Assembly (NCBI GenBank): GCA_030550175.1
Contig: JAUQPW010000009.1
Location: 5,459 to 69,458 of the forward strand
From: a bacterium
GTDB taxonomy: Bacteria > Moduliflexota > Moduliflexia > Moduliflexales > JAUQPW01
Length of the DNA: 64,000 bases
Direction: 5' to 3'
Positions 1 through 64,000 of the stretch are shown one piece after another. Position 1 is the stretch's first letter; the number at the start of each line of letters is the position of its first letter. The position numbers were made by a program, and so were the translations under genes. The notes below the pieces were generated by a model, which saw only the letters and a program-made list of their open reading frames with translations, was not told the origin of the DNA and ran no database searches.

Positions 1-70
1 GGTCGTATAACCCATTTAATGTCACCTTATTCAAAGATAGCTACTCAGACCTTCACTCCCGTTTCATCCC

Positions 71-298
71 TATACACGCCAGGATAAGAAGATTAGCCCC
101 AGTGGGGCAACCTGTTAATAGCCCCTGACCTAAGCCGGAGGAAACAGGATCTTATCCTCCTCTAAGCCCCAGCGGGGCGACCTGTTTAATGGAACACGGC
201 CAGGGAGCTTGAAAAAATTCAGAATCCCTCGACTTTCGTCGGGGGCTACCAACCATTCGCCCCTGATCGGGCTCTTTATCCTTATCCTGGCGTTTATA
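71..298. mobile_element. MITE-like element (family A, copy 1) containing REP-like GC hairpins
   Basis: TIRs TATACACGCCAGGATAAG (71-88) and CTTATCCTGGCGTTTATA (281-298) match at 17/18. Flanking direct repeats CGTTTCATCCC (60-70) / CGCTTCATCCC (299-309). Interior carries AGCCCC-N3-GGGGC hairpins. A near-copy lies in reverse orientation at 37803-38008. Confidence 0.7.
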
Positions 299-483
299 CG
301 CTTCATCCCCCTTCCTCCTCTCCTGAAGCTTCAGGAGAGGGGAGCGAGGGGGAGGGTAAGAACAAACAGATTAACCGGATTTTGTATGGTCTGTCCCCTT
401 ACAATTCAGAAGTTGTCTGAGGAAAAGAATATTTCAAAATAGCCGGGGAATTCAAGGAAAACTTTTAAATTTCTCCTTGAAGG

Positions 484-3400
484 CTAAACCACGTATCCAG
501 ACCATTCCACGGCTAATCGCATCAACCCCTTTTCCTTATCTTCATACAGAAGATATCCTTTTTCCATTCCGTACTGAAAAAGATCTCGAGTTAATTCAAC
601 ATCCCGACGGCAATGCTCGATAACCTTATCCAATTTTCCTTCCTTAAACCACTGCACCGTCTGTAATCCAGCTCCTAACTTACCCTGGTTCAAGGTCTTT
701 TCGCATAAATCCCCTAAAGATAATCGAAATTTGAACTTTTTATAAATCTCTTCTAAGATATCCAGCGTAGGAAGTTGGTTAAAATCAAAGGAGGTATAAG
801 CCTGGAGCACCGCATAGTCAAAATTTTTGATATTAAATCCTACGATGAGATCGGCTTTTTTTAGCCTTTCAACCAGTTGCGGAACCTGGGCTTCGGTATA
901 CCAATAAAACTGTTCCTCCAGGCTGTCATAGATAGCCCCAATCGCCAGCCCCATAAGATGCTTGTTCTGCCAGCCTCCTACCTCCTCGGCACTCCGCTGG
1001 GTCTCGATATCGAAATAGATTATGCGAGGAGCAGAAGATAAAGGCCAGGAGGTAGCTGTAATTAACCGGTTCCTCTCTCTTTTTTGCTCCAGGCCTTCTC
1101 TGTAATTCACCATCTCCTTTACGACCTCTCGTTCTCTTTTCCCGGGCAGATTTTTTTGTGGGGGTTCCGGTTGATAGGCATTCCCACTCTGTTTCTCCAC
1201 CGGCTCAGAAGGGAAAGGATCTCGACCCTTTAATTCACTCCCTTGCAGAGTAGGCCCTGATCCCTTGCCTCCCACTTCCTGTTTAGCCATCAGGGCTTTT
1301 AGAATCTGCACAGCCGCCTGCTTATCTAAAGGTTTATTCCCATTTCCACATTTGGGAGAATGGATACACGAGGGACATCCTTCTTCACAAGGGCACTCTT
1401 GAATGGCCAGCAGGGTACGGCTCAAAAACTCTTCGATCATCTCGTAACCCCGACGGGTTAATCCAATTCCTCCCGGGTAACCATCATAAATAAAAATGGC
1501 CGACTTGCCGACTTGGGGATGATAGGCATAGCTGATACCGCCGATATCATTTCGATCACAGATGGCAAACAGGGGAAAAAGGGAAATGGCCGCATGCTCT
1601 ACGGCATGAATCCCTCCCATAAAATGGAGCATTTGCCGTTTCACCATCTCCACCAGGGGATCTTTGATCTCAATCCAAAACCCGCGGGTTTCAAAACTCT
1701 GGGGTGGTAAATCCAGGGGGTGTGTACTCAGGAGGTCCTGTCCGAAGATTCGACGTTTCTCATACCCTATGATCCGTTCGGTTACTTTTAACCGACCTTC
1801 ACGCACGAAAAAATTGGCAACCGACTTACTTTGATCACAACTCAAGATTTGGGTATCTTTCTCTCCCAATGGCTTTGTGAAATAATCTACATTCACAGGT
1901 TCTACATAGATATTCTTTTGACCCAGGTCCAGGCGAATGACCCGATATTGTTGAGCCCGATGGAGATAAATAGCTCCCTCATGGCATTCGCTAAAAACTC
2001 GACCTCCGTTGACGTGCCCGATGATTTTTCGATCTTTTGCCGAAAGGATCACATAACCTTCTCCAATGGATCGAATATCGACCCATCGATGGGGATTTTT
2101 GGAGGAAGAAAACCATTTAGCCTCCGTTTCACTCTGGAGGAGTTTTCCCTCTCTAACCAAATCGGACAGGGCTTGTTGGACTTTCTTATTTTGATAGAAA
2201 GCTTCTCCACCTTGAATGGGAAGCTCGGCAGCAGCACAGAGAAGGTGAGATTTTAAAATAATCTCATTATCTGGATCCACAATGGCTTTTTCATAACTTC
2301 GATGGAAGAAATCTTCCGGATGATGCATGAAGTATTGGTCTAAAGCATCGGGAAGGGCCAATAAAACGATAAGGGCTTCGTTATCACCACGACCTACTCG
2401 TCCACTACGCTGCCAGGTACTGACTATGCTACCGGGATACCCCACCAGAATGCAACAATCCAGACCGCCGATATCAATCCCCATTTCCAGCGCACTGGTA
2501 GAAATAACCCCTATGAGTTCTCCTCGAAAGAGTTTTTGTTCGATCTCCCGGCGCTCCTCAGGTAGGAATCCCGCCCGGTAGGAACTGATTTTATCCCGAA
2601 GTTCCGGATGGGATTGAAGAATCCAGGTATAGATAAGCTCGGTAATTTTGCGGGCCTTGGTAAAAACAATGGTTTTAAGCCCGGCTTTAAGGGCCAGAAC
2701 CATTAACCTGGCAGCCTCGGTATAAGGGCTGCTGAAAGTGGGATTTAAAAACAGAAAATGCTTACCTCGACGAGGGGCTCCACTTTCCAAAATGACCTCA
2801 AAGGAGCTACCGAAGAGTTGCTCGGCCAATTCATCGGCGTTAGCTATGGTCGCTGAAGCGGAAATAAATTGAGGATAAGTTTGATAGTAACGGCAAATTC
2901 GATTAAACCTCCTGAAAACATGGAGAACATGGGAGCCAAAAACACCTTTGTAGGTATGAAGCTCATCGACCACCACATACCGCAGATTGCTAAAGAACTC
3001 TCTCCATTTGTAATGATATGCCAGGATTCCCAGATGGAGCATATCCGGTGTGGTTAGCAAAATATGAGGAAGTTGAGATCGGATCTTCTCTCGCTGATAA
3101 GCCGGGGTATCTCCGTCGTAAATCTCTGCTTTTATAACTCCCCCCAGCCGATTACTTAGGTTTCGAATGATTTTGAGCTGATCTTGTTCTAAGGCTTTCA
3201 GGGGAAAAATAAACAAAGCCCGCGTGGTCGGATTACTTAAAATCCTCTGAAAAACAGGAACATTATAAACCAGGGTTTTACCGCTGGCCGTAGGAGTACC
3301 TATCACAATATGTCGACCAGACTTTATCTGTTCTATAGCTTCGGCTTGATGGCTGTAAAACGAGTGAATTCCCTCCTCCTTAAGGGCTTTACGTAAATCA

Positions 3401-3531
3401 GGATGGAGCGTCTGAACTATATCCCGATACCGGGCCTTTTGGGGCGGGATGAAATGGTGATAGGTCAAGATCTGCCGATATCCCTCCATCTGACTTAGTT
3501 TTTCTATAAAACGCCTGAGATCATACTCCAT
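484..3531 (-). CDS. DEAD/DEAH-box helicase (MrfA/DUF1998 type) fused to a C-terminal RNase H-like DEDD exonuclease domain (YprB/MrfB-like)
   Basis: Walker A TPTASGKT, DELH, SAT, QRSGRVGR, Zn-binding CDRND...CPCEEGCPSC. C-terminal FDIETQ...GFNIKNFD...HCRRDV. Start moved from 3651 to ATG 3531 (MEYDLRRF) by inference. Confidence 0.88.
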   Translation of the reverse strand: MEYDLRRFIEKLSQMEGYRQILTYHHFIPPQKARYRDIVQTLHPDLRKALKEEGIHSFYSHQAEAIEQIKSGRHIVIGTPTASGKTLVYNVPVFQRILSNPTTRALFIFPLKALEQDQLKIIRNLSNRLGGVIKAEIYDGDTPAYQREKIRSQLPHILLTTPDMLHLGILAYHYKWREFFSNLRYVVVDELHTYKGVFGSHVLHVFRRFNRICRYYQTYPQFISASATIANADELAEQLFGSSFEVILESGAPRRGKHFLFLNPTFSSPYTEAARLMVLALKAGLKTIVFTKARKITELIYTWILQSHPELRDKISSYRAGFLPEERREIEQKLFRGELIGVISTSALEMGIDIGGLDCCILVGYPGSIVSTWQRSGRVGRGDNEALIVLLALPDALDQYFMHHPEDFFHRSYEKAIVDPDNEIILKSHLLCAAAELPIQGGEAFYQNKKVQQALSDLVREGKLLQSETEAKWFSSSKNPHRWVDIRSIGEGYVILSAKDRKIIGHVNGGRVFSECHEGAIYLHRAQQYRVIRLDLGQKNIYVEPVNVDYFTKPLGEKDTQILSCDQSKSVANFFVREGRLKVTERIIGYEKRRIFGQDLLSTHPLDLPPQSFETRGFWIEIKDPLVEMVKRQMLHFMGGIHAVEHAAISLFPLFAICDRNDIGGISYAYHPQVGKSAIFIYDGYPGGIGLTRRGYEMIEEFLSRTLLAIQECPCEEGCPSCIHSPKCGNGNKPLDKQAAVQILKALMAKQEVGGKGSGPTLQGSELKGRDPFPSEPVEKQSGNAYQPEPPQKNLPGKREREVVKEMVNYREGLEQKRERNRLITATSWPLSSAPRIIYFDIETQRSAEEVGGWQNKHLMGLAIGAIYDSLEEQFYWYTEAQVPQLVERLKKADLIVGFNIKNFDYAVLQAYTSFDFNQLPTLDILEEIYKKFKFRLSLGDLCEKTLNQGKLGAGLQTVQWFKEGKLDKVIEHCRRDVELTRDLFQYGMEKGYLLYEDKEKGLMRLAVEWSGYVV

Positions 3532-3701
3532 ACTGAATCTATCCGTCAAAAAACGCCTGTTTTTTATCAGGCATCCACTCCACAGGCCTTTTACCTGTTC
3601 ACCTTGGGCGCAAGACTCTGTTTTTTTAGCAACCCTCAGGTAAACCCTCAACAGGACCGAAGTAAGCGTCTCACCTTATAAATCTAAATTAACGCTCCCA
3701 T

Positions 3702-5540
3702 TCAGGAAGCGTCCATCTTTTTTAAAATCTTAATTCCAAAATGATGATCTGTAAGCGGCTCATAAAAGATCCGTTCTAAAGGGATGTAGGAACTCTTCAC
3801 CCAATCCAGGATGGGCTTTCCAAAGTTGGGATCCCTACCAAAATATCCCACACCATGCTCATTGCTATCGCTGTGGACAAGAATAATAAACTGCGGGGGA
3901 TGGGTCTTAAAGGATTCCAGAACCTGTTCGCTTCCACCGTTCATTTCAAGACCTATGGGCATGTTGTAGATATATCGGGTTGGACTTATCCTGCGGGATA
4001 AATAGTTTAGCATCACACCTTCTGGAAGTGCTACAAATCCTATCTCACGGGGTATCAACTCTTCAATCCGTTGGAGTGCCTGTGCCATTGCAACTCCGGT
4101 AAGATCCACCCGGGGGCCATAGGTCAGGATGGTATCTCCATTTTCTCCCACGGCAAAATCTTTGTAACGATAAAATTTATTCGATACCTGAAAATGAAAA
4201 ACTATTCCGGCTACGATTAAAGCTATTATCAGACCCTGAAAGAGATCTCCTGGCCTGTATTTCTTGCCAAGTAACTCTGGAAGAAGACCGAGAAGCGAGG
4301 CTACCAGTAGAAGGGTAGCCGGCATGGCAAGGACAAAGCCATAATTGAACAAGCGGGCATTTAGAATGATTTTCCACAGAAGTACAAAGGCAAACATGGC
4401 CCACAGGGCCATCGAGCCCATCCGGATTTTAACATCGGGCCTGGTATGCTTCCTCAAACAAAGGATGGTACAGACTGCTCCCACTACTAAAGTGATCGGT
4501 GGAAGCGTCCGACCTATGCTAAACCAGGGTATCAGCCCGGGTTTTGCCATGAGTAAACCGCCAAGACCAACACCGAGGAGAATAACCGGAACTGTTCGAT
4601 GGATCCATAACGGACGCAGACTCCTGTCGGCTATCAGGCAGCTCCCTATCCAGAGGATCATCCCTCCCAATACCTTTAACATGAGAAAGAAATTGGACCC
4701 AGGCTGATCCAGTCCGGAGCTCCTGAGATAAAAGGTACGACTGAGAACCGGACTTCCCGCCAGGGACGTCCAGGCCCCGGCCGTTGCACGAACTGCCTCA
4801 CCCACGGACATATACCGGGAGAAAAAAATAAAGAACAACAGAGAAGGTAACAGGGCCACCGCATGGAATACAAGAACTACTTTTAAGACTTGAGTCTTCG
4901 GAGCCTGGGTAAGGTTACCGATCAGTACCAGCCCAAGCTCTGCCGTTGCAAGGGCTGCCAGACCCACCTCCGGCTTGGTTAAGATAACTAACCCCAGACA
5001 TAACCCGGCCCCTCCTATGAAACCCGATTGTCGCTCAAGCAGGTAACGGATAAAGAAGAAAATCATCACCACCGTCAAGGCAGTTCCGTGGGTGAGGGCA
5101 TGGGAATAGGGACAAACAAAATTATAATTCCCATTGGGAACATACTGGGAAAAGGCAAAGATAAAAAGAAAAACCAGACCACATAAGGTTGCTATAAAGT
5201 AGTTAAACATGACTTTGAAAATCCGGTAGATCAAAAGGGTAATTCCAGCCAGAATGATCAGATTACAGATTATCAATGTTGTCAGGGAAACCCCAAAGAG
5301 ACGGAACCAGAGGGCGTTGAGGTAAGAGGGAAGGGGACCAAAATACCAAAATATGTCCCGATACAATACCTTTCCTTGTGAAAGCTGCCAGGGAATATAG
5401 AGTTCGTGCCCAAAATCCACCAGGATATCCGGCCATTTACGCCAACTCCAGATGGATAGCGCCAAAAAAGCTACACCAAGCAAGCTTATACACCAGGCCT
5501 CTTCACGAAGGAAGGAATTCTTCGTTTTTTCAATTTCCAT
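3702..5540 (-). CDS. Multi-pass membrane glycosyltransferase, GT-C fold (ArnT/PMT, family 39-like)
   Basis: N-terminal VDFGHELY...GKVLYRD motif, more than 10 hydrophobic helices, soluble C-terminal domain; divergent from a glycan cluster. Confidence 0.7.
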   Translation of the reverse strand: MEIEKTKNSFLREEAWCISLLGVAFLALSIWSWRKWPDILVDFGHELYIPWQLSQGKVLYRDIFWYFGPLPSYLNALWFRLFGVSLTTLIICNLIILAGITLLIYRIFKVMFNYFIATLCGLVFLFIFAFSQYVPNGNYNFVCPYSHALTHGTALTVVMIFFFIRYLLERQSGFIGGAGLCLGLVILTKPEVGLAALATAELGLVLIGNLTQAPKTQVLKVVLVFHAVALLPSLLFFIFFSRYMSVGEAVRATAGAWTSLAGSPVLSRTFYLRSSGLDQPGSNFFLMLKVLGGMILWIGSCLIADRSLRPLWIHRTVPVILLGVGLGGLLMAKPGLIPWFSIGRTLPPITLVVGAVCTILCLRKHTRPDVKIRMGSMALWAMFAFVLLWKIILNARLFNYGFVLAMPATLLLVASLLGLLPELLGKKYRPGDLFQGLIIALIVAGIVFHFQVSNKFYRYKDFAVGENGDTILTYGPRVDLTGVAMAQALQRIEELIPREIGFVALPEGVMLNYLSRRISPTRYIYNMPIGLEMNGGSEQVLESFKTHPPQFIILVHSDSNEHGVGYFGRDPNFGKPILDWVKSSYIPLERIFYEPLTDHHFGIKILKKMDAS

Positions 5541-5792
5541 GGCTCAGGTATTTATAAATTCTTCTGTCTCCCAGGAAAGTAACACTTTTCCAGGTCAGGG
5601 ATGAATCTCTCAGGACGGAGAAAACTACAAGCCGAAGCCTCAGGGGAGGGATGGAGCGATCTCTTCGCTTCTACCCCTAACCAACAGATTGTTTTATTTC
5701 GCATCTGCCGTTACCCACGATGACAGACTCGATATTATTTTTAATTTGAAGAGGTATACCTTTTAAACTGGTATCCGTCAAGCACTTTTTAC

Positions 5793-5820
5793 TTGACACC
5801 GGTCGGCTTATTGCCATAGT
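5793..5820 (+). promoter_or_regulatory. Putative sigma70 promoter of the glycan operon
   Basis: TTGACA-N16-CATAGT with TG upstream of the -10. A divergent TTGACG-N17-TATACC lies on the minus strand at about 5753-5781. Confidence 0.45.
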
Positions 5821-5862
5821 CTTCGGACATAAGAGTTTTTATTGAAAATGGGGAGATAACCC

Positions 5863-6774
5863 GTGATTACGGTCAAAACAAAACGAACCGACTTAACTAC
5901 TCTAAAAGCCATTCTAAAGACCATGCGTCCCAAGCAGTGGACGAAAAACCTTATCATCTTTGCAGGTCTTATTTTCTCCCTGAATTTATTTAAGCCTCCC
6001 TTATTTGCAAAAACCTTTGCTGCTTTTGTTGTCTTCTGCCTTCTATCTGGAGCCGTTTATATTATCAATGATATAAAAGATCTGGAGAGGGATAAAAATC
6101 ATCCCTTGAAATCTAAAAGGCCCCTTGCTTCGGGGGAACTTACAATTTCTTCGGCCATTTTCGCCTTGATCTTTCTGATCCCGGGCTCTCTTCTGATTTC
6201 TTTTATGCTTAACCCCAATTTTGGCTATATCGCCGTACTTTATTTAATTCTTTCAACTCTGTACTCGTTTTATTTTAAACACACGGTCATTCTGGATGTG
6301 TTGATTAATTCCATTGGATTTGTTTTAAGAGCGGTTGCTGGAGCGGTAGTCATTCAGGTGGTAATTTCTCCCTGGCTTTTTATCTGTACCATCCTTCTGG
6401 CCCTTTTCCTGGGTCTGGGAAAGCGAAGGCACGAGTTGGTCCTTTTAGGAGACGGAGCCCTGAATCATCGAAAGATTCTAGAAGAGTACAGTCCGGAGCT
6501 TTTAGATCAAATGATTGCAGTGGTAACGGCTTCAACGGTGATGGCCTATTCCCTATATACCATGGCCCCCGAGACCAAAGAAAAATTGCATACCCCTTAT
6601 ATGAATCTGACGATCCCCTTTGTACTTTACGGGATCTTTCGCTATCTTTACCTGATTCATAAACGAGAGGAGGGGGGAGATCCTTCCTTAGTTTTGTTGA
6701 CAGATAAGCCGATGCTCATTGATGTGATCTTATGGATGCTAACCACGGTAATTTTGATTTACTACGTCCATTGA
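5863..6774 (+). CDS. UbiA-family decaprenyl-phosphate phosphoribosyltransferase-like protein
   Basis: MRPKQWTKN, YIINDIKDLERDKNHPLKSKRPLASG, LGKRRHEL, YGIFRYLY...GGDP motifs typical of this UbiA subfamily. Confidence 0.85.
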   Translation: MITVKTKRTDLTTLKAILKTMRPKQWTKNLIIFAGLIFSLNLFKPPLFAKTFAAFVVFCLLSGAVYIINDIKDLERDKNHPLKSKRPLASGELTISSAIFALIFLIPGSLLISFMLNPNFGYIAVLYLILSTLYSFYFKHTVILDVLINSIGFVLRAVAGAVVIQVVISPWLFICTILLALFLGLGKRRHELVLLGDGALNHRKILEEYSPELLDQMIAVVTASTVMAYSLYTMAPETKEKLHTPYMNLTIPFVLYGIFRYLYLIHKREEGGDPSLVLLTDKPMLIDVILWMLTTVILIYYVH

Positions 6775-6840
6775 TCGGTAGAACCATCCGCTGTTTCGTG
6801 AAAGAACGAATCAGCACTTTGGGTGAGAAAACTAATTATT

Positions 6841-7317
6841 ATGGATACCTTTTCGATTAACACGGAAGATATAGATGTAGCAAAGATCATGAAGCAAATC
6901 CAGGAGCGGGTCTTGGAGAAAAAAAAGGCCGGAGTCTATACCGATGAAGAGATCCGGGAAGTGAGCGAACTGAAAAACCAAATCTCGCCCCAGAAAGAAG
7001 GATCCTATGGAGAGCTGGCACTGCATTTGCGACGTTTGCACCATAACTGGGAGGTAGCAACTAGTGCGGCCTTAATCACCTCCCACCGCAGGATTCTGGG
7101 ACCTTTTATCGTTGCTTTAAAAAAAATAGGATTTCGTATCTTTCGATTTATTGCCCATCCCTTTGTTATCCGACAAACCGAGTTCAATGCCGCCTCCGTT
7201 CGATTCGCTTCGGTCCTGATGGATGAACTTTCTCGATTGGCACAGGAAAATAAGGAACTCAAAGAAAAGCAGGAAAAACTCTTGCAAGAGATGGAAGAGC
7301 TGAAACGTAAGATTTAA
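6841..7317 (+). CDS. Hypothetical coiled-coil protein of the glycan cluster
   Basis: ITSHRRILGP...RQTEFN segment plus C-terminal heptads, a pattern commonly seen next to glycosyl/methyltransferases. ATG 6841 preferred over GTG 6823. Confidence 0.6.
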   Translation: MDTFSINTEDIDVAKIMKQIQERVLEKKKAGVYTDEEIREVSELKNQISPQKEGSYGELALHLRRLHHNWEVATSAALITSHRRILGPFIVALKKIGFRIFRFIAHPFVIRQTEFNAASVRFASVLMDELSRLAQENKELKEKQEKLLQEMEELKRKI

Positions 7318-7399
7318 GCTATCAGGATTCAGAGGAGTTGGAGGTTTCCTATAAAAATTTTTAATAACTCTGGATTCTCTGGGTTCCGATGGCTTCGCT

Positions 7400-8569
7400 A
7401 TGAAAATCGCCTTTGTTGTCCAAAGATACGGTCTGGAGGTGCAGGGTGGCTCTGAAAGTCTCTGTCGTTCCATTGCAGAACAGATGAAAAAGTACTTCCA
7501 GGTAGAGGTTTTGACAACTTGTGCAGTAGATTACCTGACCTGGAAGGATTATTATCCATCGGGTCCGGTGGAGGTTAATGGGGTCCTCGTCCGCAGGTTT
7601 TCAACCCATCCGCCCCGAGATATGAACCGATTCAATACGTTTGTTCGAAAACGTATTGCAAACCAAAAACCTTCTCTACCAGACCAGATAGAATGGATGT
7701 GGCTCCAGGGGCCGCTTACCTTTGATTTAATAAGATATCTTAAAGAATCCCGAGAAGAATATGACCTATTTATCTTCTTTACTTACAGTTACTTTACCAC
7801 TTACATGGGAATTCAAATCGTTCCGGATAAAAGCCTCTTAGTTCCAACCGCCCATGACGAACCTCACCTCTATCTTGACATCTTTAAACCGATTTTTCAC
7901 CTTCCCAGGGCCATCATTTACAATACAGAAGAGGAAAAACGTTTAGTCCAGCGAGTATTTGGTAATACCCATATTCCCAGCGAGGTTGTGGGAAGCGGGG
8001 TTTCTGAAATGGAAGATTCCGGCGTTGATAGGTTCGAGAGTCTCTCCATAACGGATCCTTATATTCTCTACATGGGAAGGATTGACGTCATGAAAGGTTG
8101 CAAAGAGCTTCTGGATTATTTCATCCGCTATGTAGCGGATACCGGCAGGAACATAAAACTGGTTTTAGCGGGAAATAATTTCATGCAAATTCCGAAACAC
8201 CCTCAAATCTTCCATGTGGGCTATGTGGGGCAAAGGGCAAAATATAAGCTTATGGAACAGGCCAGGGTTTTAGTCAACCCTTCTGAGTACGAAAGCCTGT
8301 CTTTGAGTGTACTTGAATCCTGGTCCGTTGGAACACCGGTATTGGTGAATGGTTGCTCTGAGGTTCTGGTAGGCCATTGTTTACGAAGTCAGGGAGGACT
8401 CTATTACACCAACTATGGAGAATTCAGCCTTTGCCTGGATCTGCTCCTCTCTCAACCCGAACTTCGAGTAAAAATGGGTGAATACGGACGTCGGTATGTA
8501 CGCACCAATTATACCTGGGATACCGTTGAAGAAAAGTATCTTAAGTTGATTATGGCTGTTAAAGGCTAG
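7400..8569 (+). CDS. Glycosyltransferase family 4
   Basis: MKIAFVVQRYG...GGSE, GRIDVMKG, PSEYESLSLSVLE (EX7E). Confidence 0.9.
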   Translation: MKIAFVVQRYGLEVQGGSESLCRSIAEQMKKYFQVEVLTTCAVDYLTWKDYYPSGPVEVNGVLVRRFSTHPPRDMNRFNTFVRKRIANQKPSLPDQIEWMWLQGPLTFDLIRYLKESREEYDLFIFFTYSYFTTYMGIQIVPDKSLLVPTAHDEPHLYLDIFKPIFHLPRAIIYNTEEEKRLVQRVFGNTHIPSEVVGSGVSEMEDSGVDRFESLSITDPYILYMGRIDVMKGCKELLDYFIRYVADTGRNIKLVLAGNNFMQIPKHPQIFHVGYVGQRAKYKLMEQARVLVNPSEYESLSLSVLESWSVGTPVLVNGCSEVLVGHCLRSQGGLYYTNYGEFSLCLDLLLSQPELRVKMGEYGRRYVRTNYTWDTVEEKYLKLIMAVKG

Positions 8570-8701
8570 GGGGTAGTAGACCATGGATTGTGAAAGCTTT
8601 CAAGAACAAAAACTGTTGCCTTTAAAAGTAAGAATGGGAAATTCCCTGATGAGAAGCTTTCTTGCCCACCCTCTACTGCCCATGAATCGGTGGCTGCGGT
8701 A

Positions 8702-9766
8702 ATGAGACAGATTCATCAAATCCTTCCTTGTCTAACTTCTGGAGATGCCATCGGGAATCATACTTTGGAAATTCAGGAGATTCTTCATAGATGGGGATAC
8801 ACTTCTCACATCTTTGCCGATGATATCCATCGAGAGATGCGTCCATTTGCGAAACCTTACCTTCAATACAAGAAGTATAGCTCGCCGGATAACCTGCTGA
8901 TTTATCATTTCTCGGTAGGATCTCCCGTCTCAAAACTGGTCCGGACATTACCCGATAAAAAGATCCTGATCTATCATAACATTACACCTCCGGAATTTTT
9001 GAGGGGATTTGAAGATTTCACCTACGAAGTTCTTAAAAGAGGTCGGGAGGAACTAAGAGATTATCGAGAGGTCTGTCAACTGGCTTTAGGAGACTCCGAG
9101 TTTAACCGATTAGAACTGGAGGAAATGGGTTTTAAGTCAACCGGAGTCTTACCGATTATCATTGATTTCGAGAAATACAAGACCCTTCCCAGGCTATCCA
9201 TCGTGGAAAAGTACCGGGATGATTATGTTAACCTGCTTTTTGTAGGCCGGATCATCCCCAACAAAAGACAGGAGGATGTTCTCCTGGCTTTTTATTTTTA
9301 TAAAAAATATATCAACCCCAAATCCCGGCTCTTCCTGGTAGGACTCAACGGTATTGAGAGATATGACTTTATGCTGGAAGAGCTGATCAGAAGGCTAAAA
9401 CTGGACGATGTTTATTTCACCGGGAAGGTTCAGTTCGAGGAGTTACTGGCTTATTACCATATCGCCCATGTATTCCTCTGTATGAGTGAACACGAGGGAT
9501 TTTGTGTTCCCCTGGTCGAGTCCATGTATTTTAAAATTCCCATAATCGCCTACAAGGCAGGAAGTATTCCCTACACCCTGGGCAATTCAGGTATCCTCGT
9601 TAACTCCAAAAAATACGAAGAAATTGCCGAAATGATCCATCTCCTGGTGGAAGATTCCAACCTCAGGAGAAAAGTAATCGAATCTCAGACGCAACGACTG
9701 GCTTTCTTCCATAAATCCAGACTTGAAGAGATACTCAGAAAGTATATCCAGCAGGTAGTGGGTTGA
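8702..9766 (+). CDS. Glycosyltransferase family 4
   Basis: GDAIGN, YHNITPP, FVGRIIPNKR, SEHEGFCVPLVE. Confidence 0.9.
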   Translation: MRQIHQILPCLTSGDAIGNHTLEIQEILHRWGYTSHIFADDIHREMRPFAKPYLQYKKYSSPDNLLIYHFSVGSPVSKLVRTLPDKKILIYHNITPPEFLRGFEDFTYEVLKRGREELRDYREVCQLALGDSEFNRLELEEMGFKSTGVLPIIIDFEKYKTLPRLSIVEKYRDDYVNLLFVGRIIPNKRQEDVLLAFYFYKKYINPKSRLFLVGLNGIERYDFMLEELIRRLKLDDVYFTGKVQFEELLAYYHIAHVFLCMSEHEGFCVPLVESMYFKIPIIAYKAGSIPYTLGNSGILVNSKKYEEIAEMIHLLVEDSNLRRKVIESQTQRLAFFHKSRLEEILRKYIQQVVG

Positions 9767-9835
9767 AAGACGCAGGGGGTTAGTTTTCTCTCCGTGTGTC
9801 TTAAAAATCCCCACGTCTTGCATTCCTGTAGTAGC

Positions 9836-10912
9836 ATGATTATCCAACTTCTCCCGTCTGTCCACAGTGGTGATGCCGTAGGAGATAGCGCCTTTGAGAT
9901 AAGTAAAGCCCTTTCGGAGATAGGGATCGAAAATCATATCCTGGGGATTCATATTGACGACCACCTTCGGAATAAGGTGATAGATTTTAGGGAGTTTAAA
10001 ACTTACAATGCTCCGGATACCGTCCACATCTACCATTTTGCAGTCCCTTCTCCTATTACCTATGCCTTCCAGGAAGCTCAAGGGAAGAAAATTCTTATCT
10101 ATCACAATATTACCCCTCCCCACTTTTTTGAAGGCTACTATCCGGAACTGGTGCAGATGACCGTAACCGGTCGTCACGAGATCAAGCTTCTTGCGGACTG
10201 TACGGATCTGGCCCTGGGAGATTCGGAATTTAATCGCAGGGAACTGGAAGCCTATGGGTTTAAGAAGACCGGAGTACTCCCTTTACTCGTCGATTTCGAT
10301 AAATATAAAGTCCCTCCGGATCCCGCGGTTTTGAAAAAGTTCGGCCCTGAAACAGCCAGCGCGGAGAAAACCGTTAATCTTCTCTTTGTTGGACGGGTCT
10401 CGCCCAATAAAAAACACGAAGATCTTATCAAAACTTTCTACTTTTATCAGAAATATATTTATCCTTCCTCGCGACTGTTGTTGGTCGGTAAATATAAAGG
10501 CATGGAAAAGTACCTTCAATTTTTACAAGGCCTGGTGAAAAAGCTTCAACTATCCGAAGTTCACTTTGTCGGACACGTCTCCTTAGAAGAGTTGGTAGCT
10601 TTTTATAAAGTATCCCAGGTATTCTTATGCCTGAGCGAACATGAAGGATTTTGTGTGCCTTTGCTGGAAAGTATGGTTTTCGATCTTCCCATTTTAGCTT
10701 ACCGCTCCACGGCAGTCCCCTTCACCCTTGGATCTTCTGGAATCCTTATCAACGAAAAGCGTTATGAAGAAATAGCCGAGATGATCCAACTGCTCGTAAC
10801 CGACCCGACTTTACGAGGATCCATTATCCAGGCCCAAAGAAAACGATTGATGTTTTTTTCAAGGGAACGGGTAAAGGAGATACTCTTCAACTATCTCAAA
10901 ACCGTGATTTAA
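9836..10912 (+). CDS. Glycosyltransferase family 4 (tandem paralog of the upstream gene)
   Basis: GDAVGD, YHNITPP, LALGDSEFNR, SEHEGFCVPLLE; co-linear with 8702-9766. Start at ATG 9836 inferred from the paralog alignment. Confidence 0.88.
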   Translation: MIIQLLPSVHSGDAVGDSAFEISKALSEIGIENHILGIHIDDHLRNKVIDFREFKTYNAPDTVHIYHFAVPSPITYAFQEAQGKKILIYHNITPPHFFEGYYPELVQMTVTGRHEIKLLADCTDLALGDSEFNRRELEAYGFKKTGVLPLLVDFDKYKVPPDPAVLKKFGPETASAEKTVNLLFVGRVSPNKKHEDLIKTFYFYQKYIYPSSRLLLVGKYKGMEKYLQFLQGLVKKLQLSEVHFVGHVSLEELVAFYKVSQVFLCLSEHEGFCVPLLESMVFDLPILAYRSTAVPFTLGSSGILINEKRYEEIAEMIQLLVTDPTLRGSIIQAQRKRLMFFSRERVKEILFNYLKTVI

Positions 10913-11003
10913 CATCAAGTTTACGCTAAGTCAACTGCATGGCCGGCTCCGGACGAACCGGGTGGGTTTTAGAGAATATTTCAATCTAACCGGGTATTAT
11001 ATC

Positions 11004-11031
11004 TTGACTCTATCGGCAGGTAGGGTATAAT
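11004..11031 (+). promoter_or_regulatory. sigma70-type promoter
   Basis: TTGACT-N16-TATAAT, 33 bp upstream of ATG 11065 with SD AAGGA. Confidence 0.7.
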
Positions 11032-11064
11032 TATACTAAATTCCTTAGAAAGGAACGGACAAAG

Positions 11065-12720
11065 ATGTTAAAGAAATTTCTTATTACTTTAATTTGTCTG
11101 ATAATCGCGGGCTTTCTGATTATTAACAAATTTTACCCGGAGCTTATCCAGAATCTTAATAAAACTAAAGGGACTTCTGAAGAGAAAGCGCCTGTTTCTT
11201 TGGAGCAAGGCAAGATCGTGGCTAACAAAGAACTTCCCCGTCTGGGTCCTCCTGGGGATTATAAACCCCAGGGAGACACGGTAGATGTTGAGCTTAGTGT
11301 CTGGCCGGGTTATGCTCCTCTGATTGTAGCCAATGGAGGACTTAATCCCAATCCAGATTCCTATTTCTTCAGAAAGCATGGATTTAAACTTAAGATTGCA
11401 ATCAGTGAAGCTGAAGCCGAGGCCTGGCAGGCAATTAATAGTGGGAAAAATGCCATCAGTGCAACCACGGTGGATGTATTAGCCCTGTACGCAAACCAGC
11501 TAAAGGTAGAGGTTCCGATACAATTGGACTTTTCCCGGGGAGGAGATGGAATTCTGACCCGAAAGGAAATCAACAGTATCAACCAGCTTAAAGGGAAAGT
11601 CCTCACGGTAGCCCAATTTACAGAGTCAGACTTTTTCATTCGATTTTTAGCCCAGGAAGCCGGATTACAGGTTAAACCCCTGAAGGGATTGAAAGATTCC
11701 ATAGACCCGGAACGGGTTAATTTGCTCTTCACAGAAACGGCCTTTGATGCAGCCGATGCCTTTGTAGAAAGTGTGGAGAAGGGAGATCAGATGATTAGTG
11801 GGGCGGTAACCTGGTCCCCGAAAACCATCGAAGTCCCCAAGGCCTATCCGGATAAGATAAAGCTATTGACCTCGAATCGGAACCTGTTGGTCGTTGCAGA
11901 TATTTTGATTGTAAATGCCGGATTTGCTCGACAGAACCCGAAGATTATGAAGGGGCTGGTGGAAGGAATCTTGATGGGTGTGGAGATGATTCGTAAAGAT
12001 CCGGAAAATACTTTACCGGTTGTTGCAAAGGCTTTTAATATGGGTCTGGAAGAGCTACGGGAATCCCTACAAGACGTTCATCTATCGAATCATGCCGAGA
12101 ATATGTTATTTTTTTCTTCGGAGCCTGGGCAAATCGGAAGTTTTAATGAGTTATATTATTCGGCGGTATACGCCTATGGGAAAGAAGTGATTAAAGATGT
12201 TGTGGCACCGGAGAAGTTAGTCAATAAAACGTATTTGGAAGAACTCGCCCGGGAAGGACTTTTCCAGGGACAAACCGTTGAACTGGCTCCGATTAAAAGT
12301 ATGGAGAAAGCCGAGGCCCTGGAAAGGAACCCTTTGTTGACCAAGCAAATTCGGTTTTACTTTGATCCGAACACGAGTACTCTGGACCTGACGAATCCCA
12401 CGAACCAACAGGCACTAAAAGACCTAGCAACTCTACTCAAAATCTCGCCGGGATCTTATTTACTTTTGAGAGGACATCTGGATAACACCAAGGTTGAAGA
12501 GTTTAAACAGAAAGGAGAGGCCTTTTATCGTAAGCAAGCGGTACGGGCTATTGAAATGTCCAAGCAACGCGCTGAATCTGTAAAAGCTACCCTGCTTAAA
12601 AACTATCCGATAGACCCGAAGCGAATCGACACGGAAGGACGGGGTTGGGATGAGCCATTACCCGGTGCACAGCCAGAAGAAAATCGTCGGGTGGAAGTCC
12701 AGTTATTTACCCTGGAATAA
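11065..12720 (+). CDS. NMT1/THI5/SsuA-like substrate-binding domain fused to a C-terminal OmpA-like domain; N-terminal membrane anchor
   Basis: N-terminal hydrophobic helix; WPGYAPL, DFSRGGDGI, VTWSP (type II periplasmic binding fold); C-terminal FYFD...LRGHLD...SKQRAESVK...GRGWDEP...NRRVEV. Confidence 0.8.
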   Translation: MLKKFLITLICLIIAGFLIINKFYPELIQNLNKTKGTSEEKAPVSLEQGKIVANKELPRLGPPGDYKPQGDTVDVELSVWPGYAPLIVANGGLNPNPDSYFFRKHGFKLKIAISEAEAEAWQAINSGKNAISATTVDVLALYANQLKVEVPIQLDFSRGGDGILTRKEINSINQLKGKVLTVAQFTESDFFIRFLAQEAGLQVKPLKGLKDSIDPERVNLLFTETAFDAADAFVESVEKGDQMISGAVTWSPKTIEVPKAYPDKIKLLTSNRNLLVVADILIVNAGFARQNPKIMKGLVEGILMGVEMIRKDPENTLPVVAKAFNMGLEELRESLQDVHLSNHAENMLFFSSEPGQIGSFNELYYSAVYAYGKEVIKDVVAPEKLVNKTYLEELAREGLFQGQTVELAPIKSMEKAEALERNPLLTKQIRFYFDPNTSTLDLTNPTNQQALKDLATLLKISPGSYLLLRGHLDNTKVEEFKQKGEAFYRKQAVRAIEMSKQRAESVKATLLKNYPIDPKRIDTEGRGWDEPLPGAQPEENRRVEVQLFTLE

Positions 12721-12743
12721 GGGGTTGGAGAAGAGGCTGTTTT

Positions 12744-13544
12744 ATGTCGCCGGCCCTCAAAGATCTCAAAGAAAAATATTCCATCTTACTCAAGGATCCC
12801 TATTTTTGGATGATCCGGGGGGTGATCGGTCTGGCCGGGGCTCTTTATACGCCCTGGGCTTTTGCCATTCTTCCTATCGGAGAGGTTTTAGGATTAACCT
12901 GGTTTGATCAACTCTTTAAAGACAAGTTGGAACAACAAAGGGTAACAGCTCTGGAGAAAGAAAAGGAAAATTTATTAAAGTTGCTTCCGGATAAGGACAA
13001 AGCCTGGTACATGCGGGTAGTCGCCTATATTGAGCAGGTAAAAAAGCAATTAACCGATCAAGAATATCAAGAACAAATCAATTTTGATGAGCTTTCCCTG
13101 GATTTTATTAAGAGGCTGGTTCTTCTAAGAAAGGTTGAAGAAGCCGCCCGTTACATGTCCGAGGAAGCGATCACCGATGAAATCAGCAGGCTGGAGGAGA
13201 TGCTTAAACAGGAAACCAACACCCGGGTTCGTACTGCTTTATCCGAGCGTTTAACCCTGCAGCAGCAACGTCTGGAACTTAAAAAAAAGGTGAACTCGAA
13301 GATACGAGAAATGGAAGCGCAGCTCGGTTTGATCGAAGATCAAATTCTTCACCTGAGGGATCTGGCCATCTCCTCAAGGATTCAGGATAAGGCCAGCCAG
13401 GAGGCTGTTTCTAGTTTACTCGGATCCGATGTAAGCGATAAAATAGCAGACTTGAGTCAACAACTCCGAATCTCATCAGAAATTGCCGAAGAGATGCAGG
13501 CGATGTTGGAAGACCCCTCCCATCGACCGCTTATGGAAAAATAA
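12744..13544 (+). CDS. Hypothetical protein with N-terminal hydrophobic hairpin and long coiled-coil
   Basis: Hydrophobic residues about 19-52, then E/K/Q/L-rich heptads; 23 bp after the previous stop, SD GAGG. Confidence 0.7.
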   Translation: MSPALKDLKEKYSILLKDPYFWMIRGVIGLAGALYTPWAFAILPIGEVLGLTWFDQLFKDKLEQQRVTALEKEKENLLKLLPDKDKAWYMRVVAYIEQVKKQLTDQEYQEQINFDELSLDFIKRLVLLRKVEEAARYMSEEAITDEISRLEEMLKQETNTRVRTALSERLTLQQQRLELKKKVNSKIREMEAQLGLIEDQILHLRDLAISSRIQDKASQEAVSSLLGSDVSDKIADLSQQLRISSEIAEEMQAMLEDPSHRPLMEK

Positions 13545-13549
13545 AATCT

Positions 13550-14365
13550 GTGAAAGCCTTACGATTTCAACAACCTGGTCTCATAATGCTCCTTTTGTGG
13601 GGATATATAGGACTCCTAATGGGATGTGAACAAACCCCTTCCCCTCAAAAACCCTCAGAAACACCAACTCCTAAACCCAATGAGTCCAAAGTTCAGGCCG
13701 TTGGGCCTACCCCGACACCCTATCAGATTGATCTGTCTGAGGTTTCTCTACCGACTTCCGACACCCTCCAGAAGGATACGCTGGGTCTGTTTTTCTGTCT
13801 GGATATTTCTGGAAGCATGGGAGGGTGGATAGAGAACAAAAAGAAAATCGATATCAGTAAAGAGGCCATGCGGAAGGTTTTTACCCAAATAGCCTCCTAT
13901 GTCCAATCCCATCCAGAAAAGAAAGTCGAGGTGGGACTTTGCTCCTTCGATCACCGTGTGAATCTCTTACAACCCCTGGAGACATTCGACCAAAATAAAC
14001 TGGAAAGGATGATCCAGCCCTTACAACCATCGGGCAATACTGCTATCGGGGATGCCATCCTCCTGGCATTTAAAGAGATCCTCAAATCGGGAGTCGAAAC
14101 CAAGGCAATTCTGGTAATGACCGATGGGGAAAATAATCGAGGGGTTCCTCCGGAACTGGCCGTTGATGCCATCAAACATGATCGAAACAATCGGCAGGTT
14201 CTAACGGCAGATGTTGATGTGTTTCTCATTGCCTTCGATGTGAATGCTAGCGTTTTTGAAGGCGTTAAAAAGGCAGGCGCTATTGTTGTAGAGTCCAGGG
14301 ATCAGAAATCTCTGGAAGGGGTTTTAAGCTCCATTGTGGAGCAGGTTTTGCTGGAAGCCAAGTAA
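13550..14365 (+). CDS. vWA-domain lipoprotein
   Basis: Lipobox LLMG-C, Pro/Thr-rich linker, intact MIDAS (DISGS, GNT, MTDG). Confidence 0.85.
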   Translation: MKALRFQQPGLIMLLLWGYIGLLMGCEQTPSPQKPSETPTPKPNESKVQAVGPTPTPYQIDLSEVSLPTSDTLQKDTLGLFFCLDISGSMGGWIENKKKIDISKEAMRKVFTQIASYVQSHPEKKVEVGLCSFDHRVNLLQPLETFDQNKLERMIQPLQPSGNTAIGDAILLAFKEILKSGVETKAILVMTDGENNRGVPPELAVDAIKHDRNNRQVLTADVDVFLIAFDVNASVFEGVKKAGAIVVESRDQKSLEGVLSSIVEQVLLEAK

Positions 14366-14427
14366 TGTCGGGTGGTTCCCAAAGAGTCATGACGATTTCA
14401 GGGGGAGAAGGTATCAGTGCAGGAGAT

Positions 14428-15396
14428 TTATCTTTTCTGAAGCAGGACGATATCTTGATGGTCATTCAATCCCCCGGGAATGTAATCCAATATATCGAAA
14501 TACGCCGGATACTTATCAAGAATATATCTCTGTGTATGATAAGCCGTTTGATACCAATCCGGGAATATACCCTTCCAGTTATTTAAGGTTTTAAAAACAA
14601 AACCGGCTTTTTCTATTTTGTTCACTTCCTCCCCGGGAAGATTCTTCCAGAAATGATAACCGTGAACGGTTAAAAGGAGGATGCCTTCAAATTTCATTAC
14701 CCGACGGAGTTCCTGTAACCAGCAAAACTGATAATCTTCATTGAGATGGGTAAAGACGGATATTGCATAAACAAAATCAAATTTCTCCGAAGCATACTCC
14801 AGAGGTGGCAGGGGATGGTTAAGGCTAAAACTGACAAAACGAAGGTTATGGTGGCACCAGGCGATGGCTTCTCGGTCGATATCTGTTCCATAAAAATGGG
14901 CGGATAAGGAACGATCTGCAAACCAGAGGAGGGTACGACCACAACCGCAACCAAAATCCAGAATATCTTGAAAGGAATTCAAATTTTTACCTATTCTTAA
15001 GAGAGCGGCCTCAATATCCTGACTACACCGTTTACCTACCTCTAAGAAGCTTTTAATATAGGGGTCTCCGTGCACGCGATATCGTAAAGATGCCGGAGGG
15101 ATAGGAGCAAATACGGCCTGCCGGTCTGCCCGGCAGACCGGTCGGAGATATCGCCGATCCCACAAACCCATATACCGACAAAGCAGTTTCATATAACACC
15201 TTCGGTAGAGGAAAGTAACAATCGGCAGAGCTTTAGCAGGTAAGTAAGGTTTGAGGATATTCCAGATACCCTTAAGGCTGAACATTTTTTCCTTCGTTTT
15301 AAAGTAAAGGGTCCTCCAAAGGTTCTTTCGTTTTACCATCCTATGATTTCCCTTTATCCCTGTCAAGGGCCTGCCTGGGAAAAGTTCAAATTTCAC
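14428..15396 (-). CDS. Class I SAM-dependent methyltransferase (true start probably downstream of 15396)
   Basis: ILDFGCGCGR, GTDID, FDFVYAISVFTHL motifs. Confidence 0.8.
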   Translation of the reverse strand: MKFELFPGRPLTGIKGNHRMVKRKNLWRTLYFKTKEKMFSLKGIWNILKPYLPAKALPIVTFLYRRCYMKLLCRYMGLWDRRYLRPVCRADRQAVFAPIPPASLRYRVHGDPYIKSFLEVGKRCSQDIEAALLRIGKNLNSFQDILDFGCGCGRTLLWFADRSLSAHFYGTDIDREAIAWCHHNLRFVSFSLNHPLPPLEYASEKFDFVYAISVFTHLNEDYQFCWLQELRRVMKFEGILLLTVHGYHFWKNLPGEEVNKIEKAGFVFKTLNNWKGIFPDWYQTAYHTQRYILDKYPAYFDILDYIPGGLNDHQDIVLLQKR

Positions 15397-15598
15397 CAGG
15401 CCGGTTCATGGGTTGCTTAGCCCTGAGACTTCGCCGATACAGGCCTGCTTTCACAGAGCTGATCTTATCCTGAAACTTGAGTTTCTGAGAGAAATACTTG
15501 ACAGGAAAATTCTTTTATGAAATAAAACATATGGATTCCTTCGATCCGAGTTGATTTAAAGTATCTGGGACCGTTAAATACAGGTAAGCGTGTATCCT

Positions 15599-16297
15599 AT
15601 GGAATATCGCTTTACGATCAAAGAAATGCCTGAAGATGAAAGGCCTCGAGAGCGGCTGGCGAGTTTCGGACCGGAAGCCCTCTCCAACCACGAGCTCCTG
15701 GCCATTATTCTTTCGACCGGATATAAAGCAGGTGGAAGGACTTACACGGCGCTGGAACTGGCTACGCAACTCCTGAATCATTTTGGAAGCCTGAAAGAAT
15801 TGGCTAAAGCGAGTTTTGAAGAACTGTGTAAACTTCCCGGAGTAGGTCCTGCTAAGGCCTGCCAGATCAAGAGCGCCTTTGAACTGGGAAATCGTGTGGC
15901 CTTATCCGGTGGGGAACCAAAACCTGTCATCAAAAGACCCCAGGATGTGGTTCAGTACTTTAAAAATCGAATGAGCCTGCTCAAAAAAGAAGAGTTCGTC
16001 GTAGCGGTTCTGGATACCAAGAATAAGCTTGTTAAAGATGTGGTAATCTCTCGAGGAACCTTGAACGCTTCCATTGTCCATCCCCGGGATGTTTTTAACG
16101 TAGCGGTAACCCACATGGCCAGTGCCCTCATCCTTCTCCACAATCATCCTTCCGGAGACCCTTCCCCAAGTGGAGAGGACATCGAAATCACCCGACGATT
16201 GGCCGAAGCCGGAAAACTGATGGGAATTGAGGTTCTGGATCATATCATCATCGGAGATGGGAACTACGCAAGCCTGAAGGAGATGAAGCTTTTCTGA
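15599..16297 (+). CDS. radC: RadC family (JAB/MPN domain) protein
   Basis: ERPRERL, HhH GVGPAKA, VHPRDVF, HNHPSGDPSPSGED, LDHIII. Confidence 0.93.
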   Translation: MEYRFTIKEMPEDERPRERLASFGPEALSNHELLAIILSTGYKAGGRTYTALELATQLLNHFGSLKELAKASFEELCKLPGVGPAKACQIKSAFELGNRVALSGGEPKPVIKRPQDVVQYFKNRMSLLKKEEFVVAVLDTKNKLVKDVVISRGTLNASIVHPRDVFNVAVTHMASALILLHNHPSGDPSPSGEDIEITRRLAEAGKLMGIEVLDHIIIGDGNYASLKEMKLF

Positions 16298-16353
16298 ATT
16301 TTAAAACCCTATCTACGGTTACCTGCAAGATTATTCTTTTTAAAGCAAATCTG

Positions 16354-18741
16354 TTATTTTTCTTTTATTTCATGGACCCCATCCCAATGGGGAGGCGGTG
16401 GATTTAACTTATAATTCTGACAATGTTCCAGGAAAAGTTTACAGGCTTTGTCTTCCGTTTTTATCTTTAAAGCCTTCTCAAAACAGAAGATAGCCTGATC
16501 CCAGTTCTGGTTTCGATATTCCTTTAAACCGGCCTCAAAGGTATGAATAAAATCCTGGACCTCCGGAGAAGGAATCCCCTCTCCGATTAATTCATAGATG
16601 GTGACGGGTTCTATCTTTCCTTTGACCGTGATTCGATCTAACTCCCGTACAACAAAAGGATGGTCTTTAATAAGTTTATAGGTATTCTCACTCAGGACAA
16701 TATTGGTTCCATACAGTTTATTGACCCCTTCCAGCCGAGAAGCTAAATTGACCTGATCTCCAATGATGGTATAATCGAACCGACTATGGGAGCCCATATT
16801 TCCTACAACTACTTCACCGGAATTGATCCCGATTCCAATATCCAGAAACGGATATCCTTGGGTTTTCCATTGGATCCGCATTTCTCTTAATTTAGCCATC
16901 ATATCGAGGGCAGTTTTACAGGCTCGAACGGCATGATCTTCTTGGGGTAAAGGGGCACCAAAAAAAGCCATGATGGCATCCCCCATGTATTTATCCAGAG
17001 TCCCTTTATAGTCCATGACGATATCGGTCATAGGAGTGAGATATCCGTTGAGAAAATGAACTAGTTTTTCTGCATCCAGCTTCTCAGACATGGAAGTAAA
17101 TCCGCGAATATCCGAGAATAGAACCGTCAGATATTTTCGTTCACCGCCCAATTTAAGCCTTTCAACGTCTTCCAGGAGCTCATCCACAACGGCCGGGGAT
17201 ACATAGTGTTGGAAGGCGTTTCGGATTTCCCTTTTACGACGCTCTTCTGAAAAGTATTTATACGAAGTAAGACTCGTATAACTGATGGCTATCAATAGAA
17301 AAGGATAGGTAAAGTTTAACCAAACCTTTGAATAAATAAATGCTCCATAAACGAACCCGGCCAAAAGGGTTATACAAAACAGGGTCAGGGCAATTCCGGT
17401 CACTAATCTTAATCTGGGGAGGAGAAAACCGATTAAGAAACCCACACATAAAATAACCAGACCATCCACGGCAATGGCGATTCCAGGTCGGGTTAGAAAA
17501 TCCCTTTGAAGAATATTTTCAATAACAGTGGCATGGATCTCAACCCCGGGAAACTTGGCCTGAAAAGGGGTAGGATGTAAATCCTGGCTGATATCCCCGG
17601 TCCATCCCAGCAGGACAATTTTATCTTTCACATTTTCAGGACGAATTTCCTTTTCACAACGCGAATCCAGGGGCTTTCCGGTAATACGCTCACAGAGAAT
17701 AACATCGGCCAGAGAGTAGTAACGAAACATCCCTTCGGGTCCGTAATAATTGATCAGAAGCCGGGCCTGCTCATCTACCGGTATGAGAATATCTTTCAGT
17801 AGAATACTATCTACTTCGCCGTACCTTCCCTCTGTAGTTTCACGGATATAAATAATAGGCTGTGAAGCGTTGGGATCCAGCGCAAAGCGAGCTATTTCTA
17901 AATCCAGAGAAGGATAATAATTTCCTTTATACTCCATCAGTAAGGGGACCCATCTACGATTCCCATCCACGTCTGGAAATACATTAAAATGTCCGAAGCT
18001 TTTCGCTGCATTGGAAAATCTGGGAATATTAAGCTCTGCTTCCACTCCACGCTCGAGCTTTAGAGGAGGACGTATGGCCGAGCGATAGCGTAGGATTCCG
18101 TACCTGGTACGGGAGATAAGCTGCTGATTGGCTTCAGATTGCTCAGGTGTAATCTGTCGGGCATCGTTTGCCGAGAGATAATAGGTCCCTAAAATGGCAT
18201 TACCGAAACTCTTGAGAGCCTCTTCCAGTCTGGCATCGTAGTCGAGATCGGTTTCTAACTCCTGGAGATGTTTTAAATAATCAGGATCCGCATTACTTCC
18301 TGTCTTTGAAAGGTAATCCGCTTTAAGGGATTGAATAGCCTGGAGGGCCGTATTTTCACCGGTGGTCGAGAAACTTACATCGAATCCAATAACCCGTGCA
18401 CCTCCCTGAGTCAGGATACGGATAAAATCCGCAGTCCAGGCTCTTCCGGTAGATTGCCACCTCCCTAATCGATCATGGGTTTTTTCATCCACGGCAACAA
18501 TGAGGATATGATCGGTAGGCATTCGGGGACCTCGTACTTGAAACCTGAAATTGAGGGTATAGGCCTCAATGATATCCAGCAGATTCAACCTCAAGAACCG
18601 GTAATAGGAACCTTCCATCCTGGGCAAAACGTATAGGAGTAATATGAGGAGGGTCCAAATCAAACTTATGAAAAGACCCATACGTCGACCTTCTCCACCA
18701 TGTTTTTTCTTTTTTCCAGATTTATCAGGTTTATCCGCCAT
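16354..18741 (-). CDS. CHASE2-domain adenylate/guanylate cyclase
   Basis: CHASE2 (IVAVDE, FPDVDG, PGVEIHA), three TMs, class III cyclase FSDIRGFT, DKYMGDAIMAFF, GDQVNLASRLE. Confidence 0.92.
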   Translation of the reverse strand: MADKPDKSGKKKKHGGEGRRMGLFISLIWTLLILLLYVLPRMEGSYYRFLRLNLLDIIEAYTLNFRFQVRGPRMPTDHILIVAVDEKTHDRLGRWQSTGRAWTADFIRILTQGGARVIGFDVSFSTTGENTALQAIQSLKADYLSKTGSNADPDYLKHLQELETDLDYDARLEEALKSFGNAILGTYYLSANDARQITPEQSEANQQLISRTRYGILRYRSAIRPPLKLERGVEAELNIPRFSNAAKSFGHFNVFPDVDGNRRWVPLLMEYKGNYYPSLDLEIARFALDPNASQPIIYIRETTEGRYGEVDSILLKDILIPVDEQARLLINYYGPEGMFRYYSLADVILCERITGKPLDSRCEKEIRPENVKDKIVLLGWTGDISQDLHPTPFQAKFPGVEIHATVIENILQRDFLTRPGIAIAVDGLVILCVGFLIGFLLPRLRLVTGIALTLFCITLLAGFVYGAFIYSKVWLNFTYPFLLIAISYTSLTSYKYFSEERRKREIRNAFQHYVSPAVVDELLEDVERLKLGGERKYLTVLFSDIRGFTSMSEKLDAEKLVHFLNGYLTPMTDIVMDYKGTLDKYMGDAIMAFFGAPLPQEDHAVRACKTALDMMAKLREMRIQWKTQGYPFLDIGIGINSGEVVVGNMGSHSRFDYTIIGDQVNLASRLEGVNKLYGTNIVLSENTYKLIKDHPFVVRELDRITVKGKIEPVTIYELIGEGIPSPEVQDFIHTFEAGLKEYRNQNWDQAIFCFEKALKIKTEDKACKLFLEHCQNYKLNPPPPHWDGVHEIKEK

Positions 18742-18877
18742 ATTTAAAGGTTTAGGTAAAGTTAAATTAAGGACCCCTGAACTTTAACCGTGTTGCCTGC
18801 CTGGGGACAGGTTGGAAGGTACGCTTTACTCTAAACCAGGCCGCTTCTGTGAAGCCCTGGTTATTCTGGAACTTCCA

Positions 18878-19822
18878 TTAAGAACCTAAAAAACCCCTTA
18901 TCAGAGGAACAATCTCAGAGAGATGCTCTGCCACGAGAATTCCGGCCTCCTTAAACTTTTCAATCTTGGATCGAGTACTTCCTCGGGTTCCTTCCACGAT
19001 TACAGCAGCATGTCCGAATCGAACTCCCGGCATCTCATCGACAAAACGTCCAGCTACAAAAGCCACGATCGGCAGCGAAACCCTATGTTCGAGGACGTAC
19101 TCGGCTAACCTTTCTTCAGCCGTTCCGCCCGGTTCACAGAAGATAACGACTCCTCGGGTTTCCGGGTCTTTTTCAAACAGCGGGAGCAAATCCAGGAAGT
19201 TAGATCCTACCACAGGATCCCCACCGATACTCACACAGGTACTTTGACCGATCCCATGAAGGGTCAGTAGATTTGCAATCTCGGTGGTCATCCCACCACT
19301 TCTAGACATAACCCCTATAGGCCCCGGGGAATAAGCCTTTCGAACATCTTCAGCAGGCCCTCCAATCATACCGATTTTGATTCGATGGGGGGAAATGAGT
19401 CCTAAAGAGTTAGGTCCGATAATCCGGGCTCCCTTTTCCTCTGCATATTCTACCATCTCGATAACATCTTTCCGGGGAATCCGTTCGGTTACAATCACCA
19501 GGAGTTTAATATCATGATCCAGGGCTTCAAAGGCGGCACTCCTGGCAACCGAAGGAGGGACAGAGATGATAGAGGCAAATTGCGTTCTCTTCAAATTTTC
19601 CCTTTGTTCAGACCTCTCCAGGGCTTCCTGGACGGTATCATAAACGGGTACTCCGTAGACCTCAAGACCCCCTTTACCCGGAGTCACACCGGCTACCACT
19701 TTCGAGCCATAATCCAGAAGATTCTTCGTGAAGGTAGCCGCTTCCCTACCTGTAATACCTTGAACAATCAGGCGGGTATTTTCGTCGGCTAAAATCACAC
19801 CTGCAACAGGGTGAAAGACCAA
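18878..19822 (-). CDS. Succinate-CoA ligase alpha subunit-like (ADP-forming acyl-CoA synthetase) protein
   Basis: VQGITG, AGVTPGK, IIGPN, SRSGG, IGGDP, phospho-His motif FGHA. Confidence 0.85.
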   Translation of the reverse strand: MVFHPVAGVILADENTRLIVQGITGREAATFTKNLLDYGSKVVAGVTPGKGGLEVYGVPVYDTVQEALERSEQRENLKRTQFASIISVPPSVARSAAFEALDHDIKLLVIVTERIPRKDVIEMVEYAEEKGARIIGPNSLGLISPHRIKIGMIGGPAEDVRKAYSPGPIGVMSRSGGMTTEIANLLTLHGIGQSTCVSIGGDPVVGSNFLDLLPLFEKDPETRGVVIFCEPGGTAEERLAEYVLEHRVSLPIVAFVAGRFVDEMPGVRFGHAAVIVEGTRGSTRSKIEKFKEAGILVAEHLSEIVPLIRGFLGS

Positions 19823-19845
19823 AGGTGAAGGGGTAAAGTGGATTT

Positions 19846-21051
19846 TTACCCTTTCACCTTTGACTTTTCCCCTTTTACTCTCATAACCGCACGCCGGGCT
19901 GCTTCATCAATGGAAACAGTTCGATCACAGTAAGGCACGCCGTATTTCTCGAGAATTTTAAACCCTTCTCTTTCCCAAGAACCCGGGACTCTAAAAACGG
20001 CAATGGCTTCGGAAGGGAGACGGCCAGATTCTATAACTCCTTTAATCACACCCCGGGCCACTAAATCAACTCGAGTATTGCTCACCACGTTCATGATAAC
20101 CGCTATCTGTTTAACTCCAGGCTTGGAAAGAATCAGCTTGGTCAACTCACAGACTTTTCGGACACTGGGATTTCCACCGATTTCACAATAATTGGCGGGC
20201 TTTCCTCCATGGTTTCGGATAGCATCAAAGGCAGTTAGACTGGCCCCTCCTCCTCCGATAATAAGACCTAATTCTCCCTCAAACTCGATCATCCGTCCGG
20301 CAACCCCCCGGTGATCCAGACTATCGATTCTGGCCGCCTCCCTTTCAAACTCTGTGGCCTGTCGGACTCCAATATCCCGCCGTGGGATTCCGAAGACCTG
20401 TTCCAACTCCGGATGACGGTAAAGGGCATCTTCCTCAATTTCCAAATGACCATCCAAAGCCAACACTTCCCCCTGGCTCGTTCTACCCAATGGATTGATC
20501 TCGGCCAGGGTGGTATCATAGCGGATGAATATCTCGACCAGCTTGAATAAAACTTCTGAAACCTGTAAAAGCTCCTTTCCTTTGATTCCGGCTTTAGCCA
20601 CCACCTCTCGGGCCTGATGCTCCAGGAAACCCCGGGTCAATTTAAAGGCCCGGGTGATAATCTTTTCCCGTTCTACCTTTGCAAGCTCTTCAATATCCAC
20701 TCCACCTCCTGCGCTAAATAAAACAAGGGGGGTCTTAGCCGTTGTATCGTAAGTAACTCCCAGGTAGTATTCCCGTTCCAGGGGAAGTTTTTCTTCGATT
20801 AAAAGTTGACGTACTTCGTGTCCCCGTATCCGATTTCCTAATAGGCGATTGGCCAGGCTTTTTGCCTCGGTCCGGCCAGAAGCAAAGATCACTCCTCCCG
20901 CTTTACCTCTTCCTCCAGATGGAATTTGAGCCTTTAAAACCAAATCCCCCTCCTCTTGAATCTCTTCGGGGGAAGTTATTAAAACGCCTCTGGGAATTCG
21001 GATACCATGATGCTGAAATATTTTTTTAGATTCATATTCAAGAAGTCGCAT
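19846..21051 (-). CDS. Succinate-CoA ligase beta subunit-like ATP-grasp protein (divergent)
   Basis: MRLLEYESK, KAQIPSGGRGKAGGV, EINPL; the C-terminal ligase motifs are non-canonical. Start at ATG 21051 by family N-terminus. Confidence 0.82.
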   Translation of the reverse strand: MRLLEYESKKIFQHHGIRIPRGVLITSPEEIQEEGDLVLKAQIPSGGRGKAGGVIFASGRTEAKSLANRLLGNRIRGHEVRQLLIEEKLPLEREYYLGVTYDTTAKTPLVLFSAGGGVDIEELAKVEREKIITRAFKLTRGFLEHQAREVVAKAGIKGKELLQVSEVLFKLVEIFIRYDTTLAEINPLGRTSQGEVLALDGHLEIEEDALYRHPELEQVFGIPRRDIGVRQATEFEREAARIDSLDHRGVAGRMIEFEGELGLIIGGGGASLTAFDAIRNHGGKPANYCEIGGNPSVRKVCELTKLILSKPGVKQIAVIMNVVSNTRVDLVARGVIKGVIESGRLPSEAIAVFRVPGSWEREGFKILEKYGVPYCDRTVSIDEAARRAVMRVKGEKSKVKG

Positions 21052-21205
21052 AACGTTTTTATAACGACCGCCTACGGTTTTGTCAAATAGAAAACATGTT
21101 AAAACCCGATTCATTGCATTCTATCCGGTTCAGTCTTATACTCTTATACGAAGGTATTCTATTTTTGAATCCTATCCCAGGTTATTTTAAAGGGAGGTTC
21201 CGGTT

Positions 21206-22153
21206 ATTGACTATCCAAAAGTTTTAAAGCCGAAAGCACTCAAAGAAGGTGATACCGTTGGGATTATTGCCCCTGCCGGTCCTGTGGACAAAGAACGCCT
21301 TGAGCAAGGCGAAGGCGTCTTGAAGGAGATGGGATTCCGGGTCAAGTATGAGCCTTCCATTTTGGAATCTTTTAGATACCTGGCCGGAGATGATCGACGT
21401 CGTGGTGAAGAGGTTAATCGAGCATTTGCAGATCCGGAGATTCGAGCTATCTTTTGTGCTCGGGGAGGATATGGCTCCGCCAGGACTTTAGCATTTATCG
21501 ATGAAGACCTCATCAAACAGAATCCTAAAATTTTTGTGGGATACAGTGACATTACCTCTTTTCTCCTCTATCTTTATAAAAGATGCTCCCTGGTTACTTT
21601 CCATGGACCCATGGTTACCATTGATTTATATAAATCCCCTACAGATAAGACCAGAGCCTCCCTTCTTGCTGCTCTTACTTCCTCTGAAGGAACCGATTTT
21701 GAACCAGTGAAGATAGACCCGGTCAATCTTAAAGTTTTAAGAAAGGGTTGTGCCGAAGGAACCCTCCTGGGGGGGTGTTTGTCTATTCTCATTCATAGTT
21801 TAGGAACCTGTTATGAACCGGACCTCCAGGATAAAATTTTATTTCTCGAAGATATTGACGAACCTCCTTACCGGATCGATCGCATGTTGACCCACTTGAA
21901 AAATGCCGGAAAACTCCAACGGGTCGCTGCCATTGTCTTTGGAGAAATGAAACGCTGTCATCCTTCGGCCGAAGAAGGATTCCTTCTAGAAGAGGTTCTC
22001 TCCGAAGTTTTGCAGGATATCCAGGTTCCTATCCTCTTTGGATTCCCTTCCGGGCACACTTCCGTGGATAATTTAACCCTCCCTATAGGGGTGAAGGCTC
22101 GGGTAGATGGGGATCAAGGTCAATTAATTATCTTAGAGTCTGGAGTAGTTTAA
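21206..22153 (+). CDS. ldcA: LD-carboxypeptidase (peptidase S66); probable non-canonical ATT start
   Basis: RGGYG, GYSDIT, FHGPM, LFLED, GH triad motifs. The conserved N-terminus PKALKEGDTVGIIAPAG lies upstream of GTG 21284; SD GGAGG is 8 nt before ATT 21206. Confidence 0.8.
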   Translation: MDYPKVLKPKALKEGDTVGIIAPAGPVDKERLEQGEGVLKEMGFRVKYEPSILESFRYLAGDDRRRGEEVNRAFADPEIRAIFCARGGYGSARTLAFIDEDLIKQNPKIFVGYSDITSFLLYLYKRCSLVTFHGPMVTIDLYKSPTDKTRASLLAALTSSEGTDFEPVKIDPVNLKVLRKGCAEGTLLGGCLSILIHSLGTCYEPDLQDKILFLEDIDEPPYRIDRMLTHLKNAGKLQRVAAIVFGEMKRCHPSAEEGFLLEEVLSEVLQDIQVPILFGFPSGHTSVDNLTLPIGVKARVDGDQGQLIILESGVV

Positions 22154-22238
22154 CCGCCAGGATGTCGGGAACAAGATATAGAGGCCGGACAATCTGTAGG
22201 ATGTCTCCAGGTCCTTACGTCTTAGCGGTTCTAATTAT

Positions 22239-24866
22239 ATGAAAAATAAAACCTCCCTTTTTTTATTGTTTATAGTCCTTTGTTTACTGTTTTTAACCCC
22301 CTATTCCTTTGCCCAGGAGCTACTTAAGTTCACACCGGTTACTCCTATTACGTTGGATAACGGACTTACCGTCATCCTTAAAGAGAACCATACTGCTCCG
22401 GTAGCTACCATGCGGATTTATGTACGCACGGGAAGCATCTACGAACAAGAATATGTGGGAGCAGGTATTTCCCATCTATTCGAGCACCTTATCGCCGGCG
22501 GAAGCACGACCACCCGAAGCGAAGATGAGACCCGACAGATTTTGGATTCTATCGGTGGAAACGCCAACGCTTATACCACTAAAGATCATACTGCGTTTTT
22601 TATTACAACCTCCACCGATCATTTCGATACCGTCATCGAATTGATGGCCGATTGGATGCAAAACAGCACATTCCCGGAGAACGAATTCAATCGAGAATGG
22701 GGAGTCGTTCAGCGGGAGTTGGAACAAGATGAAAATGATCCCGAAAGTGTCCTCTACGATTTAGCATCGGCTAATATGTTTCGTGTTCATCCTGAGAAAT
22801 ATCCCATTATCGGATATAAGGAGATCCTTCAAAAACTGACCCGAGACGATGTGATTAAATACTACAAAAGGATGTATTCTCCGGATAATATGATTGTAGT
22901 TGCCGTGGGAGATTTTAATAAAGATGAGGTTTTGGAAAAGATTAAGAAAGCCTTCCAGAACTTTGAAAGACGGTCCCTTCCGCCGATTACCCTTCCTGAG
23001 GAACCCCCTCAGGTCAGCAAACGGCTTATGGTTAAAGAAATGGATGTTCAGGTAGCCCTGGTTCGGATGGATTTTCGCACGGTTAATCTTCTCCATCCCG
23101 ATCTGTATCCCCTGGATGTGTTAGACTTTATCCTCTCTCATGGGGAAAGCTCTCGACTCGTTAGAAAAATCAAGGGAGAACAGCAACTGGTTTATTCTCT
23201 TTCTACGGCCTCGTATACCCCTCATTATCGACCTGGAAACTTCATGATCAGCATTTCCCTGGATCCTGCCCATTTAGAAGAAGCCCAAAAAGCCATTCTG
23301 AGCGAACTTTATCGACTAAAAACCGAGTTGGTCACAGAAACAGAACTCCAAAAAGCAAAAAAGCAAAAGATCAGCGATTATATTTTCGGCTTGCAGACCG
23401 TTGAAGGCCAGGCTACGGACCTGGGAATCAATATGCTAGGGGCCTTAGACCCTAATTTTAGCCAGAAATATGTAGAAAACATCCAAAAAGTAACCGCAGA
23501 GGATATTCGCCGGGTGGTGAATAAATACTTTTTCGACGATAATCTCTGTATCACTAGGATCGTCCCCAAATCTAAACCTTCTGAATCGGCAACCTCGAAA
23601 AAACCCGAGGAGAAACCGACGCCATCTCCCATTAAGAAGATAGTCCTGGATAATGGAATGACCTTGCTGATCAAACGCAATCCCGGTGTTCCCTTGATAT
23701 CTTTGCAGGCTTATTTTAAAGGCGGTTTGCTGGTTGAAAATGAAAAAAACAATGGAATCTCGAATTTTATGGCCGAAATGCTGTTAAAAGGAACGAAGAC
23801 CCGCACCGCGTTGGATATTGCCAGTTTCTTTGACTCTATAGGGGGAAGTATCGAAGCGAGTTCGGGTAATAATACTTTTTCAATTTCGGCCCTGATTTTA
23901 AGTTCAGATTTTGATCCGGCTTTAGAAGTATTTGCCGATGTAATTCAAAATTCCTCTTTCCCTGTGGAGGAAATGGAAAAACTCCGAAAGATTCTCCTGG
24001 CCGATATCAAGCGAATTGATGAGAACTGGGAGTCCGAATCCGAAGCTTTTTTTAGGCAAAACTTTTTTGTAAAGAGTCCCTATCGTTATTTAGCCCTTGG
24101 ATCCGAAGAAACGGTCGGCCGACTTACCCGTCAAGACCTTCAGGAGTTTTACCGGACATTCTGTGTTCCCAATAACATGGTCCTGGCCATTTTTGGAGAT
24201 ATCGACCCACATCATGCGGAAGAGGCGGTCAAACGAGAATTTTCAAACTTCGAGAAAAATCCATCTTTAAAATTTCCTGAGGTGCCTCCGGAACCTCCTC
24301 TGGATAAAAACCGGGAAGCCCATAAAACTACGGAAAAAACGGTTGCAGTGGTCTATCTCGGATATCGGGGTATGGATATTCGAAATGTGAAGGATCGGGA
24401 TCCCATGACGGTGGTCGATGCAATTATTTCGGGAATTGGATATCCCAGCGGTTGGCTCCATACCGAACTACGAGGCAAACAATTGGTTTACGTCGTTCAT
24501 GCCTACAATTTCGCCGGCTTCATTCCGGGATTCTTCGCTATTTATGCCGCCACCCAACCGGATAAAGTCCAGGAGGTCGTTCAAATTATCCTGGAGACTA
24601 TCAGAAAGATCAAAGAAGATCCCATAGATCCCGAGGAATTGGAACGGGCTAAAAGTGAAGCTATTATTGCTTATGGACTGGAACAGGAAACCAATGTAGA
24701 TCAGGCCCGTGAGGCAGCCATCAATGAATTGGCCGGTCTGGGTTATAACTTTAAGGATAACTATGCCCAACGAATTCGGGCCGTCACCCCGGAAGAGGTC
24801 AAGCGGGTAGTTCATACTTACTTTACCAACTATGTCTTGACCATTACAAGTCCTAAGACGCCGTAA
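22239..24866 (+). CDS. Secreted M16 (pitrilysin-family) zinc peptidase
   Basis: Signal peptide, LDNGL, HLFEH (HxxEH), NAYT; second inactive M16 half. Confidence 0.9.
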   Translation: MKNKTSLFLLFIVLCLLFLTPYSFAQELLKFTPVTPITLDNGLTVILKENHTAPVATMRIYVRTGSIYEQEYVGAGISHLFEHLIAGGSTTTRSEDETRQILDSIGGNANAYTTKDHTAFFITTSTDHFDTVIELMADWMQNSTFPENEFNREWGVVQRELEQDENDPESVLYDLASANMFRVHPEKYPIIGYKEILQKLTRDDVIKYYKRMYSPDNMIVVAVGDFNKDEVLEKIKKAFQNFERRSLPPITLPEEPPQVSKRLMVKEMDVQVALVRMDFRTVNLLHPDLYPLDVLDFILSHGESSRLVRKIKGEQQLVYSLSTASYTPHYRPGNFMISISLDPAHLEEAQKAILSELYRLKTELVTETELQKAKKQKISDYIFGLQTVEGQATDLGINMLGALDPNFSQKYVENIQKVTAEDIRRVVNKYFFDDNLCITRIVPKSKPSESATSKKPEEKPTPSPIKKIVLDNGMTLLIKRNPGVPLISLQAYFKGGLLVENEKNNGISNFMAEMLLKGTKTRTALDIASFFDSIGGSIEASSGNNTFSISALILSSDFDPALEVFADVIQNSSFPVEEMEKLRKILLADIKRIDENWESESEAFFRQNFFVKSPYRYLALGSEETVGRLTRQDLQEFYRTFCVPNNMVLAIFGDIDPHHAEEAVKREFSNFEKNPSLKFPEVPPEPPLDKNREAHKTTEKTVAVVYLGYRGMDIRNVKDRDPMTVVDAIISGIGYPSGWLHTELRGKQLVYVVHAYNFAGFIPGFFAIYAATQPDKVQEVVQIILETIRKIKEDPIDPEELERAKSEAIIAYGLEQETNVDQAREAAINELAGLGYNFKDNYAQRIRAVTPEEVKRVVHTYFTNYVLTITSPKTP

Positions 24867-25142
24867 GCCGGTAAGCAGGGCATGGTAAATTACCTGGTTA
24901 CAAAAACCGCAATCAGTTTTACCATTTCCGTGCCGGGAGGTAACCTGAGGAGTAGAAGGCAGCCCATTCTTTCAGGGGTGGAAGACCTGTACCTGAGCCT
25001 TCCTTGGAAAAGCGCTTGACAGAGTTTTCAATGTTATTAATTTAGGATTAGTAGGTTTTCGGATCTCTGTTATATGGAATAATCCAAACCCCTGGTCCTT
25101 ACCTCGAAAAGGAAAAGAGGGGAGAAAAAAGAGGAGGATGAC

Positions 25143-25673
25143 ATGGCTTTAAAAATTGGAGATAAAGCACCTGATTTCAAACTGTTGGGAGTTGACAACA
25201 AAACTTATTCGTTGGATTCTTTCAAGGATAAGAAAATTGTAACGGTGATGTTTATTTGCGTACACTGCCCCTATGTCAGAGCTTGGGAACCCCGCTTTTT
25301 ACAGATTCAAAAGGATTATGCCGATAAAGGTGTAACCCTGGTCGGTATTACCTCCAACGATCCGGTTAAGTTTCCCGAAGATAGCTTTGAAAACACGGCG
25401 AAATGGGCCAAGGAAAAGGGATATAACTTCCCTTATTTGTACGACGAGGATCAATCGGTTGCCAGAGCTTACGGTGCAGAACGGACTCCTGAAGTTTTTG
25501 TTTTCGATGAAGAGAGAATCTTACGTTATCACGGTCGGATCGATGACAATCACGAAGATCCCACCAAGGTTAAGCATCATTATCTTCGGGATGCTTTAGA
25601 TGCCATACTGGCAGGAAAACCTGTTCCCATCGCCGAGACACAACCAGCCGGATGTACCATTAAATGGAAGTAA
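25143..25673 (+). CDS. Thioredoxin-fold AhpC/TSA family protein
   Basis: IGDKAPDF, CVHCPYV, YGAERTPE, GRIDD, GCTIKW; SD GAGGAGG. Confidence 0.88.
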   Translation: MALKIGDKAPDFKLLGVDNKTYSLDSFKDKKIVTVMFICVHCPYVRAWEPRFLQIQKDYADKGVTLVGITSNDPVKFPEDSFENTAKWAKEKGYNFPYLYDEDQSVARAYGAERTPEVFVFDEERILRYHGRIDDNHEDPTKVKHHYLRDALDAILAGKPVPIAETQPAGCTIKWK

Positions 25674-25677
25674 ATCC

Positions 25678-26466
25678 ATGGAACTCAATCAAAAAATTAT
25701 TTTGATTACCGGGGCTTCTTCTGGAATAGGAAAAGATACGGCCATTGCAATGGCTCAGCGAGGAGCTCGGGTGATTCTTTGCGCACGTTCAGAAGATAAG
25801 CTCCAACAGGTAGCAGCAACTATCCAACAGAAGGGAGGTTTTGCTCTACCTGTTCCCCTAGATGTAACTCAGCGTGCGGCTGTGGAAGACGCTGTTAATA
25901 CTGTCCTGGCCCGGTTCGGTCGTATAGACATCCTGGTGAATAATGCCGGAATCGGTTACTTTGGAACCCTGGTAGATATGCCTCTGGAGGCCATGGAAAA
26001 GGTCATGGCCGTAAATTTCTGGGGGGTCATCCACTGTACTCAGGCGGTCCTTCCTGCCATGATCCGGCAGAAATCCGGGCAGATCATCAATGTAGCCTCC
26101 GTAGCCGGAAAACGTGGAATTCCAGGCCTGGCCATTTACTGTGCCAGCAAATTTGCCCTGGTGGGCTTGACCGAATCCCTCCGCGCTGAGGTGGCCGATC
26201 ATGGAATCCAGGTTATTTTGATCTGCCCCACCTCTACCGATACCCCTTTTTTTGAAAATGCAGGTACCGATGGTAAAATACCCAATAAATCCAGAGGTCT
26301 CGGTATGATGAGCTCAAAAGCCGTCGCCGAAGCCATTGTAGAAGCCTCCATCAAAGGCAAACGGGAAGTGGTTCTTTCAACCTCCGCTAAAGCCCTGTTA
26401 GTCATGAATACCCTTTTTCCAGGCCTGGTGGACTGGGGAATGCGAAAGGTACTTCAACGCCGATGA
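25678..26466 (+). CDS. Short-chain dehydrogenase/reductase
   Basis: TGASSGIG, NNAG, YCASK; start ATG 25678. Confidence 0.9.
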   Translation: MELNQKIILITGASSGIGKDTAIAMAQRGARVILCARSEDKLQQVAATIQQKGGFALPVPLDVTQRAAVEDAVNTVLARFGRIDILVNNAGIGYFGTLVDMPLEAMEKVMAVNFWGVIHCTQAVLPAMIRQKSGQIINVASVAGKRGIPGLAIYCASKFALVGLTESLRAEVADHGIQVILICPTSTDTPFFENAGTDGKIPNKSRGLGMMSSKAVAEAIVEASIKGKREVVLSTSAKALLVMNTLFPGLVDWGMRKVLQRR

Positions 26467-26483
26467 AAGACCACACCTTCCAT

Positions 26484-27431
26484 TCACCCGGCTTTCACAA
26501 ACTCTCTCAAGATATTCGTAACCAAGAATTGCACATTGGCAGGTCTTTCACCCAGTCTTCTCATGAAATAGGGAAACCATTCCTTGCCGAAGGGAATGTA
26601 AATACGAAGATTATACCCTTCCTTCACCAGTTTTTCCTGTAGATCGCGCCGAATTCCATAGAGCATCTGAAATTCAAATCTTTCAGGAGAAATTCGATTC
26701 GCCTTTGTAAATTCTTTGGCTATCTGAATAATGGCTTCATCGTGGGTTGCAATGGCCGGATAATTTCCCTCGGTTAAAAGCATCTTCATTAAGTGCACGT
26801 AGTTCTTGTCTACATCCCGTTTATCTTGAAAAGCAATATGACCCGGCTCGCTATAGGCTCCTTTACAGAGTCGAACCCTGGCTTTTAGGGCAATGAGATC
26901 TTTCACATCTTTTTCACTTCGGTACAGATAAGCCTGAATGACAACTCCTACGTTGGTATACCCTTTCTCTCTAAGCAATCGGTACATATCCAGTGTGCGT
27001 TGGGTATAGGCAGAACTCTCCATATCGATCCTTACAAAGTTCTGATAAGCCCGGGCCTTATCCAGAATAGCCGTTAAATTATCCCAACATAGCTTCCAAT
27101 CAATATCTAATCCCATCTGAGTTAACTTCAGAGAGATATTGGAGTCAGCTTTTACCTCGTCAATTTTTTCCAGAACCTGTATATAACGCATGGCCGCCTG
27201 TCTGGCTTCGACTTCCTGTGTAACATTTTCTCCCAGGGCATCTAACGTTGCCAGGAATCCCCTTTGGTTCAGATCCCGTACCACCTGGAGGGCTTCTTCC
27301 AGAGTTTCCCCTGCAATAAAACGTCGAGCAAATCCGGACTGCGGAGTCATCCCATAGCTGGTAATTACCTGACGGACTGTTTCATTACCGGCCAGGTAAT
27401 GTAAAAACTTTCGAGATAATCCTGAAATCAT
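26484..27431 (-). CDS. Monofunctional proline dehydrogenase
   Basis: RRFIAGE, SLKLTQMG, RIDMES, QAYLYRS, LCKGAY, ATHD, FQMLYG, YFMRRLGERPAN. Confidence 0.92.
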   Translation of the reverse strand: MISGLSRKFLHYLAGNETVRQVITSYGMTPQSGFARRFIAGETLEEALQVVRDLNQRGFLATLDALGENVTQEVEARQAAMRYIQVLEKIDEVKADSNISLKLTQMGLDIDWKLCWDNLTAILDKARAYQNFVRIDMESSAYTQRTLDMYRLLREKGYTNVGVVIQAYLYRSEKDVKDLIALKARVRLCKGAYSEPGHIAFQDKRDVDKNYVHLMKMLLTEGNYPAIATHDEAIIQIAKEFTKANRISPERFEFQMLYGIRRDLQEKLVKEGYNLRIYIPFGKEWFPYFMRRLGERPANVQFLVTNILREFVKAG

Positions 27432-27461
27432 AAAATTCCTCGACCTCCTTACCCTTAATTT

Positions 27462-27477
27462 AGCATATCTTATGCCA
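27462..27477 (-). promoter_or_regulatory. sigma54-type (-24/-12) promoter of proline dehydrogenase
   Basis: Minus strand TGGCATAAGATATGCT fits GG-N10-GC spacing, just upstream of SD AAGGAGG and ATG 27431. Confidence 0.6.
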
Positions 27478-27644
27478 GCTAACCAAAATTTCCTTCCCTT
27501 TGCAAAGTAAAAAGGCCTGTATTATTATGCAGTTGATCTTTCTACAAAAAACCGTTTATTTTATGATATAAACAGAAGCCGGTGGTATATTTTTATTCAG
27601 ACGTAAATCCCGTTTGCTTCATTCTTAAGCTTTATCTGTAGGGT

Positions 27645-28030
27645 GTAACTGTAACCATTTAGCAGGTATCATGTTTTTCTGTCTGAACACCTCTATCCCC
27701 CTCATCCTTAATTCCTCTCCCAAGTTGGGAGAGGGGACAGGGGGTAAGGGGTCGTTCTTACCGAAGTCCCCCTCCAGGGGGAATCAGGGGCTTACGCGCC
27801 AGGATAAGGCTTAACTGAATCTCCTGTGGGAAGTTGACCTGGAGATCTATCGGCTCCCCTCTCCCACAGCGTAGGAGAGGGGCCGGGGGTGAGGGGAAGA
27901 AGAACCTGTTACCTGCATAAGAATTAAGAGTCATTAACAGGTCACCTTACTGCGGCTAACCTTCTTATCCTGGTGCGTAGGGGGAATTAAGGGGTGTTTC
28001 TTCTTCCACCTGCTAAATTGATACAGATAC
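27645..28030. mobile_element. MITE-like element (family B) with a nested family A element and REP hairpins
   Basis: TIRs GTAACTGTAACCATTTAGCAGGT (27645-27667) and ACCTGCTAAATTGATACAGATAC (28008-28030) match at 20/23. Direct repeat CTGTAGGG on both sides (27636-27643, 28031-28038). Confidence 0.7.
27793..27979. mobile_element. Nested family A MITE-like element (copy 2)
   Basis: TIRs TACGCGCCAGGATAAG / CTTATCCTGGTGCGTA match at 15/16; about 50 bp at its right end is the reverse complement homolog of the left end of copy 1. Confidence 0.65.
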
Positions 28031-28166
28031 CTGTAGGGCTTGGCTTAAAAATGGATACGCGGCTTCGTGGTACTATAAACCGTCCCAGTTGTTACCGGCT
28101 AAAGAACCATCGTCCTCTTGTAAGGGTGACAAAGTTCTTTCCCACAGGTAACAAGAAGTCGAGGTT

Positions 28167-29507
28167 ATGAAAACTATTTCTTATCCTCCAGGTCCCAAAC
28201 CTAAATTTCCCGGCAATCTCCTGTTGGCTTTTCGTCGTGATCCGACGGGGTTTCTGTTAGAAGCAGCTCGTAAATACGGAGATATTGTTTATTTTAAGAT
28301 GGGACCTCAACCCGTTTTTTTATTGAATCATCCGGATTATATCAAAGATGTACTGGTTACCCACAATCGGAATTTTGCCAAAAGTCCCAGGCTCGCATTG
28401 GCCAAGAACCTGTTAGGAGAGGGTCTTTTAACCAGTGAAGGCGAGTTTCATCGTCGTCAGCGGCGACTCGCCCAACCTGCCTTTCATCGCCAGCGAATCG
28501 CAACTTATGCCAGGATTATGACCGATTACGGCGTGCGGATGCGGGAGCGCTGGCAGGACGGAATGACCCTGGATGTGGCGCAGGAGATGATGGACCTGAC
28601 CATGACCATTGTTGCAAAGGCCTTGTTTAACGCCGATGTCGAGTCCGAAGCCCAAGAGATCCGGGAGTCCTTGACGATTGCTATTGAATTGTTCAGTCGG
28701 GTTACCCTTCCCTTTGCGGAGTTGATCAACAAACTCCCTCTCCCCAGCAATCGCCGTTTCTACAAAGCGCGGGAATGCCTGGACAGGGTTATCTACGGAA
28801 TTATCCGTGAGCGTCGGGCCCATGGAGGAGATCAAGGTGACCTCCTCTCCATGTTACTGCTGGCTCAAGATACGGAAGGGGATGGAGGAAGCATGACGGA
28901 CCTGCAGTTGCGTGATGAGCTTATGACCCTCTTTTTAGCCGGTCATGAAACAACAGCCAATGCATTGACCTGGACCTGGTATTTACTTTCTCAACATCCC
29001 CATGTAGAGGCAAAGTTTCATGCCGAACTCGACACCGTTTTAGGAGGTCGGCCCCCCACCGTTGAGGACCTTCCCCGGTTGAAATATACCGAGATGGTTT
29101 TCTCTGAGTCCATGCGGGTTTATCCCCCTGCGTGGGTGATCAGTCGTCTCGTTCTCAATGATTATGAGGTCGGCCCCTACGTCATTCCGGCTAACTCCAT
29201 CATCCTGATGAGCCAATACGTCGTGCACCATGACCCCCGTTATTTCCCTGACCCCTTTGTTTTTGACCCGGAACGATGGACCCCTGAAGCCCAGGTTAAA
29301 AGACCCAAGTTCTCTTATTTTCCTTTCGGAGCAGGCCCCCGACAGTGTATCGGGGAATCCTTTGCATGGATGGAAGGGATCATGCTTCTGGCTACTCTAG
29401 GCCAAAAATGGAAAATGCGACTTGTCCCCGGGCATCCCATCGTACTTCAACCTTTGATTACGTTGCGATCCAGATATGGGATGAAAATGACGCTGGAGCA
29501 ACGCTGA
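28167..29507 (+). CDS. Cytochrome P450
   Basis: AGHETT I-helix, ESMR (ExxR), [16 protein letters not shown] heme-Cys motif. Confidence 0.95.
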
Positions 29508-29889
29508 TACCACTCACGCCAGGTCGTTAGAGAGACCAGAAGATCTGCCCCATGGGCAAGGATGTTAGAACGAACTATTTTCTTCATAACTGTATCCCAG
29601 CCGATCCCTGCGATAACAAGAAGTTTTTCGGACGTGGAGTCTGTATCCCTTCCTAAACGGTCATAATCTCCAGGTCACTACAAAACGTGAAAATCCTAAA
29701 GCGATGGTTGTATAAAATTAGTTGACAAGAAGTAAGGAAGTAAATAAGAAACTGGAAAGGGTCACAAGGACCAAAGATCCGCACTATTTTGGTTTTTATG
29801 CAGGCGAGACGTCTGTGCTCCGCGGTTTTTATACCCTTTACGGTCAAAACTAAAGCTATTTCCCTATCAAATCATAAAAGGAGAGATCA

Positions 29890-31077
29890 ATGAAAATTAC
29901 AGATGTTGTAACCATTCCCTTGAATTATCCTTTACCGACGACCCTTTATGATGCCAATTATGCCATGCCTACAAAACCTGCGCTGTTGGTAGAGGTACGA
30001 ACCGACGAAGGAGTAACCGGAATCGGCGAAGCTGCCCATTTTGGAGGACCTCTTATTTCTACGAAGGTTGTTATTGAAGAGGAACTCAAGTATCACATCT
30101 TAGGGGAAGATCCCCTTCAGATAGAATATCTTTGGGAGAGGATGCACCAGCGATCGTATAAGCATGCCCGAGGCGGTATTCTTATTGCCGCAATCAGTGG
30201 AATCGATATTGCGTTGTGGGACATTAAAGGGAAGGTTGCAGGGCTTCCCGTTTACAAGCTTCTGGGTGGCTATAATAAAGTAGTCCCGGCCTATGCAACA
30301 GGTGGGTTTTATGCCGAAGGGAAGGGGATTAAAGAATTGGTTCAGGAAGTTGAGGGATATATAAAGCATGGATTTAAGGCGGTCAAAATGAAGGTGGGAC
30401 GAAATTCTAGCCTAAAAGTTGGATTTAATCCCTTGCGGGTCATGCCTGCGCGGGGAGTCGCCGAGGTTACTTTGGAAGAAGACATCGAGCGCGTCCGGGC
30501 CGTTCGGGAGGCGATCGGAAAGGATACTCTGCTGATGATTGATGCAAATGGGGCCTGGGATGTTCCAACGGCTATTCAAATGGGGCGTAAATTGGAACCT
30601 TATAATTTATACTGGTTTGAAGAACCGGTTTCCCCGGATGATATCCAGGGAAGTGCAAAGGTGGCCTCTGCGTTGGATATAGCCATAGCCGGATATGAAA
30701 CTTGTAGCTATGGGCGTTTTAGTTTTAAAGATTACATTACGTCCGGAGCCGTTCACTTTGTCCAACCCGATATAGCCTGGTCTGGAGGACTCACCGAATG
30801 TATGAAAATTGCTCACCTGGCTGGTGCCTGGAATCTCCCCGTAGCTCCCCATATCCACGGAGCGGCTGTGGTCGTGGCAGCATCCCTTCATTACCTTGCA
30901 GCCATTCCCAATGCCACCATTGCCGAAATGGTCTTTCCGGCCCATCCTTTGATGGGAGACCTCGTGGATCATGTTTTGGATGTAAATAGAGAAGGTAATG
31001 TAATACTGTCTGACAAACCGGGCCTGGGAATCGAATTAAATCCAAAAGTCATCGAAAAGTATCGGGTAGATAAATAA
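29890..31077 (+). CDS. Mandelate racemase/muconate lactonizing enzyme family protein
   Basis: SGIDIALWDIKGK, KMK, DAN, WFEEP, GYE, QPD, APH. Confidence 0.9.
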   Translation: MKITDVVTIPLNYPLPTTLYDANYAMPTKPALLVEVRTDEGVTGIGEAAHFGGPLISTKVVIEEELKYHILGEDPLQIEYLWERMHQRSYKHARGGILIAAISGIDIALWDIKGKVAGLPVYKLLGGYNKVVPAYATGGFYAEGKGIKELVQEVEGYIKHGFKAVKMKVGRNSSLKVGFNPLRVMPARGVAEVTLEEDIERVRAVREAIGKDTLLMIDANGAWDVPTAIQMGRKLEPYNLYWFEEPVSPDDIQGSAKVASALDIAIAGYETCSYGRFSFKDYITSGAVHFVQPDIAWSGGLTECMKIAHLAGAWNLPVAPHIHGAAVVVAASLHYLAAIPNATIAEMVFPAHPLMGDLVDHVLDVNREGNVILSDKPGLGIELNPKVIEKYRVDK

Positions 31078-31122
31078 AACCAGAACGAGAAGGGAGGTGC
31101 GGGAATTCCCCCACTTTCCTCC

Positions 31123-32014
31123 CTAGTTTTTATCCAAAATCAAGCGACGTCCTTCCCGGAGGAGCTGGGTAAACGCTCCCGCAGATAAAGGCTTGCTAAA
31201 AAGATAACCCTGGATCTCATCACAATGATGGGCTCGTAGGAAGGTTAACTGCTCTTCTGTTTCTACACCTTCGGCTATGACCCTCAGTTTCAGGCTGTGG
31301 GCAATATCAATAATCAACTTGGCAATGACAGCGCCACAAACCGTTTCGATCCCGACAACGTAATTCAATACCTGTAACCCTTCCAGATTGTCCGGGTTCC
31401 TGCCTCAAAAGGACTGAAAAGGGTGAAACATCTTCTGGATGGATATACTCAAGAAAGTTCTTTCCAACCAACTCTTCAGGTTTATAGCCGAGGATACGTT
31501 CAACGGAGGGACTTTTATACTTGATGATTCCATTCGCATCCAGAATGGCAACCATATCCGATACGTGCTGGATTAGCGCACGAAACCGGTTCTCGTTTTC
31601 GTGAAGAGCCTGCTCTGTCTTACGGTGTGCTTGATGCTCACGAACCACCCGTAATTCCCGCTCAATAGCGGGAACCAGCCTTGCCAGCTCACTCTTTATA
31701 AGATAGTCATGGGCTCCGGCTCTCATAACGGCTAAGGCATGACCCTCATGGGTATCATCAGATACAATAATAAGAGGTAGATCAAGCTTTTTTTCCTTTA
31801 AAAGGGCTAATGTGTTAGAAACATCAAATCCAGGTACAAAACAATTGGCAATGACTACATCCCAGATCGGCTTACTTAGCGCGGTATTCATGGCTTCTGG
31901 CGTATTTACCCATTCAAAATCAGGTTCATAACCCCCCCGTTGGAGCTCTTGTATCAATAAAGCCACATCAATCTCAGAATCCTCAACAACTAATACCCGA
32001 AGTAATCTGTTCAT
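31123..32014 (-). pseudogene. Internally deleted REC-PAS-(GGDEF)-EAL signalling gene
   Basis: REC and PAS (to ELRCRDRNGLWR) joined out of frame at about 31330-31337 to only the extreme C-terminus of an EAL domain (AVIAKLIIDIAHSLKLRVIAEGVET...QGYLFSKP). Confidence 0.75.
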
Positions 32015-32060
32015 TTTTTAAACCGATGACTATAAAGTTATCTTGTAAAATCCCGGTTCT

Positions 32061-33449
32061 CTATACTTCCTTCCATTTCATCTTGACCTGGAGTCCGGAC
32101 CTCTGCACCAACCTTTTGGAAAGTTGGTCGACCCTTGAATAAATCTCTTCCTCGTTGATTCTGGTGAATTTCCCCCTTTCCAAAACTATTTCCCCATCAA
32201 TGAGCACGGTATCTACACTATGTCCACTCACCGAATAAATCAGGTTATTGATAGGGTGAAGAAGGGGTTGCCATTCGACATGGCGGGTATCAAAAAGAAC
32301 CAGGTCGGCCTTTTTTCCTACCTGGATAGAGCCGACCTGATCTTGCATCAGCAAGGCTCTGGCTCCATGAAGAGTGCCCATTTCTAGAGCGGTTTCGGCG
32401 GGAATCTGGTTCACATCCATGCGACTATCTTTATAGAGGGTAGCCACCAGGTACATGATCCGACACATATTAAAATGGTTGGAACCATTACCGCTATCTC
32501 CCCCCAGGGCTACACAAATACCTTTGTCTAGCATTTCTGGGAAACGACCGTATCGGGTAATTCCCTTCATATGGCGCAAGGCAGCCGTAGGACAATGAAC
32601 CACACTCACCTGGTATTGTTGGAGGAGTTCTAGATCCTTTTCCTGGATATAAACCATATGAACGAGTTTAACATTTTTATCTAAAATTCCTAACTCTTCC
32701 AAATGAGAGACGGGAACGGTATCTTTGGTGCCTGAAGCCGGATCTGTGGCCAGATGCATCATGCTAAAACCGACTCCATAGGAATCCGCCAGGCTTTTGG
32801 CCCCCTTTATTAATTCATCGGAGACGGTTCCGATTCCCAGAATAATAGGCCAGGCTAAAATCCTGGAATCACGGCCATTGGGGTGATTCCTGTTACGATT
32901 AATTTGAGATAACAGAGCTTCATTTTGTTTCAAGGCTTCTTCCGTTGTCTGCCTCATTCGCAGGGGGGTTTGGGGCAAATCCCAGGTCCAGCGTCCCACA
33001 ATCCCTCGAATACCGATATCTTCTGCTGCCTGTACCACACTTTCCACATCAAAAAGGGTTCCGGCTTCACAGAAAGTTGTGGTTCCGGTCCGGATCATCT
33101 CGATAAAGGCAAGCATGGCGGAGTAGTATTCCTCTTCGGGAGTTAAGATGGAATAAACCGGAAAAAGCCACTCCGGGAGCCAGGCATGAAGAGGGGCATC
33201 ATCCGGAACTAAGCCTCGGATAATATGCTCGGAGAGATGAACATGGGCGTCGACAAATCCCGGAAGAATAACCTTTTCCCGGGCATCCAGAACCCGGTCT
33301 GCTTGAAATTTCCACCGAATTTCTTCAGACTTTCCTACATCTACAATTCTATTACCTTCGATGGCAACACTTCCATTTGGAATAATCCGTCTTTCGGCAT
33401 CCAAAGTTATCAACAGGCCATTCTCGATGAGTAAAGTTTTGGAAGACAT
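32061..33449 (-). CDS. Amidohydrolase family (MTA/SAH deaminase-like) protein
   Basis: PGFVDAHVH, GTTT, H, HMV, HCP, GGDS, GSIQVGKKADL. Confidence 0.85.
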   Translation of the reverse strand: MSSKTLLIENGLLITLDAERRIIPNGSVAIEGNRIVDVGKSEEIRWKFQADRVLDAREKVILPGFVDAHVHLSEHIIRGLVPDDAPLHAWLPEWLFPVYSILTPEEEYYSAMLAFIEMIRTGTTTFCEAGTLFDVESVVQAAEDIGIRGIVGRWTWDLPQTPLRMRQTTEEALKQNEALLSQINRNRNHPNGRDSRILAWPIILGIGTVSDELIKGAKSLADSYGVGFSMMHLATDPASGTKDTVPVSHLEELGILDKNVKLVHMVYIQEKDLELLQQYQVSVVHCPTAALRHMKGITRYGRFPEMLDKGICVALGGDSGNGSNHFNMCRIMYLVATLYKDSRMDVNQIPAETALEMGTLHGARALLMQDQVGSIQVGKKADLVLFDTRHVEWQPLLHPINNLIYSVSGHSVDTVLIDGEIVLERGKFTRINEEEIYSRVDQLSKRLVQRSGLQVKMKWKEV

Positions 33450-33467
33450 GGAATTGGACTCCTGTTT

Positions 33468-34781
33468 TTATAATTTCTCAAAAACCTCTGTAGCAGCGGC
33501 GAGGGTTTTCTCGATATCCTCCTCGGTATGGGCCGCCGAGACAAAACCGGCTTCGAATTGTGAGGGAGCAAAATAAATGCCATGTTCCAGCATCAATCCG
33601 AAATATCTGGCATATCTTTTCGTATCGGAAGTTTTAGCCGTGGCATAATTGGTTACCGGAGTATCTGTGAAAAAGAGGCACATCATCGAACCGACCCGGG
33701 TGGTATAAACAGGAACTCCGGCCTTAGCTGCACATTCTTGAAGACCCTGAGCCAATCGGGCAGATTTTTCTTCCAGATCTTTATAAAAACCGGGTTGAGA
33801 AATAATCTTGAGGGTTTCAATTCCGGCGGTCATGGCCAGGGGATTGCCAGAGAGGGTCCCCGCCTGATAAACCGGACCGAGAGGGGCTACTTTTTCCATG
33901 ATTTCCCTTTTCCCTCCATACGCCCCAACCGGGAGTCCTCCTCCGATGATCTTTCCCAAACAGGTCAGGTCTGCCTGGATTCCGTAGAGCTCCTGCGCCC
34001 CCCCCCAGGCAACCCGAAATCCTGTAATGACTTCATCAAAAATCAGGACAATACCATGCTCTAAAGTTAACTCTCGAAGACCTTCTAAAAATCCCTTAGC
34101 CGGTGGAATCACTCCTACATTTCCGGCAATGGGTTCTAAAATAACGGCCGCAATCTCACCCCGATTGGCTTCGATTACCTGTTTGACTGCATCCAGATTG
34201 TTATAGGGAACGGTCAGGGTGTGTTTCGCATAGTCTACCGGTACCCCCGGACTATCCGGGATTCCTAAGGTTAAAACCCCCGATCCTGCCTTAACCAGTA
34301 ACCCATCGGAATGACCGTGATAACAGGCCTCAAATTTGATGATTTTATCCCGACCTGTAAATCCTCGAGCCAACCGAATGGCACTCATGGTCGCTTCGGT
34401 TCCGGAGTTAACCATACGAACCAGCTCTATGGAAGGAAACGCCTGGGTCACCATCCGGGCCAGAGTAACTTCCAGTTCCGTGGGAGCCCCATAGCTGGTT
34501 CCCCGTTCACAGGCTTCCTTTAAGGCCGAAACGATTTGGGGATGGGCATGCCCTAAAATCATAGGCCCCCAGGATCCTACATAATCTATATACTCCTTAC
34601 CGTCTACATCATAAATCTTAGACCCCTGAGCCCGCTGGATAAATCGAGGGGTTCCTCCAACGGCCTTAAAGGCCCTTACCGGACTGTTAACTCCTCCGGG
34701 AAGATATTTTTGGGCTTCTGCAAATAATATTTCAGATTTGGTCATCGGCTCATTGTCCGTTGTCCGTCCTCTATTGTCCAT
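33468..34781 (-). CDS. hemL: Glutamate-1-semialdehyde 2,1-aminomutase
   Basis: [55 protein letters not shown]. Confidence 0.96.
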
Positions 34782-34877
34782 AGATGGTTAATAACGCTTT
34801 AATCATTATAAAGAGACGGTTAAAACCGCCATTAAGAATTTGCAATGAACAATGGACAACGGTCAACGGATGAATTA

Positions 34878-36149
34878 TCACTCGTCGACCTCTAAATTAA
34901 ACAACTTTTGAATTGCCTGAATATAAATGGAACCTTCATCGGTGTAGGAGAGTTTTTTCAAAGCTACCAAAGGGTCGTGGAGAATTTTATTGGTGATCAG
35001 ATTGACCATGATTTGGATTTTTTCCAGATCTTTTGGGGAAAGATTTTTCAGCCCCGGCAATCGTCGTTCCAGTTCCGTTCTGCTAATGGTTTCAATCTTT
35101 TTCCGTAGAGCTTTAATAGTCGGAACGACGTCCTGGGCTTTGAGCCACTTGGAAAATTGAAGAACTTCTTGCTGGATAATCTCTTCAGCCCGTTGAGCCT
35201 CTTTGGCTCGCTCTCGAATATTGGCTTCTACCACCGCCTGCAGGTCATCGATGTCATAGAGATAAACGTTATCCAGTTGATTAATATCCGGATCCAGATT
35301 TCGGGGTACCGCGATATCAATCAAGAACATGGGACGATTCTTCCTCAATGAAAGAAGCGCTTTGATATCCTCGTACTTTAAGAGATAATGGGGGGATCCG
35401 GTAGAACTGATGACAATATCTATTGTGATTAAAGCTTCTGATATCTGATCAAATGGAATAGCCGTTCCTTGAAAGGCTTTAGCCAGCTCAACCGCTCGCT
35501 CGTAGGTTCGATTGGTTACAAGAACCCTTTGAACCCCTTCTGAAATGAGGTGGCGTACCGCCAGCTCACCCATTTCACCGGCTCCGATAATCAAGACTTG
35601 CTTATCATGGAGGCTTCCAAATATTTTTTTGGCCAATTCGACCGCAGCAAAACTAACCGATACGGCATTCCTGGAAATTCCGGTCTCTGTGCGAACAGCT
35701 TTTGCAACCTTGAAAGCCTTATGCATCAGAGCATGTAAGAAAAAACGGGTCGTATTACTTTCACAGGCTATCTTATAAGCTGCTTTCATTTGGCCCAGAA
35801 TCTGAGGCTCTCCCAAAACCATCGAATCTAAACTGGAAGCAACTCTGAAAATATGGGCCACCGCCTGATCTCCTTCATAAACATACAGATATTTTTCCAG
35901 AATAGACATCTCCACTTGCTGATAGGTTGCAAGAAACTCTTTAACAGTTCTGATTCCTTCCTCTGTAGAAGAAACCACCGAGTAAACCTCTACCCGGTTG
36001 CAGGTGGAAATAATAAAATTTTCCAGAATTCCCTCGGCCTGGTGCAATTGAGTGAGCGGCTTTTCCAGCTCTTTATCAAAGAAGGCCAATTTCTCCCGAA
36101 TTTCTATGGGAGCCGTGCGGTGATTAAGTCCTACAACGATGATATTCAT
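34878..36149 (-). CDS. hemA: Glutamyl-tRNA reductase
   Basis: GLNHRTAP, STCNRVE, SLDSMVLGEPQILGQ, IGAGEMG, DIAVPR. Confidence 0.96.
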   Translation of the reverse strand: MNIIVVGLNHRTAPIEIREKLAFFDKELEKPLTQLHQAEGILENFIISTCNRVEVYSVVSSTEEGIRTVKEFLATYQQVEMSILEKYLYVYEGDQAVAHIFRVASSLDSMVLGEPQILGQMKAAYKIACESNTTRFFLHALMHKAFKVAKAVRTETGISRNAVSVSFAAVELAKKIFGSLHDKQVLIIGAGEMGELAVRHLISEGVQRVLVTNRTYERAVELAKAFQGTAIPFDQISEALITIDIVISSTGSPHYLLKYEDIKALLSLRKNRPMFLIDIAVPRNLDPDINQLDNVYLYDIDDLQAVVEANIRERAKEAQRAEEIIQQEVLQFSKWLKAQDVVPTIKALRKKIETISRTELERRLPGLKNLSPKDLEKIQIMVNLITNKILHDPLVALKKLSYTDEGSIYIQAIQKLFNLEVDE

Positions 36150-36171
36150 GTTATATTTTACGTTTCAAGTT

Positions 36172-37008
36172 TTAAAAAAGATGTAATCTTCTTTCAGAAA
36201 AATAATAAATCGCCATGAAGGTAATCAGAATGTAAGAGAATCCCAGAATGGTCAAATAAGAAGCCTTTCTTCCTCTCCAACCTGCAGTAACCCGGGCATA
36301 GATAAGGATGGCATAAATAATCCAAACAATGATGGCAAAAATGGTTGTCGGATCCCGGCTCAAGGGATTTACTCCTCTAAACTTGGCCCAGATGGCTCCG
36401 ATGATAATGGCTAAGGTCAACAAGGGAAATCCGATTAACAAGGCCCGATAGCTTAAATTATCCAGAATTTCCAGAGAAGGAAGCCGATAATAAAGAGCTC
36501 CCGGTTTTTTTGACTTGAGCTGACGCTCCTGAATAAGATACATGACGGCTGCACACGAGGCAATGGCAAAAACTGCATAACCCAGAATGGCTACCACGGC
36601 ATGAAGACCAATCCAATAACTCTGGATGGCAGGGAGTGAAGCCTTTCCCGCCGGCAGTGAATAGGCATAGATAAACAGCATAAAAGCAATGGGAATAACA
36701 AAAGCCCCCAAGACGGGAATATGGTACTTAAGATCGGCAATCAAAAATACCAAAATCGTGGCCCAGATAAAAAGAAAGAGAGTTTCTTTGGAATTGGAAA
36801 AAGGAGAGATCCGAATAATGGTAAGTTTAAATAAGATGGTAATGGTATCTAAAGTAAAACTTACCACCGTCAATGCAGTAGCAAGCCGGGCCAAAAAGGG
36901 CTTTTTCGTAACAAGAAAAGAAAGATACCCCAGGGTCGCCAAAAAGAAGATAACTAAGAGAATCTCGAATAAAAAAAAGTTTATAATATGAGTGGTATCC
37001 ATACGCAA
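36172..37008 (-). CDS. ccsA: Cytochrome c biogenesis CcsA / HemX-like membrane protein
   Basis: About 8 TMs, WIGLH, LPSLEILD, GAIWA, GWRGRK, C-terminal His; the WWD segment is degenerate; immediately upstream of hemA. Confidence 0.75.
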   Translation of the reverse strand: MRMDTTHIINFFLFEILLVIFFLATLGYLSFLVTKKPFLARLATALTVVSFTLDTITILFKLTIIRISPFSNSKETLFLFIWATILVFLIADLKYHIPVLGAFVIPIAFMLFIYAYSLPAGKASLPAIQSYWIGLHAVVAILGYAVFAIASCAAVMYLIQERQLKSKKPGALYYRLPSLEILDNLSYRALLIGFPLLTLAIIIGAIWAKFRGVNPLSRDPTTIFAIIVWIIYAILIYARVTAGWRGRKASYLTILGFSYILITFMAIYYFSERRLHLF

Positions 37009-37009
37009 G

Positions 37010-37513
37010 TTAATAAGGCCAGTAGAGGGCGTATTTTTTATCGATAGCCTCTTTGATGGCGGCCAGGGAATAGCCTTTTCCCTTCATTTCATACGCCTCC
37101 AGCGTAATAGACCGACAGATCTCTCAGCCTGCAGAATGGGTATCCACATAACAATCTAAATTATTTTGATGGTGATGGGTCTTATAACATCCACAGTAAC
37201 AGGGCAGGTTTTCGACCAGCTCCGGATCTGTTTGGGCAATCTGATAAGCTAAAGCCGTTTTATCGGTAAACAGAGTGGGAGATAAGGTCTTGGGTCGAGG
37301 AGATCGAGGTATGGCCGATAGGCTAAATCCGGCCCGTTTTTCGGTTCTGAAACCAGAAGCCGACCGGGATCGCATCCCCAGAAGGAGATATATATCAACA
37401 CCAACGATCAAAACCAGTAAAAAGATCAATGCTACAACGGCAGAGCGACTCGCAGCCAACCAATCCAAAAAACTCTTTTTCGGTTTTCCTGGATTTTGAG
37501 TATTCTCCTCCAT
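37010..37513 (-). CDS. Membrane-anchored PCYCGC-motif selenoprotein (Sec at TGA 37124-37126, UxxC), 167 aa
   Basis: The ORF-track protein ends ...PCYCGC...HSAG-TGA. The frame continues EICRSITLEAYEMKGKGYSLAAIKEAIDKKYALYWPY-TAA (37010), abutting the ccsA start. Hairpin TACGC-TGGAG-GCGTA begins 17 nt after UGA. Confidence 0.8.
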
Positions 37514-37802
37514 TTAAAAATCCTTTTTACTACAACAGGTTATTTCATCAACCTTATAAGTTTCTTAAAGGCTTTAATCGCTTCCCAAAGATTTCGTTAT
37601 TATTTTATTACAAGCCTTACGAACAAAGCAAGAAATATTTTAACAACCGACATATTATATCCGAGAATCAAGAAATCTCGAAAAAGAATCCTTGTAACTG
37701 TAACAATTTCCTACGAAAATCACCCTACGATTTTCATGATTTGTGGCGACCCAACAAGTCATGACCGTTTATAGATATCACTTTTTTCTGTCCTGGCCCC
37801 CC

Positions 37803-38008
37803 TAGGCGCCAGGTTAAGCTGAAAAGCCCCGTCAGGGGCCAAAGGTTGGTAGCCTCTGACGTAAGTCGGGGGATTCAGAAATTCAGAATTTTTTCAAGCT
37901 CCCTGACTGCATCCTGTTAAACAGGTCACCCCTGACGAGGCTTAGAGGGTCCTGTTATCCTGTTTCCCCTGGCTTACGCCAGGGGTTATCAACAGGTTGC
38001 CCCGATGG
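37803..38008. mobile_element. Family A MITE-like element (copy 3, reverse orientation, one TIR lost)
   Basis: Reverse complement aligns with about 95-296 (GGGGCAACCTGTT...CAGGGAGCTTGAAAAAATTC...GGCTACCAACC...GCCCCTGA...CTTAACCTGGCG). Confidence 0.7.
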
Positions 38009-38083
38009 TTCGGACAATTCAGAGGGTCGGCAAAAGAACCGCCGGGTTGGAGTGGTCATCGATACCGGTCATTGAAAAAAATA

Positions 38084-38246
38084 AAGACCTCTGGAAGGTT
38101 TAAAAACCTTCGAGGCCTCAAGTACGGGAATAAAAAGAACCGGGGTAAGTAGTTTACTTTCCTGGAGACGCCGGCATGGCGCCTCTACAAGTACCTGTAA
38201 GGGCAACCCCTTAGAAGGGGGCCAGGACCCGGTGGGTTGCCCTTAC
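38084..38246. repeat. Cluster of short REP-like palindromes downstream of clpB
   Basis: GAAGGTTTAAAAACCTTC; GAGACGCC...GGCGCCTCTAC; GTAAGGGCAACCC...GGGTTGCCCTTAC. Confidence 0.55.
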
Positions 38247-38275
38247 CAATGGGTTATTTTCGAGCAGAATGGGCA

Positions 38276-40867
<2,592 letters not shown>

Positions 40868-41079
40868 GAGTTCTATTTACGATCGATGAAACGAGTATGA
40901 GGAAAACCCTTCCTTCGCTCTCTTGCCTCATCTATCGTAAATTGTTTCAAACAAAAGATAATCTTTTCACAAGGCTTCCTGACCATCCAAATTGCCTTTT
41001 AAAATTCCAACCTTAGAAATCAATCGGAAGATCCGCCAGGTCCCCTTATCCGAGGAGTTCTCGTATCTAATCTAAAAAT

Positions 41080-41109
41080 AATATAAAATTTGAGTGTATC
41101 TTTATCAAG
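41080..41109 (-). promoter_or_regulatory. clpB sigma70 promoter overlapped by an HspR (HAIR)-like operator
   Basis: Minus strand TTGATA-N17-TATATT. Plus strand TTTGAGT-N7-TATCAAG (41089-41109) versus the HAIR consensus CTTGAGT-N7-ACTCAAG. Confidence 0.65.
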
Positions 41110-41321
41110 GTATTTGATAATATTTTTACAGGCCGGATTTTCCTTTGGTAAAGAACAGATTCTGGTCCGATGTGGTAAATTCTATTTTACTTCATAAAGC
41201 CGATCTGTTAAATTGGAACATCACAAAAGGATTCTAAATCCCAGCATTCAGTAGAAGACTTCCTAGCTATACCTCCCCGTACTTTTTTGTAAATCAGGGA
41301 TTTTATTTTATTGAATTACAA

Positions 41322-41479
41322 AAGCCCCACAGGGAAGATCTGTTTATAGTAAATTGAAGTTCTTTTTATTAACCTAACCCCACAGAGGTCGACCTGTTTT
41401 GTAGATAGGTCGCCCCTTCGGGGCTATAGAAAAGGGGAAGGAATATTCTTCCTATAAACAGGCCGCCCTTCCGGGGCTT
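41322..41479. repeat. REP-like array (two forward and two reverse AGCCCC-N4-GGGGCGACCTGT-type units)
   Basis: Units resemble those inside the family A elements and are arranged head-to-head. Confidence 0.6.
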
Positions 41480-41526
41480 ACCCAGGTTATCGGATTAAAA
41501 TTTAACAGGTTCGAGTTAAAAACTGC

Positions 41527-41669
41527 AAAAGAATAGTGCTTTGTAAAGTTAAATTCGGATAACCATTTTGCCCTCACTCCTGGTCCTTCTCCCGAAGCCT
41601 CGAGAGAGGGGTGTAGGGGTGAGGGCAGAGCATTCCACAAAACTAACTTTACAAGGTAACAGTTCTTTT
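41527..41669. repeat. IR-bounded element enclosing a GCCCTCAC...GTGAGGGC palindrome
   Basis: TTGTAAAGTTA (41541-41551) / TAACTTTACAA (41644-41654) plus outer AAAAGAA/TTCTTTT; inner hairpin 41570-41626. Confidence 0.5.
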
Positions 41670-41727
41670 AGTATGAAAATAAATTTTCATACTAAAAGAT
41701 AGGCCCTTTACTTACCCACGAGATCTT

Positions 41728-42741
41728 ATGGCACTAAAAAAGGTGGTTTCCCTGGGTGGAAGTTCAGGTCCCAGATTGGTGTTTGAGAGTATCGGATCTT
41801 TCCCGGATATTCAGCTAACAGCCATCGTTGCCACGACAGATACTGGAAGCAGTACAGGGATCATCCGTAAGAATTTTTCCATCCCCGCTCCAGGGGATCT
41901 GCGGGCCACCCTGGCCCTCATGGCGGATCCTCCGGAAGCTTATAAACTCTTAAAAGAACTGTTTGAATATCGGCTTCAGCCGAGTTTTTCAACGGACCTT
42001 AAGAATATGGCCTTTGGGAATCTCTTTATTACAGCTTTAGCTGAACTGTTGGGAGATTTTGATCAGGCTATCCAATGGCTTCATCAATTCTTACAAGTCC
42101 GGGGAAAGGTTTTACCCGTCTCCCTTCAAAGCACTCATATTTGTGCCGAGTTGGAAGACGGATCCATTATAAAGGGAGAGTACTCCATCCGACAACCCCA
42201 CAAACCTCCCATTAAAAAGATCTTCCTGGAAGATCCGGAGGTTAAAGCCAACCCGGCTTGTCTTCAGGCTTTACATACGGCTGATCTCATCGTGATAGGC
42301 CCCGGTTGTCTTTATACCAGTCAAATCGCCTGTTTGATCTTTCCGGGTATCGTAGAAGCCATTCAAAAATCTCCCGCCAAAAAGGTTTACATTTGTAATA
42401 CAACTACCTATCCGGGTCAGACCGATGGTTTCACCTGCTTACGCCATGTGGAAGAAATTATGGCCTACCTTGGGAAGAATGTTCTGCATTATGCCCTTAT
42501 CAACCAGGGAACCCCTTCCCAAGAGGTCCTGGACTTATATGCCCAGGAGGGGTGTATATTTATGGACTTAACGCCGGAAATGCGAGATCAAATTCAGAAT
42601 TTAAATATCCGTATATTGAGCGGTTATCTTTTAGAACCTGAAAGAAAAGAAAAAAGAAAACTTCACAAGTTAGATACCATCCGGTTGGATCCTGGAAAGG
42701 TTGGATTACTCTTATATCAGATCTTAACCTGTAAAGAATAA
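41728..42741 (+). CDS. YvcK/CofD (UPF0052) family protein
   Basis: SLGG, TDTGSSTG, PGDLR, FGNLFITAL, ADLIVIGPGCLYTS. Confidence 0.85.
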   Translation: MALKKVVSLGGSSGPRLVFESIGSFPDIQLTAIVATTDTGSSTGIIRKNFSIPAPGDLRATLALMADPPEAYKLLKELFEYRLQPSFSTDLKNMAFGNLFITALAELLGDFDQAIQWLHQFLQVRGKVLPVSLQSTHICAELEDGSIIKGEYSIRQPHKPPIKKIFLEDPEVKANPACLQALHTADLIVIGPGCLYTSQIACLIFPGIVEAIQKSPAKKVYICNTTTYPGQTDGFTCLRHVEEIMAYLGKNVLHYALINQGTPSQEVLDLYAQEGCIFMDLTPEMRDQIQNLNIRILSGYLLEPERKEKRKLHKLDTIRLDPGKVGLLLYQILTCKE

Positions 42742-43683
42742 TCAGAACCAGCGTCTCTTATCTACCATATTCTTTAAAGGCTCACCTCCAATAAACCGTC
42801 GAAGGTTCTCTTTTACAACGTTGATTCGACGCTCTGCCGTATGAGGGTCTTCTCCCGCAGTATGGGGAGTTATGATGACATTTTCCATGCCCCAAAGGGG
42901 ATGGTGAGAAGGGAGAGGTTCGATTTCAAATACATCCAATCCTGCACCGGCAATTTCACCGTTTTGCAGGACCGTAGTTAAGGCTGCCAGATCCACCACA
43001 GCCCCACGTCCCACATTGATAAAGTAAGCGGTTTTCTTCATCTGTCTGAATTGGGCCATACCGATCATTTTAACCGTTTCGGGGGTTTGCGGTACACAAA
43101 CTACGACAAAATCAGATTCTGTTAAGAGCTTATTTAATCGATCAAGCCCCCATAAGGCCTTAACAAATCTGGGCTTTCTTTTTTTGACCGCATCAACGGC
43201 AATGACGCGCATCCCGGAAGCTGCTCCCCGTCTGGCCACCTCCGTTCCGATTCCCCCCAGTCCGATAATCCCTAAGGTCTGGTCCGCAAGATGGATGACA
43301 GGAACACCCCCCTGCCATTTTCGTTGGAATTGCCGTCGAAGGTAAATATGAAACCCACGGGCAAAACACAGAATATATCCCATGACATGATCTGCAATAT
43401 GATCGCTGTAAATCCCTTGCATATTGGTGAGAATCACGTCACTTTCCATCAACGCGGGGAACATATAATGTTCAAGTCCGGCAATAGGCGTTTGAATCCA
43501 TCGCAATTTTCTCGCCTTCGCCAAAAGGGCCGGGGTAATGGTCCCATACATGGCATCCACCTCGTCTATAACCTCAAGCGCTTTCTCTTCTTCCTGGATA
43601 TTCAAAATTTCAACCTCTTTTGAAACGGATTGAATCTCTTGAAGGGATTTCTCATCTATTGCAGGATAAATCAGGAATTTCAT
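42742..43683 (-). CDS. D-2-hydroxyacid dehydrogenase
   Basis: GIIGLGGIG, INVGRG, LDVFEIEPL, ITPHTAG. Confidence 0.92.
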   Translation of the reverse strand: MKFLIYPAIDEKSLQEIQSVSKEVEILNIQEEEKALEVIDEVDAMYGTITPALLAKARKLRWIQTPIAGLEHYMFPALMESDVILTNMQGIYSDHIADHVMGYILCFARGFHIYLRRQFQRKWQGGVPVIHLADQTLGIIGLGGIGTEVARRGAASGMRVIAVDAVKKRKPRFVKALWGLDRLNKLLTESDFVVVCVPQTPETVKMIGMAQFRQMKKTAYFINVGRGAVVDLAALTTVLQNGEIAGAGLDVFEIEPLPSHHPLWGMENVIITPHTAGEDPHTAERRINVVKENLRRFIGGEPLKNMVDKRRWF

Positions 43684-43752
43684 AAGGTATACTCCTTTTA
43701 GAAGTAATCTTTCAAAGTCAAAGATTTTATATTAACTTTAAATAGGGAGAAT

Positions 43753-44190
43753 ATGGAGCGTCAAGGATTTTATCCACCGGAAAGTCATTATTTTTTCTTC
43801 TACGGAACCTTATGTCGGAGGGGTCCTAATTTCAAAAAATACGCCTACGACGCCTTAACCATTCAAGAAGCCAGAACCTTGGGAGAACTTTATCGCCTTC
43901 CCCAGGGGTATCCGGTTCTGCTATCCGGTCCTACCGGCTATGTTTACGGTGAGGTCATGACCTTTCCAGATACCTGGAAAGTCTTGGAACGATTAGACGA
44001 GTTGGAGGAATATAATGAAAAAGATCCCGAAGGAAGCTATTACCTTCGGGTTTTAAAGGACGTTGAGATTCTGGCAACCGGTGAACACCTCCAGGCCTGG
44101 TGCTATCTGTTTCCGGAGAATCGTCGTAAGGAACTTGAAAAGATTGCTGTCAGGCTTCCTACGGGATATTGGGAGCCAACCGAACTTTAG
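43753..44190 (+). CDS. Gamma-glutamylcyclotransferase (AIG2-like) family protein
   Basis: FFYGTL, GYP, VYGEV, LDELEEY, YLR. Confidence 0.85.
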   Translation: MERQGFYPPESHYFFFYGTLCRRGPNFKKYAYDALTIQEARTLGELYRLPQGYPVLLSGPTGYVYGEVMTFPDTWKVLERLDELEEYNEKDPEGSYYLRVLKDVEILATGEHLQAWCYLFPENRRKELEKIAVRLPTGYWEPTEL

Positions 44191-44200
44191 AGTTTCTTCT

Positions 44201-45781
44201 TTATCGAACCCGCCTTCTGAGTACCCGACTGAGAACTTCTCTAGCAGCGCGTTCACCGGATTCACTGGCTCCGTTCATAAATCCTTGAAAATCAAGACTT
44301 GTATGTTCTCCGGCAAAGTGGAGGCCCTTAACCGGTTCCATTTCGGCTCCTGCCAGGGTTGTATATTGACCCGGTCGATAACAGGCATAGCTTCCTTTAA
44401 CGAAAGGTGCCGTCGGCCAATGGTAACGGGCAGCTTGCCCGGTATAAGCCGTTGTGGCTCCGGGGAAAATTTTATTGATCTGGGAGACAAAATCGGCGGC
44501 TTGTTCCTGGGGAGTTCCATCACCGACTTTAATTCCACGATTTCCTCCCACGAAGTTTGTCAGAATTCCATGTTTACCGGCCTGTCCACGGCTCGTATCC
44601 CAAGAGGATTGATAACCCAGATCTGAAAAAGTACTGCCGTTACTTCCGGCTATCCGCCAGATCCGTTGGGAAAAGCCTGCGATAATCTTCGCATTGGTAC
44701 CATAGCCGAGAGTCTCTATAGCAAGTTGTTTAGCCGGAGGGAGTGGGACCTGGATTTTAACCTGTCGGAGCATGGTAAAAGGAATGGCCAGAACCACCTC
44801 GTCGGCCGTAATATCTCTGACCTTACCGGCCTGGTTGATCGTCAATCGATAAGTTCCATTGGCCAGCTGCCGGATTGCTTCCAGGCGAGTTTCAAACTCA
44901 ATGGGTCGCCGAAGTCGCTGAGCAAGTCGTTTCGGTACACTATCATTACCTTCAGCGATATGGAAGCGCTCATCACTTTCCCCGAAGAGCTTGAAGTGAT
45001 CTGGATCGGTTCCGATCAGAAAGAGTAAATTCAGAGCACTTTGTTCATCCACTTCAAGGCCGTATTCCCCCAGATAGGCCACTTCCAGTAAAGATCGAAT
45101 GACCCCGGTTACACCCCGTGTGTCTAACCACTCAGCAATACTGAGACGGTCCAGGACTTGACCGTTGTGGGGATTTTTATAGGTTACCGATCCATCCCCG
45201 GTAAGGGTTGCAAGATCTTTCATAATAAGCGCAGCCACCGGGCGAAAATTTTCTACGATCTCAACATAGGGCACAGAACGGTTTTCAAAGTAATAAACAT
45301 CCGAGATCAAGTTATCATCGGCCTTATGAACATCGATCAGCGTAAGTCCCAGCTCTTTGACCAGGCGCCGAAGCGAGGTATGTCCTGTATCAATGAACTC
45401 ACCGCCCAACTCTGCAATCTGGCCGTCAGGAAAAGCATTACGCAAGGTAAACATACGTCCCCCCACCCGGGTATCTGCCTCCAGCACACGGGCCCGGATC
45501 CCTGCTTGCTGAAGTCGATAGGCACAGGTCAGCCCGGCACAACCTGCACCTACAATGACAACACGGGGACCATCGGCGGCCATCACCGAAAATTCTGGAA
45601 ACACTCCTTCCATCACCATCCCGGCTACGGCAGCGGTGGTTGTTTGAAGGAACCGGCGACGACTCCATTGAACCTCGGCAATCTGCTCAAGCCCTTCCGT
45701 TGTGGAAATACCCTTCGCTTCAAAGTACGCGGCAAGTTTTAAGGTACGTTGAATTTTAGAGAAAAGTTGGGTTCTAGCCAT
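44201..45781 (-). CDS. Flavin monoamine oxidase family protein with a Tat-like motif
   Basis: SRRRFL plus hydrophobic helix, GAGCAGL, RVGGR, ELGGEF, FAGEHT...GFMNGA. Confidence 0.88.
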   Translation of the reverse strand: MARTQLFSKIQRTLKLAAYFEAKGISTTEGLEQIAEVQWSRRRFLQTTTAAVAGMVMEGVFPEFSVMAADGPRVVIVGAGCAGLTCAYRLQQAGIRARVLEADTRVGGRMFTLRNAFPDGQIAELGGEFIDTGHTSLRRLVKELGLTLIDVHKADDNLISDVYYFENRSVPYVEIVENFRPVAALIMKDLATLTGDGSVTYKNPHNGQVLDRLSIAEWLDTRGVTGVIRSLLEVAYLGEYGLEVDEQSALNLLFLIGTDPDHFKLFGESDERFHIAEGNDSVPKRLAQRLRRPIEFETRLEAIRQLANGTYRLTINQAGKVRDITADEVVLAIPFTMLRQVKIQVPLPPAKQLAIETLGYGTNAKIIAGFSQRIWRIAGSNGSTFSDLGYQSSWDTSRGQAGKHGILTNFVGGNRGIKVGDGTPQEQAADFVSQINKIFPGATTAYTGQAARYHWPTAPFVKGSYACYRPGQYTTLAGAEMEPVKGLHFAGEHTSLDFQGFMNGASESGERAAREVLSRVLRRRVR

Positions 45782-45821
45782 GACAAATCCTCCGAATCGG
45801 TCGGTAAAAAAGTGGCCCCTT

Positions 45822-46469
45822 TTACACAGCCTCTTCTAGATCCAAAAGGTCAAAATCGGTTACCACACGACTGACGCGTCCATCTGAGCTGTACCCCAGG
45901 TAGGTTGCATAAAAACCATTTCCAAAGCCCGACGAAAAGGCTATGAAATTTGCTCCATTGGAAGGATTCATACATATATTTATCCAGGACCAGGAGGGAA
46001 GGTAGGTTTTTTCAAACTCCGAAATTAACCTTTCTCGATAGCCTTCTTCATTCCCTAATTTCTCCATAAGTATCTGAGCCGTCTCCACATCCATAAAACA
46101 TCCCATTTCCGAGTCAATCCCATAGCCGAATATCTCCCTCTCCCTCAGAGAGCCCAGATCTTGACCCGAAATCGTAGCCATTTCCCATCGTATGGGCACT
46201 TCATGACCTATCTGGATCATAGCACAGGCAACCCTCTCATCCCCAGCATCCAGGAAATGGGCAACACTTAAAATAACCGGATAAGAACCCGGTCTAAAAC
46301 TTACCGTAAAGGGTTTGGGTTCCGGACAAACCAAAGGATCACAAGCAACTAACTTACCTGAAGTCAGAACCAGCTTTCCAATGGGGTGACATTTTAAAAT
46401 GATTTCTTCATCGGCAACTACTATTTTTTGACCATCCTGAAAGGCTTTGGAAAAGTCTGAATGTTTCAT
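45822..46469 (-). CDS. DUF4241-like protein
   Basis: SGKLVACDP, PGSYPV, GYGIDSEMGCFMD, FSSGFGNGFY, VTDF. Confidence 0.7.
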   Translation of the reverse strand: MKHSDFSKAFQDGQKIVVADEEIILKCHPIGKLVLTSGKLVACDPLVCPEPKPFTVSFRPGSYPVILSVAHFLDAGDERVACAMIQIGHEVPIRWEMATISGQDLGSLREREIFGYGIDSEMGCFMDVETAQILMEKLGNEEGYRERLISEFEKTYLPSWSWINICMNPSNGANFIAFSSGFGNGFYATYLGYSSDGRVSRVVTDFDLLDLEEAV

Positions 46470-46805
46470 GGGTTATCCTCCAAACATAATCAAAGGGATA
46501 AAATCTAACCAGGGTTTACCTCTAGATTTGTCGTCATTATAAAGATTAATGGGAAGGATGCAAGGAGAAAATGTAAAAAAGAAAGGGTTCCCAGGCTAAA
46601 GATTTCTCTTCATCGACCCGCTTAATTCAAACGATCCAAAGAAATAGCTTGACGGAGTATTCCGCCGACAGATATATAACAGATAGATAAAAGCTATACT
46701 TTCGAGGTTCAATTCCGCAAAAGTATAGATAAATAATGGTTGGAGAAAACGGACTAAAGTATCCGGCTTCGATTTAGTCATCAGCGAGAAGGGAGGAGAG
46801 TAAGT

Positions 46806-48002
46806 ATGCATAAAGATGTTGTTATTATCGGAGGGGCCCGGACGCCTTTCGGGAAATTCTTGGGAAGCCTCAAGGATATAGACTCTGTAGAGCTGGCTAC
46901 CATAGCCTCTAAGGAAGCCATCAGGCGAGCCCGAATCACACCAGATCGAATTGATCATGTGGTTTTTGGGAATGTTATTCAAACCCATAAGGGATCTATT
47001 TATTTAGCCAGGCATATCGGCTTAAAATCGGGTGTTCCCATTTCAACCCCGGCCCTTACTGTAAACCGACTGTGTGGCTCCGGCTTACAGGCCATAGTCT
47101 ATGGAGCCCAATTGCTTTTGTTAGGTGAAGCAACCTTTGTACTGGCAGGTGGAACGGAGAATATGAGTCAAGCCCCCTATGTTTTACGAGGAGCTCGGGA
47201 GGGCTTCAGGCTCTCATTTGCCGGAAATGAACCGGTATTACAGGATTCTCTGGGAGACGCTTTGGTAGATACCTATCACGATACGCCCATGGCTATCACG
47301 GCCGAAAACTTAGCCCAAAAATATCAAATCACCCGACAGGAAGTAGATGAATTTGCTTTGCGGAGCCAGATGAAGGCCCGGGCGGCTATTATGGAAGGAA
47401 GACTTAAGGAAGAGATCGTCCCGGTGGAGATAACGGATAAAAAAGGACGGACCTCTATTTTTGACACCGATGAACATCCGCGCATGGATACCACCCTGGA
47501 AGGACTTATGAAATTACCTCCGGTATTTAAAAAAGACGGATGTGTAACGGCAGGCAATGCAAGTGGAATTTGTGACGGTGCAGCAGCCGTTGTTTTGACC
47601 ACCGCAGAGATAGCCGAAAAAGAAGGCCTTACCCCCCTGGGAAGATTAGTTAACTGGGGTTTGGCCGGTGTAGATCCTGATATCATGGGAATCGGCCCGG
47701 CAGATGCCACCAGAATTGTACTTAAAAAAGCAAATCTAAGCCTGAAGGATATGGATCTGATCGAGATTAATGAAGCCTTTGCCGCCCAATATTTAGCCGT
47801 AGAGAAAGAATTAGGCCTCGACCGGGAGAAAGTGAATGTAAACGGTGGCGCCATTGCCTTAGGGCATCCGGTAGGCGCCAGTGGGGCCCGGCTGGCTTTA
47901 ACCCTCCTCTATGAACTTCGACGTCGAGAAGCTAAATACGGTCTGGCAAGCCTCTGTATTGGGGGTGGACAGGGAATCGCAGCGATTTTTGAAAGAATAT
48001 AA
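46806..48002 (+). CDS. Acetyl-CoA C-acyltransferase (thiolase)
   Basis: RTPFG, NRLCGSG, AGNASG, NEAFA, GHPVGASG, CIGGGQG. Confidence 0.95.
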   Translation: MHKDVVIIGGARTPFGKFLGSLKDIDSVELATIASKEAIRRARITPDRIDHVVFGNVIQTHKGSIYLARHIGLKSGVPISTPALTVNRLCGSGLQAIVYGAQLLLLGEATFVLAGGTENMSQAPYVLRGAREGFRLSFAGNEPVLQDSLGDALVDTYHDTPMAITAENLAQKYQITRQEVDEFALRSQMKARAAIMEGRLKEEIVPVEITDKKGRTSIFDTDEHPRMDTTLEGLMKLPPVFKKDGCVTAGNASGICDGAAAVVLTTAEIAEKEGLTPLGRLVNWGLAGVDPDIMGIGPADATRIVLKKANLSLKDMDLIEINEAFAAQYLAVEKELGLDREKVNVNGGAIALGHPVGASGARLALTLLYELRRREAKYGLASLCIGGGQGIAAIFERI

Positions 48003-48028
48003 ATAAATGGAAAGAACTCACTCTTTCG

Positions 48029-48129
48029 CCTCTAAGACCCAAAGGTGCTAAGATTTGCTAAGATTCTGAAGGTCTTTAGGTTCCTTCCAATAAGTAGAAA
48101 ACAGGCTTAGTGCCTTTGAGTCTTAGAGG
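48029..48129. repeat. Intergenic inverted repeat between thiolase and hbd
   Basis: CCTCTAAGACCCAAAGGTGCTAAG / CTTAGTGCCTTTGAGTCTTAGAGG, 21/24 match. Confidence 0.6.
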
Positions 48130-48137
48130 TTCTGGAT

Positions 48138-48992
48138 ATGCAAATTAAACATGTTGGGGTCGTTGGATGTGGATTGATGGGCTCGGGTATTGCGCAGGTT
48201 TGTGCGCAGGCCGGATATCCAGTTACCGTAAGGGAGATTTCCCAAGATTTGCTGGATAAAGGACTTCAAAGTATCCACAAGTTTTTGTCAACCGGTGTTG
48301 AAAGAAAGAAGTTGACCGAAGAACAAAAAAATCAAATTCTGGGCCGAATTAAAGGAACAACTCGACTGGAAGACTTAGGGAATTGTGATTTAATCATTGA
48401 AGCCGTGGTAGAAGATATTCATATAAAAAAGGAAGTGTTTGGCGCACTGGACAAGATTTGTCCTCCTGAAACCATTCTGGCCAGTAATACCTCCTCCCTG
48501 ACGATTATTGAGATGGCTGCAGCTACCGGTCGTCCGGATCGTGTTGTAGGCTTGCATTTTTTCAATCCGGCTCCCTTGATGAAATTGGTCGAGGTAGTAC
48601 GAACCATTGCTACAAATGACGAAGTCTTCCAGACAGCCTTTGAGTTTGTAAAGTCCCTGGGGAAAGAACCCGTGGCGGCTAAGGATAACTCCGGGTTTAT
48701 CGTTAATTTTCTACTGATTCCCTACCTGCTGGGAGCTATTCGGGCTCTTGAAAACGGACTGGCTTCTAAAGAGGATATCGATAAGGCCATGAAGCTGGGC
48801 TGCGGATACCCCATGGGACCCTTTGAACTCCTGGATTTCGTGGGATTGGATACTACTTACAAAGTCGCCAATATCCTCTTTGAAGAATATCGAGATCGCC
48901 TTTACGCTCCACCCCCTCTGTTGAAAAAAATGGTTCTGGCCGGTTATCTGGGAAGAAAATCCGGGAAAGGATTTTATGATTACACAAAGTAG
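48138..48992 (+). CDS. hbd: 3-hydroxybutyryl-CoA dehydrogenase
   Basis: GCGLMGSGIA, IEAVVE, SNTSS, GLHFFNP, GYPMGP, GRKSGKGFY. Confidence 0.93.
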   Translation: MQIKHVGVVGCGLMGSGIAQVCAQAGYPVTVREISQDLLDKGLQSIHKFLSTGVERKKLTEEQKNQILGRIKGTTRLEDLGNCDLIIEAVVEDIHIKKEVFGALDKICPPETILASNTSSLTIIEMAAATGRPDRVVGLHFFNPAPLMKLVEVVRTIATNDEVFQTAFEFVKSLGKEPVAAKDNSGFIVNFLLIPYLLGAIRALENGLASKEDIDKAMKLGCGYPMGPFELLDFVGLDTTYKVANILFEEYRDRLYAPPPLLKKMVLAGYLGRKSGKGFYDYTK

Positions 48993-49044
48993 CTACACAA
49001 GGATCTCCCCGGTTCCTTTATGAAATAGGTTTTTCTTAACACCT

Positions 49045-49113
49045 AACCCTCTCATTCCCATACTCCCCCCTGTATCCCCCCGTGGACGGGGGGAGTATGG
49101 GAATGAGAGGGTT
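49045..49113. repeat. Perfect 26-bp inverted repeat between convergent genes (possible bidirectional terminator or REP)
   Basis: AACCCTCTCATTCCCATACTCCCCCC (49045-49070) / GGGGGGAGTATGGGAATGAGAGGGTT (49088-49113). Confidence 0.75.
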
Positions 49114-49215
49114 CGGGTAGGTAATCCAACGGTGGGTCCTCCAAAGCCATTTCGTCGGATGATGACAATATCATCTGTATTCTTAAGCTATTGCAAATCG
49201 GATAGGGGATAAGGT

Positions 49216-51507
49216 TTAGGGAGGAGTATCCGAAACTTTATAAATAATCACCTCACCTTGATGATAAACCGGCTCAAAGGCGGTGTTAAATCCATCCAAT
49301 CCCACCGGGTCATGGGTTTGCTTTTCTAGGGAACCTACGTAAATATATTGAATGCGATATTTTTTTAATAAATCTTGAACGGTGGATTTATCCGGAGCCG
49401 TGTAAATCATCTGAATATCCTGGGTGCGCTCCATAATAGATTTCCAGGTTTGATCTCGCCAAAGAGCTTCATGATTCCCCCAACCCAATACGGTTGGAAA
49501 TCCTGTATTGGTGGAAACCCTCCCATAGAAGGAATAAGGTTTCCCGGTGGCTTCTAAAATAACAGGTTGCCCGGAAAGGTTTTCTTTTAACCACTTTATA
49601 GCCCGATACTCTTGAGGATAACGAAATTGAATATACAGGGTACCGTCCAGGGTTGGAAGATAGGGAAGGCCTCCGTGTTTTGAATCTTTGAATCGATTAC
49701 ATTTCTCGTAGGTCGCAGCAATGGGATAAATAACCAGAGCTACCAGTAAAAACATGAAAACATAATCCCAGTAAATCCGGACCTTCTCCTTCAAAAACCC
49801 CCGGGTATCGATCTCATAAAGTAAATAAGGAATACCTATGGATAAGAAAATCCAAATCTGATAATAAAATTTGAAGATGGTATTCTGCCGTTCAAGGGGA
49901 TGGGCGTAAAAATCCTTAATATATATCAACTCGCATCCGATCAAAATCACCGTAGCCACAAAGATCAATCCATAGGTAAATTGCGAAGAAGCTTCTCTCT
50001 CCTGTAACGCTAATATTAAAAATAACAGGGTAAGAGGTAAGGTCAGAGGAATAACCCAGGTATTAAAAACAAGATATAAGATCGGAAAGGATAACAAAAG
50101 ACTTCCCCACAGGGTCCTTTGAACATCCTGCGTAAAGGAGCTTAGCATGTTTCTGGATTTACAGAAGGCGAAGGTGATCAGGATAAACAAGAAAAACCCA
50201 TAGATAATGAGGTAATAAGCCAGCCCGGTCCGCTGAGAACTTGAAACCATTCGGAGGCTACTGAGAGGAACCTGAGATTTAAAAGATAGATGGAAGGGCA
50301 GGTATAGAATATAGCTCCCGATCACTAAGACTAAAAAGGTGAAGAAGGTCCGTCCAACATAAGCGGATAATCCCGGTTTCTGGAAATGCAGGTCAGAAGT
50401 TCCTGTCTTTCTAAGATTTCCTAGGAAAAGACCAAAAAGGGTTAAAAGGAGATACGTGGGAAAATCCCATGTGTTAAGAAAGGGAGCGGCACCCAGGGAG
50501 AGACAGAAGGGGAGAAGGAGAAAACGGGAACGAGGAAGAACGCGAGGGCGAGAGAAGGAAAGGAGGGATGAGGGGAACTGCTCTTCCACTTCCCTGTTCT
50601 TCTTTTCACCTTTCTTCCCTTTCTCCTTTTCTCCCCATGCAACCTCATACAACAGTGAAAGAAATAACAGGGCAAAGGGGATCGACATAAAATGGGCATG
50701 AAGATCTCCCAGTAAGAAGCTGAAGAAGGGGAACTCGTTGATAGTATCCGGAATAATTCGGGAGCTCCGCCACCAGTCAAAGGGGAACAATCTTCCTCTC
50801 TCCAGCCATTGGATAAGTGCGTCGAGATTACCCGCTAGGCACAATAAAAACCCGGTCAAAAAACCGTAACGAAATCGACCTGTTAGCTTAAAACCCAGAC
50901 TAAATGCACCAACCAAAGATAGAGCCGGTATGGTGGCTACGGCCAGATTAAATCCTATGGAAGAGGGAATCTTCGATAGTTTAATGACTTGAGCCCAGAT
51001 AAAATAGCCAAAGTAATAATAGTTAAGAGGTTCTCCGGCAAACCAGGTATCCATAGGGGGAAGGGTTTTACTTTGTAAAATGGCGTTGAGGAAGGTAAAA
51101 TCCGGCTCCTTTTCCGCTCCTGTAATATCTGGATTATAGGATCGAATAAAGGCAAAGGCTAAATAGGCCGATAAGAAGATAACTTCCAGGAGGAGCAACA
51201 GTTTAAGATTTCGTTGAAGAAACTTGATCAGATCCTTACGATGGGGCTGGACGAGTCCGAAACCCACCCCCAAAATAAGAATAAAGGCTACCGACAACCA
51301 GGCCGTTATAGTCTCATAGGGGAGCAGATGCAAACTGGTGAAAAGCCAGCTTATATAAGCACAGAATAAAAGTCCCTGGATTTTAGCCAAGGCATAACCC
51401 CGGTCTGGGAAGCCGGGAAAAAGGCGATAAGAAATGGGAAAAGTACTCCATGCCAGAATCTGGATGATAAGATACCAGATAAGCAGGGATAAAAATTCAG
51501 AATTCAT
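49216..51507 (-). CDS. DUF2298 (YYY-motif) multi-pass membrane protein
   Basis: GAEKEPD, PPMDTWFAG, NYYYFG, WWRSSR, INEFPFFSFLLGDLHAH, NTWDFP, NTIFKFY, TGFPTVLGW. Confidence 0.85.
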   Translation of the reverse strand: MNSEFLSLLIWYLIIQILAWSTFPISYRLFPGFPDRGYALAKIQGLLFCAYISWLFTSLHLLPYETITAWLSVAFILILGVGFGLVQPHRKDLIKFLQRNLKLLLLLEVIFLSAYLAFAFIRSYNPDITGAEKEPDFTFLNAILQSKTLPPMDTWFAGEPLNYYYFGYFIWAQVIKLSKIPSSIGFNLAVATIPALSLVGAFSLGFKLTGRFRYGFLTGFLLCLAGNLDALIQWLERGRLFPFDWWRSSRIIPDTINEFPFFSFLLGDLHAHFMSIPFALLFLSLLYEVAWGEKEKGKKGEKKNREVEEQFPSSLLSFSRPRVLPRSRFLLLPFCLSLGAAPFLNTWDFPTYLLLTLFGLFLGNLRKTGTSDLHFQKPGLSAYVGRTFFTFLVLVIGSYILYLPFHLSFKSQVPLSSLRMVSSSQRTGLAYYLIIYGFFLFILITFAFCKSRNMLSSFTQDVQRTLWGSLLLSFPILYLVFNTWVIPLTLPLTLLFLILALQEREASSQFTYGLIFVATVILIGCELIYIKDFYAHPLERQNTIFKFYYQIWIFLSIGIPYLLYEIDTRGFLKEKVRIYWDYVFMFLLVALVIYPIAATYEKCNRFKDSKHGGLPYLPTLDGTLYIQFRYPQEYRAIKWLKENLSGQPVILEATGKPYSFYGRVSTNTGFPTVLGWGNHEALWRDQTWKSIMERTQDIQMIYTAPDKSTVQDLLKKYRIQYIYVGSLEKQTHDPVGLDGFNTAFEPVYHQGEVIIYKVSDTPP

Positions 51508-52074
51508 AAACGTTACTACTCAACCAACCCTCTATAGGATAAGTTCTAGAAATGTCAGGCGGCTGAACTGTGGGTATCATAAAATCGTTTTTATTAAAAG
51601 TCAATCAAATCCAGGAACTTTTTTCTAATACCGACTTCAATCAAATCGAAGAATACCTTCCCCGGTGAGCCGCCTCCCCCTCCTTTTCCGGAGCTTTAGC
51701 CTATGATTCGAGTCATCAAAGGCTATTCAAACGAATCTTAATCAAGGAGCCGATCTAACTAAGATTTCCGTGTTCGGGTAAGGGGTCAGGTTGGATTGAT
51801 TAGGAAGGGTAGGATTTGTTATGACGTCCTTTCAGAATTTTAACCTTCTGGCTTGGACAAACTGTCAAAATAGGCTGTCCTCTCTGGGGGGAAGAAGAAG
51901 TAGTATTAAATCCCAAACAAAATGTTGTCGGTTTGGATAGATTTCGATTCAGAATGGGAAAATGGCCATAGAGAACCACCCCTACCGGGTTCTTCTTCAG
52001 GGTTATAGGAACCTACAGGATAGGGGCCTTCTCTTAGGCTGGAGACCGGTAGAACGTAGTTTCATTCTACCGGG

Positions 52075-52542
52075 TTAACGACGGTTAAGACGAGATTTAG
52101 AATTTAAACGGTTAACATCTCTGATCCGTGCAGATTCCTTGGCTGCAATGGGAGCCTGACCAACTCCTGACGTCTGGTACTGCGGCCATCTCGCATTTTC
52201 TGGATTAAACGCAACACGGTCCGACGGTAAAGGTGATGTCACACTCCCAAATCGGGACGTATTTGAAAGCCCATTACTGTTAAACCAAGGCCACCGCGCA
52301 CCTTCCGGATTAAAGGCCGTTTGATCTGATCCCTGTCCTCTATCCGGTGGTAAAGCAGGTGGAAGAGGCATTGCAGGTTCGGCGGTTGGCTGATTGAACC
52401 AAGGCCACTTAGCCACTGCCGGATCAAATTCTGTACGATTTCCATTACCAAACCGATCCAGAGCGGTAACTCCGGTCACTGTGAAAAGCAACAGGCTTAT
52501 CACCGCGACAAAAAAGATAGATTGGATTTTAAACCAAGACAT
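52075..52542 (-). CDS. Secreted protein with three F[DN]PxxA[KR]WP repeats
   Basis: Strong SD AAGGAGG, Sec signal peptide, repeats FDPAVAKWPWFN, FNPEGARWPWFN and FNPENARWPQYQ. Confidence 0.7.
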   Translation of the reverse strand: MSWFKIQSIFFVAVISLLLFTVTGVTALDRFGNGNRTEFDPAVAKWPWFNQPTAEPAMPLPPALPPDRGQGSDQTAFNPEGARWPWFNSNGLSNTSRFGSVTSPLPSDRVAFNPENARWPQYQTSGVGQAPIAAKESARIRDVNRLNSKSRLNRR

Positions 52543-52751
52543 ATCGTAACCTCCTTTTTTAAGAATGTTGTAGTTTATACCCTCTCCGTGTTGGAATGTA
52601 ACATAACTGGTAGGAGCAGTTCTCTATGGCTATCCTGTCGAAAGAAAATACCGTAAGGTCGTCCTACCCTTTATGAAACATTTTCACGGTGAATGGGTAA
52701 CCGTTCGACACTTTAAACTATTTCCAAATTTTATGCCAGATTTTCTAAAGC

Positions 52752-52785
52752 AAAAAAGCCTTCTCCTACGCGGGAAAGGCTTTTT
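52752..52785 (-). terminator. Intrinsic terminator after pepA
   Basis: Minus strand AAAAAGCCTTTCCCGCGTAGGAGAAGGCTTTTTT: stem-loop with a U-tract on both strands. Confidence 0.75.
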
Positions 52786-52888
52786 ATATTCAAGAAATTT
52801 TGACAAAAAGTCGCTGGGTTCTCCTTTCTGATTCTACTTTTTATGACATTACTGAGGGGGTGAGGGGTTTTACCCACAAGTTCTGGTT

Positions 52889-54445
52889 TTATTTTTGACT
52901 TAATCCGCTTCCTTTCCAGCTTCTCAGGAACTCGACCAGCAATCGTACTCCAAAACCGGTTCCTCCTTCGGGAATATAAGGTTTCTCTTCAAAATTGCGG
53001 GCCACGTTGGCAATATCCAGGTGAACCCAGGGATAACCTTCGGTAAAATAACTCAGGAAAGCTCCTCCCATAATCGTTCCGGCTCCCACATCTTCGGTAA
53101 TATTTTTTAGATCGGCTATCTTACTCTTGGCCAATTCCCTGTAATCCTCCCACAAAGGAAGTTCCCAAACCCGTTCACCGGAAGTTTCTCCGGCCTGACG
53201 AAGCTTATCCAGAAGAGATTTATCATTTCCCATCATAGCGGCTGCAACCCGACCGAGGGTAATTGCGCAGGCACCGGTAAGAGTTGCCAGGTCAATAACA
53301 GCCTGGGGATTGTATCTTTTAGCATAGGCCAGGACGTCGGCGAGAATCAACCGACCCTCAGCGTCGGTATCTAGAATTTCGATGGTGGTCCCGGAAAGGG
53401 AAGTAACCACATCACCGGGTTTTGTGGCTTTACCACTGGGGAGGTTTTCGGTAGCTCCTATCAATCCGACTACATGAAGGGGGAGGTCCAGCAGCGCTAT
53501 AGCCTGCAGGGTACCTAACACAACCGCAGCTCCGGACATATCGGTCTTCATCTGGTACATTCCCTTTGAGGGTTTCAGAGAAATTCCCCCACTATCAAAG
53601 GTTACCCCCTTACCGGCTAAAACTATCGTATCCAAAGCCAAACTATTCCCTGGTTCTTTGCCGGTTGCCGCTTGCTTCGGATCGTGTTCCAGAATCACAA
53701 ATCGGGGAGGCTCTTCGCTTCCCTTTGCAACGGCTAACAGAGCCCCCATTTTGAGATCCGAGATTTCTTTTTCCGTTAAAATCTGGCATCTTAAACGGCA
53801 GGTTTCGGCCATCTGCCTGGCCTGATTGGCCAGCTCCGAGGGAGTCAGGATATTCGCCGGAGTATTAATCAAGTCCCGAGCAAAGTTAACAGCCTCTGAG
53901 ATAATCCGGGCCGCCCGAATTTCCTCTTCTACTTCTGCTAACCTTTGCTCATCAGCACAGATAAGGATCATGCGATCGATCTCCCTGGTATCCTCTTCTT
54001 TCTTAGACTTATAGGGATCGAATTTATAGAGTCCCAGTAACGTTCCTTCAACCAAAGCCTGGGCTTCTCTGGGATTATCTGTTCCGGGAAGCAGGGTCGC
54101 AAAACTGGTAAATCCCTTTCTTGAAATTTCTTTTGCAGCCTTACCTGCCGCACGACGGAGGGTTTCCAGATTAAATGCTTCTTTTTTTCCAAGCCCTACG
54201 AGCAGAACGGCTTTTGCAGCGAGAGTCGGATCGGCTCCCTGTTTACTTAAATAAATCAGCTGGGTTTCCAGGGCCTTTCCTTTGAAGTTGTTTTCTTGCA
54301 AGACCCGGTGGATCACCCTATGGAGAGATTGATCCAGGGACTTGACGGGTTCCGTAAGATCCTTCGTTTTCTCAAAAAAGTTTAAAACGAGGACATCCAC
54401 AGACTCCTCGTGGATTTTTCCTATTCTGGCCAGAATCTGTTTCAT
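52889..54445 (-). CDS. pepA: Leucyl aminopeptidase (M17)
   Basis: GKGVTFDSGG, MKTDMSG, DTDAEGRL, ATLTGA, HLDIA; start ATG 54445. Confidence 0.93.
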   Translation of the reverse strand: MKQILARIGKIHEESVDVLVLNFFEKTKDLTEPVKSLDQSLHRVIHRVLQENNFKGKALETQLIYLSKQGADPTLAAKAVLLVGLGKKEAFNLETLRRAAGKAAKEISRKGFTSFATLLPGTDNPREAQALVEGTLLGLYKFDPYKSKKEEDTREIDRMILICADEQRLAEVEEEIRAARIISEAVNFARDLINTPANILTPSELANQARQMAETCRLRCQILTEKEISDLKMGALLAVAKGSEEPPRFVILEHDPKQAATGKEPGNSLALDTIVLAGKGVTFDSGGISLKPSKGMYQMKTDMSGAAVVLGTLQAIALLDLPLHVVGLIGATENLPSGKATKPGDVVTSLSGTTIEILDTDAEGRLILADVLAYAKRYNPQAVIDLATLTGACAITLGRVAAAMMGNDKSLLDKLRQAGETSGERVWELPLWEDYRELAKSKIADLKNITEDVGAGTIMGGAFLSYFTEGYPWVHLDIANVARNFEEKPYIPEGGTGFGVRLLVEFLRSWKGSGLSQK

Positions 54446-54452
54446 ATTTCTA

Positions 54453-55016
54453 CTAAAATTTCCCAAATTGCAACATAGAAGCTACCTGAGGAGTAGCCAT
54501 GCGTGCCTGTTCGGTCAATTCTTCGTCAGTTGAACTGGCTATAGGGTGCTTTACGATGATAAAAGGATAATCGGCTGCGTTGTGGGCAGCAGCCATAGCT
54601 TTACCGGTCACTATGAAAGCATCGGTACAAATTACGGCACTGGGAATTCCTTTTTTCTCTAAAGCAATGCCATCGAGCACACTGCTCGAGCTGCAAGAGC
54701 CTCAGTCCCCGATCCCTGCAACCACCAACTGGCATTCCTTTATAAGTTCCTCCAGTTGTTCTGGAGGAGCCGGGCGATAAGCCGAAGGTTTTTTAACAAG
54801 GACGAACTTATGAACGCCATATTCTTTCATGAGAAAATCGCCTACTTTTTTCAGGAGCTTATCGGAGTGGTACTTTCCGTTATCCAAAAGTCCTACGACT
54901 TTTCCTTGAAGAGTACCCCCTCGAGGGGCCTGGGAGAATCCTTCGGAAACAGGTTCTACAGTTGGATCGAAGATGACGAGATTTGTCTGTGGTTTGATTT
55001 CTGTTGTGGGTTGCAT
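54453..55016 (-). CDS. UGSC-family selenoprotein (Sec at TGA 54702-54704), 187 aa
   Basis: GIGD-TGA-GSCSSSSVLDGIALEKKGIP joins two ORF-track fragments in one frame. SECIS-like hairpin TCGAGCA-GTG-TGCTCGA starts 12 nt after UGA. Confidence 0.9.
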
Positions 55017-55106
55017 TTTATCCCTTACCCTTCACCCTTTGTCCGTTCCGTTTTATTGATTCCTCACCTGAAGAGCGCTAAATCCAAAACTACGGACAAA
55101 GAATCC

Positions 55107-56162
55107 TTAATAAATTATAGGTTTTGTAACCGAGCGCGAGTGCTCAATGCCGGTCCATCCAGGAATACAGGCAGAGACACTACCGGCAGATCCACCGGCT
55201 GCAATCACGAGAATATCCTCCAAATTTTGAACGATGGGATAGAGTGTTTTCTCGTCTTCGGGTGTGATGTCCCCGGCCATTCGTCCGCAGCGTTTGATAT
55301 CGGCGATGGATCTACGGGCTTTTTCAGCAAGAAATCTTCGAACATCGGATTTTGTCCAGCCGGCTTCTGCAATTCGTTTCATATGTTCATAACCGATGAC
55401 CACCACGAATTCCCCATTCGGGTGGATGGTCAGACGACCCAGATTTCCCATAACATCCGCCAGGGTCGTTAAAATTCCTTCCGGGGTACGACTGAGGGTA
55501 TTATACACTTGATGGGGAGCATCTCCGGCAAAAACCGTGACCGTACTTATCTCTTTAGGAAAACCTTTCTCTACATGAAGGGGCTCCCAAGGACTCACGG
55601 ACTCATTTTCGGCGATACAATAACTGTACTTTCCAGGATGTCCTAATACAGAACGATCCAGCACCCCGGGAATCGCTCCACAAACATTCATCAGAATCAA
55701 CCGAATAACCCGTCCAAGGGTTGCATTGGCCCTCCGTCCCGGGCCAAAGAGGTTTTCTCCTGCATTTATATCCAGATCCTGGATCACGGGTCCGTTTATA
55801 ATGAGGAGGATTCCCATACCCGACGTACTGGTCATCGGTCCGTGAACGGAAAATGCAGGATCGCACAGAGCTTCCACAGCAGCAAGGATCACCGGCATAT
55901 AAGCAGGTAGACAACCAGCCATGACTGCATTGATGGCGATCTTTTCTGCGGTTATGACCCGACGCCGAACGGGAATCTGTCCGATAATTTCATCGGGTTC
56001 TTTCTTCACATAATCCAGCATTTCCCAGATCCGATCTTCTGTAGGCGGAACTACCGGAAGCCCATCGGTCCAGCCTTTCTGAAAATAAAACTCGATGGCC
56101 TCTAGAGAATCCTTCACTTCAAACCTTCGGGATAATAATTCTTTCCTGGGCATTTGGCTCAA
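55107..56162 (-). CDS. UGSC-associated partner protein (WTDGLPVVPPT family)
   Basis: GWTDGLPVVPPT, INAVMAGC, RANATLGR, GHPGKYSYCIAENE motifs; this family typically accompanies UGSC proteins. Confidence 0.7.
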   Translation of the reverse strand: MSQMPRKELLSRRFEVKDSLEAIEFYFQKGWTDGLPVVPPTEDRIWEMLDYVKKEPDEIIGQIPVRRRVITAEKIAINAVMAGCLPAYMPVILAAVEALCDPAFSVHGPMTSTSGMGILLIINGPVIQDLDINAGENLFGPGRRANATLGRVIRLILMNVCGAIPGVLDRSVLGHPGKYSYCIAENESVSPWEPLHVEKGFPKEISTVTVFAGDAPHQVYNTLSRTPEGILTTLADVMGNLGRLTIHPNGEFVVVIGYEHMKRIAEAGWTKSDVRRFLAEKARRSIADIKRCGRMAGDITPEDEKTLYPIVQNLEDILVIAAGGSAGSVSACIPGWTGIEHSRSVTKPIIY

Positions 56163-56231
56163 AAATCAAAAAGGTAGAAGGTAAAAGCCATAAAGCAGCA
56201 GCCGTTTATACAGGTCGGTTTATTTGTGACT

Positions 56232-56600
56232 TCAATCTCCCATAATAGGGGTTGGTCGGCCGTTTTCATCGACCGCCACATAAATAACTTCTGCTTCCGT
56301 TACCTTAACCTTTGATTTATGACTCGTTCCACGTTCGGCTTCGACTATAACATGGACCGTTAAAGAGGTACGTCCTACCCGGATAACCTGGGCATAAAAA
56401 CTCACTAGATCTCCCACATAAACAGGAGCCACGAACTCCACTTCTCGCATGGCCTTGGTAACAAACCTTTTAGGAGCGTATTTATGGGCCTCTATCCCCC
56501 CGGCCAGGTCGATATAGCTCAAAATAACCCCACCAAAAATAGTTCCGAACCCGTTGGTATCCCGGGGGAGCATCATCACGCGAATAGCCGGCTCTTGCAC
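56232..56600 (-). CDS. Acyl-CoA thioesterase (HotDog, YciA-like)
   Basis: [41 protein letters not shown]. Confidence 0.9.
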
Positions 56601-56675
56601 AAATTAATCGATGCCGGATAAGGGATGACCAGCAAGGGTAGAAGTTAAAGGTCTTACAGCTTCTAACCCCATCCT

Positions 56676-57572
56676 TTATCCTGCATCACTCGGTGGGAGG
56701 GTTTTGATCAGATTTCCCGTTTTGGCGTCCCAAATACGGATAGTATCATCGAAGCTGCCACTGGCCAGATAATTACCATCGGGACTGTAGGAAACCGACA
56801 TAACCTGTTTGGTATGTCCTTTAATTAATAATTCTAAGTTTCCCGTTTCAAGATTCCAGATGCGAATGGAATGATCATCCTTTCCCCCTCCACTGGCCAG
56901 GTGCTTTCCATCCGGACTATAAGAAAGACTCATTACGGATCCCGTATGACCCAATAGGGTATGAACTTCCCTTCCCGTCTGGGTGTCCCATATTTTGATA
57001 GAATCATCAAAACTTCCGCTGGCTAAATAGGAACCACCTTCCAGATAGACCAGAGTTTTAACATGTTTTAAATGCCCTTCCAGTATAAATAGGGTCTCTT
57101 CCGTTTCCACATTCCAGATTCTGATCTTTCGATCCATTCCTCCACTGGCTAAATAGCGACCATCCGGACTGTAACAAACCGTAAAAACCTGATCCGTATG
57201 ACCCTCCAAGGTTTTTACCTCTTTGGTAATCAGATTACAAATTTTAACCTGCCTGTCCCGACTGCCGCTGGCTATACTTTCTCCATCAGGACTATAAACT
57301 ACACTGAATACATCTGCTGTATGGATCCTTAAACTGTATAACGCTTTACCGGTTGCCGCCTCCCATATTCGAATACTTTTATCTCTACTCCCACTGAGTA
57401 TGTACCTTCCATCTGGACTGTAACAGACGCTATACACCGCATCGTAGTGCCCACCCAACGTCATGATTTCTTTACCGGTTTGAACTTCAAAGATTTTTAC
57501 CTGGCTATTACTACTACTGGCTACCAAATAAGTTCCATCTGGACTATAGGCAATACAGGTAACTTTAATCAT
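56676..57572 (-). CDS. Stand-alone WD40-repeat protein (about 7 blades)
   Basis: Repeated GH...V..V.YSPDG.YLASGS.D..I.IW units. Confidence 0.92.
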   Translation of the reverse strand: MIKVTCIAYSPDGTYLVASSSNSQVKIFEVQTGKEIMTLGGHYDAVYSVCYSPDGRYILSGSRDKSIRIWEAATGKALYSLRIHTADVFSVVYSPDGESIASGSRDRQVKICNLITKEVKTLEGHTDQVFTVCYSPDGRYLASGGMDRKIRIWNVETEETLFILEGHLKHVKTLVYLEGGSYLASGSFDDSIKIWDTQTGREVHTLLGHTGSVMSLSYSPDGKHLASGGGKDDHSIRIWNLETGNLELLIKGHTKQVMSVSYSPDGNYLASGSFDDTIRIWDAKTGNLIKTLPPSDAG

Positions 57573-57713
57573 TTTTAACCTACCGGAATTCAGAGGCCAG
57601 AATTCAGAAGAAGGAACATAACGTCCGACAATACGCTTTGCCTTCTATCCATCCAGGAATAATTCCTTGAAGTAAGATCTAAATTCTGACTCCTGAGTAA
57701 CGTCTAAAACGAT

Positions 57714-58151
57714 TTACAATTCATGGTACTTCAAAATCTTCAAAACCACTTTAGGCTGACGGGGATCTAACTTTTGCCTGACTTCATAAAACTCGTTAAG
57801 TTTAGTTATTTCTTCTGAAAGGTAGATTTGATAGGCTTCATGAACCTTTTCCAGGGTCCAACTGACCCGGGTTGGATTCCAATAATAACCCTTAGAAAAC
57901 TCCATAGGATCATTCTCCACCTGAGTGATATAATTTACAGCACATTTTGTACAAACGGCATAACCTTGAAACCACCAATCTTTGCGAAGCTCGCGCTCTG
58001 AACCCTCCACCTTTTCGTAATCACAGCTAAAAAAGCGTGCATTTAACCTGTTTCCACAATACAGGCAAGGCTGCTTCTTTAATATTTCCACGGCTCCTCT
58101 GGCATTTCCAGGGGAAATAAGATCATATTTGAAACGATCCCACAGTCCCAT
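57714..58151 (-). CDS. Hypothetical protein with CxxC...CxxC (putative Zn ribbon)
   Basis: CLYC and CTKC pairs; start at ATG 58151 is uncertain (ORF is open from 58238). Confidence 0.5.
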   Translation of the reverse strand: MGLWDRFKYDLISPGNARGAVEILKKQPCLYCGNRLNARFFSCDYEKVEGSERELRKDWWFQGYAVCTKCAVNYITQVENDPMEFSKGYYWNPTRVSWTLEKVHEAYQIYLSEEITKLNEFYEVRQKLDPRQPKVVLKILKYHEL

Positions 58152-58245
58152 TTTCCCTTGCGGGTCCGTAAGTATAGAGGTAATTTCAGACGACCGGTCT
58201 ATCCGCCGGTCATTTTTTAGATTAAGATAAGGACCCAAGACCTCT

Positions 58246-60321
58246 TTACTCTAAAGATAGCCAGGGAACCTGAAAAGTTCCCGGAATTTCAATAATAGTT
58301 GTAAAATTCGAATATAGGGCCTCTTTAAGGGCAGATTTTAGCTCCGAGGGATCTTTTAATCGAATTCCTCGCGCCCCAAAAGCTTCTGCAAATTTCATAA
58401 AGTCAGGAGTATAGAGATCCACCTCAAAGCTACGGCCATATCGAATTTCTTGAAAACCCTTGAGAACGCCATAGCTTCTATCGTTGAAAATCAGTATGGG
58501 AATATTTAGCCGGTATTTGACTGCCGTAGCCAATTCCTGGCAAGTAAACATGAATCCTCCATCTCCACAAAGGGCTATAACCTGTCGGTCAGGATAGGCA
58601 ACTTTAGCTCCAATCGCTGCGGGTAAGCCAAATCCCAGGGTGGTAGAACCATAGGGATATAAGAACGTCCTTGGCCGACGTACTTTAAAATACCGTCCGG
58701 TCCAGTAAGTCATGATGGTCATATCATTGGCCACAATGGCATTTGGCTCTAAAATCTCTTGGAGATCCCAAACTATCTGGAGTTCTTTTTCCCGACGGCC
58801 TGACTTGAGAAGTCCTTCAATTTCCTTCTTCAGCTCGGCTACTTTATTTTGCACTTCTTCGAATTCAGATACTCGAGATAGATTTTTTTCTTTTAGTTCT
58901 TTCAAGATTTCTGCCAAAACTTGTTTGGCATCCCCCACAATACCTACTTCAACCGGATAGTTTTTTCCGATCTCTTTTTCATCCAGGTCAATCTGGATCC
59001 TGCAGGCCGGTAAAGGTAATCGCCAATTATCGGTGGTCGCTTCACCGAGTTTCGTTCCGATGATGATTAAACAATCCACTTTAGATAGAAATTTCTGTAC
59101 AAAGGGACTCTTCGCTGGATTTCCTCTATAGATAAGGAGTCCATTTATACAACCCAGGGCCAGGGGGTGATCTTCAGGGAGGATTCCCTTTCCCTGAAAG
59201 GTTGTTATAACCGGAGCACTCAGCCGTTCTGCAAGTTCACGGATTTCTACCTCAGCTCCTGATCGAATCGTTCCACCTCCAGCTAAAATTAAAGGATTTC
59301 TGACCTGCTGTAAGATGGCTATCACTTCTTTAATCTTTTGGGGATCACCGGATCTTCTCATCCACGGAACCTTCTCCGGAATAGTTACCTGGCCCTCGCT
59401 ACTTAGAATATCTGTGGGAATTTCGATCTGTACCGGTCCGGGTCTCTGGGTTTTTAATTTTTTAAAGGCCTCCTGGATCACCGAAGGGATTTCCTCTAAA
59501 TTTTGAACTCGATGATTCCATCGGGTAACCGATTTAAATAGATTATAATGATCTTTAATTTCGTGAACCCCTCCTTTTCCGCTATCCACCAATTTAGAAT
59601 GAATTTGCGCCATGAGAATTAAGACCGGAGAAGAGCTCGCGTAGGCTTCCATAGCCGGGGTAATGACATTACCTCCCCCTGGGCCCGGGGTTATTAAGCA
59701 AACGCCCGGTTTTCCGGTTACCCGCGCATAGGCATCGGCCATAAATCCGGCTCCCTGTTCGTGCATGGTTTGAATGTGACGAATCTCAGGGTAATCCACC
59801 AACACATCATAAAGAGGCAATGCATGAACTCCAGGAATCCCGAAAATAACTTCAACCCCTTTTGCCTTCAGGGTTCGAATAACTGCCTCGGCTCCTTTCA
59901 TCCGATAGGATTTCCCCGATAGAATCTCTGCCGATTCCGGTTTCACTTTGGCCGCAAACCTTTTCTTATCGATAATCGCCCGTTCATGGAATCCCTCTCC
60001 GATTTTTTCCCTTTCGTTATATGCCTCTACTTCGAACATACAGCGTCTATCCCGGATCTCGATCAATCGGGATTTGGCCGTAACCTTCATTCCTATCGGA
60101 GTTGGTCTCAGGTGTCTGATATTCACGGCTGTTCCTACAGAACTTTCTCCTTGATCTAAATAGGGTTCTAAGAGCTTCCTGGAGGTATCTTCCATCAATC
60201 TGATCATGGAAGGAGTCGAGAAAACCGAGGGATATTCTGGACCCAGATACGTAATTCCCTCTTCAGGTGCTACGGTAATCGTCTGTTCAAAACTTAATCC
60301 AGCTTTAAGTCCTTCTTTCAT
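58246..60321 (-). CDS. Fusion of FlK-type HotDog thioesterase and ThDP-dependent (acetolactate synthase-like) enzyme
   Basis: Residues 1-125: VFSTP.MI.LME, SVGTAVNIRHL.PTP.G, GFHER. From residue 141: FGIPG, HEQGAGFMAD, PGPG, GDGGF...NDRSYG. Confidence 0.85.
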   Translation of the reverse strand: MKEGLKAGLSFEQTITVAPEEGITYLGPEYPSVFSTPSMIRLMEDTSRKLLEPYLDQGESSVGTAVNIRHLRPTPIGMKVTAKSRLIEIRDRRCMFEVEAYNEREKIGEGFHERAIIDKKRFAAKVKPESAEILSGKSYRMKGAEAVIRTLKAKGVEVIFGIPGVHALPLYDVLVDYPEIRHIQTMHEQGAGFMADAYARVTGKPGVCLITPGPGGGNVITPAMEAYASSSPVLILMAQIHSKLVDSGKGGVHEIKDHYNLFKSVTRWNHRVQNLEEIPSVIQEAFKKLKTQRPGPVQIEIPTDILSSEGQVTIPEKVPWMRRSGDPQKIKEVIAILQQVRNPLILAGGGTIRSGAEVEIRELAERLSAPVITTFQGKGILPEDHPLALGCINGLLIYRGNPAKSPFVQKFLSKVDCLIIIGTKLGEATTDNWRLPLPACRIQIDLDEKEIGKNYPVEVGIVGDAKQVLAEILKELKEKNLSRVSEFEEVQNKVAELKKEIEGLLKSGRREKELQIVWDLQEILEPNAIVANDMTIMTYWTGRYFKVRRPRTFLYPYGSTTLGFGLPAAIGAKVAYPDRQVIALCGDGGFMFTCQELATAVKYRLNIPILIFNDRSYGVLKGFQEIRYGRSFEVDLYTPDFMKFAEAFGARGIRLKDPSELKSALKEALYSNFTTIIEIPGTFQVPWLSLE

Positions 60322-60535
60322 GGGTTATAACCCACGAATTATACGAATCACACAAATCCGTTTAATCCAGGGTTGTAGGAAATTTAAAACCTGCCTTCTT
60401 TATAGCGATCCTGTTACCTGTATTTAATGCGATGGGGCCCCGTTGTCAAGATGCAGTTTAGATTCCCCCGGCAAACCCGGTGGGAAAGAAACTTTTTATT
60501 ATTGACGAGGCCGACTTTTCTTCCATAAAATTTAA

Positions 60536-60826
60536 ATGGTTATCCACTCTAAAAACCCAAAGAACGTAAAAAGAATAAAGGGGGATAGAGAATTGAACGA
60601 ACTTTTTCAAGCTATAGATCTGCTCTTAGAACAAATGATTTCCCAGCAAAGGGAAAAAGTCTACCAGGTTGCTCAAGAAATTAATCCTCGATTAACTCGG
60701 GATGATATCCTGGATCCTGCCGGTTTTCCAGAGCTGGCCTCCAACCCCAGATTTAATTATGAAGATGGTATTCTGGCCGGACTGATCAGTGCCCAGATGG
60801 CACTTCGGGCTCATATACAACGTTAA
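60536..60826 (+). CDS. Small hypothetical helical protein (start may be later)
   Basis: Plausible composition; stop lies 1 bp before the next ATG; preceded by TTGACG-N18-TAAAAT. Confidence 0.55.
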   Translation: MVIHSKNPKNVKRIKGDRELNELFQAIDLLLEQMISQQREKVYQVAQEINPRLTRDDILDPAGFPELASNPRFNYEDGILAGLISAQMALRAHIQR

Positions 60827-60827
60827 T

Positions 60828-61433
60828 ATGAAACAACATCCTATTTTTGCAGCTACCTATAACTGGATTATGATTCCACAAGATTGGTTGGGTCTTCGGA
60901 AACAGAGACAAAAAGTGGTCTGGGCTGCAAAGGGAAAAGTCTTAGAACTGGGGATAGGAACGGGATTAAACCTTCCTTATTATCGGGACGTCGAGAAAGT
61001 CGTAGGGATTGATCCAGAGCCCCATATGCTTAAAAGGGCCCATAGGGAATTAAAAAGGGCTTCCGTATCTATTGAACTTATCCAGTGTAGTGCAGAAGAC
61101 CTTCCCTTTAAAAATTCTAGCTTTGATACGGTTATATCGACCCTGGTCTTCTGCTCAATTCCAGAGGTAGATAAAGCAACCCAAGAAGTTCATAGGGTCT
61201 TAAAACCTACCGGAACCTTTAGATTTCTGGAGCATATCAGGACCAAAACTCCAATTTTGGCTAAAGTTCAGGATACCTTAACCCCAGGTTGGAAAAAACT
61301 CTATGCCGGTTGTCATCTGAACCGGGATACTCTGTCCATTTTCCGACGAAACGGTTTTGAGATCGTGGAATTACAGAGTGTTGTATATGACGTGGTATTA
61401 AGAGGTGTGGCTAAACCCAAGACGATTTCCTAA
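60828..61433 (+). CDS. Class I SAM-dependent methyltransferase
   Basis: VLELGIGTG, GIDP, AEDLPF, FDTV, LKPTG, GCHLNRD. Confidence 0.88.
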   Translation: MKQHPIFAATYNWIMIPQDWLGLRKQRQKVVWAAKGKVLELGIGTGLNLPYYRDVEKVVGIDPEPHMLKRAHRELKRASVSIELIQCSAEDLPFKNSSFDTVISTLVFCSIPEVDKATQEVHRVLKPTGTFRFLEHIRTKTPILAKVQDTLTPGWKKLYAGCHLNRDTLSIFRRNGFEIVELQSVVYDVVLRGVAKPKTIS

Positions 61434-61591
61434 CAAAAGGGAAATGAACTTTATCCAACCCGAATCTTCAGGAATCCCGGCAAAGGGATAAAGAATTTCG
61501 TATTCAAAAGGAGTAGGGACGACCGGTCGGTCATCCCTACAAGGGATTATACGGTATATTCGATCAGAATGGGTAGACAGGGTAAAAGGCC

Positions 61592-61921
61592 TTATCGGAG
61601 AGGATGTCCAGCTCCCCCTGTGCCGGAAGCCTGTCCCCCACCGGCTGCTTTACCCGTACCGGTGGCACTTCCCTTGCCAATAGCAATTCCACTACCAGAA
61701 ACGGTGCCGGTTCCTTTTTTAGCACGAACTTTACCGTGACTACCCCGATAAATAACCACTCCGGTACCGCTGGCGCTACCTGTACCCATGGTCGTACCAC
61801 CGCCTTTAATACTGCCGGTTCCCCGAACTCCACCTCTTCCACTAACTTCACCGGCCATAACCGGAATAGAGAAAGTAGCCAACAAAACTACCATACCTAT
61901 GGCTATAAGCATTCTTTTCAT
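61592..61921 (-). CDS. Secreted Gly-rich xGxGxx hexapeptide-repeat protein (paralog 1)
   Basis: SD AGGAGG, signal peptide ending VMA, 5 + 6 hexapeptide repeats around a basic insert. Confidence 0.75.
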   Translation of the reverse strand: MKRMLIAIGMVVLLATFSIPVMAGEVSGRGGVRGTGSIKGGGTTMGTGSASGTGVVIYRGSHGKVRAKKGTGTVSGSGIAIGKGSATGTGKAAGGGQASGTGGAGHPLR

Positions 61922-62138
61922 GAGGTACCTCCTCTTGATATTTGGTGAAAGTTACCTGAATTCCTTTGTAAGTAACCCATCGTAAACTTTTGTAATAAAT
62001 TCCCAAACGGTCCGGTAGAAGCAAGTTTCAATTCCGCTCCTACTCCCACGACAACAACCGTAGAAATCTTAAAATTATTTAGGACCGTTTGCTTATCATC
62101 AGCCTTTCTTCAACCGAAGTAAGGTCGTTCTACTTCAG

Positions 62139-62165
62139 AAGACGTAATGACCTAAAAAAGGTTCC
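62139..62165 (-). promoter_or_regulatory. ECF sigma-type promoter upstream of paralog 1
   Basis: Minus strand GGAAC-N16-CGTCTT. Confidence 0.55.
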
Positions 62166-62359
62166 CAACAAATTATCTTTACTGGAGATCCGGGTTAAAA
62201 AAGTTCTCAGATTCTATCGGTCCTAATTCAGACAAACCGGTTGAATAAATAAACCTTAGAGGAAAAGTCATCCGATAAGAGAGGAAGTGCAGCGGAACAG
62301 GCATCCGCTGCAGCTTGGGATCAGGTGGGTTTCATCTTTCCATGAAAATTTAAGTGGGG

Positions 62360-62812
62360 TTATTGCTGGGTATTGCTTGTTGATCCTGTATCGCCGGTTT
62401 CTGGAGTCGTTCCGGTATCGGTACCTGTATGGGAGTCACTATGATGTCTGGGATTACCGGCTGTACCCGTCCCTGTGGCCGTCCCTTTACCTGCTGCAGT
62501 ACCCTTACCAGAAGTAGTCCCCTTACCTATAGCAACGCCTTGACCGGAAACACTTCCTTTTCCCTTCTTAGCATGAATCGTAGTTTTCTTCTTACCTTTT
62601 CGAGTCCGTTTCTTACTTTTAGAAATTACGACTCCGGTTCCCGTGGCCCCTCCGGTCCCCTTGGTTATCCCTGTACCTTCGGTGGTACCTGTACCCTTTG
62701 CACCACCGGTTCCGGTTACCGTATTTCCGGTTTCCGTATTCTGAGCTATACCAGGAACAGAAGACACAGCCAATAGGGCTGCCATGGATATTGCAACCAC
62801 AGTTTTCTTCAT
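62360..62812 (-). CDS. Secreted Gly-rich xGxGxx hexapeptide-repeat protein (paralog 2)
   Basis: SD AAGGAGG, signal peptide ending GIA, same 5 + Lys/Arg-rich insert + 6 repeat layout, His/Thr-rich tail. Confidence 0.75.
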   Translation of the reverse strand: MKKTVVAISMAALLAVSSVPGIAQNTETGNTVTGTGGAKGTGTTEGTGITKGTGGATGTGVVISKSKKRTRKGKKKTTIHAKKGKGSVSGQGVAIGKGTTSGKGTAAGKGTATGTGTAGNPRHHSDSHTGTDTGTTPETGDTGSTSNTQQ

Positions 62813-62905
62813 AACTTACCTCCTTTGGGGACTCAAGAAAAAAAGCTAAAGGTTTTTAATCTAGTCCCTATTTTAATTTGCCTGAAACAGAATAACTCCG
62901 CTTAA

Positions 62906-62932
62906 AAGACGTAACTTTTTGAGAAAAGTTTC
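62906..62932 (-). promoter_or_regulatory. ECF sigma-type promoter upstream of paralog 2
   Basis: Minus strand GAAAC-N16-CGTCTT; same spacing and TTA-CGTCTT as at 62139-62165. Confidence 0.55.
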
Positions 62933-63297
62933 TATACCTGTTGGTATTTATCACTCCAAAGAATCCAACAGATATCTAAAACCATCTCCGGGATACCCTA
63001 CAAAGGTTTGCATCTTTTCGGCTTCCCTTACTCCGTTTCGGTAACTTAAAATTTATCTATCCAGTATACGAATCATTCTAAGTAGAAAACATAACATTTT
63101 TGTCCGTACCTTGTTTTCAGGCCCCTTCTGGGAACATACCCCCGTGAGGCTCTCTGCTCCGAATTCCCTTTACGACGAATCAAAGCTTCTGAATCTACCT
63201 TCCAACATAGAACCCGGAAACGAGAAAAACTGATCACGGATCGAAATGTCAGGTTTAGTGTGTATTTTTAATTCTTTTAGTCCTAGGTTTATTTAAT

Positions 63298-63326
63298 TTG
63301 ACAATATGGGATGAATAGCTTAAACT
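63298..63326 (+). promoter_or_regulatory. sigma70-type promoter
   Basis: TTGACA-N17-TAAACT upstream of ATG 63407. Confidence 0.6.
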
Positions 63327-63406
63327 CGTAGACTAAAATATCATAAAAATTACAACTACCGAGAATCTGGTATCATTTAGAAACTGAATCAAGGAGAAAG
63401 ATAATT

Positions 63407-64000
63407 ATGGATATAGAAACTTTTGTAAAAGAACTGGAAGCGTCGAACAATGAACTCTTAGATCAGCTAAGGGCTATGGATGCCCGTAAAGCTTTTGGAG
63501 AAGGAAATCTGGATGTTAGAAACCTTTTAAAAATTGCCCTTAAAAACGAGATCGAAGCTGCAGAAATTGCAGCCCGGTGGATAGAAACCACCCCCCAGGT
63601 GGAAGTAAAACTGGCCTTTGCTCGTCAGGTAGGTGATGAAGCGAAGCATTACCGGTTAATCGAACAGCGACTCAAGGAATTGGGGGTAGATCTTACCGGA
63701 TTTGATCCTCTAGCCCAGGGATATAGCCCATTGTTTCAATATCTGACAACCCTTACTGATACCGTTGAGCGCGTGGCCGCAGGACAATTTACCCGAGAAT
63801 CGATTGCCCTCATTAAGAACCAACAATTCATTGATTTTTGTGAATCCGTGGGAGATCAAGCGACTGCCAGTCTTTACCGGGATGTCATCCAACAGGATGA
63901 GCGGTTTCACCACGAGCTGGGTCGACGTCTTTTACTAAAATACGCTTTAACTCCTGAACAGCAGGAACGAGCCCGACGTGCGGCTGCACGTACTTTGGAA
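63407..64000 (+). CDS. Ferritin-like di-iron domain protein (3' truncated by window edge; absent from ORF track)
   Basis: SD AAGGAG; translation MDIETFVKEL...KNEIEAAE...GDEAKHY...TRESIA...QDERFHHE shows two ExxH motifs. Confidence 0.8.
   Translation, partial: MDIETFVKELEASNNELLDQLRAMDARKAFGEGNLDVRNLLKIALKNEIEAAEIAARWIETTPQVEVKLAFARQVGDEAKHYRLIEQRLKELGVDLTGFDPLAQGYSPLFQYLTTLTDTVERVAAGQFTRESIALIKNQQFIDFCESVGDQATASLYRDVIQQDERFHHELGRRLLLKYALTPEQQERARRAAARTLE

Follow-up and report, generated by a model that had tools for sequence, protein, structure and literature searches.

The window, i. e. the whole stretch of 64,000 nucleotides that was analysed, almost certainly contains a member of the known CYCXC/PCYCGC family that is a genuine selenoprotein gene: its UGA codon 130 is translated as selenocysteine (Sec) by means of SelB and tRNA-Sec under the guidance of an mRNA hairpin. 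The family is already catalogued, and the gene of the window adds one more member to it. Neighbouring genes and domain fusions across the family point to an extracytoplasmic thiol/selenol redox or metal-handling role in the maturation of respiratory proteins. The position of the gene in front of hemX, hemA and hemL is peculiar to one genus and is not a trait of the family. Our best overall explanation combines a selenoprotein of a known family, a CcmH-like redox mechanism and a genus-specific position before hemX-hemA-hemL; whether all of this holds together we consider about evenly balanced.

Identification of the gene

On the minus strand, the frame from 37513 to 37010 is interrupted by a single TGA (37126-37124). 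Read as U, this codon yields a protein of 167 amino acids with Sec at position 130. The ORF listing, made without readthrough, ends at the TGA and gives a protein of 129 amino acids (37124..37513, minus strand). Past the TGA the frame remains open for 37 codons (HSAG-U-EIC-RSITLEAY...IDKKYALYWPY) and then closes with a TAA (37012-37010). An earlier reading of the DNA, made from the sequence only, had drawn attention to this frame, and it had placed the TGA (37124), the TAA (37010), the motifs and the hairpin correctly, as re-reading of the sequence confirmed. The features discussed here are compiled in Table 1. Promoter-like sites such as the one upstream of the gene were no more numerous in the region than in shuffled sequences.

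Table 1. Features of the CYCXC gene and its surroundings (positions in the window)
Feature	Position	Strand	Basis
CYCXC/PCYCGC-family selenoprotein gene (almost certain)	37010..37513	-	167 codons plus TAA; matches to NF041379 and PF13798
In-frame UGA, almost certainly selenocysteine U130, first residue of UxxC	37124..37126	-	Cys column of homologues; TGA in 34/85 loci
Promoter-like site, about 140 nt 5' of the ATG	37654..37681	-	TCGAGA-16-TATAAT, 10/12 consensus matches only
Probable N-terminal membrane anchor, about residues 24-46	37376..37444	-	AlphaFold2 helix 15-46; hydrophobicity, K/R, lipobox of homologues
Cys/His/Sec-rich domain, predicted all-helical, residues 76-162	37028..37288	-	invariant columns; pLDDT 96-98
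SECIS hairpin	37092..37106	-	5-bp stem UACGC/GCGUA, loop UGGAG; covariation in Sec forms
hemX-like PF01578 membrane protein ('ccsA' of the sequence-only reading)	36172..37008	-	PF01578, 126 bits; start TTG 37008 or ATG 37002
hemA/gtrR, glutamyl-tRNA reductase	34878..36149	-	TIGR01035, 502.9 bits
hemL, glutamate-1-semialdehyde 2,1-aminomutase	33468..34781	-	TIGR00713, 664.8 bits

The readthrough protein matches NF041379, "CYCXC family (seleno)protein", with 111.7 bits, the curated NCBI cut-off being 90. This match aligns residues 74-161 with positions 2-89 of the 90 profile positions and spans the TGA. PF13798 (PCYCGC) matches residues 84-162 with 51.5 bits (gathering threshold 25). Both motifs of the family, C105-Y-C107-G-C109 and U130-E-I-C133, are present. 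The profile match and the alignment of homologues thus agree with the assignment made in the sequence-only reading, namely a UxxC selenoprotein of the PCYCGC family in which Sec replaces the first Cys of H-x3-CxxC.

The NF041379 family is the former OS_HP4 of ocean-sampling selenoproteome work. In the available parts of two selenoproteome reviews (PMC9312934, PMC13188914) it is tabulated as a UxxC family without an assigned function, in accordance with the statement in the earlier reading that Sec-containing members had been noted and that their function was unknown. As far as the full-text literature on PCYCGC, PF13798 and OS_HP4 was accessible, only one further paper turned up besides these reviews, a lipoproteome study whose accessible part describes a PCYCGC lipoprotein of Bacillota, likewise of unknown function (PMC13068155).

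Decoding of the UGA codon

The source assembly (5.45 Mb, 184 contigs, 97.6% complete) encodes the Sec machinery, the absence of which had been named beforehand as an argument against a selenoprotein. All four components were found, with scores above the respective family cut-offs: selA (627 bits), selB (415 bits), selD (389 bits) and tRNA-Sec (74.5 bits), the last of which was also called SeC by ARAGORN, with the anticodon tca. The selD gene of this genome has one in-frame TGA of its own.

When 1.84 billion representatives were searched with HMMER, 1234 matched at E <= 0.001. The best 150 of these 1234 were aligned together with three earlier matches and the query (154 rows). Cys occupies the U column in 136 of the 154 rows, for example in the homologue P0005 with HGDD-C-PMC opposite the TGA, while W, S and D occur there once each; homology continues beyond this column. 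In 15 of the 154 rows the predicted protein ends exactly before the U column, which is the signature of gene calls truncated at a TGA. Standard gene finders miscall the gene of the window as 129 amino acids, and at least 15 database entries likewise ended at the TGA; correct readthrough therefore matters for the annotation of this little-known phylum.

For a view at the level of the DNA, 85 family loci were compiled, 80 from the 379 confirmed relatives in public genomes and five from a separate genome search. A TGA is present at the U130 column in 34 of them, which belong to several phyla, and absent there in 51. A looser motif pattern recovered no further loci, and the remainder were read by eye. 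Both the TGA and the order of the genes recur in the genome of a second species of the same genus (G001). The contigs of four sequencing runs are identical over 36900-37600; these runs, all of a single study, are possibly the source of the window itself. Hence a TGC or TGT in place of the TGA, which the sequence-only reading had considered as a possible outcome, was found neither in the congener nor in the contigs of the four runs of that study.

The SECIS hairpin

Bacterial SECIS elements follow the rule, established in the bSECISearch literature, that a hairpin lies shortly 3' of the UGA and carries a G in its apical loop. In the window, the hairpin comprises nucleotides 21-35 counted from the U of the UGA; it starts 17 nt after the codon and its loop carries UGGA. 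Folded singly, the region was not better than shuffled sequences (z = -0.63), so that support for a SECIS element comes from the comparison of homologues. When 36000-38300 was compared with Rfam (E <= 10), neither a SECIS nor any other credible family was found.

From the 34 Sec loci, 30 were regular and gave 27 distinct segments of 48 nt, and four were irregular. In each of the 27 segments the five inner base pairs are formed, with no shift in register. Position pair 21:35 is realised as UA (18), GC (5), CG (3) or AU (1) and pair 22:34 as AU (10), GC (10), GU (5) or UA (2), i. e. compensatory changes are found in 9 and 12 sequences, respectively. Two loop positions, U26 and G27, never vary among the 27 segments. 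The covariation score was 0.333 compared with 0.125 +/- 0.022 for shuffled alignments, none of 500 reaching the observed value, and it did not exceed 0.191 when the pairing partners were slid. In the same columns of 19 Cys forms 34% of the cells pair, which is the shuffle level; a single exception among the Cys forms, L058, retains the hairpin. Each of the four irregular Sec forms (L069, L087, L090, L097) likewise shows, equally far from the codon, a hairpin whose loop contains a G. Part of the conservation is due to coding, since the hairpin sits in codons of conserved residues (I/E-T/A-L-E/D-A). The SECIS-like hairpin of the sequence-only reading is thus preserved with compensatory changes in all Sec forms of the regular type and not in the Cys forms generally.

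These results leave hardly any room for the alternative that the TGA is a true stop, be it a nonsense mutation, the mark of a pseudogene or a sequencing error, and that only the truncated product of 129 amino acids is made. Such a stop would explain why gene callers let the ORF finish at this codon, why the database entries P0003 and P0004 are truncated at the TGA as well, and why the isolated hairpin has no significant fold. Yet the 37 further codons match the family HMM, the codon recurs at the same column in two fifths of the loci and in several phyla together with a co-varying hairpin, the Sec machinery is complete, and the TGA is seen also in the congener and in the contigs of the four runs. 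We therefore regard a true stop as extremely improbable and continue with the selenoprotein.

Architecture and evolution of the protein

Invariant positions were taken from 111 of the 132 full-length Cys-type rows, after long multidomain rows had been removed by hand. Exactly eight columns are invariant in these 111 sequences: C105, C107, C109, H115, C121, H126, C/U130 and C133. The AlphaFold2 model is all-helical with a mean pLDDT of 87.6, rising to 96-98 over residues 70-160, and has an N-terminal helix at 15-46. In most homologues many K/R residues precede the hydrophobic anchor and few follow it; the bias of the window protein itself is weak (three before and two after). At 21 of the 85 loci, all from Bacillota or Chloroflexota, a strict lipobox takes the place of the anchor. 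Judging by the K/R bias of the homologues, the lipobox forms and the PCYCGC lipoprotein listed in the lipoproteome study, the protein most likely consists of one N-terminal anchor and a small all-helical domain outside the cytoplasm, as the sequence-only reading had assumed for its Cys/His-rich domain.

A tree of the domain was calculated for 83 of the 85 loci, with L026 (masked bases) and L056 (cut by a contig end) left out. It requires at least seven changes between Sec and Cys, at least three of which are forced by well-supported branches. The window protein and its congener belong to a supported clade whose 10 rows are all Sec forms; the other members are Methylomirabilota-type sequences and sequences from deltaproteobacterial/Acidiferrales MAGs.

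The downstream gene and the linkage to heme synthesis

A single base (37009) separates the stop codon of the CYCXC gene from TTG 37008 of the next ORF, which also has an ATG at 37002. The sequence-only reading had called this ORF ccsA, an identification that we revise. Against TIGR03144 (CcsB) the protein (P0002) scored 167.3 bits, below the cut-off of 187.6. It lacks the WWD motif and the following His and has AKFRGVNPLSRDP...LIYAR in that place. The two other PF01578 proteins of the genome do have a Trp-rich WWD core, a CcmF-like one with WGGYWAWDP...FLH and a CcmC-like one with WNVWWTWDP. ResB/CcsB (PF05140) had no match in the genome, which is 97.6% complete. The presence of three PF01578 genes and one CcmH, and the absence of ResB, indicate cytochrome c maturation by System I.

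Further comparison covered the 29 loci of other genomes that match the gene best. In sixteen of them hemA is the neighbour, and among these sixteen 12 proteins lack the G..WA/WWD pattern, two have a degenerate and two a canonical one. The 13 loci that do not adjoin hemA are all canonical (WGxYWxWDPKE...LH). In Bacillota, HemX is a PF01578 membrane protein that keeps the abundance of GtrR low, and hemX lies next to gtrR/hemA in 106 of 113 genomes, according to the portion of Choby et al. 2018 that was available (PMC5801465). The downstream gene is therefore best read as hemX, by family a regulator of HemA abundance, and not as the heme-lyase gene ccsA; with this reading the operon becomes CYCXC-hemX-hemA-hemL.

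The sequence-only reading had also proposed to test whether the linkage to ccsA/hemA is conserved, and it is not. Linkage to hemX/hemA was found at 2 of the 85 family loci, both from one genus. For the immediate neighbours, the CYCXC ORF was called by a crude caller at 71 of the 85 loci, and Pfam was run on 67 of the genes upstream and 68 of those downstream; PF01578 was the downstream neighbour at one of the 68, the locus of the same genus. Within the phylum, two of nine species genomes have the CYCXC gene, again both of this genus, and the other seven have neither a CYCXC gene nor a match to the HemX query. The striking link to a heme operon is local to one genus and had rested partly on hemX being read as ccsA.

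Neighbourhoods and domain fusions in the family

Neighbouring genes were clustered from 701 ORFs within 5 kb at 84 loci (crude caller), and one representative of each cluster was annotated; the counts have no random-gene background and are leads rather than statistics. A Fer4_5 membrane protein of about 700 amino acids, weakly NapH/MauN-like, is found at 13 loci and always on the same strand. TlpA/ResA/DsbE-like thioredoxins occur at 12 loci, a copper P-type ATPase at 9, COX2/cytochrome c at 8 and a DUF1573 cluster at 5. At least one of these five is present at 33 of the 84 loci. The largest cluster (19 loci), composed of TPR/GAF/GGDEF signalling proteins, was discarded as a probable single-linkage artefact. 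The immediate neighbours are heterogeneous, no family dominating at -1 or +1.

In the nearest all-Sec clade, each of the eight rows other than our own has, within 5 kb, an ORF that is TlpA-like or belongs to the Cu-ATPase cluster. The deltaproteobacterial operons of this clade additionally contain DsbA-like proteins and SCO1/SenC. In the genome G014, the Cys paralogue is preceded by a gene for CcmH and by fragments that resemble thioredoxins. The flanks of the gene in the window itself (26-48 kb) contain no TlpA, Sco or copper genes.

Three of the 10 longest family members are fusions: P0148 combines CxxCH, CcmH (37.7 bits) and PCYCGC, P0058 has the order CcmH-like, PCYCGC, CxxCH, PCYCGC, and P0154 joins PCYCGC to AhpC-TSA/Redoxin. 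The selenol-based reductant or metal chaperone proposed in the sequence-only reading thus gains support from the neighbours and fusions as far as cytochrome maturation is concerned, whereas its linkage to the heme genes does not extend to the family.

Possible structural relation to CcmH

A PDB sequence search with the family profile found nothing relevant. When the AlphaFold2 model was compared with the PDB by Foldseek, the top match was the periplasmic domain of CcmH (2hl7, E 1.5, target-normalised TM-score 0.54), and CcmH of E.coli (2kw0) was at rank 4. VIA-align, which is independent of Foldseek, placed 2hl7_A at rank 2 of 48,161 chains, behind a designed protein (69 residues, rmsd 3.3, Z 5.1, a Z score within the range common for helical bundles). 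In hhalign, comparison with 13 CcmH sequences gave a probability of 62% and an E-value of 7.5e-5; CYCGC came to lie opposite the Cys motif of CcmH and the C-terminal helices were aligned, with UxxC left in a gap and not opposite CcmH cysteines. With PF03918 (CcmH) the window protein had no match at E <= 10, and 2 of the 111 family members matched weakly (best E 0.0027). Taken singly, each of these signals and the fusions to CcmH is weak; in combination they render it plausible that the CYCXC domain is a diverged CcmH-type module.

Possible function

A possible interpretation, which we put forward tentatively and with somewhat less than even confidence, is that the UxxC couple belongs to a reducing thiol pathway of the cell envelope that matures cytochromes c or copper centres, the other Cys and His residues holding metal. 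The CYCXC domain would then be a diverged CcmH-like module whose UxxC forms a selenenylsulfide/selenol-thiol redox couple. It could join an envelope reducing branch with TlpA/ResA/DsbE-like thioredoxins, CcmH and Sco, and this branch would keep the cysteines of apo-cytochrome c and/or of copper-centre proteins reduced during maturation. The CxCxC...H...C...H residues would probably hold metal.

The eight invariant Cys/His(/Sec) positions fit a purely metal-binding role equally well. The protein could accordingly be a periplasmic chaperone for copper or another soft metal, with Cu(I) being passed among a P1B-type ATPase, Sco and cuproenzymes (CuA/COX2) and with Sec serving as a ligand and not as a redox centre. 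At three Methylomirabilota-type loci of the nearest clade a Cu P-type ATPase (TIGR01511 617 bits, with YHS and HMA) immediately precedes the gene on the same strand, and these three belong to the nine loci that have such an ATPase within 5 kb; SCO1/SenC is in the same operon at L028 (PF02630 92.9 bits), with members of the same cluster at L031 and L033, and COX2/cupredoxin neighbours occur at eight Chloroflexota loci. However, copper-type neighbours are found at a minority of the loci (counts again without a random-gene background), TlpA, Sco and COX2 would suit a redox function too, and the fusion partners are CcmH-like and thioredoxin-like domains, not HMA or Sco. We consider the copper chaperone unlikely. 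Clearly less credit is due to the proposal that the selenoprotein works together with the downstream heme genes and that Sec readthrough ties the expression of hemX, hemA and hemL to selenium supply. The idea of coupling through readthrough goes back to the short spacing, the next ORF beginning at TTG or ATG 1-7 nt behind the stop of the selenoprotein gene. No terminator-like site lies between the CYCXC gene and hemX, a weak one being inside hemX, and the second species of the genus shows the same arrangement. Moreover, HemX controls the abundance of HemA/GtrR in Bacillota (available text of PMC5801465), so that a changed translation of HemX would matter. Against this stand the restriction of the linkage to one genus and to 2 of 85 loci and the seven genomes of the phylum that have neither a CYCXC gene nor a HemX-query match. 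The lack of a Shine-Dalgarno sequence before hemX says little on coupling, since hemA has no obvious one either. The proposal thus appears improbable to us, and selenium control of the heme genes through readthrough is speculation. An extended version, in which a hitherto unrecognised, CcmH-derived selenol/thiol module of the envelope pathway that reduces maturing cytochromes c and copper centres is combined, in this genus, with Sec decoding that is required to reach the hemX start, so that HemX and heme synthesis would depend on selenium or on the extracytoplasmic redox or metal state, we likewise hold to be a long shot. If there were such a coupling, HemX would act as the brake on HemA and heme synthesis would depend on the supply of selenium.

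For the redox function in respiratory protein maturation, as for metal handling, the comparative data on SECIS elements, neighbours and fusions yield concrete functional hypotheses, which are testable in culturable Bacillota that have the Cys form.

Comparison with known systems

With the NF041379 family the window protein shares a score above the cut-off, the CYCXC motif, a UxxC with one Sec and the existence of Cys-form homologues. There are no differences in sequence features; the copy in the window differs by its occurrence in a small phylum and by its site before hemX-hemA-hemL. With the PCYCGC proteins of PF13798 it has in common the same domain, the same six Cys and two His positions and the probable extracytoplasmic location. 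The Bacillota and Chloroflexota forms are, however, lipoproteins with Cys, whereas the window protein has a membrane anchor and Sec; these lipoprotein forms also have about 10-14 extra residues inserted between the positions of C121 and H126.

CcmH/NrfF/CycL (PF03918), the thiol-disulfide oxidoreductase of System I, is likewise a small helical periplasmic domain behind an anchor or signal, and it is the best natural structural match of the CYCXC model. Some CcmH-like proteins have CxCGC...C, which resembles the CYCGC...C of the family, a C-terminal helix of the type G-K-S-x-x-E-I...Y-G is common to both, and CcmH and PCYCGC are also fused in tandem. In contrast, nothing in CcmH corresponds to the extra H...C...H...UxxC segment of the CYCXC protein, the two score only weakly as similar, and the genome carries a separate CcmH besides the CYCXC protein. 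The putative HemX, finally, resembles HemX of Bacillus subtilis and Staphylococcus aureus in being a PF01578 protein of about 275 amino acids without canonical WWD, encoded beside hemA/gtrR on the same strand. The gene order differs: hemX precedes hemA here, whereas the order in Bacillales is hemA-hemX.

Variation at the UxxC site and paralogues

The UxxC site varies among CYCXC-family homologues. A homologue from a Nitrospiraceae MAG (L097) has the UxxU form HAAA-U-NL-U with two in-frame TGAs, and downstream of both lies a longer hairpin with the loop GGUC. Locus L058 carries a TGC codon and is thus a Cys form, yet it has retained a complete SECIS-like hairpin, GAGGCGCUGGAGGCGUCUC, of the type found in its sister clade, which is Sec-form. 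This looks like a recent replacement of Sec by Cys. In the database representative P0124 the Sec column holds Trp (NHAAG-W-GIC), which suggests a Sec-form gene called under a code with TGA=Trp. L035, which is assigned to the 'Patescibacteria group', is placed among Methylomirabilota sequences in the domain tree.

Both forms can occur in one genome: G014 has two paralogues (L026 and L023), one of the Cys form and one of the Sec form. Upstream of the Cys form are CcmH and thioredoxin-like ORFs; the ORFs downstream of the Sec form resemble, by eye, a putative Rieske protein and cytochrome b.

Neighbouring and selenium-related genes

NCBI uses the name '(seleno)protein' for the families of several genes beside CYCXC genes as well: Rcas_1661-like DsbA, OS_HP2/DUF1573 and the UxxU metal-binding HMA domain. 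Sec/Cys-alternating families seem abundant in envelope redox/metal gene clusters. In the genome of the window, selenophosphate synthetase is probably a selenoprotein too, since its gene selD contains a single in-frame TGA. The amidohydrolase downstream of hemL does not in itself indicate a tie to selenium, because it scores just 160 bits, where the cut-off is 455, against the model for SsnA, a 'putative selenium metabolism protein', and 5'-deoxyadenosine deaminase-type models, likewise below their cut-offs, fit better.

Positions of homologue sites and genes discussed
Feature	Position	Strand	Remark
UxxU homologue	L097:6217-6400
Cys-form homologue	L058:6286-6333
'(seleno)protein' neighbour	L029:3764-4555
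'(seleno)protein' neighbour	L072:6767-7345
'(seleno)protein' neighbour	L035:2738-5602
selD (L010)	G000:C168:5567-6493		one TGA in frame
amidohydrolase	window 32061-33449	(-)

HemX and CcsA

The PF01578 proteins of other genomes (L125-L152) fall into two cleanly separated classes. Most of those adjoining hemA are without the WWD motif, and those away from hemA have the canonical WGxYWxWDPKE...LH. This split could provide a simple annotation rule for distinguishing HemX from CcsA.
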